DNA from: Haliotis rubra | Lineage: Eukaryota | DNA length: 64,000 nt | Assembly: GCF_003918875.1 (NCBI RefSeq) | Contig: NW_025764967.1 | Span: 248,001-312,000 of the forward strand | Direction of reading: 5' to 3' | Part shown: one piece after another, positions 1 to 64,000 of the stretch | Position numbering within the stretch: the stretch's first letter is position 1 | Layout of the letters: the number at the start of each line of letters is the position of its first letter | Notes under the pieces: model-generated | Databases searched by the model: none | What the model was told of the DNA's origin: nothing | What the model saw: only the letters and a program-made list of their open reading frames with translations | Translations under genes and position numbers: made by a program

Positions 1-628
1 TTTCTTGTCTTGTTGGGTTTGGTATTTCTGGAACTGAGGGTTATAATTTGATGAGGAGTTTCGCCAAGTTTGTTTGCGATTTCAGATTTATTTGTTAAGA
101 GAGAGTCACCATCTTTCAGATGGCGAACTCCGGATTTTGACCCTTTGCCCTTAATATTTTGAATCATGTTCCACACCTTGGACATGGGTGTGCGGGAGTT
201 GTTTTTAGACACATATTTCTTCCATGACCGGCGTTTAGTTTGTTTGAAGGTATTTCTTGACCTGGCATTTGTCATTTTAACAGCATTCAGGTTATGCACT
301 GTGGGGTGTTGTCGGAAATATTTCTCCCCTTCTTCCTATTTTTCCTAGCTTGTTTGCAATTTGTATTAAACCATGGTTTGCGTATTTGCGGGTTTGCAGA
401 GGACTTTGGAATAGTTTTGTCTCCAATGGCATTTAGGACGTCTGAAAATAGTTCCATGGGATCAGGAACATTTCTGAAGTTGTCCGGCTTAAGTTTTTCA
501 GAACATAGGGTTTGGAATAAAGGCCAATTGGCCTTAGTAAAATTCCATCTTGTTGATGGTGGTTCATCCGTGGGGTTGACAGGAGCAAGAATTGTGGGGA
601 AGTGGACGCTTCCACAAAGGTCGTCGTG
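1..628 (-). mobile_element. I-clade (I/Nimb-like) LINE, ORF2 segment between endonuclease and RT; runs off window start
   Basis: Minus translation HDDLCGSVHFP...PWFNTNCKQARKNRKK...SWKKYVS...KVWNMIQNIKG; stops/frameshifts; joins in frame to 4037 once the nested LINE is removed. Confidence 0.8.
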
Positions 629-3600
629 AGAGATAAGGTTGATGACATCGATTTCTTGAAATACCTGCGCAGTTTTAACATAATATGTTTATTTGAAACA
701 TTTGTGGAAAGCATGAATTATAATTGGCTTGAAGGTTATGATATATTTTATAGCCCTGCAATCAAGCTATCAGACTATGGCAGACATTCCGGTGGTGTTT
801 GTATATGTATCCACCATGGTCTTAGAAACTTATGCGAACAAATAACAACTGATCTCGATAACTTTCTATGTCTAAAACTTGCTAAGGAATTGTTTTTCTC
901 TAGATAAAGACGTCAACCTGATATGTACTTACATCCCTCCAACAGGATCAACTTACTATAAACATAAGACTTATAACTGTTGTATTGAACAACTAGAACA
1001 ATATCTTTTAGATAACCTTCAAGGCATGACTGAGTGTCATACTCTTATTTGTGGCGACTTCAACGCACGTACAGGTAAAGAAAATAACTTGACTTTGTCT
1101 AATGATGATGATGTGAATAATGTATTTCATGATGTTGATGATGACGACTACCCCTATTGAAGATCGTAATTCCCATGATAATGTTATTAACGGTTTTGGT
1201 AGATTGTTGTTAGACTTATGTTATGCCTTCAAACTGTTCATAGTGAATGGTAGAGTACACGGAGACGAACAAGGCGAATATACATACAATGGCCAGCAGG
1301 GTTCCAGTGTCAACGATTATTTTGTTTGCTCACCTGACTTTTTCCCATTTATACATATGTTAAATGTTGGTGAAAGGGTGGAATCTGATCATTTACCGTT
1401 GGAATTGACTTGCCAATTAGCAGATATGATAAATATGAGTGACGGTTGTACAGATGTCTATTCTAAAGAAAGATATATCTGGAACGAGTATTTTAGTCAA
1501 ACATATTTAGATAATTTGCAGAGTAATATTACTTCTTGTTACGAACATCTCCTGTCAAAACTTGATTGTGATCTGAACGGTGCTTTAGATGATTTTGTCC
1601 ACGTTATACTAGAATCAGCAGAATGTATGAAGAAAACATTTAAGTCAAACAAACAGAGCAGTAAGCCAACAGTAGATAAAGACTGCAGGACTGCTAGACG
1701 AGATGCTCGCAAAGCACTGAGAAGTTTTCGGTTTAGACGCACTGAGAGTAACAGACAATATTTTTGCAAAATGAGAAATAGATACAAAACTTCATGTAGA
1801 ATATATAAAGGTAGGTTGCGTAATCAAAACCTAAGAAGACTTCATGAGTGTGTACATAATCCCGCTAAATTTTGGAAACAAATCCGTTCCTTTAGAAATC
1901 GAACTAATCCTAAAATAAATATTTCCAAACCTGAGTGGTTGATTCATTTTAAGAGAGTGTTCTCAAATGATTCTATTCTTCAGAACGATAACATTGTTTT
2001 TGATGATGATGTTCGTGATCTCAATCTTGATATGGAATATGAAAGTATCGATAAATTGATTTTAGAAACACAAACTTCTGATGATGAAATTAAAAATGCG
2101 ATTACTCATTTAAAGAGTGGTAAGGCAGCTGGACCTGACAACGTTGTGATTGAAATGATAAAATGTTCTCAGGTCGAGTTAATGCCCTTCCTACGGAAAT
2201 GTTTCAATTCTATATTTGACAAAGGTGTATTTCCAGATAACTGGTCTCGTTCAATTATTGTTCCATATTAAATAACAGAATTTCAAATTGGTCAAATATG
2301 AGAAACCTGATTCCCGAATGCCAAGCCGGTTTTAGGAAAGAATATTCAACTGCAGATCATATTTTCACATTATATGCCATAATCCAAAAATGTCTTTCAC
2401 GAAGTAAGCACAAATTATATGTTGCTTTTGTTGATTTCAAGAAAGCTTTTGACTCTGTAGATCGTTCCAAATTGTGGTATTGTTTTAAAAATCTGGTTTA
2501 CAAGGAAAAATGTATAATATTCTAAAGTCAATGTATTCTAACATGAAATCGTGTGTACGTTGTGGTAATGATGTAACCGACTTCTTTGATTGTCCCATAG
2601 GGTTACGACAGGGCTGTATCTTAAGTCCAATGTTGTTTTCTTTCTTTATAAGTGAACTGTATTACGATATTTCAATCTCTGGTAAACACGGCGTTCAAAT
2701 GTTTCCTGATATGCTTGAAATTTTCATCCTACTTTTTGCTGATGATGTGATCTTGGTGTCCGATACTATTATTGGCTTACAAAATCAACTCAATATCTTA
2801 GAACGTTACACAAACGACTGGAAACTCTTTGTTAATTTCGAGAAAACAAATATTGTAATCTTCAGAAGAGGCGGTCCCGTCGCTTCAAAGAGAAATGGTT
2901 TTTCAATGGCAAGTTACTGACTATCGCTAATCACTATACCTACCTTGGTCTTATGTTTTCTCACACGATGAATTTTAAAAAGTGTTCTTTATTTGCAATC
3001 ACGTGCAAAGAAGGCTTTCATAAATGTTATGTCTGTTTCTCAGAATATAGGTGCCTTCACTCCAAACATATTTTTCAAACAATTTGATTCACAAATTCAA
3101 CCGATTATGCTTTATGGGTCAGAAGTTTGGGGGTTTCAGCGTCAAGAATGTCTTGAGAAACTTCATCTCTTAGCTTGTAAAAGATTTCTAAATGTTGGAC
3201 AAGCAACGCCAAATTGTATGGTTTATGGGGAATGTGGGAGATTTCCAGTTTATATAAATTCACAAATCAGATGTTTGAAGTATTGGCTTAAGATTCTGGA
3301 AATGCATGAACAACGAATATCTAAAATAGCTTATAATATGCTTGTTCATCTTGATAGCATGGGCAAGACAACTTGGGCTTCACATATTAGAAATCTTTTA
3401 TTTTCCCATGGCTTTGGATTTGCATGGTTAAATCAGACAGTGGGTAATGTAACTCTGTTTCTTAAACGTTTCCGAGAACAGTCAATTAATATGTTCTATC
3501 AAGAATGGCATTCGACTCTCGAAAATAGTTCAAGGTATGATCTATATAGGTCCTTTAAGAGCCTTATCCAACCAGAAATATATTTATCTGTATTGACATC

Positions 3601-4036
3601 AAGAAATATCAGACGCACATTTGTTCAGCTCCGACTAGGTTTATTAGATTTAAGTATTAATAAAGGTAGAAGATTGTCTATAGACAGAAATATGAGAATT
3701 TGTCCATTATGCACTTCATCTATTGAAGATGAAATTCATTTTATATTTGTAGGTCCATATTATGATGATCTTAGAAGAAAATATATTTCAAGTAATTATC
3801 TATCAAAATATCCAACAATAGCCTTTGTCTCAATACTCACTTCCAGAAATGAAACTGTTATCCGCAACCTTTCTCTATTTGTAAAACATGCTGTTGTCTT
3901 GACAAATGATAGGTTATCTAAGCAATAACCATTATAATTGCCATTGTATTATGTACTGTAATTATGTATATGTATGTAACTCCTTGTATATGGGCCGGAG
4001 GCCTTGAATACAATAAACTTGACTTGACTTGACTTG
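629..4036 (+). mobile_element. 5'-truncated non-LTR retrotransposon (RTE-X-like): APE endonuclease, RT, C-terminal Cys/His motif; frameshifted
   Basis: CLFETF, GDFNAR, ESDHLP (APE); QAGFR, FVDFKKAFDSV, GLRQGCILSP, LFADD (RT); YGECGRFP; CPLC...EIHF; AATAAA 4012-4017 followed by (ACTTG)4 tail. Clade assignment is inference. Confidence 0.88.
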
Positions 4037-4610
4037 GACCGACCATTCAATCTCATTTAAAAGATTAGAATCTGTAAGTGATAGATCGAGAGAAGAGTAT
4101 GTTCCAGTGGCAGGATGGAGGTAGGTGTTTGATCCATCGTTGAAGATGCATACATCATTATTTGAGATAAAATCTTCAAGGACCTTTCCCTTATTAATTG
4201 TATCAGTACTCCCCATTAGGGGGTTATGGCCGTTCAAGTCGCCCATGATAATGCAGGGCTTTGGGAGTTGATCATACAAATTCTGAATATCTGATACGCG
4301 GACAGTTGAGGAGGGAGAAGATAGAGTGAACATAGTGTAAACCCTATGTTCAGAGTCATGCGGACAGCAACAGTTTGTAGGGTGGTGTTAGGTGGAACAG
4401 GGCTATGGAGGATGCCGTGCCTCACCAGGATAGAAGTACCTCCTGTAGCTTTAACTCCAAGAGGAGAAAAGGAGTGGTAGGAACTGTACCAAAACTGTCC
4501 TTTTTAGGTAGGTTTCTTGGAGACAAAACGTAGACGGTTTAAAATCTTGAATCAATAACTGTAGTTCATTAAAATTATTCTTAAGTCCTCTGCAATTCCA
4601 TTGAATCTCC
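4037..4610 (-). mobile_element. I-clade LINE ORF2 endonuclease domain (continuation of 1-628)
   Basis: IQWNCRGL...CLQET, IMGDLNGHNPL, NDGSNTY, SLDLS, EWSV. Confidence 0.85.
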
Positions 4611-4639
4611 ATATCATGAGGTCCAAAGGAGTTGTGGAC

Positions 4640-6130
4640 ATCGAGGGGGACCTCTAAAGGACAGGTGGTCTGGCACGAGATACTTGCAGTAGTGGTATAG
4701 GGACGGGAGACAGCAGCAAAGTAAGAGATGGTTGAAGAGGATACAGTTAAACTCGTAACCCTCTTCTTATCTTCATGAAATGAGATATTTTCTTTGTGTT
4801 TGATCCTTATGGTCTCTCATTCACCTTGCCACACGGGACAAGATTTGAAAGAGGCCATAAGGTTACCACCGCAGTTTGAACACTTCACTTCAATAGTACA
4901 ATCATTGCTCTCATGCTTGTCACCACAGCGGTACCAAACAGTAGAAGAACGACAGGACTTGGATCCATGTCCAAACTTTTGGCAGTTGTAGCACCGGAGT
5001 GGGTTAGGTACATAGACCTCCACACCAATGTTGCAATAACTGGTTCTAATTGATTTGGGAATCTTCGATCGGGCGAACGTAAAGAGGTAGGTGTTTGTCG
5101 GGTGTACCACACCTTCCTTCTTGTTAGTGAATCTCTTCACGGCTGTGACAGACTGCTGGGAGAGTTCCTGGACAATTTGTTCCTCAGTCATGTCAGACTG
5201 GCATCGAGCTCTGTCCCTACAATGCCTCTACACGTGTTCAGTGTTTTGTGTGCTGGGACAACAACCTTTACATTGACAAACTCTTGTAATTTCAGTAGAT
5301 TCAGGGATTGCTGTCTCCGAGCACATTCAACTAATAGAGAGCCGGACCTGAGCTTTGTGACGTTGGCAACCTCTTCGCAGATACCAGCGATACCCTTGGA
5401 GATTGCAAATGGGTTCAATTGCAAAGGTTGCTTGTCACAAGCTTCAATGATTATAAATCGTGGCCAGTAATAGGTCAAATGGGCGTACTCTCGTCAGACG
5501 AGGAATTGTCAGAATCCATATGTCTTCGTTTTGAACCGGGGTGTTGGGAAGCCATGTCGTAAGGAATGTAGTTCAGCACCCCCTCTCTCCACCCACCATG
5601 GAGTGTCAACAGGGAGGATCTTATACTGCAGCGGATCTCCAAGTTGAAATACCGAGGATAAGGGGGTGTTATACTCCAGCGAATTTGACATGAAATGCTG
5701 GACCTGTCTACCAGGATGGTTCGGTCTATGACAATCAATTGGAGACGTACAGAAATCAGAGGGCAGCATCACCAGATTGGCCCATGAGCCACCGCCTTCT
5801 GTGCATGGGTCTGCGCGGCTGATTGGTTTTGGCAGTATATCCGTTATCATTTTGAACATGCCAAAAGTGTTATGTAGTACCAAAGTTTGTATAAACATCC
5901 CATGCACAGGGCAAGGCGTGACCAGCCGATTGGTAGAATCGGGTCTATTCTACCACCCGTCTAGGCAAAGTTAGGGTCGAAGTGGTGTGTTGGCTTAAGG
6001 AACACTATTGCCGGTTCCGTCATCCTCAACCACCAGACTCCCTTCCTCTGCCGTCACAGGGACACAACCCACGGCTAACGGGTCGCCCAATTTGGTCGCC
6101 TCTTACGACCAGCAATGGGGTGCTGTGGAC
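4640..6130 (-). mobile_element. I-clade LINE ORF1 (gag-like, CCHC knuckles) and 5' UTR
   Basis: ATG at 5555 (MASQHPGSKRR), WPRFIII, LRSGSLLVEC, VYVPNPLRCYNCQKFGHGSKSC, CSNCGG; frameshifted. Confidence 0.85.
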
Positions 6131-6235
6131 CCATTTGGCCCCGGGTCCACACGAGGGCGAAGAGTCATTAGCGTTACCCAGAACCCACCACGAGGAGGTT
6201 GCCCTTCAGGGGTGCCGTTGGGATTACCATCCATG

Positions 6236-6905
6236 GCAGACACGATAAGAAATCTTCACCAATTCTCAGGATTCATGTGAGGTGTTGAAGGATCTTCATC
6301 CTCAGAAGAGGATGAATCTTCAAATTCATGCGGACGCTGTTTGTAAGGGGGCGCCATAATTGTAATAGGTATGTTTCATCAACCCATCCACCCACCATGA
6401 AGTGTCAACCAAGACGATGCCCTACATCTGTGGATCTCAGACAGATGGCACAGGTTACCAGGAGGGTAGACACATATCTTGAAAAAATGGATCCCAACAG
6501 ATTGGTCCATGAGCCATCGTCTCCTGGGCATTAAGACTATAGACAAAGTAACTAATTTAGTTTGAACAATTTGCAATATTGTACTTTTGAAAACAATTGA
6601 TGCAAAGACAGTAAATCAAGTATTCAAAAATATAAACTAACGGGAAGAGCACTTTGCACGTATCGCGCGTGACAAGTGCAGCTTTGATAGATGTCGGTAT
6701 TTTTGAGAGGACAAAGGTAAACAGATAGGTGTTAGTATTCACTATTCTATCATTATCTTTTCTGGTGAAACGTTTAACGGATGTCACCTCTTGAGATTTG
6801 AGTTCTTTTGCAATCTCCTCTTCTGACGTGTCAGACAAACATTTCGAATGAACTCGAACAATGCCTCGACACGAATTTACTGATTTGTGCGCTGATACAA
6901 CAATC
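6236..6905 (-). mobile_element. Fragments of a second, related I-clade LINE (5' UTR, ORF1 start and ORF1 middle)
   Basis: 6380-6530 resembles 5585-5800; 6680-6900 reads HKSVNSCRGIV...VKRFTRK...TNTYLFTF. Confidence 0.7.
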
Positions 6906-7754
6906 TCAGTATCGTTTGACCCCTGTCCCGCTTGTGGACTCGTGACGTCATTGTGATTGACTTTTCAGTTGAAATTCCCCCGACTTGTTATGGTCTCATG
7001 ATCCCTCCATTACAGTTTATATGTACCTTTGACATTGTTATCGTACTTATCAACTGGGATAATATTTTGACAATGCACAGTTTATTTATGTGCCTAGTAT
7101 ATATGTGCAAAGCTTTTTTTCCTGCATTTTCCCAAGTGATGCCACTTAGAGGTCAGCCAGTAATCAATATCACAGTAGATCATCAACCTCTCACTCAATC
7201 CAAACAGCCTTTAGCTCCGCAGTCGTTAAACATCATTTTTAGATCATTGAAGAATTTAAGGTTTTCCAACCCATCTGAACAGAATACAACCCCATATCCC
7301 TACTTTTTGTTCACTATTTATGAGTGCATTATTACTTACACAAAGAATACCATAAAGGCTTTACCTCTTACTGTTCTACTTCTTGTACTTTACGTATTCA
7401 ATTCCATATATCAATTCTCTTTACTGGCCATTGTCTTGTGTACTGTACTGGGAGTGTATACGTATTTATGTCCATACACATGACACCACAAAACGTCACA
7501 GGTTCAACTAGAAATGCACATAACTTTGTATGCCCCAGAAAAAAAACGTATTACTGTTAAATTCTGATAGGACTCTACTGGCAGGGTCGCGCTGACCCGT
7601 GCGAGAGGTCGTTTGTGAAGGACAAGTTTGCGTGCTGAGTCGTCACGTTTTAAGATTCTCGGGGTAAGGTGATAATTAATGACCCGAACTTTGCATTTAT
7701 TCAAAGGAATCTGGTGCACAGCACTGAACAAAAGCTAGCTGGGTCGCATTGATC

Positions 7755-8135
7755 TATATCTGCCTACCTGTAGTCCGTGTCTTAAATTATCCAAGGACAT
7801 GTAGTACCTGTCACAAAGTATCTGCCGACCTGTTGTAACTAGCTTAACGTATCTGCCTACCTGTAGTACATGGTTTAAGGTATCTGCCGACCTGTAGTAC
7901 ATGGTTTAAGGTATCTGCCTACCTGTAGTACCATTACAAAGTATCTAAGGACCTGTAGCATGTCAGAATGAATCTGCAAAACCGTTAAGACGTGTGTTAA
8001 ATGTATTTGCCCACCTGTAGTACATATCTGGAATGGTATTCGTAAAAACACGTACAATGTATTTGCCTTCCTGTAGGACGTGTCTTTATTGTATCACCTG
8101 ACCTACAGTTCCCGTCTTGACAGTATCTGCGCACC
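7755..8135. repeat. Degenerate 31-bp minisatellite (gtatctgcctacctgtagtacatggtttaag)
   Basis: Unit starts at 7818, 7849, 7880, 7911; one more unit resumes after 8521. Confidence 0.8.
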
Positions 8136-8136
8136 A

Positions 8137-8520
8137 GTAATAAATAGAGGATATTATATGAGTGACCATGTCATACTATGTTTACGACACGAGTGCCTAA
8201 ATGTTGGTATTTCCCAAAAGAGAGCGAGGGATATACCGATATTTATGCACGAGTGTCGTAAACATAGTATGATATTGGCACGAATATAATATTCTGTTTA
8301 TTACCGAAGACGTCAAATTGAGGAAAATAAACCCGAATCTACTTTCAAACACAGGCTGGCTACCCGCCGTCGCCGCATGTAGGACGCAACGTAATAGAGG
8401 AAACATGACATCATGGCATTGTTCATGACGTCATGTCACTAGGACAAAGTGATATTTTGCCCTTGGGCATGGTATGAAAAATATGAACCCCGATATTGTC
8501 ACCCTCGTAGGTAATAAATA
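8137..8520. mobile_element. Non-autonomous element with internal hairpin, bounded by a 10-bp direct repeat
   Basis: GTAATAAATA at 8137-8146 and 8511-8520; inverted arms catactatgtttacgacac / gtgtcgtaaacatagtatg (~8172-8271); interrupts the 31-bp minisatellite. Confidence 0.6.
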
Positions 8521-9001
8521 TTTATCTGCCGACCTGTCCGCTCGCTGCCTGTATGACTGCTTATATAGAGGGTTTCAGTTTGAACAACTTTTAATAAATC
8601 CACTTGCTCTTCTTATGTTATTAAAATATTTTTCAAAGCAAAACATAATATGGTGATACATATTTAGTTCCATATAGACAAATGTTGTACAATGTATCAC
8701 ACGAAGCTCATGACACTCGCACACTGAGGTTACGCTCTGTTTATCGAGCTTGCAGTTTAATGTAGGTAAGTGAATCCAAAATACAAACCATCAAAATGTC
8801 AAAATATTGACAAGTTAAGACGCGCTTAGAGCGTTGGAGGTTGATAACAATCCATGAAGAGTTTCCTCCCCTAACTGATCCAGGTTGGCTCAGCAGAGGT
8901 AGTGTGCACTTGCCCCTGTGTCGTTGTTTCAAAATTATTTCCAGATCAGTTGAGGTCACGAGCGTCAGAAAAGCACTGTCCTGTATGTTTAAAGATACAT
9001 G

Positions 9002-11307
9002 TATCTGAAGCGTAGTAGGGCCACGGTGAAAAACATTTTTGGGGTCACTTTCTCCTACGTAGGACTTAATATCTAATACGTAGGACTTAGTATCTCCTAC
9101 GTAGGACTTACTATCTCCTACGTAGGACTTATTATCTCCTACGTAGGACTTAGCATCTCCTACGTAGGACTTACTATCTCCTACGTAGGGCATACTTTCT
9201 CCTACGTAGTACTTAATATTTCCTTTTTAAGGATGGTTATTAAGTTGAGAAATGTTTGGCTATGCAGGACGTTAGATAGTCGAAATGTGAGTCAGTGAAT
9301 ATTCATGACACTAACGCAGTGTTACTATACACTGTTATTGTGTGTGTATTACGTTAGGGTGACGTGGACCCTGCTCTAATTGCAGTTATGGAGGTTTGGG
9401 TATGGTTATGTTTAATCTAGCATACNNNNNNNNNNNNNNNNNNNNNNNNNNNNNNNNNNNNNNNNNNNNNNNNNNNNNNNNNNNNNNNNNNNNNNNNNNN
9501 NNNNNNNNNNNNNNNNNNNNNNNNNNNNNNNNNNNNNNNNNNNNNNNNNNNNNNNNNNNNNNNNNNNNNNNNNNNNNNNNNNNNNNNNNNNNNNNNNNNN
9601 NNNNNNNNNNNNNNNNNNNNNNNNNNNNNNNNNNNNNNNNNNNNNNNNNNNNNNNNNNNNNNNNNNNNNNNNNNNNNNNNNNNNNNNNNNNNNNNNNNNN
9701 NNNNNNNNNNNNNNNNNNNNNNNNNNNNNNNNNNNNNNNNNNNNGTTGGGGTGAGGTTGTGATATGAAACTCGGGTTATAACACGACCTCCGCAAGTTGT
9801 TGCTTGTCTTGATGGGGCTAGGTTGGATCGGATGCAACGCTCGTTTGCGGTTTTATTCGTCATTGTTTACAGGTTGACTTGAGTGGGGTGGACAAGTGTT
9901 GAGTGCGGCGTAAAACAATACGAAATTCAAAAAGGCAAAGAATTGTCATTATAGTTATTTGTATAAATATAAGGGGATACGTACACATATATTGCCACCG
10001 ATAGTCTAAGACACGTGTGTACACGCAGATTATGATTCATGTGCAACGACCTCTGAAATATCCAATGCATAATAGTAAAGTGTAACAAAGTGCAACATAT
10101 AACAGTGAACTAACTGCAACGCGTAATAGTAGAGCAAACTGAACGCAAGGCAGAAAAGTATAACAGTCGGTCCAACACAGTACTAACGTGCAACAATTAG
10201 TTGAACACATGACTCTAATAGTGAAGGAAAGAGTAGACTCTAATAGTAAATTGAAACACATAACTGTGGACTCTAATAGTGAATGAAACGAAATGACTGT
10301 AGACTCTTACAGTGACTGAAACAGTGTAACAGGAGATTGTGTGCGTGTCTGGGGCTTTAAGTCGACCGTTTCAGATTAATCAATATAAACGTATATCGAT
10401 CATCTCCTACAGGAAATATTAAGTACTACGTAGGAGATACTAAGTCCTACGTAGGAGATATCCACTTATGAGATACTAACTCGTACGTAGGAGATACTAA
10501 GTGTTACGTGGGAGATAGTAAGTCCTACGTAGGAGATACTAAGTCCTACGTAGGAGATACTAAGTCTTACGTAGGGGATACTATGTCCTACGTAGGAGAT
10601 ACTAAGTCCTACGTAGAAGATACTAAGTCCTACGTAGGAGATACTATGTCCTACGTAGGAGATACTTAGTCCTACGGAGATACTATGTCCTACGTAGGAG
10701 ATACTTAGTCCTACGTAGGAGATACCCACTTAGGAGATACTAACTCCTACGTAGGAGATACTAACTCCTACGTAGGAGATAGTTAGTCCTACGTATGAGA
10801 TACTAAGTCCTAAGTAGGAGATACTATGTCCTACGTAGGAGATACTTAGTCCTACGTAGGAGATACCCACTTAGGAGATACTAACTCCTACGTAGGAGAT
10901 ACTAAGTCCTACGTAGGAGATACTATGTCCTACGTAGGAGATACTAAGTCCTACGTAGGAGATACCCACTTAGGAGATACTAACTCCTACGTAGGAGATA
11001 CTTAGTCCTACGTAGGAGATACTAAGTCCTACGTAGGAGATACTAAGTCCTACGTAGGAGATATTAAGTCCTACGTAGGAGATAGTAAGACCCAAAAAAA
11101 ATTTCACCTTGGCCCTACTACGCTTCCGTAGGATAGTTAGTCCTACGTAGGAGATACTAAGTCCTACGTAGGAGATATTAAGTCCTACGTAGGAGATATT
11201 AAGTCCTACGTAGGAGATACTAAGTCCTACGTAGGAGATATTAAGTCCTACGTAGGAGATAGTAAGACCCAAAAAAAATTTCACCTTGGCCCTACTACGC
11301 TTCCGTA
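9002..11307. mobile_element. Foldback-like non-autonomous DNA transposon with 21-bp minisatellite arms (IS3EU-like TACGG termini)
   Basis: Left gaagcgtagtagggcca..gtgaaa (9007-9030) is the reverse complement of right tttcac..tggccctactacgcttccgta (ends 11130 and again 11307); arms of ctacgtaggagatactaagtc in opposite orientation at 9050-9215 and 10405-11265. Confidence 0.7.
9426..9743. other. Assembly gap (N run)
   Basis: 318 consecutive N. Confidence 1.
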
Positions 11308-11660
11308 GGATAGTGCATTTCTGACATTCGTGAATTTAATTTAGCTGAAAAAATTCAAGCATTGACACAACGGCATGTGGTATGTTGTGGAGTTCGAGTT
11401 GGGGTGTTTGTCAAGCCAGACAGATCCAGGGAGACAACTCGTTAAAGCGTTTTGTCAGAACAGATTACTGTTGTCAAGTTAGTCAAAATCGGGGATATTT
11501 CAAATACTAATGCCAAACACACACATGTCCCACAGGTAGGTAAAATTTTACTTTCCCGTTAAGAAATTAGCTTTACAGGGTGCAGTAACGGCCATAAGGG
11601 GTTCCCTGCGAACGTATACTTACCGCGGCAAGAGATAATAGATAATTAAGAAACTCTTAA

Positions 11661-13767
11661 AGGGCCACTGATCCAGAGCGATTGTTTCTCGCCAACAGTC
11701 CAATTACGAAATCTAGCTGCAAATTGGTCAGCCCCTGCTCCCTCGACCGGGGACTGGGCTATTGTCCACCTTGGCAGAATTTCTTCAACCTAATCAGTGG
11801 GACATTAGGAAGGGTTGATGTCTTGTCTGATTGTAATAAGTATCCCAGCAGTGTAGGCTTTTACAGATTTTCAAATGTTTGGATGGTATAGTGACTGATC
11901 TAATTTGATCCTATTTCTGTGTTTTTTACCTAAATATTTAATCATGTAAAAATATGATGTCTATTACGTATGCTATGATATCAAAAACACACATTTGATA
12001 TATTTGAATCCATAGACTAAACGACCCCACTAATTACACATCAAACATCAACATATATATTTCTTATGTAACAATGAAGTTCCGTTCGTATCCTCAAAAC
12101 AGTGTTGGCCCATAAGTGTTTTCTTTCAGGCAATCAAACTTGCATGCAATACAACTACTCTCTTGCTGTAACCCTTTTTTGGTGGTAAACCTACACATGT
12201 TATTTCTCATCATTCACTTGATGGTCAGTTAATGAATTTATAACAGGTATAATTAGTGATAACACCACTCAGATTACCAGACAAAGGTTCTCATTTGGCA
12301 TTTCTTGTGTCTGGAGTAAATACTCATCATTATAAATTGAGGTCTGACGTGGCAAATGTATTACATCATATGTAATATACGCATGGAAGTGCAGTAAGAG
12401 GAATTATCAGCTGAGTTACAAAACAAACATTGATCAAACGATTAACCCCGATAACAGGCTGATTGATTTATTGCTTTTATCCTGCACAGCGGATTTGTCA
12501 AAAGGTAGTGTTTATGTATGTAGATTTACTAATCTTTACTGAATATACCCTGTCGTAAAGTGCCTGTGTAAAAGCAACGCCCTTCCTTCAAAGAATTAAC
12601 CGCCAATACACTGACTGATTGCTCATTATTGGCTAACTAAATTACTTTGTAAAGAATGGCGGACATCATGCAATTAGTTGCCAGGTGTGCTATCTTGGGT
12701 GACCAATGGGACTATACACCAATGTGAAAAACCTGAAACATACTTTTTCGCATATTAGACTGTTGAAAGACACATGACATGGAACAGGATACTTTGTCAG
12801 CTGCAGATGAATGGCATATCATTCCTTTATGTGGATATTGATGGATACATTCCCCGAACAAGGTAATAGCCTGATATTGTTGCTATAGCTATAGTCTGTT
12901 TTAATTTCAATATTTGCATTTTGTTTTTATTTATTGTTGTGGCATTCAACAGAATCATTATTTTCGCCGTGACGTGTAATGAGACAGACAACATACACTA
13001 GGTCGCACTCAGGGCGTGTGTGTGAAATATGATACACGTTGGCAATCTATAAAATGTATATATATTACAATCATGTTATAAATTTACTAAGTATAAGCAG
13101 ATCGTGTGCATTTTATTAAGTTTCAAAGTGCATACAAATGTGATAGTAAACTAATTAGGATTATAACACCAAATATAAAGACGTACATTGACTTCGTTAT
13201 TTCAGTCCTAACACGTTTTACCACTGGTAGATGGTTAAACTTAAAATGTTTTCATTTGTTATGAAAATAATGCCATTTAATACAACATTCAGATTGACTA
13301 GTAGTGAACCCAAGCTCACTATATCATCCCATGTACTTAGTTAGCCTTACTTTCAAAACAATGCTGTTATATCAGGCTTCACACCAAATTCAAGATCAAA
13401 CTATTTCTTGAATAAAATTCTACATCCATTTACGTTAACATTTTTATATAAAGTCAACATTACTATGACATCAACATTTTACATCAAAATCAGCATTTGT
13501 ATCAAAGTGAATATTTTTTTATAAGAAACCAAATTATTCATCAAAGTCTACATAAATTTACATCAACCTCAACATAAGATTATCGAGTAAAAACATTGTA
13601 TCTTTGTTGATCAGTCTATACTTATACTATCAATTGCGCATGAGGGTGGCGCAGCAGAGGTAACGAACCAGTCATGAGTTCTGGGATATCATCCGGGTAC
13701 TCACTGGAGAAAAACAATAACAAAAGCAACAACCAGCCCACGGAAATTGCTCTGGATCAGTGGCCCT
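11661..13767. mobile_element. Non-autonomous Kolobok-type DNA transposon
   Basis: TTAA on both sides (11657-11660, 13768-13771); TIR AGGGCCACTGATCCAGAGC (19 bp perfect); RR..YY termini rather than piggyBac CC..GG; no long ORF. Confidence 0.8.
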
Positions 13768-14114
13768 TTAAGTTTTCATTGAACATGTATAAATGACTGA
13801 AAAGAACTGAGATTCTTTGTTAGTAAATAGTCAGTTGAAATAGAAAGATCCATACAATGCTGGATTAACTATAGATGAGGCTTCCTAATGACGTCATAGA
13901 TTCCCCGTCTCGCAATGTAGTGTAGTAGTGAGTTTAGCTCTACGCCACACTGAGCAATATTCAAGCTTTTCGGCGGCGGTCTGTAAATATTCAAGTCTAA
14001 ACCAAACAGTCCACCCTGGGCACCCATACATGCCAACACACTTCACCTACTTGACGTCGTCAATCGGCTTACTAACCACAAAATGGTCCCGATTCTGGGA
14101 TATATAAGCTTACG

Positions 14115-14975
14115 ATGGCAGCCGATTCTAATAATCTAGTTACAAGCTCACAGCTTCACAACTACTTCTTCTGCTTCTGATTGGAGATAGATATTTATCA
14201 ATACAGAAGGAACCAGGCACCAAAAAGAAGAAGAAAACAGAAACAGTTTTGGGTACGTGCGTGGTTGAGGTTGGAAAGACGATTGCAATTTTGAAACTAT
14301 GACAATCTCCTATTTGAACTCAGATTCGAAGACATGTCTACGTCTTCTTTCTTCAACTATCTCCGAATGCCTCCTGATATGTTTGATGAACTGCTTTATT
14401 CCCTGTCTCTCAGACTTACCAAAAAAGAACAAACTGCAGGAAAGCTCTGAACCCTGATCTGAAGTTGGCAGTTACCATAAGCCACCTAGCCTCTGGAGAC
14501 AAGTACCCCTCCCTCTCCTACCAGTGTGAAATCACACCACAGCCATCTGATCTTTCTCACAGAGGTATGCCAAGCCATCGTAGACCACTACAAGGATACA
14601 GTGATTGCATGTCCTGCCACTCAAGGGGATTGGAAGACCATCAGTCTGGAATTCGAGCAGAGAAGGAATCTTCCTCATGTTGGCACCCTCGATGGAAAAC
14701 ACATCGTAAACCACCTGGTAGTGAATGCCTCTACCACAAGTACAAGGGTTTCTTCTCCATTGTCCTGTTCGCTCTAATTACAGATTTCAATGGGTGGACG
14801 TCGGAGGCCTGGGTCATATGGCAGATACACAAATCTTCAATGCCTCAGAGTTGAAGGAGTCTATAGAATATGGCAGCATATGCTTGCCCGAACCTGAACC
14901 ATTGCCAAATGATGATCTGCATATGCCTTACTTCATACTTGCAGATGACTTGCATTTGCCCTTCGTCAATATCTA
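14115..14975 (+). mobile_element. PIF/Harbinger (HARBI1-like DDE) transposase relic
   Basis: WVRAWL, FFNYLRMPPDMFDELL, KLAVTISHLASGD, GTLDGKHI, YKGFFSIVL, WVDVGG..D.QIF, PYFILADD; several frameshifts. Confidence 0.88.
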
Positions 14976-15124
14976 ATGAAACCCTACTCGTGCTGATGTG
15001 TGGCTTTGACAGCTCTGCTTTGTTCCATGTTGGGGATGTGTCGGGAGTTAATCGTGGTTGATCGGGTGTGAAGCGTGGCATTACGGGGATGACACGTGGC
15101 CGTCTCTGCCTCTCAATGAAAACG

Positions 15125-15610
15125 GGCAAGTTCCTATCAGCAAACGCACAATTCAGTATCAATTACATTCACATGGCTTCAAACGGCGGGTTTCAAAGAA
15201 GAAAGTTGTGGTTAGAGAGATCAATCGTAAAAACCGAGTTGCGTGGTGTCGTGAAAAGAGAAGGTGGACAGTGAATGAACAGTGGAAAAAAAGTTATATT
15301 TTCTGATGAAAGTCAAATTGTTATTGGGCAGGATAAGTGTGTATACGTGTCGAGGCAGACCGGCGAGGGATGGCCGCCCGATTTAGTGTGTCCAGAAACC
15401 AACAGAAAATATCAGGTTATGGTGTGGGGTTGTATTTGTTGGAATGGTGTGGGGACACTAACGGCTGTAGATGGTCATATAAATGCCAACAAGTAGGTAG
15501 GCATCCTAGAAAATAATTTATGGCCGGTTATTGCAAGATATTTCCCAAACGATGGGTATTTATTCCAAGATGACAATGCCCCAGTGCATCGTGCGCGGGT
15601 CATCAATGAA
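15125..15610 (+). mobile_element. Tc1-like transposase fragment
   Basis: WKKVIFSDES, VMVWGCI, LFQDDNAPVHRAR. Confidence 0.88.
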
Positions 15611-15619
15611 AACAATGAA

Positions 15620-17302
15620 AGGCACACACCCTTGAAGTTTGTAGGAGCAGGACAACCTTCTCAGTAAGGGCCCTCACAGTACCAGAGTGCCCACAGAAGG
15701 GGTACAGGGACTCTTGGGACGGCTCCCTGACTGCCCTGAAAGCCGCTCAAGATGAAGACAGCTATCTCTGACACCTGCGTAGATGGGTGGATGGGGGTGA
15801 AGTACCATCAGACTCAGAACTTTATCTGTCTAGGAAGGCCGCTAAGTCCTATCGGGTGGATAGAGAGCTATTCAAAAGAAACGAGGTCGGAGTACTGGTG
15901 AGGAAAGAGATTCCGGCGGTGAATAAACCTGAAAAACTGCTGATCCCCAAGACCCTACAGCGAATGGTGCTATATCAGATGCATGACATCCCATCGAGCG
16001 GACACCTGGGAGTTACTAAGACTAAGGAGAGGATAAAGGAGAGGTACCATTGGTACCAGTGCGGGCAAGACACCAGGGACTACGTGGCCGAGTGCTCAGC
16101 ATGCAACCGGAACAACAAACCATCACGGCAGGCCCGGTCGAGGATGACTCCCTTCCATGCGGGGGCCCAATGAAGAGGGTGCACCTGGACTTTATTGGTC
16201 CCTTGCCCACGAGCAAAGCAGGGAACCAGTACATTCTCATGATGGTAGACCAATTCACCAAAATGGGTGGAGTGCGTGCCTCTCCCGCGCCAAAAAGCAG
16301 AAGTGACAGCAAGGGCAGCGGTTAACGAATTCTTTGCCTGGTTTGGGTTCCCACTCCAAATCCATACGGACCAGGGCAGGAACTTTGGGAGTCGGCTGTT
16401 CAATGAAATCTGCCAGCTGTTGCAGGTAACAAAGACCAGGACGACACCCTACCGTCCTTCCTCGAATGGACAGGTGGAGAGATTCAACCGGACACTGATG
16501 CAGATGATCCGCTGTTATATGTCCAAGTCTCAAACCACGTTGGATGAATACATGCCCCAGCTGGCGGGGGCTATGAGGTCCGCGGGGAACCGCCATACTG
16601 GCTAGACGGCCAACCATCTGATGCTGGGCCAGGAAGTAAATGTTCCGGCGGATCTGATGTTCGGGGACCGGAAACTTCCCGCAAGAGAGTGACACCAGTG
16701 CATACGTTGCTGGGCTGCGAATAGCTATGGAGAGTGCTCATGCAGCGGCTCGGAGTAATTTGCAGACCTCGGTGGAAAGGATGAAGAGACATTACGATTT
16801 ACACACTCGATCCCAAAGTTTGGACCAAGGACAACCTGTGTATGTGTTAGACTTAGGGGCAACCCCAGGACGGTGCAAAAAACTGTGCCCTGTGTGGAAG
16901 GGGCCTTACCTCATTGGGAAAAGGCTGTCTCCTACCCTGTTTGTGGTGGCAGGGCAGCGGAGAACGTTCATGGCCCACCATGACAGGATGAAGTTGTGCC
17001 AGGATCGGGTTGTGCCTCGCTGGATGGAGAGAAGGAAGAAACGCGAGGAGGTCCCCGCTCTAGAGGGGGAGAGGGATCTCATTACAAAGGCAGAGGACGG
17101 GGAGGAAACAGGGTCCGTCTACTGCCACTGCTGCCAGCCGGATGACGGGGGTTTTATGATTGCCTGTGATGGCTGCGATGGGTGGTTCCATGGACCCTGT
17201 GTGGGGTTGACAGAGACCATGGCTAAGGCCATGGATGAATACCACTGTCCCACCTGTGGATCAGGAGCAGTGGGGCCCTTGGGAGGTGCAGAGGCATTTT
17301 GA
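15620..17302 (+). mobile_element. Gypsy LTR retrotransposon pol 3' part: integrase (HHCC, DDE core, GPY/F) fused to C-terminal PHD finger; 5' truncated, frameshifted
   Basis: HDIPSSGHLG...CSAC; RVHLDFIGP, VDQFTK, IHTDQGRNF, TTPYRPSSNGQVERFNRTL; WKGPY; YCHC...MIACDGCDGWFHGPCVG...YHCPTC (17120-17257). Confidence 0.92.
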
Positions 17303-17411
17303 TCTTTGGGGGCGGCTAGAGGTGTAGGATAGTACAGGCGTGGGATGAGGGAAGTAGAGGTTGGTGGGTACTGTTTACTCCATCGGTTCGGCGATGGAGT
17401 TGACAGTAGTT

Positions 17412-17437
17412 CTGACAAATGGTCTTCTTGTTTGCAG
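17412..17437 (+). promoter_or_regulatory. Putative splice acceptor upstream of the second Gypsy ORF
   Basis: CTGAC branch-like motif (17412-17416), pyrimidine tract tcttcttgttt, GCAG|G at 17437. Confidence 0.5.
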
Positions 17438-19374
17438 GAATCCGCAAAATACTCATCCTTGAGGAGAAATGGAGAGAAAGAATCAAGCTGAGAAGGAGGG
17501 GGTTTGGAGAGAGAGATCCAACCCCGGAGCAGCCATTAGGCAGTGCTTGGTGGAGGAAAGGAAGGTGACGGTGCGCCCAGGTGAGACCCGGGTGACGGTG
17601 TGCCAAGAGCACACAGAGAAGACTAGGGTGGAGGAGAGAACAGAAGAGACCAGGGTGATGGAGCACCCAGAAGCGATCCCGGGTGATGAGGCGCCAGGAG
17701 GAGAAACGCTGGGTAGTGCGTCCAGAGCATCCAAGTCGTCGACAGACGCAGGAGCACTGCAGCGTCACGAAGATAAGAGGAGTTCGAGGTGGAGGGTTCA
17801 AGAGTAAACGACCCACCGTGGATGGGTATGCCTGGGGCTGGGAGCAGTTGTCGTCAGACGCTGAATCCCAGCTGAACCGTCGGCCAGTCCATGGTCACAG
17901 GGTCACAAGGGGGAAGTCTATGTCCCGACAGACAGGGATCATGCTTTCCTGGCACATCTTCCACCCTACTTTGGGGCAAGATACCCCCAGGGGAATTCCA
18001 CCGACAAGGAAGTCCTCGAGAAGGTGGTCCAGGGACTACGTCAGCTGGGGACGTGGATCCTGGGGCCTGGGGCCACCCGGGAAGATCTTTCCCTCTTGTT
18101 TAACAGAAAAGTGAGGCTATCTCGGGATTGCACGATTCACGAGAGCTCAGTCGCGGGGATGCAGCGTTTGTGTCGGACCCAGGGATGGCAGATGCCGGTG
18201 AAGTTTGCTTTGCAGCCACTTAACTCCCGCGGCCTGCTTGAAGCAGTGGAGGGTGCTGCTGCACCTCTTGAATTTTGTAGCCCCAGACTGACAAAGGGAG
18301 TTCCGTCTCTTTCTGGTGGCAGTGCCGTCCCACCCTCACTGGACTGCCTGAAGCCAGGCCCCTCAAGAATGGGACCAAGACCTCCTAGAGGTGGGTGCTC
18401 CGGAAGCCATGTGGTTGCCCGAAGATCGGGAGCTCCCTCAAGAAGGAAAGGAGCCGGATACAGAGCCAGATACAGACCTGGGGACTGCCATGGATCAGAG
18501 AGCCGTCATGGGGACAGAGTGGTGGCCAGCAAAACAAGAGGGCGCCCCTGGGGGAGAGGAATCGGCAGAGGGGTAGGATGGGATCCCCTAGGAGCCGATC
18601 CAACTGGACCATCTGTTTGATGCCCATTTTCATCTGGACCGAACGTGGGCGGCCACGTTCGCCCGTACACCGGCATGTCCCGAAGTCAACCACCCCTTGG
18701 GACAAGTGCCAGTGTGGGGGGTGGAAGTACACTGCGATCCTCCCACCTATCCTAGCCGGGTCAGCACCGACCCAGCTCACCCCAAGAAAGCCTCTTGCCT
18801 TGATGACAAGGTCTTCAGACGACTGCTGGGGTTGTGGGGGGATGCCAGGTGTTTTGATTGGGGAGATCGGCCTGGATCGTTCCGTCCCAGCCTGGGAATG
18901 GAGGAAGCGAGAGCTCGTATTAAAGGAGTTGTTACCACATGTTCCCGCGGGGAGGGCTGTGATAGTCCACGTCAGGGAGCCCGCAGACGATGTGGAGGCC
19001 AGTGCAACCCATGCTCGCCTTGTCCAAATACTGAGAGGGTTCCTGCCTCAGGACCAGCCCATAGATGTACATTGCTTCTCCGGTGGGGAGGAGGTTGTGG
19101 AGGAGTGGTTGAGGGCGTTCCCGGGGTTATACTTCGGGTTCACTGGGCGAGTTAGGGATTTAACCCAGAACAAGTGGCGGGGTTGAAAGTGGTACACAGG
19201 GACCGGATACTGCTGGAAACCGACTCCCCTTATATGCCACCCGAGGGATACAGGGTGAACTCCCCGGCATTGTTGTGCTTGGTGGCCGACCTGGTGGCGG
19301 AGGTCAGAGGGGTCACCACGGAGGAGCTGCTCTCGTCCACTAATGAGAATGCAGTTCAGCTGTTTTCCCGGTAG
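17438..19374 (+). pseudogene. Gypsy-borne extra ORF: charged low-complexity N-terminal region plus C-terminal TatD-family nuclease domain (18619-19374); frameshifted
   Basis: DAHFHLD, HPKK, IGEIGLD, IVHVRE, HCFSGG, YFGFTG, ILLETDSPY, final helix TNENAVQLF; GC/purine composition continuous with the integrase region. Confidence 0.88.
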
Positions 19375-19446
19375 AAGGGCCACGACACCGCTCCTCGACA
19401 GAGGGGAGTCGGCACAGACATTGGCAGAAGACGGTGGGTTCTGCCT

Positions 19447-19965
19447 AAGAGAAAGGCGGAATGGGAACCTCGAGTGAGGGGACTGGATGGTTCCACCTCA
19501 AGGAGGACTGGGTGCCTCATCTCATAGGAAGATGGAAATTGGAAAATGAAGTGCAAGGGTCTGACCCACCCGAGGCGCGGGTGGAAATTAAATCTGGCGA
19601 GCAGGGAATTGTTGGCTCCTATGAACTGTGTGATGCGGGGTCTGACCCTTGGATTTGGGGGATAGAAAGTGATTCCCCCAAGTGGACATTCATAAAGAAA
19701 CCCCTCAATGAAGAATCCTACAAGAGGGGTATGATGGCGTTCATTCCGCAGGAAGGAGCCTATAAAACAGGGAGGGATGTGGTGATCGGAGCTATCAACC
19801 GGAAGTTGGAGGACTAGACGGAAAGTGCCGGAGACTGCCGATCGCCACAGCGAGTTCGTGGAAGCCATCTTGTAAGAATACACACTGCCTTACCTAGGGT
19901 CTACCTAAAACCGTGGGTTGGGGCATATTTACTGCAAGGTGGGAGCCGCGACTAACTCCATTAGT
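19447..19965 (+). mobile_element. Probable polypurine tract and 3' LTR of the Gypsy element (right end uncertain)
   Basis: AAGAGAAAGGCGGAA (19447-19461) then TG; TATAAAA at 19761; no second LTR in window to confirm. Confidence 0.45.
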
Positions 19966-20004
19966 GGTCAACATCGTAGTGGACCTGGTGATCACTACAC
20001 ATTG

Positions 20005-20250
20005 TTAACATTGAAGTGTTCTGTCAGAAGATGCATTGTTAATTATGTGCTTATCGCCTCCGACTGTTGTGACTCTGGGATGACCTGGTACATATTCCAC
20101 GGACCCATTGGCCTGAAATCTTTGCAACAGTCTACCAATAGCACTCTGATTCACATTAAAGCGGACAGCAACCTTCCGCTGAGTTTGACCAGATTCCAAA
20201 AGGCCAAATCCCTGACCCATTTCAGCAAGTGTCAAAAACGTCTCATTTGA
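20005..20250 (-). mobile_element. Tc1-like transposase N-terminal HTH fragment
   Basis: GLLESGQTQRKVAVRFNVNQSAIGRLLQRFQANGSV...GHPRVTT..DKHI. Confidence 0.75.
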
Positions 20251-21396
20251 AGCTGCGATTTCAAACAGGAACCTGAACAGTGAAAATGCATCAATGCATG
20301 TGTGTTGTCCTCCACCTTCCATGGATGGAGCAATAGCACGTGCAAATCATTGACATTTAGTGGCAGGTTGATTTCCATATTGATAATTTGTATAAGAAAT
20401 GTGCCATTTGTAACATAATATATCGGACGTTAAAGAACGTAATAATGACATTTAAACGGCCTGATGTGTTTTTCCATACTCTTAAAAAAGTTTGTAAAAC
20501 ATTCAGTTGTATATATTTCAAACAAAAACGATGATTTTACAACTTTTAAGAAATGGTGTTTTCACACTTGAAAAAGGCATTTTATTAACCCCTCTTTTCA
20601 TATGTTGTACAGCAATAGCTTTTGTGTTCACAGGTGATAAAGAATATTTACTTACACAACTTGTGTTACAGCTTGTAAATAATAGCACCATGTATTTGTT
20701 CTGCGTAACATCAAAAGTATTGTAAATCTGCGGATGTAAATGCTGGAGGATATAAAACAAATCATTTATTCATTCCTTCATATGGAGCTTCACATATTTT
20801 TTCACAAGTCGTGTCAGATTCTAATAATTTCGCCATAATGCTCATTAGTATGCAATATACCAATACAGAGAGCAAAACACCTTTGGAAACTTATTCGCAC
20901 GTCTGCCTTCGAAAATGTAAAATTTGCTGGGAAATGTCATGCAGAAGTAATGTTTTTAATATGCACGTGCACGTGGGTTCTGAGCAATCGTGAGCAGGGA
21001 CATTGTTGATCTTAGAGAGCCATTGGCTAAATGAAGGAATATGCTTATATGCGACTCCCAGATAAAGATTCAACTTTGCAGTAAGAGAATGGCTCTGACC
21101 ATAATTCACGTTCATCTCCAATATTCTGGGCGGCCAACGGTGTGAAACTGTTTGATTGCCAGAACATATCCCAGACATTTTGCTAAAAAAACCAATAACA
21201 TATGTATAGTTGAGATAACAGGTGCCGTACACTGAGAGTGTGGGTTCGAATCCAGTTTTCTACAGAAACGAATGTATGTTAAACAAGCTTTATTCAGCAG
21301 CAGTATGTAAACGTAAAGTCGGGAACAAAAAAAACATTTGTCAAAACTACAGAAGGACATTTATTCACGATTTACACGCCCCCGAATCATCTGGAA

Positions 21397-21677
21397 TCAC
21401 GAGCCAACATCCACAGTCTGTGAGTAGTAAGCAGTGTATCCACACGCATCAATGGCTGTTACAGAGACATAAACGTCAGTGACAGTTTGAGGGTGCGAGG
21501 ACAGGTTGAGGACCATCTGTTCCTGACGGGTCAGCAGCCCGTCCACTATATCTGCCCCACCCTCTACCCTGCCCACCATCACCTCATACACCAGCTGGCC
21601 CAAGGGGGAGGTAAACAGGCCCGGCCAGGACAGAGTCGTCACCCTGTCGGACGTCCTGGACGAAATCATCGCAGCTG
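21397..21677 (-). CDS. FN3-repeat gene, terminal exon
   Basis: tttcag acceptor; LSWPGLF..YEVMVG..GGADI..VYVSVTAIDACG..DVGS*. Confidence 0.85.
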
Positions 21678-24600
21678 CTGAAATGGTATTAATTTCACAT
21701 TAATTATATGGTTGGCACCAGAAAACAGGTAAGACACAGTATTCAAATGTGAAGCATTCAAATATACATTTATTACTGGTACATACTGCATCCTGTTTGA
21801 CAATCTTTGACACAAAACTTACTGTTCAGACTTGGTTGAGGTCCATGCATGGTGATGGATGTTTCTGTCGGGTTCCCAGCCTTGTCCAGCACGTGCATGG
21901 CGCTGATGTTGTAGGTTGTCAGGTCGCTGAGCTTCAGGCCACACAGCTGGGCGGATGTGTATGTGAATATACTGGGGACGCTCTGCTGGTACAGCAAACT
22001 GCTACCCTCGATGCGAACCTATATTTTTTCATCAACAAACAAACAGGTATGAATGTAAGATATACGTGTATGGATGGAAGTTTCCAGAACTGTAAGCGCC
22101 AGCTTCATTAGTTGTACTGATAAAAGGGCACCTGTCTATGTAGTAGATGTCAGCTGGAGGAGACCTACCAGGGTGGTGTGAGGGGTCTCGGTTTCTCCTC
22201 CCTCCCACTGAAGTCTCACAGTGTCTCGGGCTACGTGACACTGGTGTCTGTCTGAGAACACGGAGGGGCTCTCCTCCAGAACCTTGAAGCCAGCAACAGA
22301 TGCCATGTCCTCACCGGACACGAGAACTACGCCATCAGATGAAGACTCGGAGACCTGCCCGACCTTGTTATAGCAACGTACTGTCGTGTACACCTTCACA
22401 CTGGATGAGATCACAAGATCAGTCAGATTCCACCTGATATATCGTACTCCATGGTTAGTTCTAGCAAACCGACGGACATCGTCATCTCCTGGGGTGTGTC
22501 CTGCAGAGGAAAGGACAGCTATTCACACAGAAGATGGATACAGTACCCTTAGGACACACAAAGAAATGATAAAACAAACACAAAGCACGCAGTTTCTAAA
22601 TACTTGTATGATTTCAATGATTAATGTATTTATAACTTGGGATTAGTTTTCATTTTAACAACACACACATAGTATCACCCACAGTTGTCTCACTGTTCCC
22701 TACCTATAGCGACGTCACAGCTGATGGAATCTGACTCTTCATCTTCCACAGCCCAGTTGGCTGCCATGTCCCCTGGTGATAGGAAATCTGTATCCACACC
22801 TAGAAACGGAGCATTATGCCTGTATCATCATCATACAGCAATGGTGGCAAGATCATACTTATGTGGTGTTGACCAAATCATTATATCGCATTATATCACT
22901 ACTGCATAAGGCCAAGCTGAGACATAAATGTATTTGGGGACAGCAACCACTGCCATTGTCAGAAACGTTTTATCTGTATATATTTCTTATGCTCTATATT
23001 TAATGGAACTGGTTCGATGTTTATGCTGGAGGACTGAAGACCCCGAGTTTCATCACAACTCAGTAGCATTAATCTATGTCAACTTGAAAGGACACCTTTG
23101 GTCAGAGTCCTTAATATCAATGTGTTGTAAGAAACATTTCACTTTTTAACAGCGGAATCTCTGGTACTGTTGTGTGGTGTTGGACTATTTGAGGAGAGTC
23201 AACTCTGGGTATTCTTTGCACGGACGTTGTAGATTTACCTGAACCATCGTTGACTTCTTGTATTGTTGGTGGTGTCATGTCCACCGTCAGGGGGTCTGCT
23301 CTGGTCAGTGATGTCAGGCCGGCAGCGTTAGTGGCGAGTACCGACACATACAGTCTGGAGTTGTGCGTCAGTTTCTTGGCAGAAAGTGTTCCTTGAGGGT
23401 TGCTACCAACGTTCGTGAAGCCTTGTAACTGTGTACCGCCTTCCACAAGACCTGCATGAAGAAGTGATTTCAACACATAGTCTCTTTAAGCTGCTTAGGT
23501 CAATAGTTTTGGTTCCGTATCACGTTCAAGTCTAAGAAATTATATAGTTTAAATTATTATTTTTTTAAATTCATTACCATATCTCACCTAAAGAACGTTA
23601 GACCATTCGATAATCATTTTCTGTGTTCTACTGAAGATCGCCGGTTAAACAGTCACCAGAAAGAAGCTTGCTTGTAACCACCCACGATTTACATTCCTAA
23701 TGTGAGTCCATTCAGCGCTGATGGGTTCGAAATAGACAATAGCCTGATATGATACTTGCCTTATAACAATACGGGCGTCCAGAGTTACATTTATCACCTG
23801 CGTCGTGTTTTTCTCTCTCAGACAACGCGGATCCGCCGTGGTGTAAACCGTCAAAATCAGTCGCTATCAAGAGTATCCCAACTCTCGCCTAGTATACCGA
23901 CAACCAGCTGGTAACATTGCAATCGGGACCTTGAATATCCACTTGTGCAGAAAAAGAGACTCACCTCCTGCCCACTGGTACAAGGTGATGGGAGACTCAT
24001 CTACAGCCCACTGGAACATGGTGATGGGAGACTCACCTACTGCCCACTGGTACATGGAGATGGGAGACTCACCTACTGCCCACTGGTACATGGTGATGGG
24101 AGACTCACCTACAGCCCACTGGAACATGGTGATGGGAGACTCACCTACAGCCCACTGGTACATGGTGATGGGAGACTCACCTACAGCCCACTGGTACATG
24201 GTGATGGGGGACTCACCTACAGCCCACTGGGACATGGTGATGGGGGACTCACCTACTACCCACTGGGACATGGTGATGGGAGACTCACCTACTGCCCACT
24301 GGGACATGGTGATGGGAGACTCACCTACTGCCCACTGGGACATGGTGATTGGAGACTCACCTACTGCCCACTGGAACATGGTGATGGGGGACTCACCTAC
24401 TACCCACTGGTACATGGTGATGGGAGACTCACCTACTGCCCACTGGGACATGGTGATGGGAGACTCACCTCCTGCCCACTGGAACATGGTGATTGGGGAC
24501 TCACCTACTACCCACTGGTACATGGTGATGGGAGACTCACCTACAGCCCACTGGTACATGGTGATGGGGGACTCACCTACTGCCCACTGGAACATGGTGA

Positions 24601-27600
24601 TGGGGGACTCACCTACTGCCCACTGGAACATGGTGATGGGAGACTCACCCACTGCCCACTGGTACATGGTGATGGGCGACTCGCTGTCCGTGAAGTGCCA
24701 GGACACATGCAGGGACGACCAGTCAGGCAGGAACACGGCGTTCACCTCAACGTGCTTCTCTGTGTCCACAGTGCCGTCATGTCCACTATAGGTGATGCTC
24801 TGAAGTGTCACGTGATCAACCGCCATCACCATGGATCTTGACTTTGTGCCAATAGTAAGTTGTGCTGATTCCTCCCGAGCTATGAAGGAAAGTGTGTGTG
24901 TATTCCACATGATAACAGAATGTCTACCCACATCACACACCCCTCGGCACAGATTGGGCTCAAGACTGAATGTGATGACTTCAGCGCCAACTGACACGAA
25001 GCCTTCTATAGCGCTATGATGTGTGTCCGTGACCTCTGTATATCCTGCATGAATCTTCACTTTGTACATTTGTGCCACACTGAGATGTATATCTGCCTGG
25101 AGAACAGATCCGCTGACTACAACATAGCTGCTACCATGTCTGGCTAATTGACGCTCGGATGTAATGATGTGTATACACGAATAGTTGTCAGTCTGCCAGT
25201 ACTCGGGAACACGGTCATTACATGTCGATGAATTAACAGGTTTATTTTGTATCTCAAACGAGGGATTTTTCACCAGGTTGTCTCCCAAGTATGCAACGGC
25301 CTGTGGTTCTGGGGGAGACGTGTCCACGACAACACCATCCGATACAGCTACGTCTGAGGCGTGACCCACTGCATCTACAGCATACACCTTGCTCCATAAA
25401 CGTGTACCTAGAAGCAAGGGAATATCAATATCAAGAGAATCCTAAAGACTCTTTTGCGCCATCGAGAACTTCATAAGGTGTGACAACCTGCATCATTCGA
25501 CCTTTGTTAACAGACTGAACTTCCGTCACCATTGGAAAATACATGCTTTAACAAATTGCTGCTGAACAATTACTTTTGTGACATTTTGTAATTCACCGGA
25601 AGTACGGGAAGAAGGATGAGCACAACCACCAGTAGTGAGCTTCCCTGGGTAATCACTATGGAGAATCTATACTGACAGAAGAGGCGTGTTGACATCTAGG
25701 TCAGATAAACTGATCTGGACACATACCACTCTGGAGAATCTATACTGACAGAAGAGGCGTGTTGACATCTAGGTCAGATAAACTGATCTGGACACATACC
25801 ACTCTGGAGAATCTATACTGACAGAAGAGGCGTGTTGACATCTAGGTCAGATAAACTGATCTGGACACATAGCACTCTGGAGAATCTATACTGACAGAAG
25901 AGGCGTGTTGACATCGAGGTCAGATAAACTGATATGGACACATACCACTCTGGAGAGGTGAAGCAAGTTGTGCCTTGAAGGTGGTGTGAAGCCCGGTCTC
26001 CCGCCAGCCTAGCACACTGCAGTCGGTTGTGTCGTTGTGTCTTCCCACACACCAGAAGTATGTGATGATGGTGGAGTCCGTGTCGGAGAAGCCGTGCCAG
26101 GAAGCCGATACAGCGGATGGAGAACTCTGGTAGTCCGTGTCGTGCATCTCTGCCGGAATGGACCAAACAAAATCAGTGGTCAAGGAATAATCACTTCTCA
26201 CAAGGTATTGTAACCCGTGTGCTGATGCTTGTACCCCAAACATGGATTGTTATGGACGTATTCTAATGGGGTAGTTGGGCACTGTGAAGTCAAAGCTCTT
26301 CGTGTAGACATTAATCATTCCCTAAACGTTCTATCACGTTTCTAGACTTAAGACAAACAGGAGGCCCTGAAAAACATACCTTGTCCATCACTGACTGTAC
26401 CCGCAACTGGAGGCAGCACGTCCACTCGGACACCGTCAGAGTAGGCCCAGCTGACCAGGCCAGCTCTGCTGTAGGCCACGACACTGGAGAAGTACACTGT
26501 GGCTGCCTGTAAACTCAGGTTCCTTGCTGTGTAGGTCGTCGTGGTCAGGTCATCAGACGCGTGGATATTGTGTCCTGAAGAGTGAGTGAGTGAGTGAATG
26601 GGTGAGCGGGCGAGTTAGATGGTGGGTGGTTGGCTTTGGGTGGGTGGGTTTTGCCACATTATGACAGGGAGACACCAGAAAAGGGTTTCACACACTGTAC
26701 ACACAATCTTATGCACCAGGATCTTTAGAATTACCACCAGTTTGCATTGCCTTTGCGCAGAGATGTGTTTATTTGGATGCGCTAAGTACTGTAAGCCATG
26801 AATCAGGGTATGACGCATGGACACAAGCTACCAGGCTAGATACATCAAGTACCTCGACATTCACGTCATCTTATATACTGATCTGTAATATGTTGATGGA
26901 GTCGGGAAGCTGTGGACGCTCACCCCCGGGGCTTGTGCTGATGTAGACTCGGTACTTCAGAATACCAACGGCGCCCGGCAGGAACTTGTTGGTCCAGCTG
27001 ATCCTCATTGTGTCCGTCTCCTTCTGGAAGTCTACATCCTTCAGTCCATGGTCACCCCTGACCTCAATAACCTGCATCATTCACATATAGTCTACATCCT
27101 TCAGTCCATCGTCACCCCTCACCTCAATAACCTGCATCATTCACATATAGTCTACATCCTTCACTCCATGGTCACCCCTGACCTCAATTACCTGCATCAT
27201 TCACATATATCTACATCCTTCAACCCATCGTCACCGCTGAGCTCAATAACCTGCATCATTCACATATAGTCTACATCCGTCGATCCATCGTCACCCCTCA
27301 CCTTAATAAGCTGCATCATTCATATATAGTCTACATCCTTCACTCCATCGTCACCCCTCACCTCAATAACCTGCATCATTGACATATAGTCTACATCCTT
27401 CACTCCATCGTCACCCCTGACCTCGATAATCTACGTTATTCACATTCATATCTCGTGTACCATAGATAATTTGTGAATTCATGGAATACATCACCAAATA
27501 TTAACATCTTAATGGCAATAAGAACAATTATCGTTTTCTGAAATGTAAGTGGGACGCATACTTTTAATTTTCAATACCCTCTGATAAGAATGAGCTGCAT

Positions 27601-30600
27601 GTGCGACTAGCGGACTGTTTCACCAGCTGAATAGGTTGGTACACCCCAAGACCAAAGGCCGATGAGTGTACACGGACATTCAGGTCGCAAACTCCTGCAC
27701 ATTCCCCATTGACACTTATTTATCATTGTATGCTCACAAACAAGAGAGGCGTATTTTCGGTCAGGTATGCGATAATTAGTTCCGCCCTAAGGCCTCAAGT
27801 GATTTTGGTTTCTTGAATGGGGTGAAATATGACGTGAACGCTGATGACGTCATCTGAAACCGTGTGACGTCTGGGTGTCTGTACGAATTGGACAGTATCA
27901 ACATGTTTGCGCTACTTGTGCGCATGCGTAAGATTTAAGGCATCACTTGCAGGACTTGCAATATAACGGACAGTACCTATGATACTCACTGTGAGCGCCT
28001 GTTTGTCGGTTGTCTTGGGAGGGGCTGTGTCCACCATGACCCCGTCTGACCTGAAGACGCTGTACGTCATCCCGTCGTACCAGCCTCTCACAAAGAAGGA
28101 ATACTCGTAACGAATGCTGAGGTTCATGCCTTGGTTACAAACACCACAATTTGTGAGAATAGTTCGCCATAGTCAACACTCTTGTCCACACATTCTTTCT
28201 TTCCCACTGCTTTTCAAATGATTACTACGATCAATACGATATAAGACACTGGATTATGGCATATGACAGAGCCACTGCCCACTTAGCGATCCTACCGCTT
28301 GTTGATTAACGTTGAGATGACATTATAGAGCTATATAATTTGTTGACTTGGTCTGATATATCATTCAATACCGTTTGGCAGAGAGATGACCGCTGATGTT
28401 TGCCGCCCGACGCTGAACCACACTCTGCGGGAGTGAGTATCAAACACACCCGTGGGGTAGTCGTTGTCGCTGTCTCCGAGACTGGCCTCGTACCTGCAGT
28501 CAACAATAGTGTCTGAGATACCTGGCACTTCATGTACAGCACGAGGATAAAGTGACAGTCTTCAAAGCCACATCAACAGATATTTAGAAGATAAACGTAC
28601 TGTGTTTGGAAATTAGAAGAATGTTAGGCCTCACGCGTTCGCCTTCAAATGAAACATCAATTCGGGCTAACATTCATCTAATTTCCAAACACAGTATGTT
28701 TATCTCCATTTTACCATAACCCACTGCGTAATCCGGCATGGGACGTCGACGAGAGGCGAATTGAACTCGTCTGTGAAGGGAGTGGTAGGTGCCATTCGTA
28801 TTTTTTAAGCATTGCCAAATTTTGTATAGATGGAGTGTATTTTTAAAAGGCTTTCTGATTTTAAATTAAAGATATTGTTTGTTTATGTTTGGGGTTGTGC
28901 ATTGTTATTGAGTTTGAATATTTTCATAATACAAGCCGTAACAAGGTGATCTGATAGTGAGGTTCCCGATTAATTGTGGAGGGAAAATCATATAATTGTA
29001 TTTTTAGAGTTTTATTATAATTTCCATCACGTCTGATGTGTTGATATTAGCCATGTTGGTAGCCAAGCTGAAGTAGTGCGACAGTGTTGTATATGTGCGC
29101 AGTGAGGCGGTCATGAAATCAGACGCATTTTCAATTTAGGATTGATGGTGTCTAATGTTTTTGATTGTCCAGTCAAATTCGACTATTTCAGTTAGTCATG
29201 GTAGAATCTTTATCAAATCCTTACTGTGTAAAAGGCAACCCTTGTTGTTTCAATACCGTCCAACGGGCAGCCATGAAGGTGTCAGATGGCGAGTGGCCAA
29301 TGTCCTGGGATGTAGTGAAGCGGAGGTCGGTGACATCGGTCACACCAAGAACGTCGTTTGACCCACCTGGGATATAAAGTGTTATATTACCGCCATGCGA
29401 TAACTATCTCCTGTCATAACAGTACATCTACTGTAGACTGATAATCCACATTCAGGAATTATGATGAAATAATCACGAGTAATGTAAGACAACATATCAC
29501 CTTTGCTTTCAAAACGAAAACATCTCCATCGCGTCTTTTCTTCAAGCAAAATATATTTTCCTTCAAATATGAGCCAGTAAACTTTGTTTTAGAATTCCTC
29601 AACAGTTCAACATAAATGATCCGCGCTGTAACGACTTCCCATGTGACCTACCATTCTGGAGCTGTTTACATCCGCGTGTGTGCTGGCACGCCCCGTCCTG
29701 CACGGCACAGACACAGTGGCCCTCACAGTTGTACGACTGACACCGTCTCACCAGCTCCAGCTCACCCCCGGCGCCTAGTTCCAGTCCCAGGTGAAGCGCA
29801 TCGCTCTGAAGGCCGACCTGGGTAGGTTCACATGGAACAAACGTTCAAACATAGAAACACAGTAAAGAAAAAATGATGTGGATGGATCACTGAAAACATT
29901 GGGAACACCCGGTGTTCGACAAGAGGGTCACCATGTAACACCTACCCCGTTGACAGCCCAGATTGCCACATACACAGACCGGGTGGAAGAGAGGTCCTTC
30001 ATGTGGACAACACCAGTCTGAACTCTGCCTTCGTCATCGTGCTCAATGCCAGACACATTGTGTTGTACAAGGACAGATGTGTTTCCCTGAAACAGACACA
30101 AGTACATATTTAAAGCTTGAGATCCTGTAGTGAGTTTTAGTTACTCTTGAGAACCACGTTCAATCAACAACCTGAAACACAGGTTAACAAATCTTCGTGC
30201 TTCTATGCATCCACGTTGCGTTTTTTGGGCGTGTCCTGTTCCACTTGGTTTCTGTTTCTTCAATATCTACACAACAACGTCATAGCTGTCTTGAATAACC
30301 TGGTACTAATGCTTTGAAAATACGTAATGTTCAGTACATCATGAACGGGATTGTACCTCATTAAGGTCGGTTCCGAACTCAGCAGACCCCACTGTCATGA
30401 TGTAGTGAGTTATTCCAGAATGTAGATCAGAAAAGCCAAGCCAGGCGAGGTTCAGACGAGTCTCGTTCCATCTCATCCAGCCTGACTGGTGTCGTGACAG
30501 CCCCGCTGCATGGTCGGTGTGTACGGCTAGCGCACCTGCATTACAATCATAGAACCGTGTTACTGAGAACAGTGTCGAAGATCCTTCAAGGATCATGTAG

Positions 30601-33600
30601 ACAGTGTTGTGTTACCTGTACTAGGATCATGTAGACAGTGTTGTGTTACAGTATTGCGTTGGTTCAGTATTGCCCCAAAAGGATTCGAGGAAAGATTCAT
30701 GGATACTTTATTGATTTGTGGATGTCAATGATGCTGTGTTACCTGTCAAACGTTCGTGGATACAGTATTATGGTACCTGACAAAGATTCTTGGATACTGT
30801 ATCGTGTTACCTGTCATGGGTTTCGAGCTGTCCACCAACATGGCCCCAGTATCTTTGGAGTGACATAAACCCGCCATATTGCAGGCGACGACCTTCACCG
30901 TGTAGCTGCTTCCGTCGTGGAGGTCCAGCTGGGACAACGTGTATTCTTCCAGAAGTCCTGGAAGCTGTACAAAACGTATGAGAGGAAAGGCTTGGGATTG
31001 TCATAAATGTTCTTTGTACAGGATATCGAATCCTTTCTTAATGGAAACGATTTAATTCTATAATGTGCCTACATAGAGTTTAGATTTGTCATGATATCGG
31101 CAATAAGTCTGACACAGACTGCTCCAAAGCCATGTCGATATGGCTGATAAAGACTGTGGTAGTTATTATATTAGTTGTGTATACTCCATCGTGCTTTCTG
31201 AAACATTTAACAGGACCCTATGTGACAACTGACAGTCACCTTCATGAGATGTGACTGGAAATCCCCCAGTTGGTGAGATGAGATTGACAGGTACTGTCTC
31301 TCGATGTAAGATTCTTCGTCCTTGAACTTCCAGCCTATCCTCAAAGTCGTCCTGCTGATGGACGTCCCAGCCACAATGGATCCATATCCGTCCAGGATCC
31401 CTGGTGTCACCACAACTTCGGGTGGAGTGATGTCAATCACAAATCCGTTGGACGTGACTTCACTGTATAAACCTGTCACCAAAGTATCAAAACATGTATA
31501 CACCTAACTGCAATTATGAATTACCTGATCTGTTGTTAGTTTGAGGTATTCTAAGTCACTAATTGGGAAACCAGAGGCTGTTGGACGACCCCTGGCCTCC
31601 ATCACTGAACAGTAAGAGATGTCTGCGAATATGTGCTGAAGGGTTCAGCCCATTCCTGCATGTTAAGATGGTCAAAACTTTCGGTTATTGCTTAAAACTA
31701 TATATTCTAATTTTCTTGTGAAAAACAAGAAATCTTCCATTGCAACAGGTATTGGTTTTGGAAATCAAAACTACCGGGCAGGTTTGTTTTCTATCTGGAT
31801 TCTAGTTCCTATTCAATGGCTCGTGCATTCAGCCTGATATGTAGTTCGTTACAAAACTTGAAGTGTACATTCGTATTTTCAATATTTGGCTACCCATAGT
31901 CTCCAACACTGACATCCAATCATCAGAAATGCGAGGCGAATCAGAGGACCCTGATGACACGATAAATGTACTTTGACTTTAGCTAGCATTGAACTCAACT
32001 GACATATGATATCGATGACGTGTTCCAGATCACCTGCTTTATTGTAGGCCCGCACTGTCGTGTAGAGAGTCGGTCCAACCGGAAGCTGGTCGTCACGTGA
32101 CAGCGTGTGGAAGATGGCCTCTTCTAGGCCTGCGTTCGTTGGTTCGAGAATTTCGCCACCTCCTGGTGTTGTTCCTACGCGCCATTCATAGTGGTCCAAC
32201 ACAGACTCAGGGTCCTGGAAGCCCCGCCACTTACATCCAAGGAATGTCCTGAGGATATATACATACAACATACTGAACTATGTAACAGGGTAATAGGATG
32301 TTTAGATCGCCCAATTCTTTATTTTTAATTATAACTTTCACTTCAGGTTAAAACACAATAAAACAGTTAATTATTTTTAAAGCCTTTGTGAATTCTATTT
32401 TACAGATAAAAATCAGCTTATTGCTGCAAGAGAGAGTAATAATACTATGGTCAATGAAGTTGGCCCCGAGATCACCTGGAAGCCTGATATTGGACGTCTT
32501 CATCTTGGGTTCCGTCTATGATGTTCCCTGTTCGTGGAGCTGTCACATCTAAGATGACACCATCACTTGTCGCCATGGTGCACAGACCTGCCATGTTACA
32601 CGCTGTCACCGTCACGTAATACGGCATGCCGTACTTGAAGGAAACGTCATAGAACCGCACGTCTGCAGCAATAAGACGTACATGGCTTCATAAATATCAG
32701 TACAAATAGACACGCACATGTGTTCATAAATATCAGTACAAATAGACACACATGTTAGAAGCTGTTTATACTCATAAATTTAAGTACGACATTTACGACG
32801 TTTGAATGTTCTTTCAAGTGAATGTGCTGAAATATTTGCTAAAAGCGGTCTAAAACCATACTCACTTACTACTACATAGCTAAAGCTTATGGTACATCAT
32901 GAATCGCATCAAAGGAAGAGAATCGCTTTACCTGTTCTTGCCCCCACGTGTGACTGAGCGAGCGTGTCGTCACATCCCCGACACGTTCCCACCTGGAGGA
33001 GATAGTGACTAATGGAAGAGTGGGGGTCGGAAAACCCCTCCCAGTAGGATCCCATCTCCGATATCACGGTAACAAAGTCAGCGTCCTTGATCTGGCCACT
33101 GACGGTGCTGCGTTGTCCATCATACACGTGGCCGCTAGAGGGCGGCGTGGTGTCCGCCGTCACAGGTCGTGAAGTTATCAAACTGTGCAGGCCTACCTTG
33201 TTGTATCCCTGAAACAAGATTGCAACATTGTGGTGTCATATCAGGCTCATACTCTTTTCTTATTATAAGTACATGTATGGCTGTACTAGTCTTATTGGGG
33301 CGGTGGGTAAAATGGCTCGTTACGCCGAAGTCACGGGTTCGATTACCCACATGGGTACAATGTGTGACGCCCATTTCTTGAGTCCCCCTCCGTGATATTG
33401 CTCAGTCACTCACTCATTAGTCTTGAAAGTAAGGCTTGTATGTTTACCTTTACTGAACGAAGTAGACATGTCCGTCTATTAGGGTTGCCCCGCCATTGTT
33501 TCACGCTACAGATACAGAATACATTGACTCATAGATTACCTTCACTGAAACAAAGTAGACATGTCCGTCTATTAGAGGTGCCCAGCCGTCGATAGCCATA

Positions 33601-36600
33601 CACTGGTCCGTTGTAGATGTGTACTTGACCACGTCATCATAGGCAGGTCTCGACCCTACACCAACGTCATAGCTAGTTATGCCACTCTCCGGGTCAGACA
33701 GAGCTCCCTCCCAGCTGGAACAACCAGACCACAGACAGTCAATACATCCAGAACTGAAGACAACCTCACTGTCCAACGACAACAACCAGACCACAGAGAG
33801 TCAATACATCCAGAACTGAAGACAACCTCACTGTCCAACGACAACAACCAGACCACAGAGAGTCAATACATCCAGAACTGAAGACAACCTCACTGTCCAT
33901 CTACAACAACCAGACCACAGACAGTCAATACATCCAGGACTGGAGACAACCTCACTGTCCATCTACAACAACCAGACCACAGACAGTCAATACATCCAGG
34001 ACTGAAGACAACCTCACTGTCCAACGACAACAACCAGACCACAGAGAGTCAATACATCCAGAACTGAAGACAACCTCACTGTCCATCTACAACAACCAGA
34101 CCACAGACAGTCAATACATCCAGGACTGGAGACAACCTCACTGTCCATCTACAACAACCAGACCACAGACAGTCAATACATCCAGGACTGAAGACAACAT
34201 CACTGTCCATCTGGAACATGCAGACCACAGACAGTCAATACATCCATAACTGAATGCTACCTCAATGTCCATATAAAACAACCACAGCACGGACAGTCAA
34301 TACATCCAGAATGCAATGTGAGGTGGCTCTATATAATCTAAATCTTTCCCAGAACATTCCCTAAACTCCAGTCCAGCTGTAACTGGGACACTTACCACAC
34401 ATCTATCACAGACGTCGTCAAGTATTGTCCAGAGAAATGTATTGACCCCCCTGACGTCACCGGCGGCGTGGAGTCAATCAACATCCCCGACGATATGACG
34501 GTCTTGGTCTTGTTTACAAAGTCGGTGGCTGTAACAGAAGTAACAGAAGAAGCTAACGGTAACTAACAAAACAAGACAATATATAACCAGAAACGCAGTA
34601 ACTCTGCAATGTCATTAATCAGTGCTGTACGTCAGTTGTACAGCGCACTGTACCAGTGATATATATGACAGATAAACACTAAACAGTACTAGCAATATAA
34701 AGTGTCAACTATATCTACTCTTCAAAATAAGTAGGGGAATTTTGTTTTCATTTACGGTTGAAAAAAATGGGAGATATATCGAAGTCAATCAATGTTGATG
34801 TGATAATAATGAATGTTTTGAGGGTGCATCATCACTTGCACGTCCTTATGACCATAGTTGTTTGTGCAGTAATCGTTCTTGAAAGATGAATGGTGTATGG
34901 CGTGACATTTGCATATGTATGATTTTCATTCATTAGTGTCTGTTCCTCCAAGCACCAAACACTAACAACTGTGTGATGCAAGATGATAGTCAGAATGGCC
35001 CCCCATGCACGTGTATGTGGCTACAGCGTTGAGCATGTGCATCCCATGCGTTATGTTTATGGATTGTGATCAAGAGAAATGGTGATCCGTTTATAGGATG
35101 TTTGTCTTTGAAAAAGATTCTTAACCTCATACTTCCTATCCAAATTGAAAGGTCTTTTTAAGAGTATACATAGAGAGAGAGACTTCCACCACCAGTCAAT
35201 ACAATGTCAGCCTTATATGTTCCCTGTAACCACCCATCTATACAACGTGAGAGGATGGGAAGACGCATTGCACCTGTCACGGACGCGTAGATGGTGTGCC
35301 CGTCGTGCAGCTGGAGGCCGTTCAGGATGACGTGGTTGACCAAACCCTGTCTCCGTGCTGCCGCCACATCCTCCCCTCCAGGATGAGAACCTACGAAACA
35401 GCAGTCAGCGTTGTTTCACCAACATCTCGTCACCTCGATAACATGTTATTTTTCATAGAACACTGCATATTATTTCAGCTTGATAACGTTTTCCTGTACA
35501 ATATCGAATCTCGATCATATCATCCAGTGACTGATGAGAAAACATGGTTACTCAACCTGACCACTCGATCTATGAGGTGCCCTTACAGTCAGCATAATCT
35601 GCTGCATCTATTTGGTCACTCCTCAAGAACAGCATAATGTATTCGATCTATCAGGTCGCCCCTTACGATCATCCTATACATGTACTTCTTGATGGCTGCT
35701 AAGATCCACGCTAAGATTTAATGAAAGCGTACCTAGAGCAACTTCATAATATGCTATCCCACTGGGGTGTGGAGACGACCCTTCCTCTTCTACGTCAAGG
35801 AAGCCGTCCCAGAAGACCTCGATCTCACTGGTGCTGATCTGAATAAACACACATGTACAACACAGTTACACCAACAAAACACTATATGCTAGAGGAATCG
35901 GGCAGATGACAATAAAGCTGGGGTTCACTCACTGAAGCCATGTAAGGTCAGGTGACTTCAGAACTTATTTCATTATTGAGAAAACTACACTTGAACAAAT
36001 TATAACTACCCTTATGGAAATGGCACGAACGTAAGTGAGAAAAATTCAGTTAAAGATCATGTTTTCACATATCTCTGTATCAATTCATTTCATGTACGAT
36101 GCATGAGAATTGTGCCGGTGTCCTAACTTGCTAAATGTATGGAAGTCGGAATAGCTTCTCGTGTTGAGAAAGACTGTTCAAGATGTTGTCATGAATAGTA
36201 AAACAATGTTAATACTGGGGTGACAATTTCACCTGGAACGCGGGGCTGTTGAGGCCGCCAAGAAACACCCTTCCTCCGCTAGGTGGCGTCACGTCCACCG
36301 TGACCCCGTCACTACACGAGCTGACCTCTGGTAAGTCCTCTGTCCACTTCTCGTACTCCACGACTCTCGCCCCGGCATGAACACACACATAGTACCTCCT
36401 CCCTTGAACAAGCCAGCGTTCTGCTTCGACCACGTTCAGAAATTCCTTGTCTGAAACACCAAGTAGCAAGTATTCATGATGAGGTAGGTTTTTAAACCCG
36501 CATTTCTGTTAAACGCACATTCTCTTTTAAGTGATATGAAGTATAAAAAGACTTTGGCATTTGTGATGCATTTCGGTGGTGTTTTCATCTTTAGATGTAT

Positions 36601-39600
36601 CTAAGCTATACAAACAACAACAACTAAGACTTCATGTGGCCTGCAGTAATGGTCTGCTACTTCTAGGTTTAGATGCTTGATTGGCATTTTAGAAGATGCT
36701 ATTTGATGAACAACGAGATTTTTCTGGGTTACATCTTTTTTTTTTTATTCTTCTTATTAATAATAATATTTAGTAATAAAAAGAAGATGTAACCCAGAAA
36801 TATCTCTATGTTCATACTTCTAGTTTTGTTAATCAGCTACCTGTGTGGCCGCACTTGATGACATCCGGCATGCTACAGAGATCAGTGAAGGTCATCAGAC
36901 TGTCCTTCTTGTAGTGAGATGAGGGGTCCAGCTGGTCACCTGATAGCACTGCCCACGTGTAGTTCCTGTGACGGAGTGTGGGCCACACAGCAGACAGGGC
37001 GTTCCTGTACGGGGTGTAGTCAGCATCAGCGCTGTCCCACCCGTCATTCTGGTCCAGAGAGATGATGACCCGACATCATCAACCTGTCTGGCGCCTGACA
37101 GCAGGATGACAAGTACATGACACAGGTCAAATATTCACCTACATAATAATAGGGAATTGCATCAAACATCATTTTTTCACTGATTTGTCAACGTCCTCCC
37201 CATATCTACCATCAAATTGTTTGAAAGCCTAACTGGGGAATTGAATGTTGTGACCTTGATCGAGTCATTCCTGAGCAAGAGTCGTATGACGCAATTTGAA
37301 CTGAAAAAACCGTCCCGCTCTGCACACAGCCAAGACAGTAAATATTCCTCCTTCCAGGAAGCGCTGAGAAGTCGAACTCACTACTGCTATTATTTAACGA
37401 TCTTGGCACAGTAACACTTGTTAGGCTCATCATCAGCTCAGGCCCTTTGCCTCATATACACGCATCCCAGACAACCAATGGGAATTGTCCGAGCCAGGAA
37501 ACGCTGCCTTGACGCGCCCACCAACAACCTTTCAGACAATGTGAAGACTCCCCAACAATGCAGCCTTCTATATTACCCACCATGTCAGAGTGAGTGAGTG
37601 AGTGAGTTTGGTTTTACGCCACTTTTAGCAATATTCCAGCAATATCACGGCGGGGGACACCAGAAATGAGCTTCACACATTGTACCCATGTGGGGAATCG
37701 AACCCGGGTCTTCGGCGTGACGAGCCCACCAACAACCTTTCAGACAATGTGAAGACTCCCCAACACTGCAGCCTTCTATATTACCAACCATGTCAGAGTG
37801 AGTGAGTGAGTGAGTTTGGTTTTACGCCACTTTTAGCAATATTCCAGCAATATCACGGCGGGGGACACCAGAAATGAGCTTCACACATAGAACCCATGTG
37901 GGGAATCGAACCCGGGTCTTCGGCGTGACGACCCCTCCAACAACCTTTCAGACAATGTGAAGACTCCCCAACACTGCAGCCTTCTATATTACCCACCATG
38001 TCAGAGTGAGTGAGTGAGTGAGTTTGGTTTTACGCCACTTTTAGCAATATTCCAGCAATATCACGGCGGGGGACACCAGAAATGAGCTTCACACATTGTA
38101 CCCATGTGGGGAATCGAACCCGGGTCTTCGGCGTGACGACCCCACCAACAACCTTTCAGACAATGTGAAGACTCCCCAACACTGCAGCCTTCTATATTAC
38201 CCACCATGTCAGAGTGAGTGAGTGAGTGAGTTTGGTTTTACGCCACTTTTAGCAATATTCCAGCAATATCACGGAGGGGGACACCAGAAATGAGCTTCAC
38301 ACATAGAACCCATGTGGGGAATCGAACCCGGGTCTTCGGCGTGACGACCCCTCCAACAACCTTTCAGACAATGTGAAGACTCCCCAACACTGCAGCCTTC
38401 TATATTACCCACCATGTCAGAGTGAGTGAGTGAGTGAGTTTGGTTTTACGCCACTTTTAGCAATATTCCAGCAATATCACGGCGGGGGACACCAGAAATG
38501 AGCTTCACACATTGTACCCATGTGGGGAATCGAACCCGGGTCTTCGGCGTGACGACCCCACCAACAACCTTTCAGACAATGTGAAGACTCCCCAGCACTG
38601 CAGCCTTCTATATTACCCACCATGTCAGAAAGGTTGTGATCCTGGCAAACTCCGTAATTCTCCAAATGTCAGTGAACAGACAGGGAAGTACCGAACCTAA
38701 GGCTTATTATCATTATTACTCTCCATCCATACGTCGCATGCTCACAGCTCGGTGGCCTCTGGAAGTCTCAAACACATCGTCCTAGGAAATTCTGGTAGTG
38801 ATACTAATCATGCTCTGAGAATGTATTCCTCACCAACAACATCGATAACAATCGCAGGGACTACGAAAGCAGGGTCGTATGCAGCACAGTCTCTCACGTC
38901 GGCGGATACGGTGGTGGAGAGCCCCATCTTGTTGTAGCCTCGAACAGCAAGACGTCCGCACTTGCTGAGGTCCAGGTGTTTGGGCAGATGCACGCGGAAT
39001 GTCATCTGGAATATAAAGTTGTGTGGGGTTTAACACACTGTCACTGTTGTGATTTGTCTGTAATGCTATCAAGATTTAATGTTGCCTCGTCGGAACCCGG
39101 AAGAGTGAGTGAGTTGGGTTTTACGCCGCTTTTAGCAATATTCCAGCAATATCACGGCGGGGGACACAAGAAATGGGCTTCGCACAATGCACCCATGTGG
39201 GGAATCGAACCCGTGCCTTTGGCGTCACGTGCGAACACTTTAACCACTAGGCTACCCCACCACCCAAATCAACGTTAGAGAACAAGTCTGGATTATTCGA
39301 AATAGCCACTAGCGTTGAACATTAAATGAAATGAAACACTGACCATCAGTGATGACACAAAATACCCCCGCCACACAGGAGAACTGTCATGCAACTCGGA
39401 TCCTTAAGAACCTATACAATCAGGCGATGGACGATGCGTCCAGAGTAGACATAGCCCATTACTGAAAACTACAGATAATATGTCCACTTCACAGCTTGTG
39501 TCAAGATGCACCAGGAGGTCAGGCTCGGTGATGTCGCTCAGATCCCCTTCACAAAGTTTAACACTGCTGCGATGTACAACAGCATTCACTTTCCTCAACA

Positions 39601-42600
39601 TACCACATCCCCAATGGCTGTGCTGTCTGCCACAGGCTGCCACGTTGTCAGAAGTCTGCTGTAGTGGTCACCGTCTGTTAAACTCCACTCATATCTGTCC
39701 ACAACGCTGTATGCTTCGTGTTTCACTGGTATGTCAGGGTCAGCAAATCTGGTCATGGTCACCTCAAGCTAGAACACACGCAGGGTAAAGGTCATTTATT
39801 GTGCTCTGAAAACACGCATAGAAGTATATTTCATGGGCATTCGTTGTGTTCGTGCACAACATTATTCTGTTGACAAACCATGTCATGGACTTCTCTTACA
39901 TGACACACCTCTCAACACCATAATTAGAATTTGTAAATTAGAAAAAAAATAATCTTCGAACAGTGTGACTTCAGAGTCGAGTCAATGTGTTCAAGAAAAT
40001 ACAGTTCCGTCACTACGTCATTATTTCAGGTCATTGTGTAACCAAAAATGTTTGAGGATACAGTTTTCGAGAAATCACATAACCACTTCAATCATTACAA
40101 AATACCAGGCGGTTGTGTACAACGTCAGCAGAGGAATACATGAGATGGCTTCTCATCACCTTGGAGCCTGTGTTGGTCTCGGTGTAGTTAACGTTCATGT
40201 CTCCACTAACAGGTGGATGGTGTAGGACTGTAACTCCGTCACTGTACACGGCTTCAGTGCAGACATCCACGGCACACAGCTTCACAGCCGCCCTGAACTT
40301 GTACCCCGACTGAAGATTCAGGCCCGTGGACAGAATGTGGTGGCGGTGTCGAGTGTACCCATAATCCCTCTCTGTATGCCACAGGTCATCTGGATGTAAA
40401 ACAGACCGTGTGGGGATGAGCATGACAACACAGCGTGCATGGCTACATTCTGAGCATGACAACATGACAACATATATGAATGAGCAACGAGCAAATAATG
40501 AGGTCACAAATACTTATTTTGCATCTAAAACCATTTTCCTGACGTGGGGTCAAGATGAAAAAATACCGCATGCAAAATAATGCAAAATATAACCAAACTA
40601 AATACGTCTGTAAACAACCAATTAGCATGACCTCCTTTTTGCCAGTGTGTGAAATCAGTTTCTTAATTAGCCAATGAAATGCCATGCAGTGTATTTCTAT
40701 TTTCGATAGGAAACAAAATTATGGTGTGGTCTCCAGTACCTGATAATGCAAACTTCTTTTCCAGCTTCCACTTGACATCCGGGTACTGGTGTGTGTATTG
40801 CTGTGTGACGTTCCAGTGGGCGGCGAACATGGTGGTTGACAGCTGATACTGCTGGTCCTCGTGACAGACACGCATAGCAGACTGAAACATGAAACATTAG
40901 TATATATAGACCATCATATACCAGATCCTCGTGACAGTCATACACGGCAGACTGAAACATCAAACAAGGGGATGTACCACCATATACCACATCATCTTCA
41001 CAGCCATACATGGCAGACTGAAACATGAAACAAGGGGATATACAACCATATACCACATCATCTTGACAGCCATACATGGTAGACTGAAACATGAAACAAG
41101 GGGATATACAACCATATACCACATCATTTTGACAGCCATACATGGCAGACTGAAACGTGAAACAAGGGGATATACAACCATATACCACATCATCTTGACA
41201 ATCATACAAGGCAGACTGAAACATGAGACAAGGGGATATACAACGATATGCCACATCATCTTGACAGCCATACAAGGCAGACTGAAACGTGAAATAAGGG
41301 GATGTACCACCATATACCAGATCCTCTTGACAGCCATATTTTCGAGATACCTATGCTTCAGATGAAAAGAGCATCGTAAACCTACACAAAAATGTCGTGT
41401 AATATTGAACACTTATGAGACTGTTGCTGTTTGACTCACCGTGTTGTGATGTGTAGGATTCCAGTCCTGTGTTCCTGCAACATTTAAACATGAAAGAAGG
41501 TCAGTGGCCATACAGACAAACAGAATATGTGCCTCTGGTGAGGGACAATGGCAGCAAAGGAAGCGATCGTAAAATATTAGGTTTTCCTTGTGGCAGATTA
41601 AGCGGTCTGCTGAAAGAGTACTTGAGAGTTATCCACCTGTTTTTGTCACTGAATGCCAGAATCATGAGGCCTGACATGACTTACTTCCTGTGTGTCAAGT
41701 GTAGGACGCAGAAATATCCAGTGTGAAATATCAGAAAAAAACGATCTTCTGTCAACTTGCAGCACGGAATAAAGAACGAAGCACTGGCTTGACGGTGGAC
41801 AGTCGTCGTAAGAACTATAGCATTTGTTTTCTAGACCTGTTTCTTGCTGCTACGTATTTTATCCATCGCATTGTCGTTTGTGAATGTAAACTGAAACTGT
41901 GTCTCTCAATATAATTAATATTATTATTCGTAATACTTGTGTGGTTCATGATTTCAGAACATATTTCTGGCAAAACCGATGTTTTAATCAAGAATTATTT
42001 ATCTTAAACATCCCTCAGACAGTACCTTGAAATGAATTACATCCCAGGCCATCATATATCTTCAACTCAGAGATGTCAGCTTTGTTGACAATAATGTTCA
42101 CACCGTCAGAAGATTGGATCACCTCTCCACCTGGCGACTTGGCCACTACTGTGGTGTAATATTTCTATAAAGACATCCAGACAATGTCAGTAGCAATTAT
42201 TTATCCGGTCAAGTCATGACGTTACTATTATTGGCTGTGGTATAGCTTGTGTCGTCAGTAATATAGATGACGTGAGTTGTTTGTTGACTCTTTACCACAC
42301 ATAAGGTTAATGCACTTGTGCACAGTTTCACTCACCTGGGAGGTGTTCAGCAGTAGATTCCGGAACTGATGCTGGGTGGAGTACCCGGTGTCTTCATAGC
42401 CTCTGACGTCAACCATCCCGGGCGTGGTGCCGATCCCCGCCTTGTAGGTCACGTCCAAGATGTCGTCATCAAACCCATACCAATTGGTCTTCAGCCCTAT
42501 TGTAGACAGTTGATAGTCCGAGTCTCGCAGTTCCTGCAATGCTCAGACATTGTCACAGTCGTCGTGCAAATTTAGGGGAGGTTAGATGTAAGCCCGTCAC

Positions 42601-45600
42601 GATAAAATCCCGGGTTCGATTCCCAAGGTGGATGCAATGTGTAAACCCTTTTTCTGGTGTCCTGTGCCGGGATATTGCTGGAACATTCCTGAGGGCGACG
42701 TACTCACTAACTCATACAAATTCAATTAATTTTAATCAAAGTTTAAGAAGTCGTCTTTTACGTAGAAGCAACGAGATATTGACCGTGCATTATTTCCATG
42801 CATTCTACTTTGAAAATAAAATTTAGGAATGTCTGAAACAAGTGATTCGATCGTCGATTGTTCGATTTCGACTGTATCCGGAAAATAAACAATCCAAAAA
42901 ACAATGACATTATGTCCACTGACCGTGATCTGAAATAATTCCTCTTCATGTTCGGGGCAGATGTCCATGACAACACCACGTGAGGGCAGTCTGACGTCAT
43001 GGACGTAGGGCTCTGCTACCACCACTGTGGATAGCCCAACTATGTTGGTGACCCTCACTGATACGTAGTAGGCGTGGTTGTGGTGGAGGTCCCAGTGGAG
43101 GTTGGTGACAGCTATTGCTGTACATGTTGGCGGATACGTCACTGAGCACCCTGTTCCTGAACGTAGGTCGCTGAAGGGCAACACCTCAGTTCCATACGGC
43201 GAGGTGCCTATGAAGAGTAGAGAAACTATCTAACTTATGCATAGGGATTCCGGGTAAGAATGTATCTAAAAAAGTCCTCTGTGGTCCTAGGTGGTGATTA
43301 AATGGTGGCCAGGTTCAGTGACGTAGTTGATTGTCATCGTGTCCTGAAGGCGTGATTCGGTGCTCATAATGCCTATCACTTAATGTTCAGATTCGAACAG
43401 CTACAGATCCCTGTGATATAGCTTGGATAGAGCTGCGTGGAGTGTTAAACAAAGCTGATATGACCTTCCGTGGTCTACTGGGACAGAACGAAATATTTAT
43501 ATTTAAATATAGTTCAAGCATTAATAGGAATATTTATCGACCTAAACAAAGACTCCCACTTCTTACCAACAGCAGCTGCATATTTAAGGTGTGCAACATC
43601 GGCGTCGGTGATGTGGGAGTTGTTCCACGTCACCAGGAGATGGCTCTGACTGGACGTCAGTGTAGCACTGACTCCCCTGTTGAAGACGGGCTTCCGGGTG
43701 TGGACGAGGAGAGGTCCTAGAACCTGAACAAACCAAGTGTTGGTTGCTGTAAACATGGGTGACAGGGTAGGAGCGGTGTCAGGGAGTGTAATATGGCTAC
43801 ATAGGTTATATCTACCCATTGATCGTTCAACGAAACTGACAAAGGAACAGAGAAAGACAAATGAAGGAACCTGTTGTATTTCTGGGAAGCGGAACAGTTA
43901 GCTGAAGACGTGAGCCAACTGAAAGATCGGGTGGTTAGGACATGTGTCCTTGGTCATTGTGCGGAAACAAGATGGCAGGAATCCAAGATGGCAGCTGGGA
44001 TCCAAGATGACAGGGATCGGTGGTCGTGTTTTCAGTTTCACGTTTGTCTCTTCCAATCTGAATACTCAACAGATGACCAATGTCACTCAATCAATGAATC
44101 AGTGAAATAGTGTCACTTTACCTGAATGGCTGTGAGTCCAGCTTTGTTGATGGCCTTGATGGCGATGTAGAACTGTTGCCCTCACTGAGAGAGGAGGGTG
44201 GTAGCCCTGATATTTAGGGATGATGATGAGTGGACGAGAAGGGCAGGATGTCTGGAGCTGCTTCACCAGAAGGATCTGACATCAGCCCCAGCCTCGTAGT
44301 CATGTATACCACTCTCCGTGTCAATTCCAGTCCAGTTAACAAACAGCTGACAAGAGCAAAATGTTATTGACAAATACCACTCCTGAATCCTGATCGTATC
44401 CCAGTCTCATGATGAGTCAAGTTCAGCTATGTATTATGATGATCTATGATTATACGTTAGTCTCAGGCAAATTATGATGAGTCTCATTTATGACTACATT
44501 TTACAAAACATATTTTCTAGGATATGAAAACTAAATGTCGTTTAAAAATCCTAAAACATCAAGGGCAAGAATATTGGGGAGTAATAACTTACTCTTTAAC
44601 TTACGTACACAATACAACCTTCAGCATTTTGCACACCAAGAACAGTCAAATTAGTCCAGCAGCGACAAGTATAAAGCATTATATAGTAGGAATATTAGTA
44701 TGTCTCGTACGTGATGTTCTGTAGAAATGTATATCGTGTAGTCACTTGACAACGATTCAGACTGTATGCAAAACGTTGCATCTTGTATAATCATCGTTTC
44801 GTTTCGCATCAAATGGATGGGGAACTTCTCCAACTCTCCTGCACCGATTGCTCTCCCTTTGATCTGGCAAAAGATTCATCAAGATATACCATGGAAATGG
44901 CAAAGATTCCTCGGAAAGTCCTGCAGTAAACACAAAACTGTTTTTGAAAACAGGTGATATATGAATATTTAGAGAACAATCAATTACTTAGGTAATCGTG
45001 TCGGTGAAGTCATCCGTGATCTGAAACACAAGAGAATCCCCCACCCCCCACCCCGAGCATTTAGCTTCATTTGCATGCAACAAAGGTGTGTGTGTTATTG
45101 AGGTGAGCTGCACTAAACAACAATAGTAACGCGTTGACAGCACAATATTTACTTGTTAACATCATTGTATTTCATGTATAGATGTAGCCCTGGAATGTGT
45201 AACGCCGATATTGAAGAAACCACACCGTTACTCAGCATAGAAGGTGGATATCGTTTGTGTCACAGTGCTTTGTTTCTCTTAAAGCTTGTGCACTGACGTA
45301 AATAGGTGTGTAAGGTGTCACCCGCATTGGGTATCTGGTTCAGTAATCTGGCTTCTCCTGCGTTGATTGTCGATGTGTACCAGACCGTCCCTGCAGAGGT
45401 TGTAACCAGACCAGGGACAATGTTACAGGAGGCTACAGCAATCTGTCCTACTGCTGGGGTGTGACGTCAACTGTCACCCCGTCAGAACACACAGGGTCTG
45501 ACACCTCCAGGGCCCGATTGTAGGCCACCACAGTCACGTGGTACTTCCCTGGGTGGGAGCCGACCATGCTGCACGTGTCGAGTAGGTTTCCGTCACCTGG

Positions 45601-48600
45601 TGGGAATGTAACTGGTGTAAATATGAACGGGGAATGTACCCTATGTAAATATAAGTGCAATCACAGACAAATCTCACCTGAATGTAGTCTCTATTCCGGC
45701 ACATGTAATGAGCTTTTTGGGGGACTTAACACCATCATGTCAGCAGGATGGCAACTTCATGACACTCATGGCGCTGTGTTGGGTGGGAGGGTGTTTGGAA
45801 AATAGCACATCCCTTTTACGTCCATAAAAGTATCTCTGCCAAGAGTCGACAGTACGGTTTCGACTGGATCAGAGTGTGCTTTTGAATCACTATCAAATAA
45901 TGATGACACCAGGTGTTCACGTACCCTGCCCCACTGGTGGCAAAGGCATAAACAAATGAAAGTCTTACACATGTCAACAATGGAACCTTTTGAAAGCTTT
46001 AGTTACTAAGGCCGTGAATATCATAAGCTTTAACAAAGAACTTCGGAACAGTATCACATACCGTCTCTTCTGGACACAGAGGGAATGCTCAGTTGTACCT
46101 CTTAAATGTGTGACATGTCAAGACACGACGGGATATTGCTTGGCAAGGAGGGAAAGTTGGCTATTAGAAGGTGGAAAGCATCCTTCTTGTCATGCGGCTT
46201 TGTGGACCGCTTTCTGTCCACTGAGATTTTTATGTATTGATTTAAATATGAACTACGCGCAGTGTTCTCACTGATCACCTGTATTTCAAGTTCAGGTTAC
46301 ATCGGTGGATGGGTATTGGCTACTTGAATGTTATTAAAGGACAAAAGTTCATCGATAACCCTGAAGCTTATGTTTAACTTCTCGACAAATGACCTTGTTT
46401 TGAATTTGCCAATCCAAGAAGAACGCCTGACTCATAAGCATAAAGAAACATATCTGCAAGTATAGGAGTACAGATGGTCTACTTCCTGTTTAAATGTTTT
46501 ACACCGAGTAATTTTTATCAATGAGGAAGTCCAGCATTTCTCAGTAAACTCTGGATGACATTTGCTTTAATTCTTTACATATTGTCCTGAAGGTCTGAAG
46601 AGAGACATGTGCCTGTATCTATGTTCATCATATTGCAAATACCCCATGGATCAAGGGATGACATGTTTCCTTAATTGTTCAAGTGGGATAGTTGTGTATC
46701 AAGTTAAATAAACTCAATCCGTTTCTGAAATTATAAACATTCAGGGAACCTTTTTCAGATTTAGTGAATACCTCCCATATGACTATAGAGGAATCGTTCC
46801 TTGACAGTATTAAGTTTGAGGCAGGATTTCGCCTCATGTGACTATAGAGAAATCGTTCCCTGACAGTATTAAGTTTGAGGCAGGGTTTTTGCCTCATGTG
46901 ACTATAGAGAAATCGTTCCCTGACAGTATTAAGTTTAAGGCAGGATTTCCGCCTCATGTGACTATAAAGAAATCGTTCCTTTGACAGCATTAAGTTTGAG
47001 GCATGGATTTCGTGGTACATTTGCTGGAACCAGCAATATATCTCTTTGTTCGATGTTTATGCAGCTTTGCAATTCAGTACAAAGAGGAAAGGGCATGTCA
47101 ACATGTTTTGATAACGCCATCGTGTCCACAACAGGAAATTTGATAAACGTTCATAGGCAAGAAGGCAAACACGTACATTAAATACACTCGTATCCAGACC
47201 AAAATGCTCCTTTTGTAGACACGTGTCCGCGAACTGATACTGGTAGAACTTGACACCACTCTCCCTGTCAAAGAATCCGTCCCAGTGAGCGTGGAGCTGT
47301 AGACTGTCCTGGTGGTCTACTTCCGGATGTCCAGGCTGACCATCATGGACAACTCCAGGGTGTGGTGCACTCGCGTCTACAGTCACCTAGAGGAGCAGTA
47401 ACATCATAGACGGTGTCACCTGCTGGTGTAGTAACATCATAGATTGTGATACATAGTTATGTGGCAACATCATAGAATGTGTCTCCTGTAGTAACATCAC
47501 AGACTGTGTCACCTAGAGGTCTAGTAACATCATAGAATGTTTCACCAAGTTGAGCAACAACACGGTGTATTAAATTCGGATGCATATATTTATGCTTTCA
47601 AACCAATGTCGACAGAGAGGAATCAACCTGACCTTGATGGCAAGTGATGTGTTTAGTTTGGCGTGGTTCATTACTGTAATCTGTATGAAGTAGTCGGAGT
47701 CGTGAACACCCTTTGTGCAGGTCGTGGAACACGCCACCATGACTGAGATTAGACGAGATTATGCGTGGTTTGATCTGAAAGTGTCTGTGATAACATCCCG
47801 TTCCTGGTGTACAGTAGCAGTTGGCGCCTCGTGGATAGTCGCTGCACCCGCTGTACAGTTGGCTCAGGTTCTGGGAGCAGGTAAACACAACTGTACAAAC
47901 ACCTAGGTAATCGCGTCCTGTTTACCAGTGAACTAAAAAAGATTTTAAACTCCCTTAGGCGAAGAATGCATGTATGCATGAAGATTAATAGATCAAAGGA
48001 ACATACTGAAGAAAGAGATCACAGGAACATGCTGACGAAGGAGAGATCTACAGGAACATACTGACTGTACAGCTGGCCAGGTTCTTGGAACAGGTAACCA
48101 CAACTGATAAACACTTAAGCAAAATCGTGTCCCGCTTAAAGTAAAACAGCACAAATTAATCTCTTTAAGACAAAGAAAGCACGTGCATGAAAAATTAACA
48201 GACCAAAGCAAACACGGCGACGAAAGAGTGACATTTCACTTTGTGTCTCCCTGAGGTGAAATATGGTCTTCCGTGGTAGATGTTGCCGGTAAAGTTGTCG
48301 TAGATTCTCCACGAGACAGTTCTCTCTCTTCACCACTGTGGTCGTCAAACGCTAGCCACTCAAATCTTAAATATAAGACGATAGTCGATTTATTGAGTGA
48401 CTTCTCAACGCATATGCCAGTAATGTCATGATGTGTCAGTTTTATGTAGGAGGAAAACCCGGAGTAAGGTAAAACCCACCCGTATCAACATGGTACCAAC
48501 AAAACCTATATTTGAATTGGAATTAGAGGACATGGTCATGTGGACGGGAACCATTGAAAGAGGGAACCATCCGTTAGCCATTGTTCTATCCGGAAGATTT

Positions 48601-51600
48601 TGTTTACTCAAATAAAATATAGAAGAAGAACCTACGTCATTTCATTGAATTCCCTTCTACTCTGTGAACGGTGATGTTGAGTCGGTCTCCCCTGGTGAGC
48701 CACAGGTTCTTCTTATGACTGAGGGGACGTGTCCACGTGGACGGTCACACTCTCCTCAAGGAGTTCACGTCTGACGTCGTACGCCCTGACCCAGAACCTC
48801 ACGGTGTCTCCGTCTACAAGGACCGGTGCGACCGTCTGGTGCTGCATCGTGACCCTGGCTCTGAACTCGGCGTCAGGGAGGGGAGAGGGGGATGCCACTG
48901 CCCCCATAATTGTGGTCAGTCAGGAAGGCGGTGCGGTATTCAACTATGGCTGAAATATGGAAACCATGTCTCTCACTGAGGAGTGAGGGGCTTTATTTCC
49001 GACCGGAAACTAGCTCTTAGACAGCAACAGTAATGTCGGACACCAAATCATCATGTATATTCCAGGAGGGAGGAATTGCATAGCCTGGTCAAATAACATT
49101 TTGCAGATCAAGCTCAAAACAAATTAATGTGCGCGACATATTTCAGTAGTTGAGATCGAAAAATGTAAACAATTCTTGGGGAATCTCCAGTGGGTGGACT
49201 AAACATACCTTCAAAATCAGCTGATGCATGAAGAGCAGAGTTACATTAGAATGAAGCGACATCTTATCACACAGAATTAATGTTGACTTAGTTACATACA
49301 TCATTGGTCACTGATCGTCATGGTGACGAACGTCACTGGAAACTGACTGCTATAGTGGCATACGTCATTGGTCACTGACTGTCATAGTGACATACGTCAT
49401 TGGTAACTGACTGTCATAGTGACGAACGTCACTGGTAACTGACTGCCATAGTGGCATATGTCATTGGTCACGGATCGTCATAGTGACATACGTCATTGGT
49501 AGCTGATTCCCATAGTGACATACGTCATTGGTCACTGATCTGCCATAGTGACGTAACGTCATTAGTCACTGACTGACATAGTCACATACGTCATTGGTCA
49601 CTGACTGTCATAGTGACATACGTCATTGGTCACAGATAGTGGTAGTGACATACGCCACTGGTCACCGACTGTCCGTCATAGTGACGTACGCCATTGGTCA
49701 CTGACTGTCTGTCATAGTGGCATACGTCATTGATCATCGACTGTCATGGTGACGTGTATGTCAGCCGGTCACTGACTGTCATAGTGACGAAACGTCACTG
49801 GTAACTGACCGCCATAGTGGCATACGTCATTGGTCACGGACTGTCATAGTGACATACGTCATTGGTAGCTGATTCCCATAGTGACATACGTCATTGGTCA
49901 CTGATCGCCAAAGTGACGTACGTCATTAGTCACCGACCGGACATAAATACATACGTCATTGGTCACTGATCGCTCATAGTGACACATCGCCTGGTCACAG
50001 ATGACATTGGTAGTGACATACGCCACTGGTCACCGACTGTCCGTCATAGTGACGTACGCCATTGGTCACCGACTGTCTGTCATAGTGGCATACGTCATTG
50101 ATCATCGACTGTCATGGTGACGTACGTCATTGATCACTGATAATCATGGTGACATACGTCATTGGTCGCTGACTGTCATAGTTACATTACGTCATTGGTC
50201 ACCAACCGTCATAGTGACATAAGCTCATTGGTCACCGATCTGTGCGTTATGGTGACATACGTCATTGATCACCAACTGTCATACCGACATACGTTATTGG
50301 TCACCGACTGCCTCAAAGTCGACATACGTCATTGGTCAGTAACTGTCATATGACTGACATACGTCATTGGTCACTACGTCATAGTGACGACCGCAATTAA
50401 TACTCGACTGTCATAGCGACTTTCATTGCTATTGGTCATGCATTATAGCGCAGCGCGCCACTGGTCACCGACTTCATCCGGTCGCAGTGACATACGTCAC
50501 TGGTCACCGACTCTTTCGTCATAAATGACTTCATATCGCCATTGGTCACCGATACCGTCCGCCAGTCATAGTGGCATACGTCATTGGTCATCGATCGGTC
50601 ATAGTGACGTGCGCCGACTCATCGCGACAATCATGGAGACATACGTCATTGGTCGCTGATCGTCATAGTTACATTATTACGTCATTGATCACTGCCCGTC
50701 TACGAAGTGACATGCGCGGATCATCGGGGCAACCGTCATAGCGGGATTTGACGTCATTGGTCACTGACCGTCAGTGACGCACGCCATTGGCTTTCACCGA
50801 CTGTCATAGTGACATACGTCATTGGTCACCGATCATCAAGCAGTGACATACGTCATTATCATCGATCGTCATAGTGACATACGCTACTGGTCACCGATCT
50901 GTTCACACAGCAGTGACGTACATCGTCGCTCAAGTCACCCACTGCAGTGACGTAGATTGATTGAACACCTACCGTCGCTACAGTGACGTAGATGATTGGT
51001 CACCGACTGTCATCGTGACGTGTGCATCATTACCTTCACCGACTGTTACAGTCATATTACCGTCATTGGTCAATGACTCATGCTAGTTACATATCGCCAT
51101 TGGTCACCGACTGGCCATAATGATGTACCGCCAGTGATCACTGACTGTCATAGTGACATACGCCATTGGTCAGCGACTTGTTCCATTGGCAGTGATTGAT
51201 ACGTCAGCGGTCACTGGCTGGTCATCATGCGAAATGCCATTGATCACCGATTGCCCGTCATAGTCACGATATCAACCGCTGATTCTCATGCCCAGTGACA
51301 TACGTCGATACACCCGATTTCAGCCACTGACCGGGTATGTCCCTAAACGTCAACTCTTACAAAACCACCCACCGTGACGGAACGGTGATGATTAGACTAG
51401 CTCTTTTTTTGAATAACTCTGAAGATCAGGTCTACCAACCAGCGTTACCGATAATACTTGAAAATAATCTACATAATTTCATTAAAATCCTGGGCGGTAA
51501 ACACTAATTCCGTTGGACTTCCCCACCCCTGTACATGCATCAATGGCGTCTATTCTTGGAGTGATTGAGAGCATATCGTCATAGCTCAGGTGTGTGACGT

Positions 51601-54600
51601 TTCATGAGGGGCTTACTTGCTTCGTTTCATCCATTATTCAAATGGATGTAAGCTACATACCCCAGAGACAGGGATGTACTAGATTGTTACACAGCCGTAT
51701 TGAAAGCAGAGTCTGTGATAAGCTGCGCAACCGATAAAATACGCATATAAAATTCCAATCACGCAAAAAAGTTTAAAACAACACGCGTACGGAATACATT
51801 TTATGAAAATCATTTTGCGTAATGAAAAAGCACATCGATCCGCTAAGTTGAAAATTGTTAGTATAGACAAGTGCTGTACCGTCCATCTAGCATAATAGAT
51901 CTCCCTTTTATGAACTCCACTTCTACTATATTTGGTTGGTTTTGATTTAGGCATGATATAGTCATACAAGACCGAATAAATCTGCTTAGTAAATTTACCG
52001 TTCCACATAATACCTATATGAGCATGGACTCTGTCATACCAACATATTTGAAAGCAGTGGGTAACGGAAAACGAAATACCCACTCAACATCCATAATAAT
52101 TCAATCTAAAACATACAGTGGGTACAGCACCACATGATTTCAATCTTTATCTGGAGCCACCAAGCTTTACAAATATACAGTGTATCAAGCACATCTTAAT
52201 CGCGTTCGAGCATGCCACAAAATGCATAAGTGACGGGAAGCATTCTTTAGCACTACAAAATCGCATGTAGATAAGGCTCAGGAATATCCATGCACTCTGG
52301 GCCAGCTGGGCAATCCTAGTGGTTTTCAAAGCTCATCTCCTCACGCCCAAGGTCCACAGACATCGACCCCCATACTGGTCCAAAGTTCAACTCCAGCTGC
52401 CTCTGCTGTGAGGTGCTGTTCCGAATATTATTACTGCCCTACTTTTAATCACGCTTTGAAGGGACTTTTTGTTGTATTTAGAATCTGCCTATTGCCAGTC
52501 TGGGTACTTCCGCTGGCGCCTGAACACAGTCACTGGCCCTAGAGCGATGCAACACAGATGGATGAATGTGTCTTTACCCTCTCTCCCAATCCACAGATAC
52601 GCCTGTCGTGTTCCACACCTTCCCAGAGGTGCCCTGTTATTGGTGCGCTGAGGACGTCACCAACAGCCCTCGTGCCATGAACCACGTCCACATTTCGACA
52701 CCCTCATCATAGATGAATATTCGTCGAGCACTCTTGCTGTTTTCAGCCCTTGTCGTAAGCAGTTGTGTTAACAAGCGCATACACCCCGGGTGCGATATAG
52801 ATGAACCTGACTGCTGTAGATATCTCTGAAGGCCAAGGATGATGTAAAACATTATTCAAACCTTGTGGGAGGTCGGAAATGCGACACAAAATAGCCAGCC
52901 AAATACGGATTACAACATAGCAGTGTAACACTACTCCCTGGTTTCTAACATGATTAAGTAAACTGAGCGAGCCAGTGCCAATGACAAGCTGACTAGTATA
53001 ATAAAGTGGGAGTTGATGTCCACCACACCCTCACCAGTATGTCAGTAAAGGTTAATGTACATCACTCCGACCAGTGGCGCCAGTGAGTTGATGTCCACCA
53101 CACCCAGATCAGTATGTCGGGTGAGTTGATGTCCACCACACCCAGACCAGTATGTCAGTTGGAGTTGGTGTCCACCACACACCCCTGACCAGTATAAGCC
53201 GATGAGTTGACACCATGTCAGTCTGGTGTCGGAGGAAAGATGATCCAGGTCTCCGAGATGACAACTGACCAGCTTTTGGATGATGTCGAGGACCATAATG
53301 GGCTGCGTTTGGTTGGTATCTCCTTGACCAGCTGATCCTGACATTTCTAAAGGAGGTACTGATTGAGGACTGACGAATATTATCTGAGGTAACAGCTATA
53401 CTCCGCCCTATGTCTGTTTCGATTCAAAGGCCAGCGATTTCTCCCCAAGTCGAGAGAGTCGTTGGGATGTTCGTCATGAAGCCCTTGCAGACCCTGACAC
53501 CAAAGCAGGAGTACACTCAGTACATCATCCCTCCATCCTTGCCAAGAGACATTGATCGGGACCTGGAGACAGGAGAATACATCGTATGCAGGAAAGCCAT
53601 TAACACATTTGATCGCGGGACTGGAGACAGAGAATACATTGTCAGGTGTATATGAAAGCTCATTAACAACAATGATCGGGGCCTTGAGACAGGAGAATAC
53701 ATTGCAGGTATAGGAAAGTCATCAACTTATTGATCGGGACCTGAGACAGGAGGAAATACCGTGCAGGGCATATGAAAGTCATCAACACATTGATCGGGGT
53801 CATGAGTACATGGAGAATACACTGCAGGTGTATATGGAAAGTCATCAACACATTGATCGGGACCTGAGACAGGAGAATATACATTGCAGGTGTATATGAA
53901 AGCTCATCAACATTATCCCATCGGGGCCTGCAGACAGGTGAGAATACATTGCAAGCGTATAGGGAAAGCCAATAACTTATTGATCGGGACCTGAGGACAG
54001 AATAAATATGCAGGTGTATACAACACTCATCAACACATTGATCGTAACCTGAGACAGGAGAATACACTGCAGGTGAATAGGAAAAGGCATCGACGTATTG
54101 ATCGGGCCTGAGACAGGAATACTACTCGCAGGTGTATAGGAAAGTCATCAACTTATTGATCGGGGCCTTGAGACAGGAGAATACACTGCAGGTGTATAGG
54201 AAACTCATCAACTTATTGATCGGGGCCTGAGACAGAGAATACACTGCAGGTGTAGTAGAGACAGCCGTATCAACTTATGATCGGGGTCCCTTGAGACAGG
54301 AGAACATAATTGCAGGTGTATACAACACTCATCATCAACACATTGATCGGGGTCTGAAACGACGAATGCACTGCAGCTGAAAACCCAGAGTATTACATAG
54401 AGACTCGCTTCTCATATCCCAGAATTACATACATCTTTAGCTGCAAAGGCTGACAACATTTTACATTATTTAATCAAGATCTTTGAGGAAAAATTACGGC
54501 TGGGCCCCAATGGACCCGTGTGGGTCTTGGCCAGAGATATCATGTCCCTCCGTAGCAGTTCTCCTCCACATCTACAACACTGCAGTGATGTGGGTCTATG

Positions 54601-57600
54601 AAGTCGAACCCGAGAATGTGAAAGGATTGATTCCAGGTCTTCCCTTCGTAGTAGTAGAGAGAGGTGACGAGGAATGCCGCTCTCCCTGTTCCTCACTCTT
54701 TAACGTACGCCAATATCGAAGCGTTCTAAAATGCGAATCCCCCATTCTGAGGGAAGAAGAATAGAGAGATAAATCTAGTTTAAGTAATAACGTAATGCGC
54801 TGTTTGGCAATATCCTCAATCATCTCATTCATCCAAACAACCTGGCTTGTTTTGAAATCAAGCAAAGAGCTTCGCGTATACAGTAGAAGCACTGGCTCAG
54901 ATCGCGCGTCAGGAATTCGAAATCATGACTGATGTGTTTTTCATCTCTTCCGTGAGTAAACGGATTACCGTGTACCAGTATATCGCACGGTGATAGGGAT
55001 TTCCTGTGGCAGTGCAATAAACGCTTTCCATTGCGTTGGCCACCGTTGGTTGGTTTCACTGCTATTAGTGGCTTGCAAAGAGACAGCTGGCAGTTCCGGT
55101 AATCACTGATTGGTGCGAAATAATTGACCGCGCTGATGTAGTCTTAAACTGTCAATTCCGCGCAAAATTGCACCACGCGAAAATAAGTACGTTTACAGCA
55201 GCAAAAATGCCGCTTAAGTAATATGTATTGTTACATTATCCTTAACACGAAAAATCTAATCAATGAGCATTTGGTATTGTACCCAAATACGCACGTCATT
55301 TATGAATCCCTCATCAGTCCTTAGTGGTGACTCACATGTCGCCACCTCCACTGGAAGCTGAGAGAAACGTTTCCGCAGTGACGTCCCTCTCGCAGGTCAG
55401 CTTTAGATTGATGAGGTGCCGTCTTACTGGAGCTAATTGCAGGTTGGTCGTAATAGTACTCGCGAATGATGGTATTTATCCGGAAGACAAACCAAAATTC
55501 CCAGATTCCGTACATCCATCGGATTCACCCATACTCTGGATACTCGTAACCTGCAACGGTAAGTAATGCTAATTTAAAGGATCAAAGCGGTGCTGGGTAT
55601 GGACAGAATATAGTAAAAATATGCAGGGAAATAACTAATATGCAACGGCGATTATGACATTCAATAAACTGCAGTTCCATAGTCGTACCTATAGAACATA
55701 CATAATGAAGCAACAATAATGCTCAAAAATTCCGCAATAATATCGAGTTCGGTCAAAGATATTGCCATGCTTAACTAATACACCATAAAACGGTAAAAGT
55801 CCTGGCGCAATGACAGAAAATATTGGCGTAAGAGAATGGAGTCTGGATTCCGACAATATCGAACATGATAAGAGTTGGCATAATAACTACGGTGGCATTA
55901 GCGAACAGAATCCTTGACTAAACGTTGACCACTCCATCACAATGTCAAACACATGCAAGTTTCATGTCAATTTAACCATTACGTTCACCGTTCCTACTTC
56001 CTTGTAACTCCAAACGTTGCCGTGGCTCTTGATGATGCCAACAGCAAAGTCCCTCCAGCCGCTAGGCGTAGTTCAAGTGGTGGAGTAGCAGTCACAGGAT
56101 GAACTTGGTCTCGAACTTCATAGTAGATCGTCCTGGCGTCGTTTAAATGCTAAATCAGCGACTCCTCCTGGGGCGCTCCTTCAATAAGTGGTCTGGGGCT
56201 TCCAACCCGGTATCCAGCCCCTGGCCCCAACAAATCTCTCAGTGCAGTGTTGTACAAGCAATGGACGGGTATGTGTCAGACTGAAATTTAATACAAACTG
56301 GTCTGAATTCAGTCGCTATCTTCTTTACATCCAGTTTTATTTCTTCTCTGATCTGAACCCAATCCTTTACCGCATCTCTGTTCTGGAACGGTTCAGAATC
56401 ACCACTCAGATGCAGCTTAAGTGAAAATGGCGGCGCCATGTACAAGGTTCAAAGCAAGACACGTTAAACCTTAATACAGGGAAAAGCAAAATACACGAGG
56501 TATGTATAGATAGAATAGGAAATAGATGTTCAGGGCAGAAAACATATATCAAACGGCCTCCAAATCATCCGAGCGTGGACTGCTAGATAACCCCGTGAAA
56601 GGCAGGAAACAGATCGGGCGTAATTCCCATCTTCTAGGACAAGAGTGGATACTGGGGCCCTGCTTTCGTGACCAAGGCAGCAGTGGAAAGCGTTCACCAC
56701 TACTGTGTAATAAGCAGCGATTTAGCGTAAGGATAGCCAGAAGCTTCATTGATCAGGAATATAGGTAAAGCACTTCTATAATAAAACTTCTGCAATATTC
56801 CCTCCCGAAGCTATAGTCTTTAAAAGCGTAAATAATTGGTTTTGTAGATGTATTTTGTTCCTACTTTTCTCGCAGTGGACGCTGACAGAAACCCGCTGCG
56901 CGGTGATACAATTCCTATGCTATCTACCGCACAACCTGTGGTAGCACTGTAGCTGTTGGCTTACTCCCGCCATGAACAGGCCTCCTGAAAACATGCTACA
57001 GCATGGTCGCAGCGCTGGGGTCACACCTCGGACAGCAAATTCTCTTAACTACAGGCACCATCGCTTCAGTCAAATACAGGGACATCAAGGTCACTCAACT
57101 ACAGGCACCATCATGTCAGTCATCACCGGACGGTAAGTCCCCAACTACAGGCACCATCATAGTTGGGGTCACATGTGAATAAATAAGGTCACCAGCTCAG
57201 GCACCCACTACGTCAGTCGCCATTGCGACAACAAGGTCACTAGCTATTATGGGCAACACTTCTATGCTCAGTCACACCTGACAGCAAGGTCTCTCTAACT
57301 AAGCAGGCAATCTACGCCATGTCCGTCACATAGACAACAAGGTCACTTCAACTTACAGGTAATCTATCATGTCGTAACGCTAATTCGACAGTTAAGGTTC
57401 TAACTGCCGTGGCTGGCAAATTCATCAATGTCAGTCAGCATCGGGATACCTTGGCGTCAACAACTGCAGGCACCGTCAGCAATCAAATGTAAACTACAAA
57501 TAATAGACGCTTTATGTAAATACCTTCCAAATTCACCAAAATAACCTGATTCAGATTGTAGTGTGGTTTTTGATATTCCCATTTGCTGGCTTCATAAATT

Positions 57601-58500
57601 GCGGTGATCAAAACTTCTACCACCAATCTGATCCGTCCAATAGGAAGTACCGCAAACCTTTAATTGTTAATGCTGTAGTAAGTTGGGGCATTGAATGTTA
57701 AGCATTTTAAAGATGGGCGATCAGCGCCCCACCCACGTCAGCGGAACTTTACGCCGAATGCAGGATTTTGTCTGTGGTGATTTATGTAGGCCTGTTCCCC
57801 CGCCAGCTCCCCTGCATACCCCTCACACCTGAAATTACACCTGGTCAGATGGAGTACATGCAGTCCTCCAGGGTCAAGCAGTAGAGTGGAGATGGCCGAG
57901 CTACTACCTCGTCCAGAGATTAATATTAGACGTACAGGCATAAGTACTCGCAATAAACGTTACAAAACTACAAGTTAATTAAGTACGCGATCATGGAGGA
58001 ATAGGGTGAAATACTGTACAAAAATATATATTGACACTCAATTCGGCATCGGTTGGGGCTGGTATAGCTTCATCATTGCAGCCGATGCAAATCCTGGGAG
58101 GTTACAGGTGCCCCGCATTTCCACTGAAGTCTTGCCATCGCTGTAGAGCGATGTGACGTTGTGTATCGACGTTGCAGGCGCTTGCAGCTTGATGTATGCC
58201 GTCGCAAATGGCTGAAAACGTCATAAGCAAGTCAGCTTGAAATGTGTGTTTGTCATTCCTTTGCTTTTATACAGTTATTCAGTGATGCCTTCAGCCGTAC
58301 CTATAATTGCTCATGGTTTCATGCTCTTCTCAACTGATATTTTACATCAGTGAAATGCATAATCCCTCTCTTGAATATATTGCTACAAACATTCGTGCTG
58401 CTGATACAGCATTGTACCGTGGGGACATCCATGGTTATCAGTAGATCGGTATCCAGATCGGTTGCACACATACCTTCGGTTGCAGTAATAATTGTCCTGT
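21397..58500 (-). CDS. Whole-gene span: giant multi-exon gene for a probably secreted protein (Cys-rich/EGF-like N-terminus, many FN3-like repeats, CBM/DUF642-like module); start codon not located
   Basis: 35 GT-AG exons from 43723 to the stop at 21397, phases compatible except one apparent 1-nt indel (~6.9 kb CDS); recurring module DxTPP..G.V.DG...D.DYQ...W.GF.D.ESGI..Y..VG...YY.TV.A.N.AGL...SDG; AATAAA on minus at 21360-21365 and 21289-21294. Confidence 0.85.
21787..22018 (-). CDS. FN3-repeat gene exon
   Basis: VRIEGSS..CVKDCQTGC; tag/gtatgt; phase 0 to 1. Confidence 0.75.
22169..22500 (-). CDS. FN3-repeat gene exon
   Basis: GHTPGDDDV..YTTVRCYNKVG..SDGV; cag/gtaggt. Confidence 0.88.
22704..22799 (-). 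CDS. FN3-repeat gene exon
   Basis: VDTDFL..ANWAVEDEES..VAIG; tag/gtaggg. Confidence 0.85.
   Translation of the reverse strand: MWIQISYHQGTWQPTGLWKMKSQIPSAVTSL
23239..23451 (-). CDS. FN3-repeat gene exon
   Basis: LVEGGTQL..YVSVLATNAAGL..VDMTPP..NDG; cag/gtaaat. Confidence 0.88.
23957..24683 (-). repeat. 20 x 36-bp tandem repeat of exon end plus 5' splice site
   Basis: Unit gagtctcccatcaccatgtaccagtgggcagtagGT; encodes ESPITMYQWAVG in frame. Confidence 0.95.
24649..25407 (-). CDS. FN3-repeat gene exon containing CBM4/9- or DUF642-like module (3' end given at first donor)
   Basis: SDGVVVDTSPP..NLVKNPSFE..W..HGSSYV..VDHVTL..SWHFTDSESPITMYQWAVG. Confidence 0.88.
25659..25956. repeat. 4 x 73-bp tandem repeat spanning a donor site
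   Basis: catac/catag at 25722, 25795, 25868, 25941. Confidence 0.92.
25946..26149 (-). CDS. FN3-repeat gene exon
   Basis: MHDTDYQ..SWHGFSDTDSTIITYFWCVG; cag/gtatgt. Confidence 0.85.
26380..26574 (-). CDS. FN3-repeat gene exon
   Basis: YFSSVVAYSRAGL..SDGVRVDVLPPVAGTVSDG; cag/gtatgt. Confidence 0.88.
26924..27071 (-). CDS. FN3-repeat gene exon
   Basis: DVDFQ..ISW..GILKYRVYISTSPGG; cag/gtgagc. Confidence 0.85.
27030..27445. repeat. ~7 x 60-bp tandem repeat spanning an acceptor site and exon start
   Basis: ctgcatcattcacatatagtctacatcc recurs at 27072, 27132, 27192, 27251, 27311, 27371. Confidence 0.92.
27990..28129 (-). CDS. FN3-repeat gene exon
   Basis: YSFFVRGWYD..SDGVMVDTAPP; aag/gtgagt. 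Confidence 0.82.
28372..28493 (-). CDS. FN3-repeat gene exon
   Basis: YEASLG..PTGVFD..VWFSVG; cag/gtattg. Confidence 0.82.
28590..28705. repeat. Intronic inverted repeat with ~38-bp arms
   Basis: gataaacgtactgtgtttggaaattagaagaatgttag vs ctaacattcatctaatttccaaacacagtatgtttatc. Confidence 0.85.
29225..29366 (-). CDS. FN3-repeat gene exon
   Basis: VTDVTDL..QDIGHSPSDTFMAARW; cag/gtaagg; supplies the required phase 1 to 2. Confidence 0.8.
29652..29817 (-). CDS. FN3-repeat gene exon (Cys-rich insert)
   Basis: VGLQSD..RRCQSYNCEGHCVCAVQDGAC; cag/gtaggt. Confidence 0.85.
29946..30086 (-). CDS. FN3-repeat gene exon
   Basis: VYVAIWAVNG; cag/gtaggt. Confidence 0.85.
30357..30535 (-). CDS. FN3-repeat gene exon
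   Basis: LAWLGFSDLHSGITHYIMTVGS; cag/gtacaa. Confidence 0.87.
30811..30964 (-). CDS. FN3-repeat gene exon
   Basis: LHDGSSYTVKVVACNMAGL..VDSSKP; cag/gtaaca. Confidence 0.87.
31240..31472 (-). CDS. FN3-repeat gene exon
   Basis: SNGFVIDITPP..WKFKDEES; cag/gtgact. Confidence 0.87.
32034..32248 (-). CDS. FN3-repeat gene exon
   Basis: WRGFQDPES..YEWRVGTTPGG..YTTVRAYNKAG; cag/gtgatc. Confidence 0.88.
32476..32662 (-). CDS. FN3-repeat gene exon
   Basis: YYVTVTACNMAGL..SDGVILD..DG..DVQYQ; cag/gtgatc. Confidence 0.88.
32932..33208 (-). CDS. FN3-repeat gene exon
   Basis: DTTPPSSGHVYDG..WEGFSDPHSSISHY; cag/gtaaag. Confidence 0.88.
33296..33417 (+). mobile_element. tRNA-derived SINE, degenerate copy
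   Basis: B-box-like ggttcgatt, body catgggtacaatgtgtga, ctcactca tail; matches 39103-39262. Confidence 0.75.
33540..33714 (-). CDS. FN3-repeat gene exon
   Basis: WEGALSDPESGITSYDVGVG..YFVSVK; cag/gtaatc. Confidence 0.87.
33715..34312. repeat. ~10 x 62-bp tandem repeat abutting an acceptor site
   Basis: caaccagaccacag at 33721, 33783, 33845 and onward. Confidence 0.92.
34396..34528 (-). CDS. FN3-repeat gene exon
   Basis: ATDFVN..SSGMLIDSTPP; cag/gtaagt. Confidence 0.85.
34716..35166. mobile_element. Possible degenerate Tc1/mariner-type MITE
   Basis: Short imperfect TIR tactcttcaaaa / ttttaagagta with TA at the right flank. Confidence 0.35.
35274..35390 (-). CDS. FN3-repeat gene exon
   Basis: GSHPGGEDV..LHDGHTIYASVT; tag/gtgcaa. 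Confidence 0.85.
35733..35838 (-). CDS. FN3-repeat gene exon
   Basis: VFWDGFLDVE..SGIAYYEVALG; cag/gtacgc. Confidence 0.87.
36233..36450 (-). CDS. FN3-repeat gene exon
   Basis: GRRYYVCVHA..CSDGVTVDVTPPSGG; cag/gtgaaa. Confidence 0.87.
36716..36806. repeat. Intronic AT-rich hairpin
   Basis: ttctgggttacatctt vs aagatgtaacccagaa. Confidence 0.75.
36841..37094 (-). CDS. FN3-repeat gene exon (apparent 1-nt indel near 37070)
   Basis: DADYTPY..LSAVWPTLRH..YTWAV..KCGHT; length 254 breaks phase by 1 nt. Confidence 0.75.
37516..38628. repeat. Tandem array of ~208-bp units: 5 truncated SINEs alternating with 6 copies of a ~73-bp flank
   Basis: Near-identical units containing (gtga)n tail, SINE body and reverse B box ggaatcgaacc. 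Confidence 0.95.
38834..39005 (-). CDS. FN3-repeat gene exon
   Basis: LAVRGYNKMGLST..VIDVVG; cag/gtgagg. Confidence 0.85.
39103..39262 (-). mobile_element. tRNA-derived SINE, full-length copy
   Basis: Minus strand: A box TAGCCTAGTGG, B box GGTTCGATTCC, body, (CTCA)n tail. Confidence 0.88.
39604..39768 (-). CDS. FN3-repeat gene exon
   Basis: FADPD..VDRYEWSL..TWQPV; tag/gtatgt; phase 0 to 0. Confidence 0.82.
40160..40389 (-). CDS. FN3-repeat gene exon
   Basis: GLNLQSG..AVKLC..SDGVTVL..PP..G; cag/gtgatg. Confidence 0.87.
40740..40881 (-). CDS. FN3-repeat gene exon
   Basis: EDQQYQLST..AAHW; cag/gtactg. Confidence 0.82.
40860..41340. repeat. ~7 x 66-bp tandem repeat spanning an acceptor site
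   Basis: ctgaaac at 40882, 40952, 41018, 41084, 41150, 41216, 41282. Confidence 0.92.
41440..41474 (-). CDS. FN3-repeat gene 35-nt microexon
   Basis: ttgcag/gtgagt; provides the needed phase 1 to 0 (GTQDWNPTHHNT). Confidence 0.7.
42026..42164 (-). CDS. FN3-repeat gene exon
   Basis: KYYTTVVA..SSDGV..IYDG; tag/gtactg. Confidence 0.85.
42336..42533 (-). CDS. FN3-repeat gene exon
   Basis: DSDYQ..WYGF..GIGTTPG; cag/gtgagt. Confidence 0.87.
42573..42716 (+). mobile_element. tRNA-derived SINE, degenerate copy
   Basis: ggttcgattccc, ttctggtgtcc, gatattgctggaa, actcact tail. Confidence 0.7.
42924..43207 (-). CDS. FN3-repeat gene exon
   Basis: GTSPYG..YYVSVRVTNIVGL..PSRGVVMD; tag/gtcagt. Confidence 0.87.
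43567..43723 (-). CDS. FN3-repeat gene exon
   Basis: LLVTW..ITDAD..YAAAVG; cag/gtaaga. Confidence 0.85.
44122..44346 (-). CDS. FN3-repeat gene exon with several apparent frameshifts
   Basis: VNWTGIDTESGIHDYE / APDILPF / FYIAIKAINKAGL in different frames; cag/gtaaag. Confidence 0.78.
44711..44863 (-). CDS. FN3-repeat gene probable exon (5' end uncertain)
   Basis: ..FCIQ..IYISTEHH|gtacga joins LFVNW in phase 0. Confidence 0.5.
45235..45596 (-). CDS. FN3-repeat gene exon, frameshifted (3' end approximate)
   Basis: GKYHVTVVAYNRALEVSDPVCSDGVTVDVTP. Confidence 0.7.
46775..47003. repeat. ~4 x 60-bp tandem repeat
   Basis: gacagtattaagtttgaggcagg unit repeated. Confidence 0.9.
47177..47386 (-). 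CDS. FN3-repeat gene exon
   Basis: VTVDASAPHPGVVHDG..WDGFFDRESGVKFY; tag/gtacgt. Confidence 0.87.
47633..47902 (-). CDS. FN3-repeat gene Cys-rich exon, frameshifted
   Basis: NCYCTPGTGCYHRHFQIKP / HDSDYFIQITVMNHAKL. Confidence 0.7.
48240..48950 (-). CDS. Two further frameshifted exons (~48240-48365 and ~48635-48950)
   Basis: WLAFDDHSG; DGDTVRFWVRAYD..VHVDTSP..NLWLTRGD. Confidence 0.65.
49300..51310. repeat. 32-bp minisatellite (~60 copies, increasingly noisy), intronic
   Basis: catagtgacatacgtcattggtcactgactgt. Confidence 0.92.
52500..52826 (-). CDS. Probable exon of the same gene, frameshifted (ends approximate)
   Basis: PGVYAL..TAYDK / AENSKSARRIFIYD / VSVDW. Confidence 0.55.
53008..53220. 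repeat. Degenerate short tandem repeat
   Basis: gagttgatgtccaccacaccc..accagtatgtc, about 5 copies. Confidence 0.7.
53545..54378. repeat. ~59-bp tandem repeat, ~14 noisy copies
   Basis: attgatcgggacctgagacaggagaatacactgcaggtgtat. Confidence 0.88.
54500..54700 (-). CDS. Possible exon of the same gene, frameshifted
   Basis: YYEGKTWNQSFHI..FDFIDPHHC..C. Confidence 0.4.
57015..57480. repeat. Highly degenerate ~50-bp tandem repeat
   Basis: Recurrent caaggtcac..actacaggcaccatc..gtcagtca. Confidence 0.6.
57760..58496 (-). CDS. Probable Cys-rich/EGF-like 5' exons of the gene (58418-58496, ~58050-58212, ~57760-57900), error-ridden
   Basis: cag|DNYYCNRRYVCNRSGYRSTDNHGCPH|gtacaa splices in phase 1 to ttttcag|AICDG; GTC..P..CIGCND; CEGYAG. 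Confidence 0.45.
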
Positions 58501-59389
58501 AGAAGAAACAGAACAGAGATGTATGTACCTACTTCATAGCGTAGACTGTTGTCAATAATATGGTCTACCTGAACACCCCGACAGTCCTTAATGTCAACAT
58601 TAGTCTTTATATGATGCCTTTGTCTCTGCAATAGCCACTGCACATATACATTACCAACAGCTCGCCGCTTCAGTAGTGTATTATGCGTCACCCTGGCGGG
58701 ATTTCTGGCGATGGCGGGTACATCCAACCTCGGCGCTTTCGCCATCCTTGGATCAGTCACTCCTGGTCAGGGGATATCATCATCAGTCCCGGTCCCCAGG
58801 CCTGGTTCCGTGCAGGCGCGCATGATTTATGACGTCAACCTGGGCCAAGATGGTGACGCGTTTCATGATTTGGCGTCCTCCGCGAATTCCGATCATCGCG
58901 GGATCGCGTGAGTCTCGCGGGATCTCAGGAGCGTAGACGCCTTCAAGATGGCGGAACGGGCGATGGCGGACGGGACGGACGGAGAGGGAAGGGGCTGAGA
59001 GGTTGAGGAGGAAAGGAGGGAGAGGAGGGAGAGGCGAGGGAACGATGGCGCGGCTAGATTAAGGAGTGCGCTAAAACATTGTGGATGCAGCAATTCTTCG
59101 AGAAAGGGCACCCTGAAAATGTTGCGTGGCTGGGTATCGAGGTATCTATTGTGGTGATGGTGGTGCACTGGAGGCCAAGCAATGCTAAACATCCGGTTCT
59201 GGACAAACCCAAGATGCTGAAGCAGAGAGCATTATGCGCCTGGCGTCTCTGATCGATAGGATGACCTTGTAATGGTAGAGTCAGCGCAAATGCCGCTTCG
59301 CCACTTCACTTTCGGCGGTCTAATGCATTGGTAGGTGGATGCTTCGACGTTTCTGGCCCTTTGTTAGAGCAGTTCATACCTTACATGGT

Positions 59390-59480
59390 CCCTCTTTACC
59401 ACAGCAGGACGCGCAGGGATGTGGACAGCTGTAACTGAGATGACCTTCTTCTGTTTTTCCACAGTTGTAGCAGGTGTTGT
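59390..59480 (-). other. CCHC zinc-knuckle-like coding relic
   Basis: CYNCGKTEEGHLSYSCP. Confidence 0.4.
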
Positions 59481-61949
59481 TATCGCTGCTTGTTGCCGTC
59501 CCTTGGTCTCTTTGGGACATACGTAATGGGCGATGACCTTGGAGCAACCACACTCCCGGTAAGCAGGACACCTTTGGGGCAGTGTAGATAACTGTGGTCA
59601 TCTGTTCTGCACAGGCGGGCAACGGAAGGAGGCGCGGAGGCGGGAGACGTCTGCATGCTTCTAGCTTCTGCGGAGCAACTGATGGGGAGAGCTTTGGAAA
59701 CCTTTGAATTTATATATATTAGTTGATGCTGACGTCACTTTGACGCATCTGGTTCGCACCCGATTGCATCCGGTTCGTAATTCACTCTTCATCCTGACTC
59801 AACAGGTCGATAGGCTAGCAGACGCTTCATGGGTATGTCATCATTCCTATAAATAACAAATGTCGAGGCCTCGCTGGTGCGCACCTCGCCACGCTTAGGA
59901 CGTGACTGTACGCATCGTCAAAGCATGATTTAAATCTGGCATAAACCCAGGCTCAGCGTGGGTCTCACCGAGCTCCCTCACCATGCCGTCACCACGAATG
60001 AACGAAGCATGAACTTCCCGGAGGAGCCTGTGGCCCTACCAGTTGAGCGACGACCCAAAGAACAAATCCAAGAAATTCCGGACTGGTACCCCAGCACCGA
60101 CAATCAGGGATGCCCAGCTTGGCTGCAGCGTCAACAGCCTGAAGACCTTCCTGTCGTTCCTAGAGAACAGTGCTCTGATGCAGTGTTAGCAGATTTGAGA
60201 GACGATGTGGGGCGGCCAGGGATGGCAGGATCGCGCGGGATTAATTCCTGAACACTCCAGCCCTGGATTCAGACATCCGAGTCCCATTTCCAGCGGATGG
60301 GCGGGACCTGCAGGGGAAACACATCAAGGCCCAAGTGGAAAAGTACAACAAAGCAAACCACGATTTCCATATCGATGACACCTACGGACATATAAGCACT
60401 TACTTCGTATAGGATCCTGGACTCGTATAGGTGGAGGGATACGCCGGCCAAGGCACCTCTGGGTTTGCTTTAAACACCTTCCTGGAAAAGAAGAAAATGA
60501 ATGACGCCCAAAATCAAAGAATGAGGGATCAGCTCTGCTTTGCTTCAGTGCCCTGGTCGTGGCTATAGTCACCACGAACACAAACCTGATCCTGTGACCC
60601 AAAGCGAATGGATCAGAAGGAATGGAAAACGGCTTTGTGATAGTCAGTAGCCCAAAGCCTGGGAACCTAAGGCTGCCAAGGGCCTTTGTTCCCTGTCAAC
60701 TCAAGCATCCTTCATTCCCGCACAGGACGCTTACTGTGGGAGTTGTTCGGAAGTCAACGTTTGGCCCCTTTACTTATCAGCTCCAAAGTCTACTCCCAAG
60801 ATGTGGGATGAATCGACCCCTGCAATAAGAGCAGCGGCCTTAAACCTACTCAAGATATCCTTCACCTCTATCACCACCATCACCATTACGATGCTGCCAA
60901 TCCAAGGATCAAAGCCTCACAGGTTATCCCTACTTTATTGTGAGACTTCTAGACCAAGCTGACAGTACCCCGGAAAATCATCGCTGCACCGGGAGAATTT
61001 CTCAATGCCACTGGTGCCAATGTCTTGACATACTGCGGGCGACGTGGACAATGAAGGGCTCTCCTGGTTCCAATGTATGGCGGATGGTTCCGAAACTCGT
61101 ACTGCTTTCTAACGCTAATCGGACGGCATCCCAGCATTCCTTGCTCCAGGTCCATCCTCATCGCATGCGTCATCGATGTTCAGCCAAAGTCAATAATATG
61201 AGAAAAATCCGCAGGCAGCATGGCTTCGTCCACCGCGTGGGCAACGAATCGATCACTGTAATGATCTCTGCGTTGGTTAACCTTTGAAACCCAACTCCAC
61301 CAGTGTTATGGACGCCCGTCATCGAATGCCACCGAAACAAAATGAAGATAGTGAAAATGGATGAAGATAAAGAACGGTAACTGCGGCCAGTTCATCTTCT
61401 ATGACTTTGAATGTAACTCAAAGATCGGAGCATGGAGGATTTCATGTCTCTAACTTGTGTGTGGTGTATCCAGATGTGGAAATGCATTTGAGGCTCCGGA
61501 TCAACTGTGATGACAAGTGTCCTGGCGTATGAAGGCGGAAGGGCCCATCGCATCAAAGTGTTTCTTGGGATCTACGACCTTGAAAGCGACATGGGCGTGA
61601 CTGCATTGATGCGTCTGGCGGAAAAAGAAAGAGGAAGCAGAAGAAGAAACGTAAAAGCATCCCCCAGCAGCAGCCAGTCAGTCAAAAGCCTCCAAACAAC
61701 CCAAACTGTCATCACTCAGAAGCCGATGATGATAGATTGCAGAACAAAGACAACAACGACAAAGAACAAACACGTGAAAGCATGACATCTCTACCATTGA
61801 TGATGATCGACGTTCTTGCCGTCATTGCTCATAACCTACTCGTGGGTATGAGATGGACACTTCTGCTCCCAACAGTTCTTCCATCAACATCTCGTGAAAG
61901 CAACCCCAGGTCATTACATGCGGGAATGCAATAAGCATCTCTTGCAGAT

Positions 61950-63260
61950 GACCGTGGACGTCTGGTTTTCTAAGGATCTCACCTAACTCTACCGGATAGT
62001 ATTCTGAAGCAGTTTCCAAAAACGTTTGTAATTGACGGAACTCAAGAAAGGCTACTCCCCTCACTCTTCAACAACCGAAGCTCACTCATATTATGGGTCC
62101 ATATCCCTCCCAAAAGCTCTACTCTACGATCCTGGATAGTATGTTTCCTGCCGAACGTAAAGCCTTCTTTGGCCTGGGTACGATGCACGTGGTGTAATGA
62201 GTTGACTTGTCTTTGATCTTGATGAGGAATTCGTTGACCCACTGTCAGAGCAAGGATGTGGACATTTTGCAGGTCGATATTGTGCTTACATTCCGCAACA
62301 TATTCATTCAACAGGAACAACGTGGACCCTCTTCTATGAAGCAGCATTCAATTCCATGGCTTCTGTATGCCTACCTTCCGAAAACAGTTTTGGAACCTCC
62401 CGTACCATCGCTATCCTACCTACCACTCAAGGGTTATCACCCCCAGCGTCGCTACTTCAGTTTCCAGTGTTCCACTAATTCAATCCAATAAGTGCATCAA
62501 CACCCTGGGGTCATCCGCATCCAACATGCTCGGAATGGTGGCGGAGAAGTAGGCTTTGACTGTGCTGACGGTAGCCGCTTGGCATGGTGGATGGCTTCGA
62601 CAACAAACACGTACCGTGTATGAACATTGGGCTGTTTCCCCTTGGTATGGATGTACCTGCTGTTACAAAGACGTAGGGCGATGTGGAACACCATGCTAAC
62701 TTGGCAAAGCAACCCCTCGGGAACGATACCATCATACCATGTAACTGACTGGGTGTGCGCATGCCAACATCCTGACATCGACCAAGTGGTGACCCTCTGG
62801 TAATGCTGGATTTTCTGGAAACAACAGAAAGAGCAATGGTGACCTTGAGAGCCTTCCCCACCCTGGCAAGGGCCCCATGCTCTACATGCCCAATCCGTTG
62901 ATCCTAGAGATGCTTTCTTTGGAGGTCGTACCAACGCTACCTCAAACCTGTACTATGGCTTTCAAAGAAGAGCAAAGAAATTAAACATGTGGACGTTTGC
63001 CTGCTGTACCTTTACATCTGCAAAGTGCTGGTACTTTCCGGTGGACATCCTGAGATCAAAGATCATCCTCTCCCTCGTGTCTGACTTGTTTGAGCTCCAA
63101 TGGTCTGATCCAGTGCCGTGTCTTACCACCACCCACCGACCTCTATCATCCTGTTCTTCCCTATGCAGCGTCAAGGCGAAACCTGCTCTTTCCTCTGTGC
63201 CGTAATGTGTGCTGACGAGCATTGGATGCTCCCCTGCCCCTAATGGGATGAAGACCAAGC
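61950..63260 (-). mobile_element. Degraded DDE transposase, Kolobok/MULE-like
   Basis: Motif-like segments in the expected order across frames: IFD..TGKY; GHVEH..ARVGKAL; IQHY..W..GCWH; NSLHHV..PKK..RVEL..HN. Family assignment is inference. Confidence 0.4.
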
Positions 63261-64000
63261 ATGGATCGGTACCTACGCCAGCAAGGAGCTTCCAGCTTCT
63301 GGCCTACGAAAAAGCGGCTATCAGAAAGCTTCTACATCTTTGAGTTTCTGGTGCACTTTGACACAGCTCTCGCCACCTACGACCTCTGACACCTGCGAGG
63401 GAGGACTGTTTTGCCAAGCATGTGAACAATCTCTTCAAGATCAAGCAAGAGGCCAGTGGATACCCCCTGGAAGGCTGTCCAGACCCAGATTGCCTAAGTA
63501 CATCAAACGAGATAGGCAGCAAAGAGGGAGTCACCTTTGATCCTGGTTTGCAATCTGCAAAACCCAGGACTACGTGCTCTTTAGCCAAAGCCTGCCTGAA
63601 CAAATCACTGGGGCAAGTTTGTCATCAACGCTGCTACCTTGCCAAGCATTTGAATATCAGTTCCTGAGAGGTACTTTGCCCCTCCTCCGGGATGAACGCT
63701 GTGTGGTAAAAAGATATTAACATCATCAATGAAGATCCCATCTGTGTCACTCACGAACCCTCAGACAGACTTTCACGACCCTCATCCAGCCCAAGCATAA
63801 TGTGGCTTACATTGCAGCCTGTGACAAGTAATAATAATAAGCCCGTCTCAAGTTGTATTCTTATTTGCAAACCGTTGGATCGTTGTGTCCTCTGATTTTG
63901 ATACGGACAGTACTCATCTACATCTACACTCGTCCACGAAGCTAAGCAACCCTCCACTGGGAGATACCTTTGGGGAGCTTTTCGACTGATGAACTGAGGG

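Follow-up and report, generated by a model that had tools for sequence, protein, structure and literature searches.

The integrase of a Ty3/Gypsy LTR retrotransposon family in abalone carries a PHD finger at its C-terminal end, and this fusion is almost certainly a real family trait. It is old and conserved across a clade of mollusc and marine elements. The starting point was a 64,000-nt stretch of Haliotis rubra DNA (the window), in which positions 15620-19999 hold one dead copy of this high-copy family, truncated at its 5' end and with the 3' LTR only. The parts of this copy are listed below in window coordinates.

15620..15771 (+): 5' edge of the truncated element, at the RNase H/integrase junction; the full-length H. 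rubra copy is matched from here on
15772..16170 (+): integrase N-terminal H2C2 zinc-binding domain, a frame piece closed by a stop; Pfam Integrase_H2C2, E 1.1e-18
16026..16602 (+): integrase catalytic core (rve) in two reading frames, with a stop at the end; Pfam rve at 16249-16602, E 3.5e-10
16658..17119 (+): integrase C-terminal GPY/F module and acidic/basic linker; weak Integrase_p58_C match; dN/dS 0.19 against the H. rubra copy
16895-16909 (+): WKGPY motif (GPY/F type), from the translation
17030-17047 (+): basic cluster RRKKRE in the linker, from the translation
17120..17257 (+): PHD finger (C4HC3) of predicted H3K4me3-reader type; Pfam PHD, PDB matches, AF2/Foldseek, clade conservation, dN/dS 0.21
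17300..17302 (+): pol stop codon, 14 codons past the last zinc ligand, from the translation
17303..19777 (+): ORF3 region, in the env position, with TatD-like nuclease pieces in decay (18389-19371); intact homologues in L008 and L002
19778..19999 (+): 3' LTR of 222 bp (TG...CA) with a polypurine tract in front of it; matches both LTRs of the H. rubra copy at 82%

The truncated copy in the window and its full-length relatives

Translation of window positions 16658-17299 (+ strand) gives a stop-free stretch of 214 codons. An earlier note on this DNA had described a complete C4HC3 PHD in frame with the integrase C-terminus after WKGPY, and this was borne out. The finger starts 70 residues past WKGPY inside the open stretch, and the peptide quoted in that note (YCHCC to HCPTC) is exactly 17120-17257. 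The full PF00628 (PHD) model aligns to residues 156-200 of the 214-aa piece with an E value of 1.2e-9 and 38.4 bits (curated cut-off, 24 bits), a match far beyond chance. Besides PF00628, only PHD_5 and a weak Integrase_p58_C match the piece in Pfam, and the same Pfam scan found no chromodomain in it.

The three features of a Ty3/Gypsy integrase (H2C2 zinc domain, DDE core and GPY/F module) are all present in the window by Pfam and the WKGPY motif, each open piece of the broken reading frame being searched separately. The integrase is interrupted by three frame changes and two stops between ~16150 and 16660. With its integrase broken and everything 5' of the RNase H/integrase junction missing, the window copy is a fossil rather than a working gene. 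A host gene with introns was ruled out, since the reading frames overlap where they change, leaving no gaps like those of introns, and there are stops, as in a decayed copy. No RT or RNase H was found upstream of the window integrase pieces. An unrelated Tc1/mariner fragment (HTH_Tnp_Tc3_2, 9.9e-11) lies upstream of the element at 15052-15664. The G+C content is 52-60% in the block from ~15700 to 20000 versus 31-45% in the flanks. The decayed TatD_DNase pieces within 18389-19371 gave Pfam E values of 2.8e-14 and 1.3e-8. No second copy or LTR pair was found within the window.

A word-index protein search with the 214-aa piece returned three relatives, one in Haliotis rubra (88% identical, annotated as 'ALFIN-LIKE 7-like'), one in H. 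asinina (62% identical, annotated as 'BPTF-like') and one on an ENA contig (36% identical). A near-complete copy stands at the H. rubra locus (L003). Its 223-bp LTRs, at 2309-2531 and 12034-12255, are 98.2% identical and have TG...CA ends; a 4-bp target duplication and PBS-like and PPT-like sequences are also present. The coding order of L003 is a Gag ORF, PR-RT-RNaseH (RVT_1, 1.3e-25), RNaseH-H2C2-rve, and the integrase C-terminus with the PHD (1.4e-11). In blastn, window positions 15620-17328 match L003 8839-10548 at 89.8%, and window 19778-19999 matches both L003 LTRs at 82%. It follows from these alignments that the window holds a 5'-truncated copy ending in its 3' LTR.

An element that is open throughout was found on one ENA contig (L008). 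It has LTRs of ~250 bp (96% identical), a Gag of 873 aa, a Pol of 1291 aa whose stop lies two codons past the last PHD cysteine, and an ORF3 of 816 aa with a TatD_DNase match (1.3e-37). Both H. asinina copies (L001) lie in an inverted duplication, one per arm, and each retains an RNase H remnant upstream of the integrase. The Ty3/Gypsy Pol order PR-RT-RNaseH-IN is present in L003, in L008 and in the polyproteins P0022, P0029, P0041, P0047, P0054 and P0173. These polyproteins are intact from PR through RT, RNase H, H2C2 and rve to the PHD and are 1265-1315 aa long; P0054 is a 13-member cluster and P0173 is from Patella caerulea. From end to end, an intact element of the family consists of an LTR, Gag, Pol (PR-RT-RNaseH-IN-PHD), an ORF3 that often has a TatD nuclease domain, and a second LTR.

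These relatives decide whether the fusion belongs to the element at all. It could instead stem from chance read-through of a single dead copy into a captured host exon, from an assembly or gene-model artefact, or from a Ginger-type DNA transposon, whose integrase is Gypsy-like. The Ginger reading was a serious rival at first because RT is missing in the window and a Ginger1 element with a C-terminal PHD is on record: the transposase of Ginger1-9_HM of Hydra has a PHD (PMC2836005). The two H. asinina copies, which keep just an RNase H remnant in an inverted duplication, could be read in the same way. Against it, full-length copies carry LTRs together with Gag, PR, RT and RNase H ahead of the same IN-PHD, and even L001 retains an RNase H remnant upstream. 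Ginger1 elements are marked by terminal inverted repeats, lack of RT and a transposase as sole enzyme, whereas the full-length relatives have LTRs, Gag, PR and RT. A Ginger DNA transposon was thus ruled out by the H. rubra copy and several intact elements. The artefact reading was likewise refuted by the full-length LTR copies, the intact Pol-PHD polyproteins and the occurrence of the fusion in dozens of divergent clusters. We consider it scarcely credible that the fusion is anything other than a property of the element.

About 300 pieces per run at ≥80% likeness were found among Logan contigs of two DNA-type runs (contig depth is not quantitative), and the family is therefore high-copy. Two small runs guessed to be RNA contain gap-free Logan contigs (contigs, not reads) that cover the LTR as well as the integrase C-terminus with the PHD; none of their gap-free contigs spans 17372-19707 in the ORF3 region.

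Breadth and descent of the integrase-PHD fusion

An exhaustive protein search over 1.84 billion cluster representatives gave 5754 matches at E ≤1e-3. Among the best 150 of these matches and their cluster mates, 70 proteins combine an integrase C-terminal module with a PHD, and at least 55 separate 50%-identity clusters end in this pair. The PHD sits at the extreme C-terminus in nearly all of the 70 fusion proteins, with a tail of ≤10 aa, and is separated from the integrase C-terminus by a linker of 4-51 aa. Cluster look-ups added four further Pols of 1273-1321 aa, which were taken as intact by length alone. The earlier note had pointed to other copies as the place where the PHD might be missing; in the intact Pols and across at least 55 clusters the PHD is present and in frame.

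The named hosts are Haliotis rubra, H. asinina, Patella caerulea, Batillaria attramentaria, Mytilus galloprovincialis and M. edulis. Apart from two fusion proteins mis-binned in a 'Sedimenticola' MAG, the other carriers are contigs of marine metagenomes or Logan, one of them from Tara Oceans.

A maximum-likelihood Pol tree was built with the PHD removed; it contained no reference chromovirus sequences. The family of the window groups within a clade of PHD carriers (support 99/99). A single branch sets apart all ten PHD-bearing rows, with weak support (53/50) for including the two most divergent of them. A single acquisition of the PHD would be compatible with this topology and is not proven by it.

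The PHD occupies the same position in Pol as the chromodomain does in chromoviruses. The earlier note had spoken of a PHD "instead of a chromodomain", and this holds for the position. As a swap it finds no backing in the nearest relatives. No chromodomain was detected in the PHD-bearing Pols scanned or in the five nearest full-length PHD-less Pols, and these five end soon after the Integrase_p58_C/GPY/F module. Because the nearest PHD-less Pols have no chromodomain, the comparison favours a reader added to a plain GPY/F integrase rather than one exchanged for a chromodomain.

The same note had paired the PHD with a TatD ORF as a second module, which was found in several lineages and is absent in others. 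ORF3 with a TatD domain follows the IN-PHD in the window (decayed), in Mytilus (the fused gene model P0171 and locus L007), in L002 (a 492-aa open stretch with TatD) and in intact form in L008. In the H. rubra copy the TatD ORF3 is mostly deleted. The Patella ORF3 shares the N-terminal region only and has no TatD match; the Tara contig has no TatD and carries an unrelated 211-aa ORF in the place of ORF3. PHD and TatD often travel together, and the PHD is the more constant module.

Reader type and constraint of the PHD finger

A phmmer search of PDB sequences placed the window PHD next to CFP1 (E 2.9e-13), DIDO1 (E 6.8e-13), BPTF (E 7.2e-13) and PHF2 (E 7.7e-13). The next matches were PHF8, KDM7, Spp1 and TAF3, and the E values for the CFP1/DIDO1/BPTF/PHF2/PHF8 set span 3e-13 to 1e-11. 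For an AlphaFold2 model computed from the alignment of the clade, pLDDT averages 77.9 (~90 in the core). By Foldseek the model superposes on BPTF bound to H3K4me3 (2f6j) with an rmsd of 1.2 Å over 50 columns, and on 4l7x and 3kqi with an rmsd of 1.1 Å each. Other superposable complexes are those of DIDO, PHF2, PPS, Spp1, TAF3 and ING. Among the 5754 matches of the protein search, the closest proteins outside transposable elements are of KDM5 type (a PLU-1 domain with PHDs) and BPTF type (PHD-PHD-bromodomain). All of these lines of comparison point to the H3K4me2/3-reader subclass of PHD fingers, in agreement with the BPTF/DIDO/PHF2 type proposed earlier from the letters alone.

The aromatic cage of BPTF consists of Y10, Y17, Y23 and W32. 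The window Tyr before Cys1, the Met of F-M-I and the Trp of W-F-H align with BPTF Y10, Y23 and W32 and with the equivalents in DIDO and PHF2. The site of BPTF Y23 is a conserved and functionally required Met in other H3K4me3-reading PHDs (PMC8246079). Conservation was assessed in an alignment of 45 clade PHDs with a mean column identity of 37%. C13, C25, C28, W31, H33, C36, C52 and C55 are invariant in 45/45; seven of the eight zinc ligands are therefore among the fixed positions, and the first Cys (C11) is kept in 44/45. The cage of Tyr, Met and Trp expected from the window sequence extends through the clade, with Y/F10 in 44/45, M22 in 42/45 and the Trp in 45/45. At the fourth BPTF cage position (Y17) the window has a one-residue deletion, and the clade has mostly Asp or Glu and an aromatic residue in 10/45. 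In this the clade resembles DIDO1 and CFP1.

Comparison of the window with the H. rubra copy gave a dN/dS of 0.60 for the linker, against 0.21 for the PHD and 0.19 for the C-terminal module of the integrase. These values rest on this one pair, since the H. asinina pairs were dropped (synonymous sites saturated, and one alignment spoiled by an internal stop). Given 0.21 against 0.19, the PHD is as constrained as the integrase and is under purifying selection.

From the sequence and the model, the PHD probably reads methylated H3K4. How tightly it binds, and whether it prefers me3, me2 or some other ligand, is uncertain because the fourth cage position is mostly Asp/Glu and aromatic in just 10 of the 45. 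A ligand other than methylated H3K4 is conceivable, such as unmodified H3, a non-histone peptide mimicking H3, or a partner of the element's own like the ORF3/TatD protein. The acidic fourth position and the frequent joint occurrence of PHD and ORF3 would fit such a ligand. So would the behaviour of PHF2-type PHDs, which also bind non-histone H3-mimic peptides, as with the VRK1 N-terminus (PDB titles 7m10 and 8f8y). We regard it as improbable, however: the invariant Trp with the nearly invariant Met and Tyr/Phe are hallmarks of a Kme3 cage that H3K4me0 readers do not have, the top structural neighbours by Foldseek are all H3K4me2/3 complexes, and PHD-bearing elements without TatD occur.

A possible role at integration and comparison with known systems

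With methyl-H3K4 as the probable ligand, a mechanism can be outlined. Processing of Pol by the protease would leave the PHD at the C-terminal end of the integrase, where a short and variable linker connects it to the GPY/F module. The PHD would bind an H3 tail trimethylated at K4 and so tether the intasome to nucleosomes at active promoters. The tether would bias strand transfer toward active promoters or 5' gene regions, in transcriptionally permissive chromatin. We lean modestly toward a PHD that reads H3K4me3 on the integrase and, by tethering the intasome, would bias insertion to active chromatin. Whether the PHD actually steers the choice of insertion sites is at best an even call. More tentative still, though plausible, is a mollusc-wide, possibly wider marine-invertebrate, Ty3/Gypsy clade that has its own H3K4me3 reader, prefers active promoters and in many members has a TatD-family gene at the env position.

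Chromoviruses such as MAGGY and Tf1 resemble the clade in having a histone-mark reader appended after the GPY/F module at the end of Pol. The two differ in fold and ligand: chromoviruses use a chromo fold and H3K9me, whereas the abalone clade has a zinc-finger PHD fold with H3K4me3 as the predicted ligand. According to Gao 2008, as cited in PMC6673714, chromodomains steer integration toward marked chromatin.

The PHD might instead bind chromatin (H3K4me or the H3 tail) for another purpose, such as retention of the PIC on chromatin or in the nucleus, stimulation or regulation of the integrase, or recruitment of host factors. Conservation and selection show that the PHD has a function but do not say which. 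Nor are the few insertion sites that were fetched (window, L001 and L006) visibly promoter-proximal; all lie in TE-rich or duplicated DNA. Copies that are old and have survived form a biased sample, so these sites neither support nor seriously contradict targeting. Against a role other than targeting, a C-terminal reader on the integrase is the arrangement for which targeting has been shown in chromoviruses (as cited in PMC6673714), and any stable tether to marked nucleosomes should bias the sites of strand transfer. We consider a purely non-targeting role rather unlikely, and the tethering mechanism remains our preferred account.

PHD fingers in transposable elements are already known, and no described precedent was found for the integrase-C-terminal architecture. 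Retrotransposon-encoded PHDs have been called widespread (PMC6673714). In Chlamydomonas, Gypsy-7a_cRei, REM1 and the Chlamys PLEs have, like the clade, a PHD in a retroelement polyprotein, and the PHD was proposed to influence insertion (bioRxiv 10.1101/2022.06.16.496473; PMC8557442). In Gypsy-7a_cRei the PHD lies between RNase H and integrase and not at the integrase C-terminus, and these green algal elements have no evident relation to the mollusc clade. The PHD is also an accessory domain in the ORF1 of CR1-like non-LTR elements, in Ginger1-9_HM and in Rehavkus (PMC2836005); the CR1-like ORF1 PHD goes back to Kapitonov and Jurka 2003, as cited in PMC6673714 and PMC8557442. These are other element classes with the PHD in other proteins (ORF1, or a transposase with Ulp1), and none is the integrase tail of an LTR retrotransposon. 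In the literature covered, outside of which lie Repbase reports and subscription journals, we found no description of a PHD as the integrase C-terminal tail in metazoan Gypsy elements, nor of a link between TatD and retrotransposons.

Host-type readers tied to recombination or captured by elements are known from other systems. The RAG1/RAG2 recombinase can be likened to the clade in that the RAG2 PHD reads H3K4me3 (PMC8246079), but there the PHD is on a separate subunit of a domesticated host recombinase and is not fused to the integrase of a mobile retroelement. CopiaMBD of arthropods is likewise a case of a host-type epigenetic reader captured by LTR retrotransposons and kept under selection; it differs in being a methyl-CpG binding domain in Copia that reads DNA methylation and not a histone mark (PMC6673714).

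The abalone clade would add a self-contained version of a strategy used by retroviruses. MLV integrase with BET proteins and HIV integrase with LEDGF/p75 are examples in which the integrase is linked, through its tail or core, to a protein that reads active chromatin, and integration is biased as a result. In these retroviruses the reader is a host adaptor protein, whereas in the abalone clade it is encoded in the integrase itself. If integration is indeed guided by the reader, the clade would supply the missing combination, a self-encoded reader of active chromatin, beside integrase-fused chromodomains (heterochromatin) and host adaptors (retroviruses). It would then be the first LTR-retrotransposon lineage with a built-in tether to a euchromatin mark, a mirror of the heterochromatin strategy of chromoviruses. 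The choice of landing site by a retroelement decides its own survival as well as damage or regulatory novelty for the host, and the hosts here are molluscs, in which TE biology and chromatin are little studied. The integrase-PHD unit offers a compact natural domain pair for the study of reader-guided integration. The mechanism predicts that insertions would be enriched at TSSs compared with PHD-less sister families. Abalone gene models named 'ALFIN-like', 'BPTF-like' and 'ING4-like' exist because annotation mistakes the tails of these retrotransposons for host chromatin genes.

An internally deleted element and the conserved frames of the clade

Locus L002, which carries a relative with a TatD ORF, contains an element derivative with an internal deletion at positions 9698-14157. 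A first LTR of 257 bp, 99.6% identical to its partner, immediately adjoins the integrase C-terminus with the PHD finger, and this is followed by an open TatD ORF of 492 aa and the second LTR. It was concluded that this is a short, young element in which the accessory modules, PHD and TatD, alone have been retained.

The N-terminal third of ORF3, the reading frame at the env position, is conserved among distant family members (near-complete Haliotis rubra copy L003, 11191-11595; Patella locus L006, 12942-13340; L002, 11787-12190) and is kept even where the TatD domain is absent, as in Patella. This region in the three loci has no match in Pfam. The Gag N-terminus of the clade shows a weak match to a helix-hairpin-helix (HHH_3) in the fully open element of ENA contig L008 (7305-9926) and in the Mytilus locus L007 (3569-4733). 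The same Gag proteins also have a PNMA-like capsid and a CCHC knuckle.

Relatives in other loci and databases

P0007 and P0172 (NCBI MES9880773.1 and MES9884281.1), both assigned to a 'Sedimenticola sp.' MAG, are integrase-PHD tails that belong to this clade of eukaryotic retrotransposons. Contigs of the host, an invertebrate, are probably included in that MAG. Three Haliotis RefSeq models (P0001, P0002 and P0004), which automated annotation has called 'PHD finger protein ALFIN-LIKE 7-like', 'BPTF-like' and 'inhibitor of growth protein 4-like', are retrotransposon integrase-PHD fragments.

In L003, the young copy of H. rubra is flanked by two cytochrome P450 gene models (1-2422 and 15540-20522), and the end of the first model overlaps its 5' LTR. 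In H. asinina, the truncated element is present in locus L001 as a 3.4-kb inverted duplication, with one arm at positions 3773-7203 and the other at 8675-12009. The arms are 92% identical and are separated by a spacer of about 1.5 kb; the PHD of one arm lacks three zinc ligands.

Repeats and transposon remnants in the window

The following features were recorded in the window.

9426-9744: run of 319 N, assembly gap or masked
10391-11283, 23848-24795 and 25581-25945: three tandem arrays, units 21, 36 and 73 nt
14390-14973: open stretches, candidate PIF/Harbinger-type DDE transposase remnant
15052-15664: Tc1/mariner transposase fragment (HTH_Tnp_Tc3_2, 9.9e-11)

No Pfam match at E ≤ 0.01 was found for the open stretches at 14390-14973; on reading of the peptide, they resemble what is left of a DDE transposase of the PIF/Harbinger type. 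The Tc1/mariner fragment lies directly against the point at which the Gypsy copy is truncated on its 5' side, and may be a trace of the event that took away the 5' part of the copy.

Follow-up and report, generated by a model that had tools for sequence, protein, structure and literature searches.

The window, the whole 64,000-nucleotide stretch of Haliotis rubra DNA analysed here, carries the decayed 3′ half of a Gypsy LTR retrotransposon in which a TatD nuclease gene follows the integrase. The features of this element are listed below by position in the window and strand, with the evidence for each in brackets.

15620-19999, +: 3′ half of a Gypsy LTR retrotransposon, decayed (blastn, 78-88% to the full element C2270)
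15943-16119, +: integrase zinc-binding domain, H2C2 (PF17921, E 1.1e-18)
16170-16700, +: integrase core, rve, with frame changes and stops (PF00665, E 3.5e-10; 80% to the C2270 integrase, four stops)
17123-17257, +: PHD finger at the integrase C-terminus (PF00628, E 1.2e-9; common to all three main TatD families)
17420-17437, +: predicted splice acceptor, a pyrimidine tract plus CAG, before ORF3 (simple AG score; alignment of families)
17469-19374, +: ORF3, broken, with a basic low-complexity N-terminus, a middle domain, a linker and TatD (six-frame translation; unbroken 798-codon stop-to-stop frame in copy C1690)
17934-18360, +: conserved middle domain of ORF3, about 140 aa, C-x4-C..H-x4-H-x-P and then helices (blastp; structure model)
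18610-19371, +: TatD nuclease domain, predicted Class II (HxH), in three frames (PF01026; fold of a natural unbroken copy)
19764-19777, +: polypurine tract abutting the LTR (the same tract precedes the 3′ LTR in two-LTR copies)
19778-19999, +: 3′ LTR, 222 bp, TG...CA (81-93% to both LTRs of C2270, C1846, C811, C2678, C177, C614, C1087 and C1780a)

The pol frame stops at 17300-17302, after the PHD finger, and the TatD motifs that a sequence-only reading had placed behind this stop are indeed found there in order (18619-19233): DAHFH at 18619-18633, HCDP at 18730, HP at 18778, GEIGLD at 18860, HVR at 18968, HCFSG at 19070 and ETDSPY at 19216. Two pieces of the window ORF match the Pfam TatD_DNase model above the cut-off (E 1.3e-8 and 7.8e-14), thus the motifs are not due to chance. 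Six-frame translation likewise agrees with a same-strand, intronless and frameshifted ORF: TatD is spread over three frames, three frame changes lie between the middle domain and the end (stop at 19372-19374), and more are found in the N-terminal part, together with in-frame stops. The proposed ORF start, 17438, is correct only as the base that follows the splice-acceptor-like AG, whereas the first ATG is at 17469; moreover, the polypurine tract and LTR had been put at 19447, and comparison with other copies moved them to the positions listed above. The same reading had overlooked the PHD finger on the integrase and the second conserved domain of ORF3, the first cysteines of which are unreadable in the window copy. 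A 122-codon frame at 19449-19817 was considered as a fourth gene and rejected, since relatives do not keep it open.

Homology to full elements starts at 15620, adjoining DNA-transposon fragments, while a 5′ LTR, gag, protease, RT and RNase H were found neither in the window nor in the 10 kb left of it. The fragments that abut the truncated 5′ end (14300-15620) comprise a Harbinger-like DDE_Tnp_4 (weak, E 0.025) and a Tc1/mariner HTH_Tnp_Tc3_2 (E 1e-10). The nearest copy to the window element is C1846 (blastn, 92% over 18293-19999). Given the stops, the frame changes and an integrase dN/dS of 0.24-0.40 against family members, the window copy is a decayed, dead 3′ fragment. Elsewhere in the window, a host gene exon (23867-25441, minus strand) is read through a 36-bp coding tandem repeat in 19 registers, and many further minisatellites are present.

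Genome searches with DNA (22 matches) and with the Pfam model (52 matches), both of which are lower bounds, gave 45 TatD loci, all of which were retrieved, 22 loci being read over 10 kb only. At least 43 of the 45 are intronless, and two (C1224 and C2481) consist of exon-sized pieces with splice edges, the intron-bearing G000:C1224 being the host TATDN2 gene. Upstream of the 43 intronless loci, an integrase on the same strand was found in 20, gag, RT, RH or PHD in 11, DNA parts only in 10 and no element part in two; after discounting C2410 and C1336, whose matches are short or probably other repeats, 39 of the 43 are tied to element parts. The expectation that TatD would be linked to an integrase in many copies is borne out by the 20 loci, with the 11 that follow other gag or pol parts in addition, and many of the loci are enclosed by two LTRs.

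Full elements are 10.3-11.9 kb long (about 11.5 kb) and are arranged as LTR-PBS(Ser)-gag-pol(PR-RT-RH-IN-PHD)-ORF3-PPT-LTR, with a pol of 1501 codons in C2270 and a gag with Retrotrans_gag and CCHC in C1624 and C2393. The primer site matches the 3′ end of tRNA-Ser(CGA/TGA) genes. Of 17 two-LTR copies, 13 are flanked by an exact 4-bp target duplication, two of these representing a single insertion seen twice. Within the main families the two LTRs of a copy share 92-100% identity, and in several cases 99.5-100%, from which it follows that the lineage moved recently. By its TG...CA LTRs, target duplication, pol order with gag upstream, PBS and PPT, the element is a Ty3/Gypsy LTR retrotransposon, the LTR pair and gag being those of relatives. 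Likewise, the claim that TatD lies within an LTR pair holds for relatives, with target duplications, but not for the window copy, which keeps the 3′ LTR only. An identity as a Ginger DNA transposon, suggested by the integrase plus PHD, was rejected since the relatives have RT, RH and LTRs. At G000:C2046:1244681-1283375 (L196), tRNA-Ser(CGA) and tRNA-Ser(TGA) genes alternate in a long tandem array with a unit of about 587 bp, which is the likely source of the primer.

The genome harbours at least four families (the C2270/C1690 type, the C602 type, the C1624 type and C2067), and many copies are internal deletions that retain ORF3 in whole or part. In neither of the two copies checked does the frame run unbroken from the first ATG behind the acceptor to the end of ORF3; many one-base indels exist between contigs and assembly, thus some of the breaks may be assembly errors. 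G000:C2067 (L039-L040) is a 5.2-kb element with 133-bp LTRs and gag remnants, in which no middle domain was detected. In addition, three non-autonomous relatives of about 6.3 kb (G000:C2616, C790 and C2608; L155, L156 and L157), with LTRs 98-100% alike, feature a degenerate RNase H that continues into a truncated TatD and, in the gag region, spectrin repeats (PF00435) that are captured host cDNA.

In a reciprocal test, 36 of 149 integrase matches (34-95% identity) were taken regardless of TatD. Around the 28 matches at ≤50% identity, neither TatD nor the middle domain was found over about 5 kb (3 kb for one stretch), and among the eight at ≥59% identity two had TatD, two had a middle-domain remnant and four had neither. 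In an integrase tree of 51 rows, from which C2393, C779, C48, C1780b and C2097 were dropped as short segments, all 17 TatD-bearing integrases fell within one 24-row clade (SH-aLRT 99) and none among the 27 rows outside it. One family inside the clade (C2609/C2664/C1602) runs from IN-PHD to the purine tract without ORF3, thus ORF3 is dispensable or was lost there. Two Gypsy elements outside the TatD clade (L186 and L191) carry Baculo_F env-like ORFs after the integrase.

Selection was measured as pairwise Nei-Gojobori dN/dS between natural copies. Most unsaturated pairs within the window's family gave a TatD dN/dS of 0.09-0.17; for the middle domain it was 0.06-0.13 in most pairs, with two at 0.26-0.28, and for the integrase of unbroken copies and for RNase H it was 0.08-0.18 and 0.07-0.26, respectively. 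Higher TatD values were confined to pairs with C191 or near-identical pairs (C1690-C191, 0.39; C446-C191, 0.45; C1690-C446, 1.7 on nine differences). TatD is therefore under purifying selection at a dN/dS of about 0.1, like the integrase, and the earlier proposal that the nuclease is kept as an accessory gene of a Gypsy lineage is supported. The architecture and selection as stated are nearly certain.

Between families, synonymous sites are saturated, and dN is 0.7-0.85 for TatD versus 0.25-0.4 for the integrase. C2270 and C1690 (L005-L006 and L029-L030) are 93-98% identical in LTR, gag and pol yet only about 70% in ORF3, and the integrase has a dS of 0.12 whereas synonymous sites of TatD are saturated; judged from these alignments, the ORF3 module has been swapped by recombination.

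The ORF3 protein starts with a low-complexity, S/R/P/E-rich N-terminus, and a basic cluster is found in 72 of 98 full-length homologs, while six of the 98 have a 19-residue hydrophobic stretch at ≥1.8. Pfam on 43 proteins returned only TatD plus one Amidohydro_2 match. In a two-domain model, both domains are at pLDDT >90 and the variable linker is at <50. The TatD domain of a natural unbroken copy was modelled as a TIM barrel with TatD, YcfH, TATDN3 and TATDN1 as top structural matches (E around 1e-13), and YcfH is also the best sequence match among solved structures (E 6.9e-14); no TATDN2 chain was among the matches of either the sequence or the structural search. Ten active-site positions are kept in six to seven of the seven own elements. 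The metal site (HxH plus E, H, H, E and D), following the definition of Class II TatD in the available part of PMC10085689, is conserved: depending on the site, 6-7 of the 7 own elements and 33-37 of the 37 foreign element-type rows have the expected residue. The counterparts of TATDN2 E593, E705 and D707 (numbering from the accessible text of PMC10711561) are retained as well. The element TatD is thus a predicted Class II nuclease with an intact metal site.

The middle domain was matched by blastp in 55 of 125 proteins and in 76 of 78 further representatives of ≥500 aa, yet each time in none of 50 host-exon matches. Modelled alone, it reached pLDDT 94.5 and pTM 0.88, and with its conserved C, C, H and H it probably binds zinc. 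It has no Pfam match, no Foldseek match at E 0.001 and no usable Atlas match, and the best Z against 48,161 structure chains was 3.4; together, these searches prove neither a new fold nor an absence of relatives. It is thus a confidently modelled domain for which no solved relative was found.

By a simple AG score, the acceptor before ORF3 ranks first of 938, 997 and 842 in C2270, C1690 and C1780b, respectively, third in C446 and second of 375 in the window piece. In all three families aligned, the ORF3 ATG has an acceptor-like site in front of it, although in the C602 and C1624 families this site is outside the top five by the same score. A single G|GTAAGT donor is present in the leader of each full element of three families. 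A search for spliced retrocopies found no GT..AG ends among nine deletion junctions, and four runs aligned to C1690, three of them guessed to be RNA, showed no joint at the predicted splice and cannot show expression. On these sequence signals, ORF3 is probably expressed by splicing from the leader donor to the acceptor. The env of env-bearing Ty3/Gypsy elements is made from a spliced subgenomic RNA.

For the origin of the gene, trees of 93 and 50 rows were built, with a prokaryote-type outgroup chosen for its similarity to the query. The element TatDs form one clade (support 97 in the 93-row tree and 98/88 in the 50-row tree), and elements plus host TATDN2 are grouped against prokaryote-type TatD (96 and 99/99, respectively), with TATDN2 itself monophyletic in only 38% of the bootstrap trees of the 50-row set. 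The suggested placement against host and bacterial TatD thus comes out on the side of TATDN2 against the prokaryote-type rows, in trees from which TATDN1 and TATDN3 are absent. The best identity of element TatD to TATDN2 is 28-32% (about 29% for the own host gene), at 97-113 bits versus 85-95 bits for prokaryote-type TatD. The cysteine of the CDP motif, which by its spacing would correspond to TATDN2 C538, was found in 7 of 7 own elements, 28 of 37 foreign element-type rows and 19 of 25 host TATDN2, versus 2 of 22 prokaryote-type rows. A tree constrained to unite six own element rows and the host gene of the same genome was rejected (p-AU 1.5e-100), partly since the own elements are spread among foreign ones. 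The TatD of C2067 scores 113 bits to TATDN2 versus 101 to other element TatDs and is the earliest offshoot of the element clade, with a long branch. Together, these comparisons suggest with good confidence that the element TatD was captured long ago from a TATDN2-type gene.

Named homologs at 30-41% identity were found in Pinctada, Saccostrea, Argopecten, Tegillarca, Elysia and Strongylocentrotus, with closer ones in Haliotis and further ones in Pecten, Ostrea and Lytechinus; the mollusc and sea-urchin relatives are annotated as ordinary genes. The best 150 matches of a 50%-identity library comprised 134 new proteins, and the middle domain is present in 103 of these. One cluster (P0011) has 26 members, and the 15 listed lie on contigs of 0.5-5.7 Mb, as expected of a dispersed repeat. 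Linkage to pol outside this genome is seen in one protein, P0269 of this cluster in another assembly, which reads H2C2-rve-PHD-ORF3-TatD in one frame, and in one short contig, the metagenome locus L041, which falls in the element clade and has the middle domain and TatD followed by the same kind of purine tract and a TG start. L041 is the only one of 80 metagenome loci that is element-type by motif and score, most being prokaryote-type TatD; none of six viral loci scored like the element type, and no long fusion was found among proteins of 2044-5000 aa.

Some relatives look domesticated. G000:C2410 (L037:4862-6202, minus strand) has an unbroken 447-codon frame of middle domain plus TatD with an acceptor-like site at its 5′ end; 8 of its 10 active-site positions are changed, no DNA match to full elements was found in 20 kb, and it is likely a domesticated host gene, catalytically dead by its predicted active site. 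Among 143 long element-type proteins, 12 failed at least three of five motif tests, some through truncation, and by sequence P0144 (which clusters with an Ostrea record), P0194 (Lytechinus) and P0202 likewise seem to be dead. Seven element-type proteins (P0019, P0044, P0045, P0292 and P0343-P0345) are filed under Sedimenticola or Ca. Thiodiazotropha bins on contigs of 1-12 kb, and are likely host-animal DNA in symbiont bins. Many mollusc and sea-urchin genes annotated as 'TatD' or uncharacterised, as well as some in symbiont bins, are thus likely element genes or their domesticated offspring.

As for function, the leader donor would be spliced to the acceptor before ORF3, and ORF3 would thereby be made apart from Gag-Pol, like env. 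The product would be a soluble protein whose N-terminus is basic and disordered. Its middle domain, which probably binds zinc, would contact nucleic acid or a partner, and its TIM-barrel nuclease would remove the RNA strand from R-loops, either at element copies under transcription or in intermediates of reverse transcription. Such clearance of R-loops or hybrids would yield more full-length RNA and cDNA and less damage in germ cells; as one family in the clade lacks ORF3, the protein would be helpful rather than essential. The best explanation as a whole, namely capture of a TATDN2-type gene, expression from a spliced RNA and stripping of RNA from R-loops or hybrids, is held with moderate confidence. 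For the substrate itself, R-loops or RNA-DNA hybrids are proposed tentatively, at a little under an even chance, by analogy with human TATDN2 (available parts of PMC10711561 and PMC12709183). The affinity to TATDN2 favours RNA in R-loops more than DNA ends, and the minimal activity of human TATDN2 on plain RNA-DNA duplexes weakens a role inside reverse transcription. A G-rich skew that would favour R-loops was found only in the window's family (0.15-0.18), the skew being about 0 in C602, C2523 and C1624.

Alternatively, the same element and gene could encode an enzyme that acts on DNA, either by trimming cDNA 3′ ends or by cutting abasic sites during reverse transcription or the repair of integration gaps. 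TATDN1, TATDN3 and the E. coli paralogs have 3′-5′ exonuclease and AP-endonuclease activity (PMC10085689, in its accessible portion), and the YcfH match to the element TatD is in line with this, but the tree and the CDP cysteine point instead to TATDN2, which has little DNA nuclease activity, and separate expression leaves no obvious route into the particle, making a DNA-acting enzyme unlikely. A role in counter-defence, in which ORF3 either destroys element nucleic acids that sensors or small-RNA pathways of the host would detect or breaks down silencing RNAs of the host at the loci of the element, is consistent with the swap of ORF3 modules between subfamilies (C2270 versus C1690) and with the faster divergence of TatD than integrase between families, and a silencing role is entertained for the rotifer DEDDy ORF3 in the available part of PMC5408684. 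However, selection within families is purifying rather than diversifying, and the idea, which overlaps the R-loop explanation if R-loops are the trigger, is considered doubtful. That a processed pseudogene or neutral passenger of host TATDN landed beside an integrase, as the broken window copy without a 5′ LTR and the capture of host cDNA by this lineage (the spectrin repeats) might suggest, is practically refuted by the 43 loci in several families and their linkage, the integrase clade, the dN/dS, a middle domain absent from host TATDN2, and the low identity, separate clade and rejected tree. The gene is thus neither single-copy, nor unlinked to integrase, nor outside an LTR pair, nor a processed pseudogene, the four outcomes that would have spoken against the sequence-only reading.

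More speculatively still, one can entertain a Gypsy clade of molluscs and echinoderms that is both ancient and undescribed. It would have acquired an R-loop nuclease of the TATDN2 type and joined it to a domain of possibly new fold, would use an env-like spliced RNA to make the fusion as a factor in anti-silencing or replication, and may have repeatedly seeded catalytically dead host genes. As the host member of the source family guards germ cells against R-loops, self-management of R-loops by a retrotransposon becomes testable. Accessory enzymes in animal LTR retrotransposons are rare, none having a known job, and the TatD one is old, conserved and diverse.

A Gypsy element with a TatD ORF3 is real and, in the literature searched, new. 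The view that TatD is not a described cargo of LTR retrotransposons agrees with a literature search in which no paper linking TatD to an LTR element was found; Repbase, Dfam, GyDB, most subscription journals and bioRxiv supplements were outside this search, thus an entry for a TatD element may exist in the repeat databases. The available part of PMC6962438 lists a TATDN2-like gene near transposon-derived genes, and PMC13434339 concerns a TatD in anti-phage defence. The lineage may be one of the RT-defined mollusc Gypsy clades Mag A/B/C, CsRN1 and MolGy1-16 (PMC6238403); a term search of that paper found no occurrence of TatD, PHD or an additional ORF; a term search of PMC6338049 found no TatD.

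With env-bearing Ty3/Gypsy elements (errantiviruses; PMC13524379), the element shares a third ORF between pol and the 3′ LTR and predicted subgenomic splicing, yet ORF3 is not of a fusion-protein family, and a hydrophobic 19-mer is present in six of 98 full-length proteins; a term search of that paper and its seven supplements found no TatD. With animal TATDN2 (Class II TatD), it shares HxH, the E/E/D metal site, two active-site cysteines and a long disordered N-terminus before a C-terminal TatD, but the element gene is intronless, multi-copy, about 30% identical and equipped with a middle domain of its own, whereas the host gene at G000:C1224 has introns. The closest precedent is the DEDDy ORF3 of Juno and Vesta, LTR elements of bdelloid rotifers (PMC5408684; the accessible portion makes no mention of TatD), in which a nuclease-type ORF3 with intact catalytic residues likewise replaces env after pol. 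There, by the same portion of the paper, ORF3 is a DEDDy 3′-5′ exonuclease with no significant departure from neutrality, whereas the element described here encodes an unrelated TatD TIM barrel under clear purifying selection, bears an extra conserved domain and is spread over molluscs and probably echinoderms.
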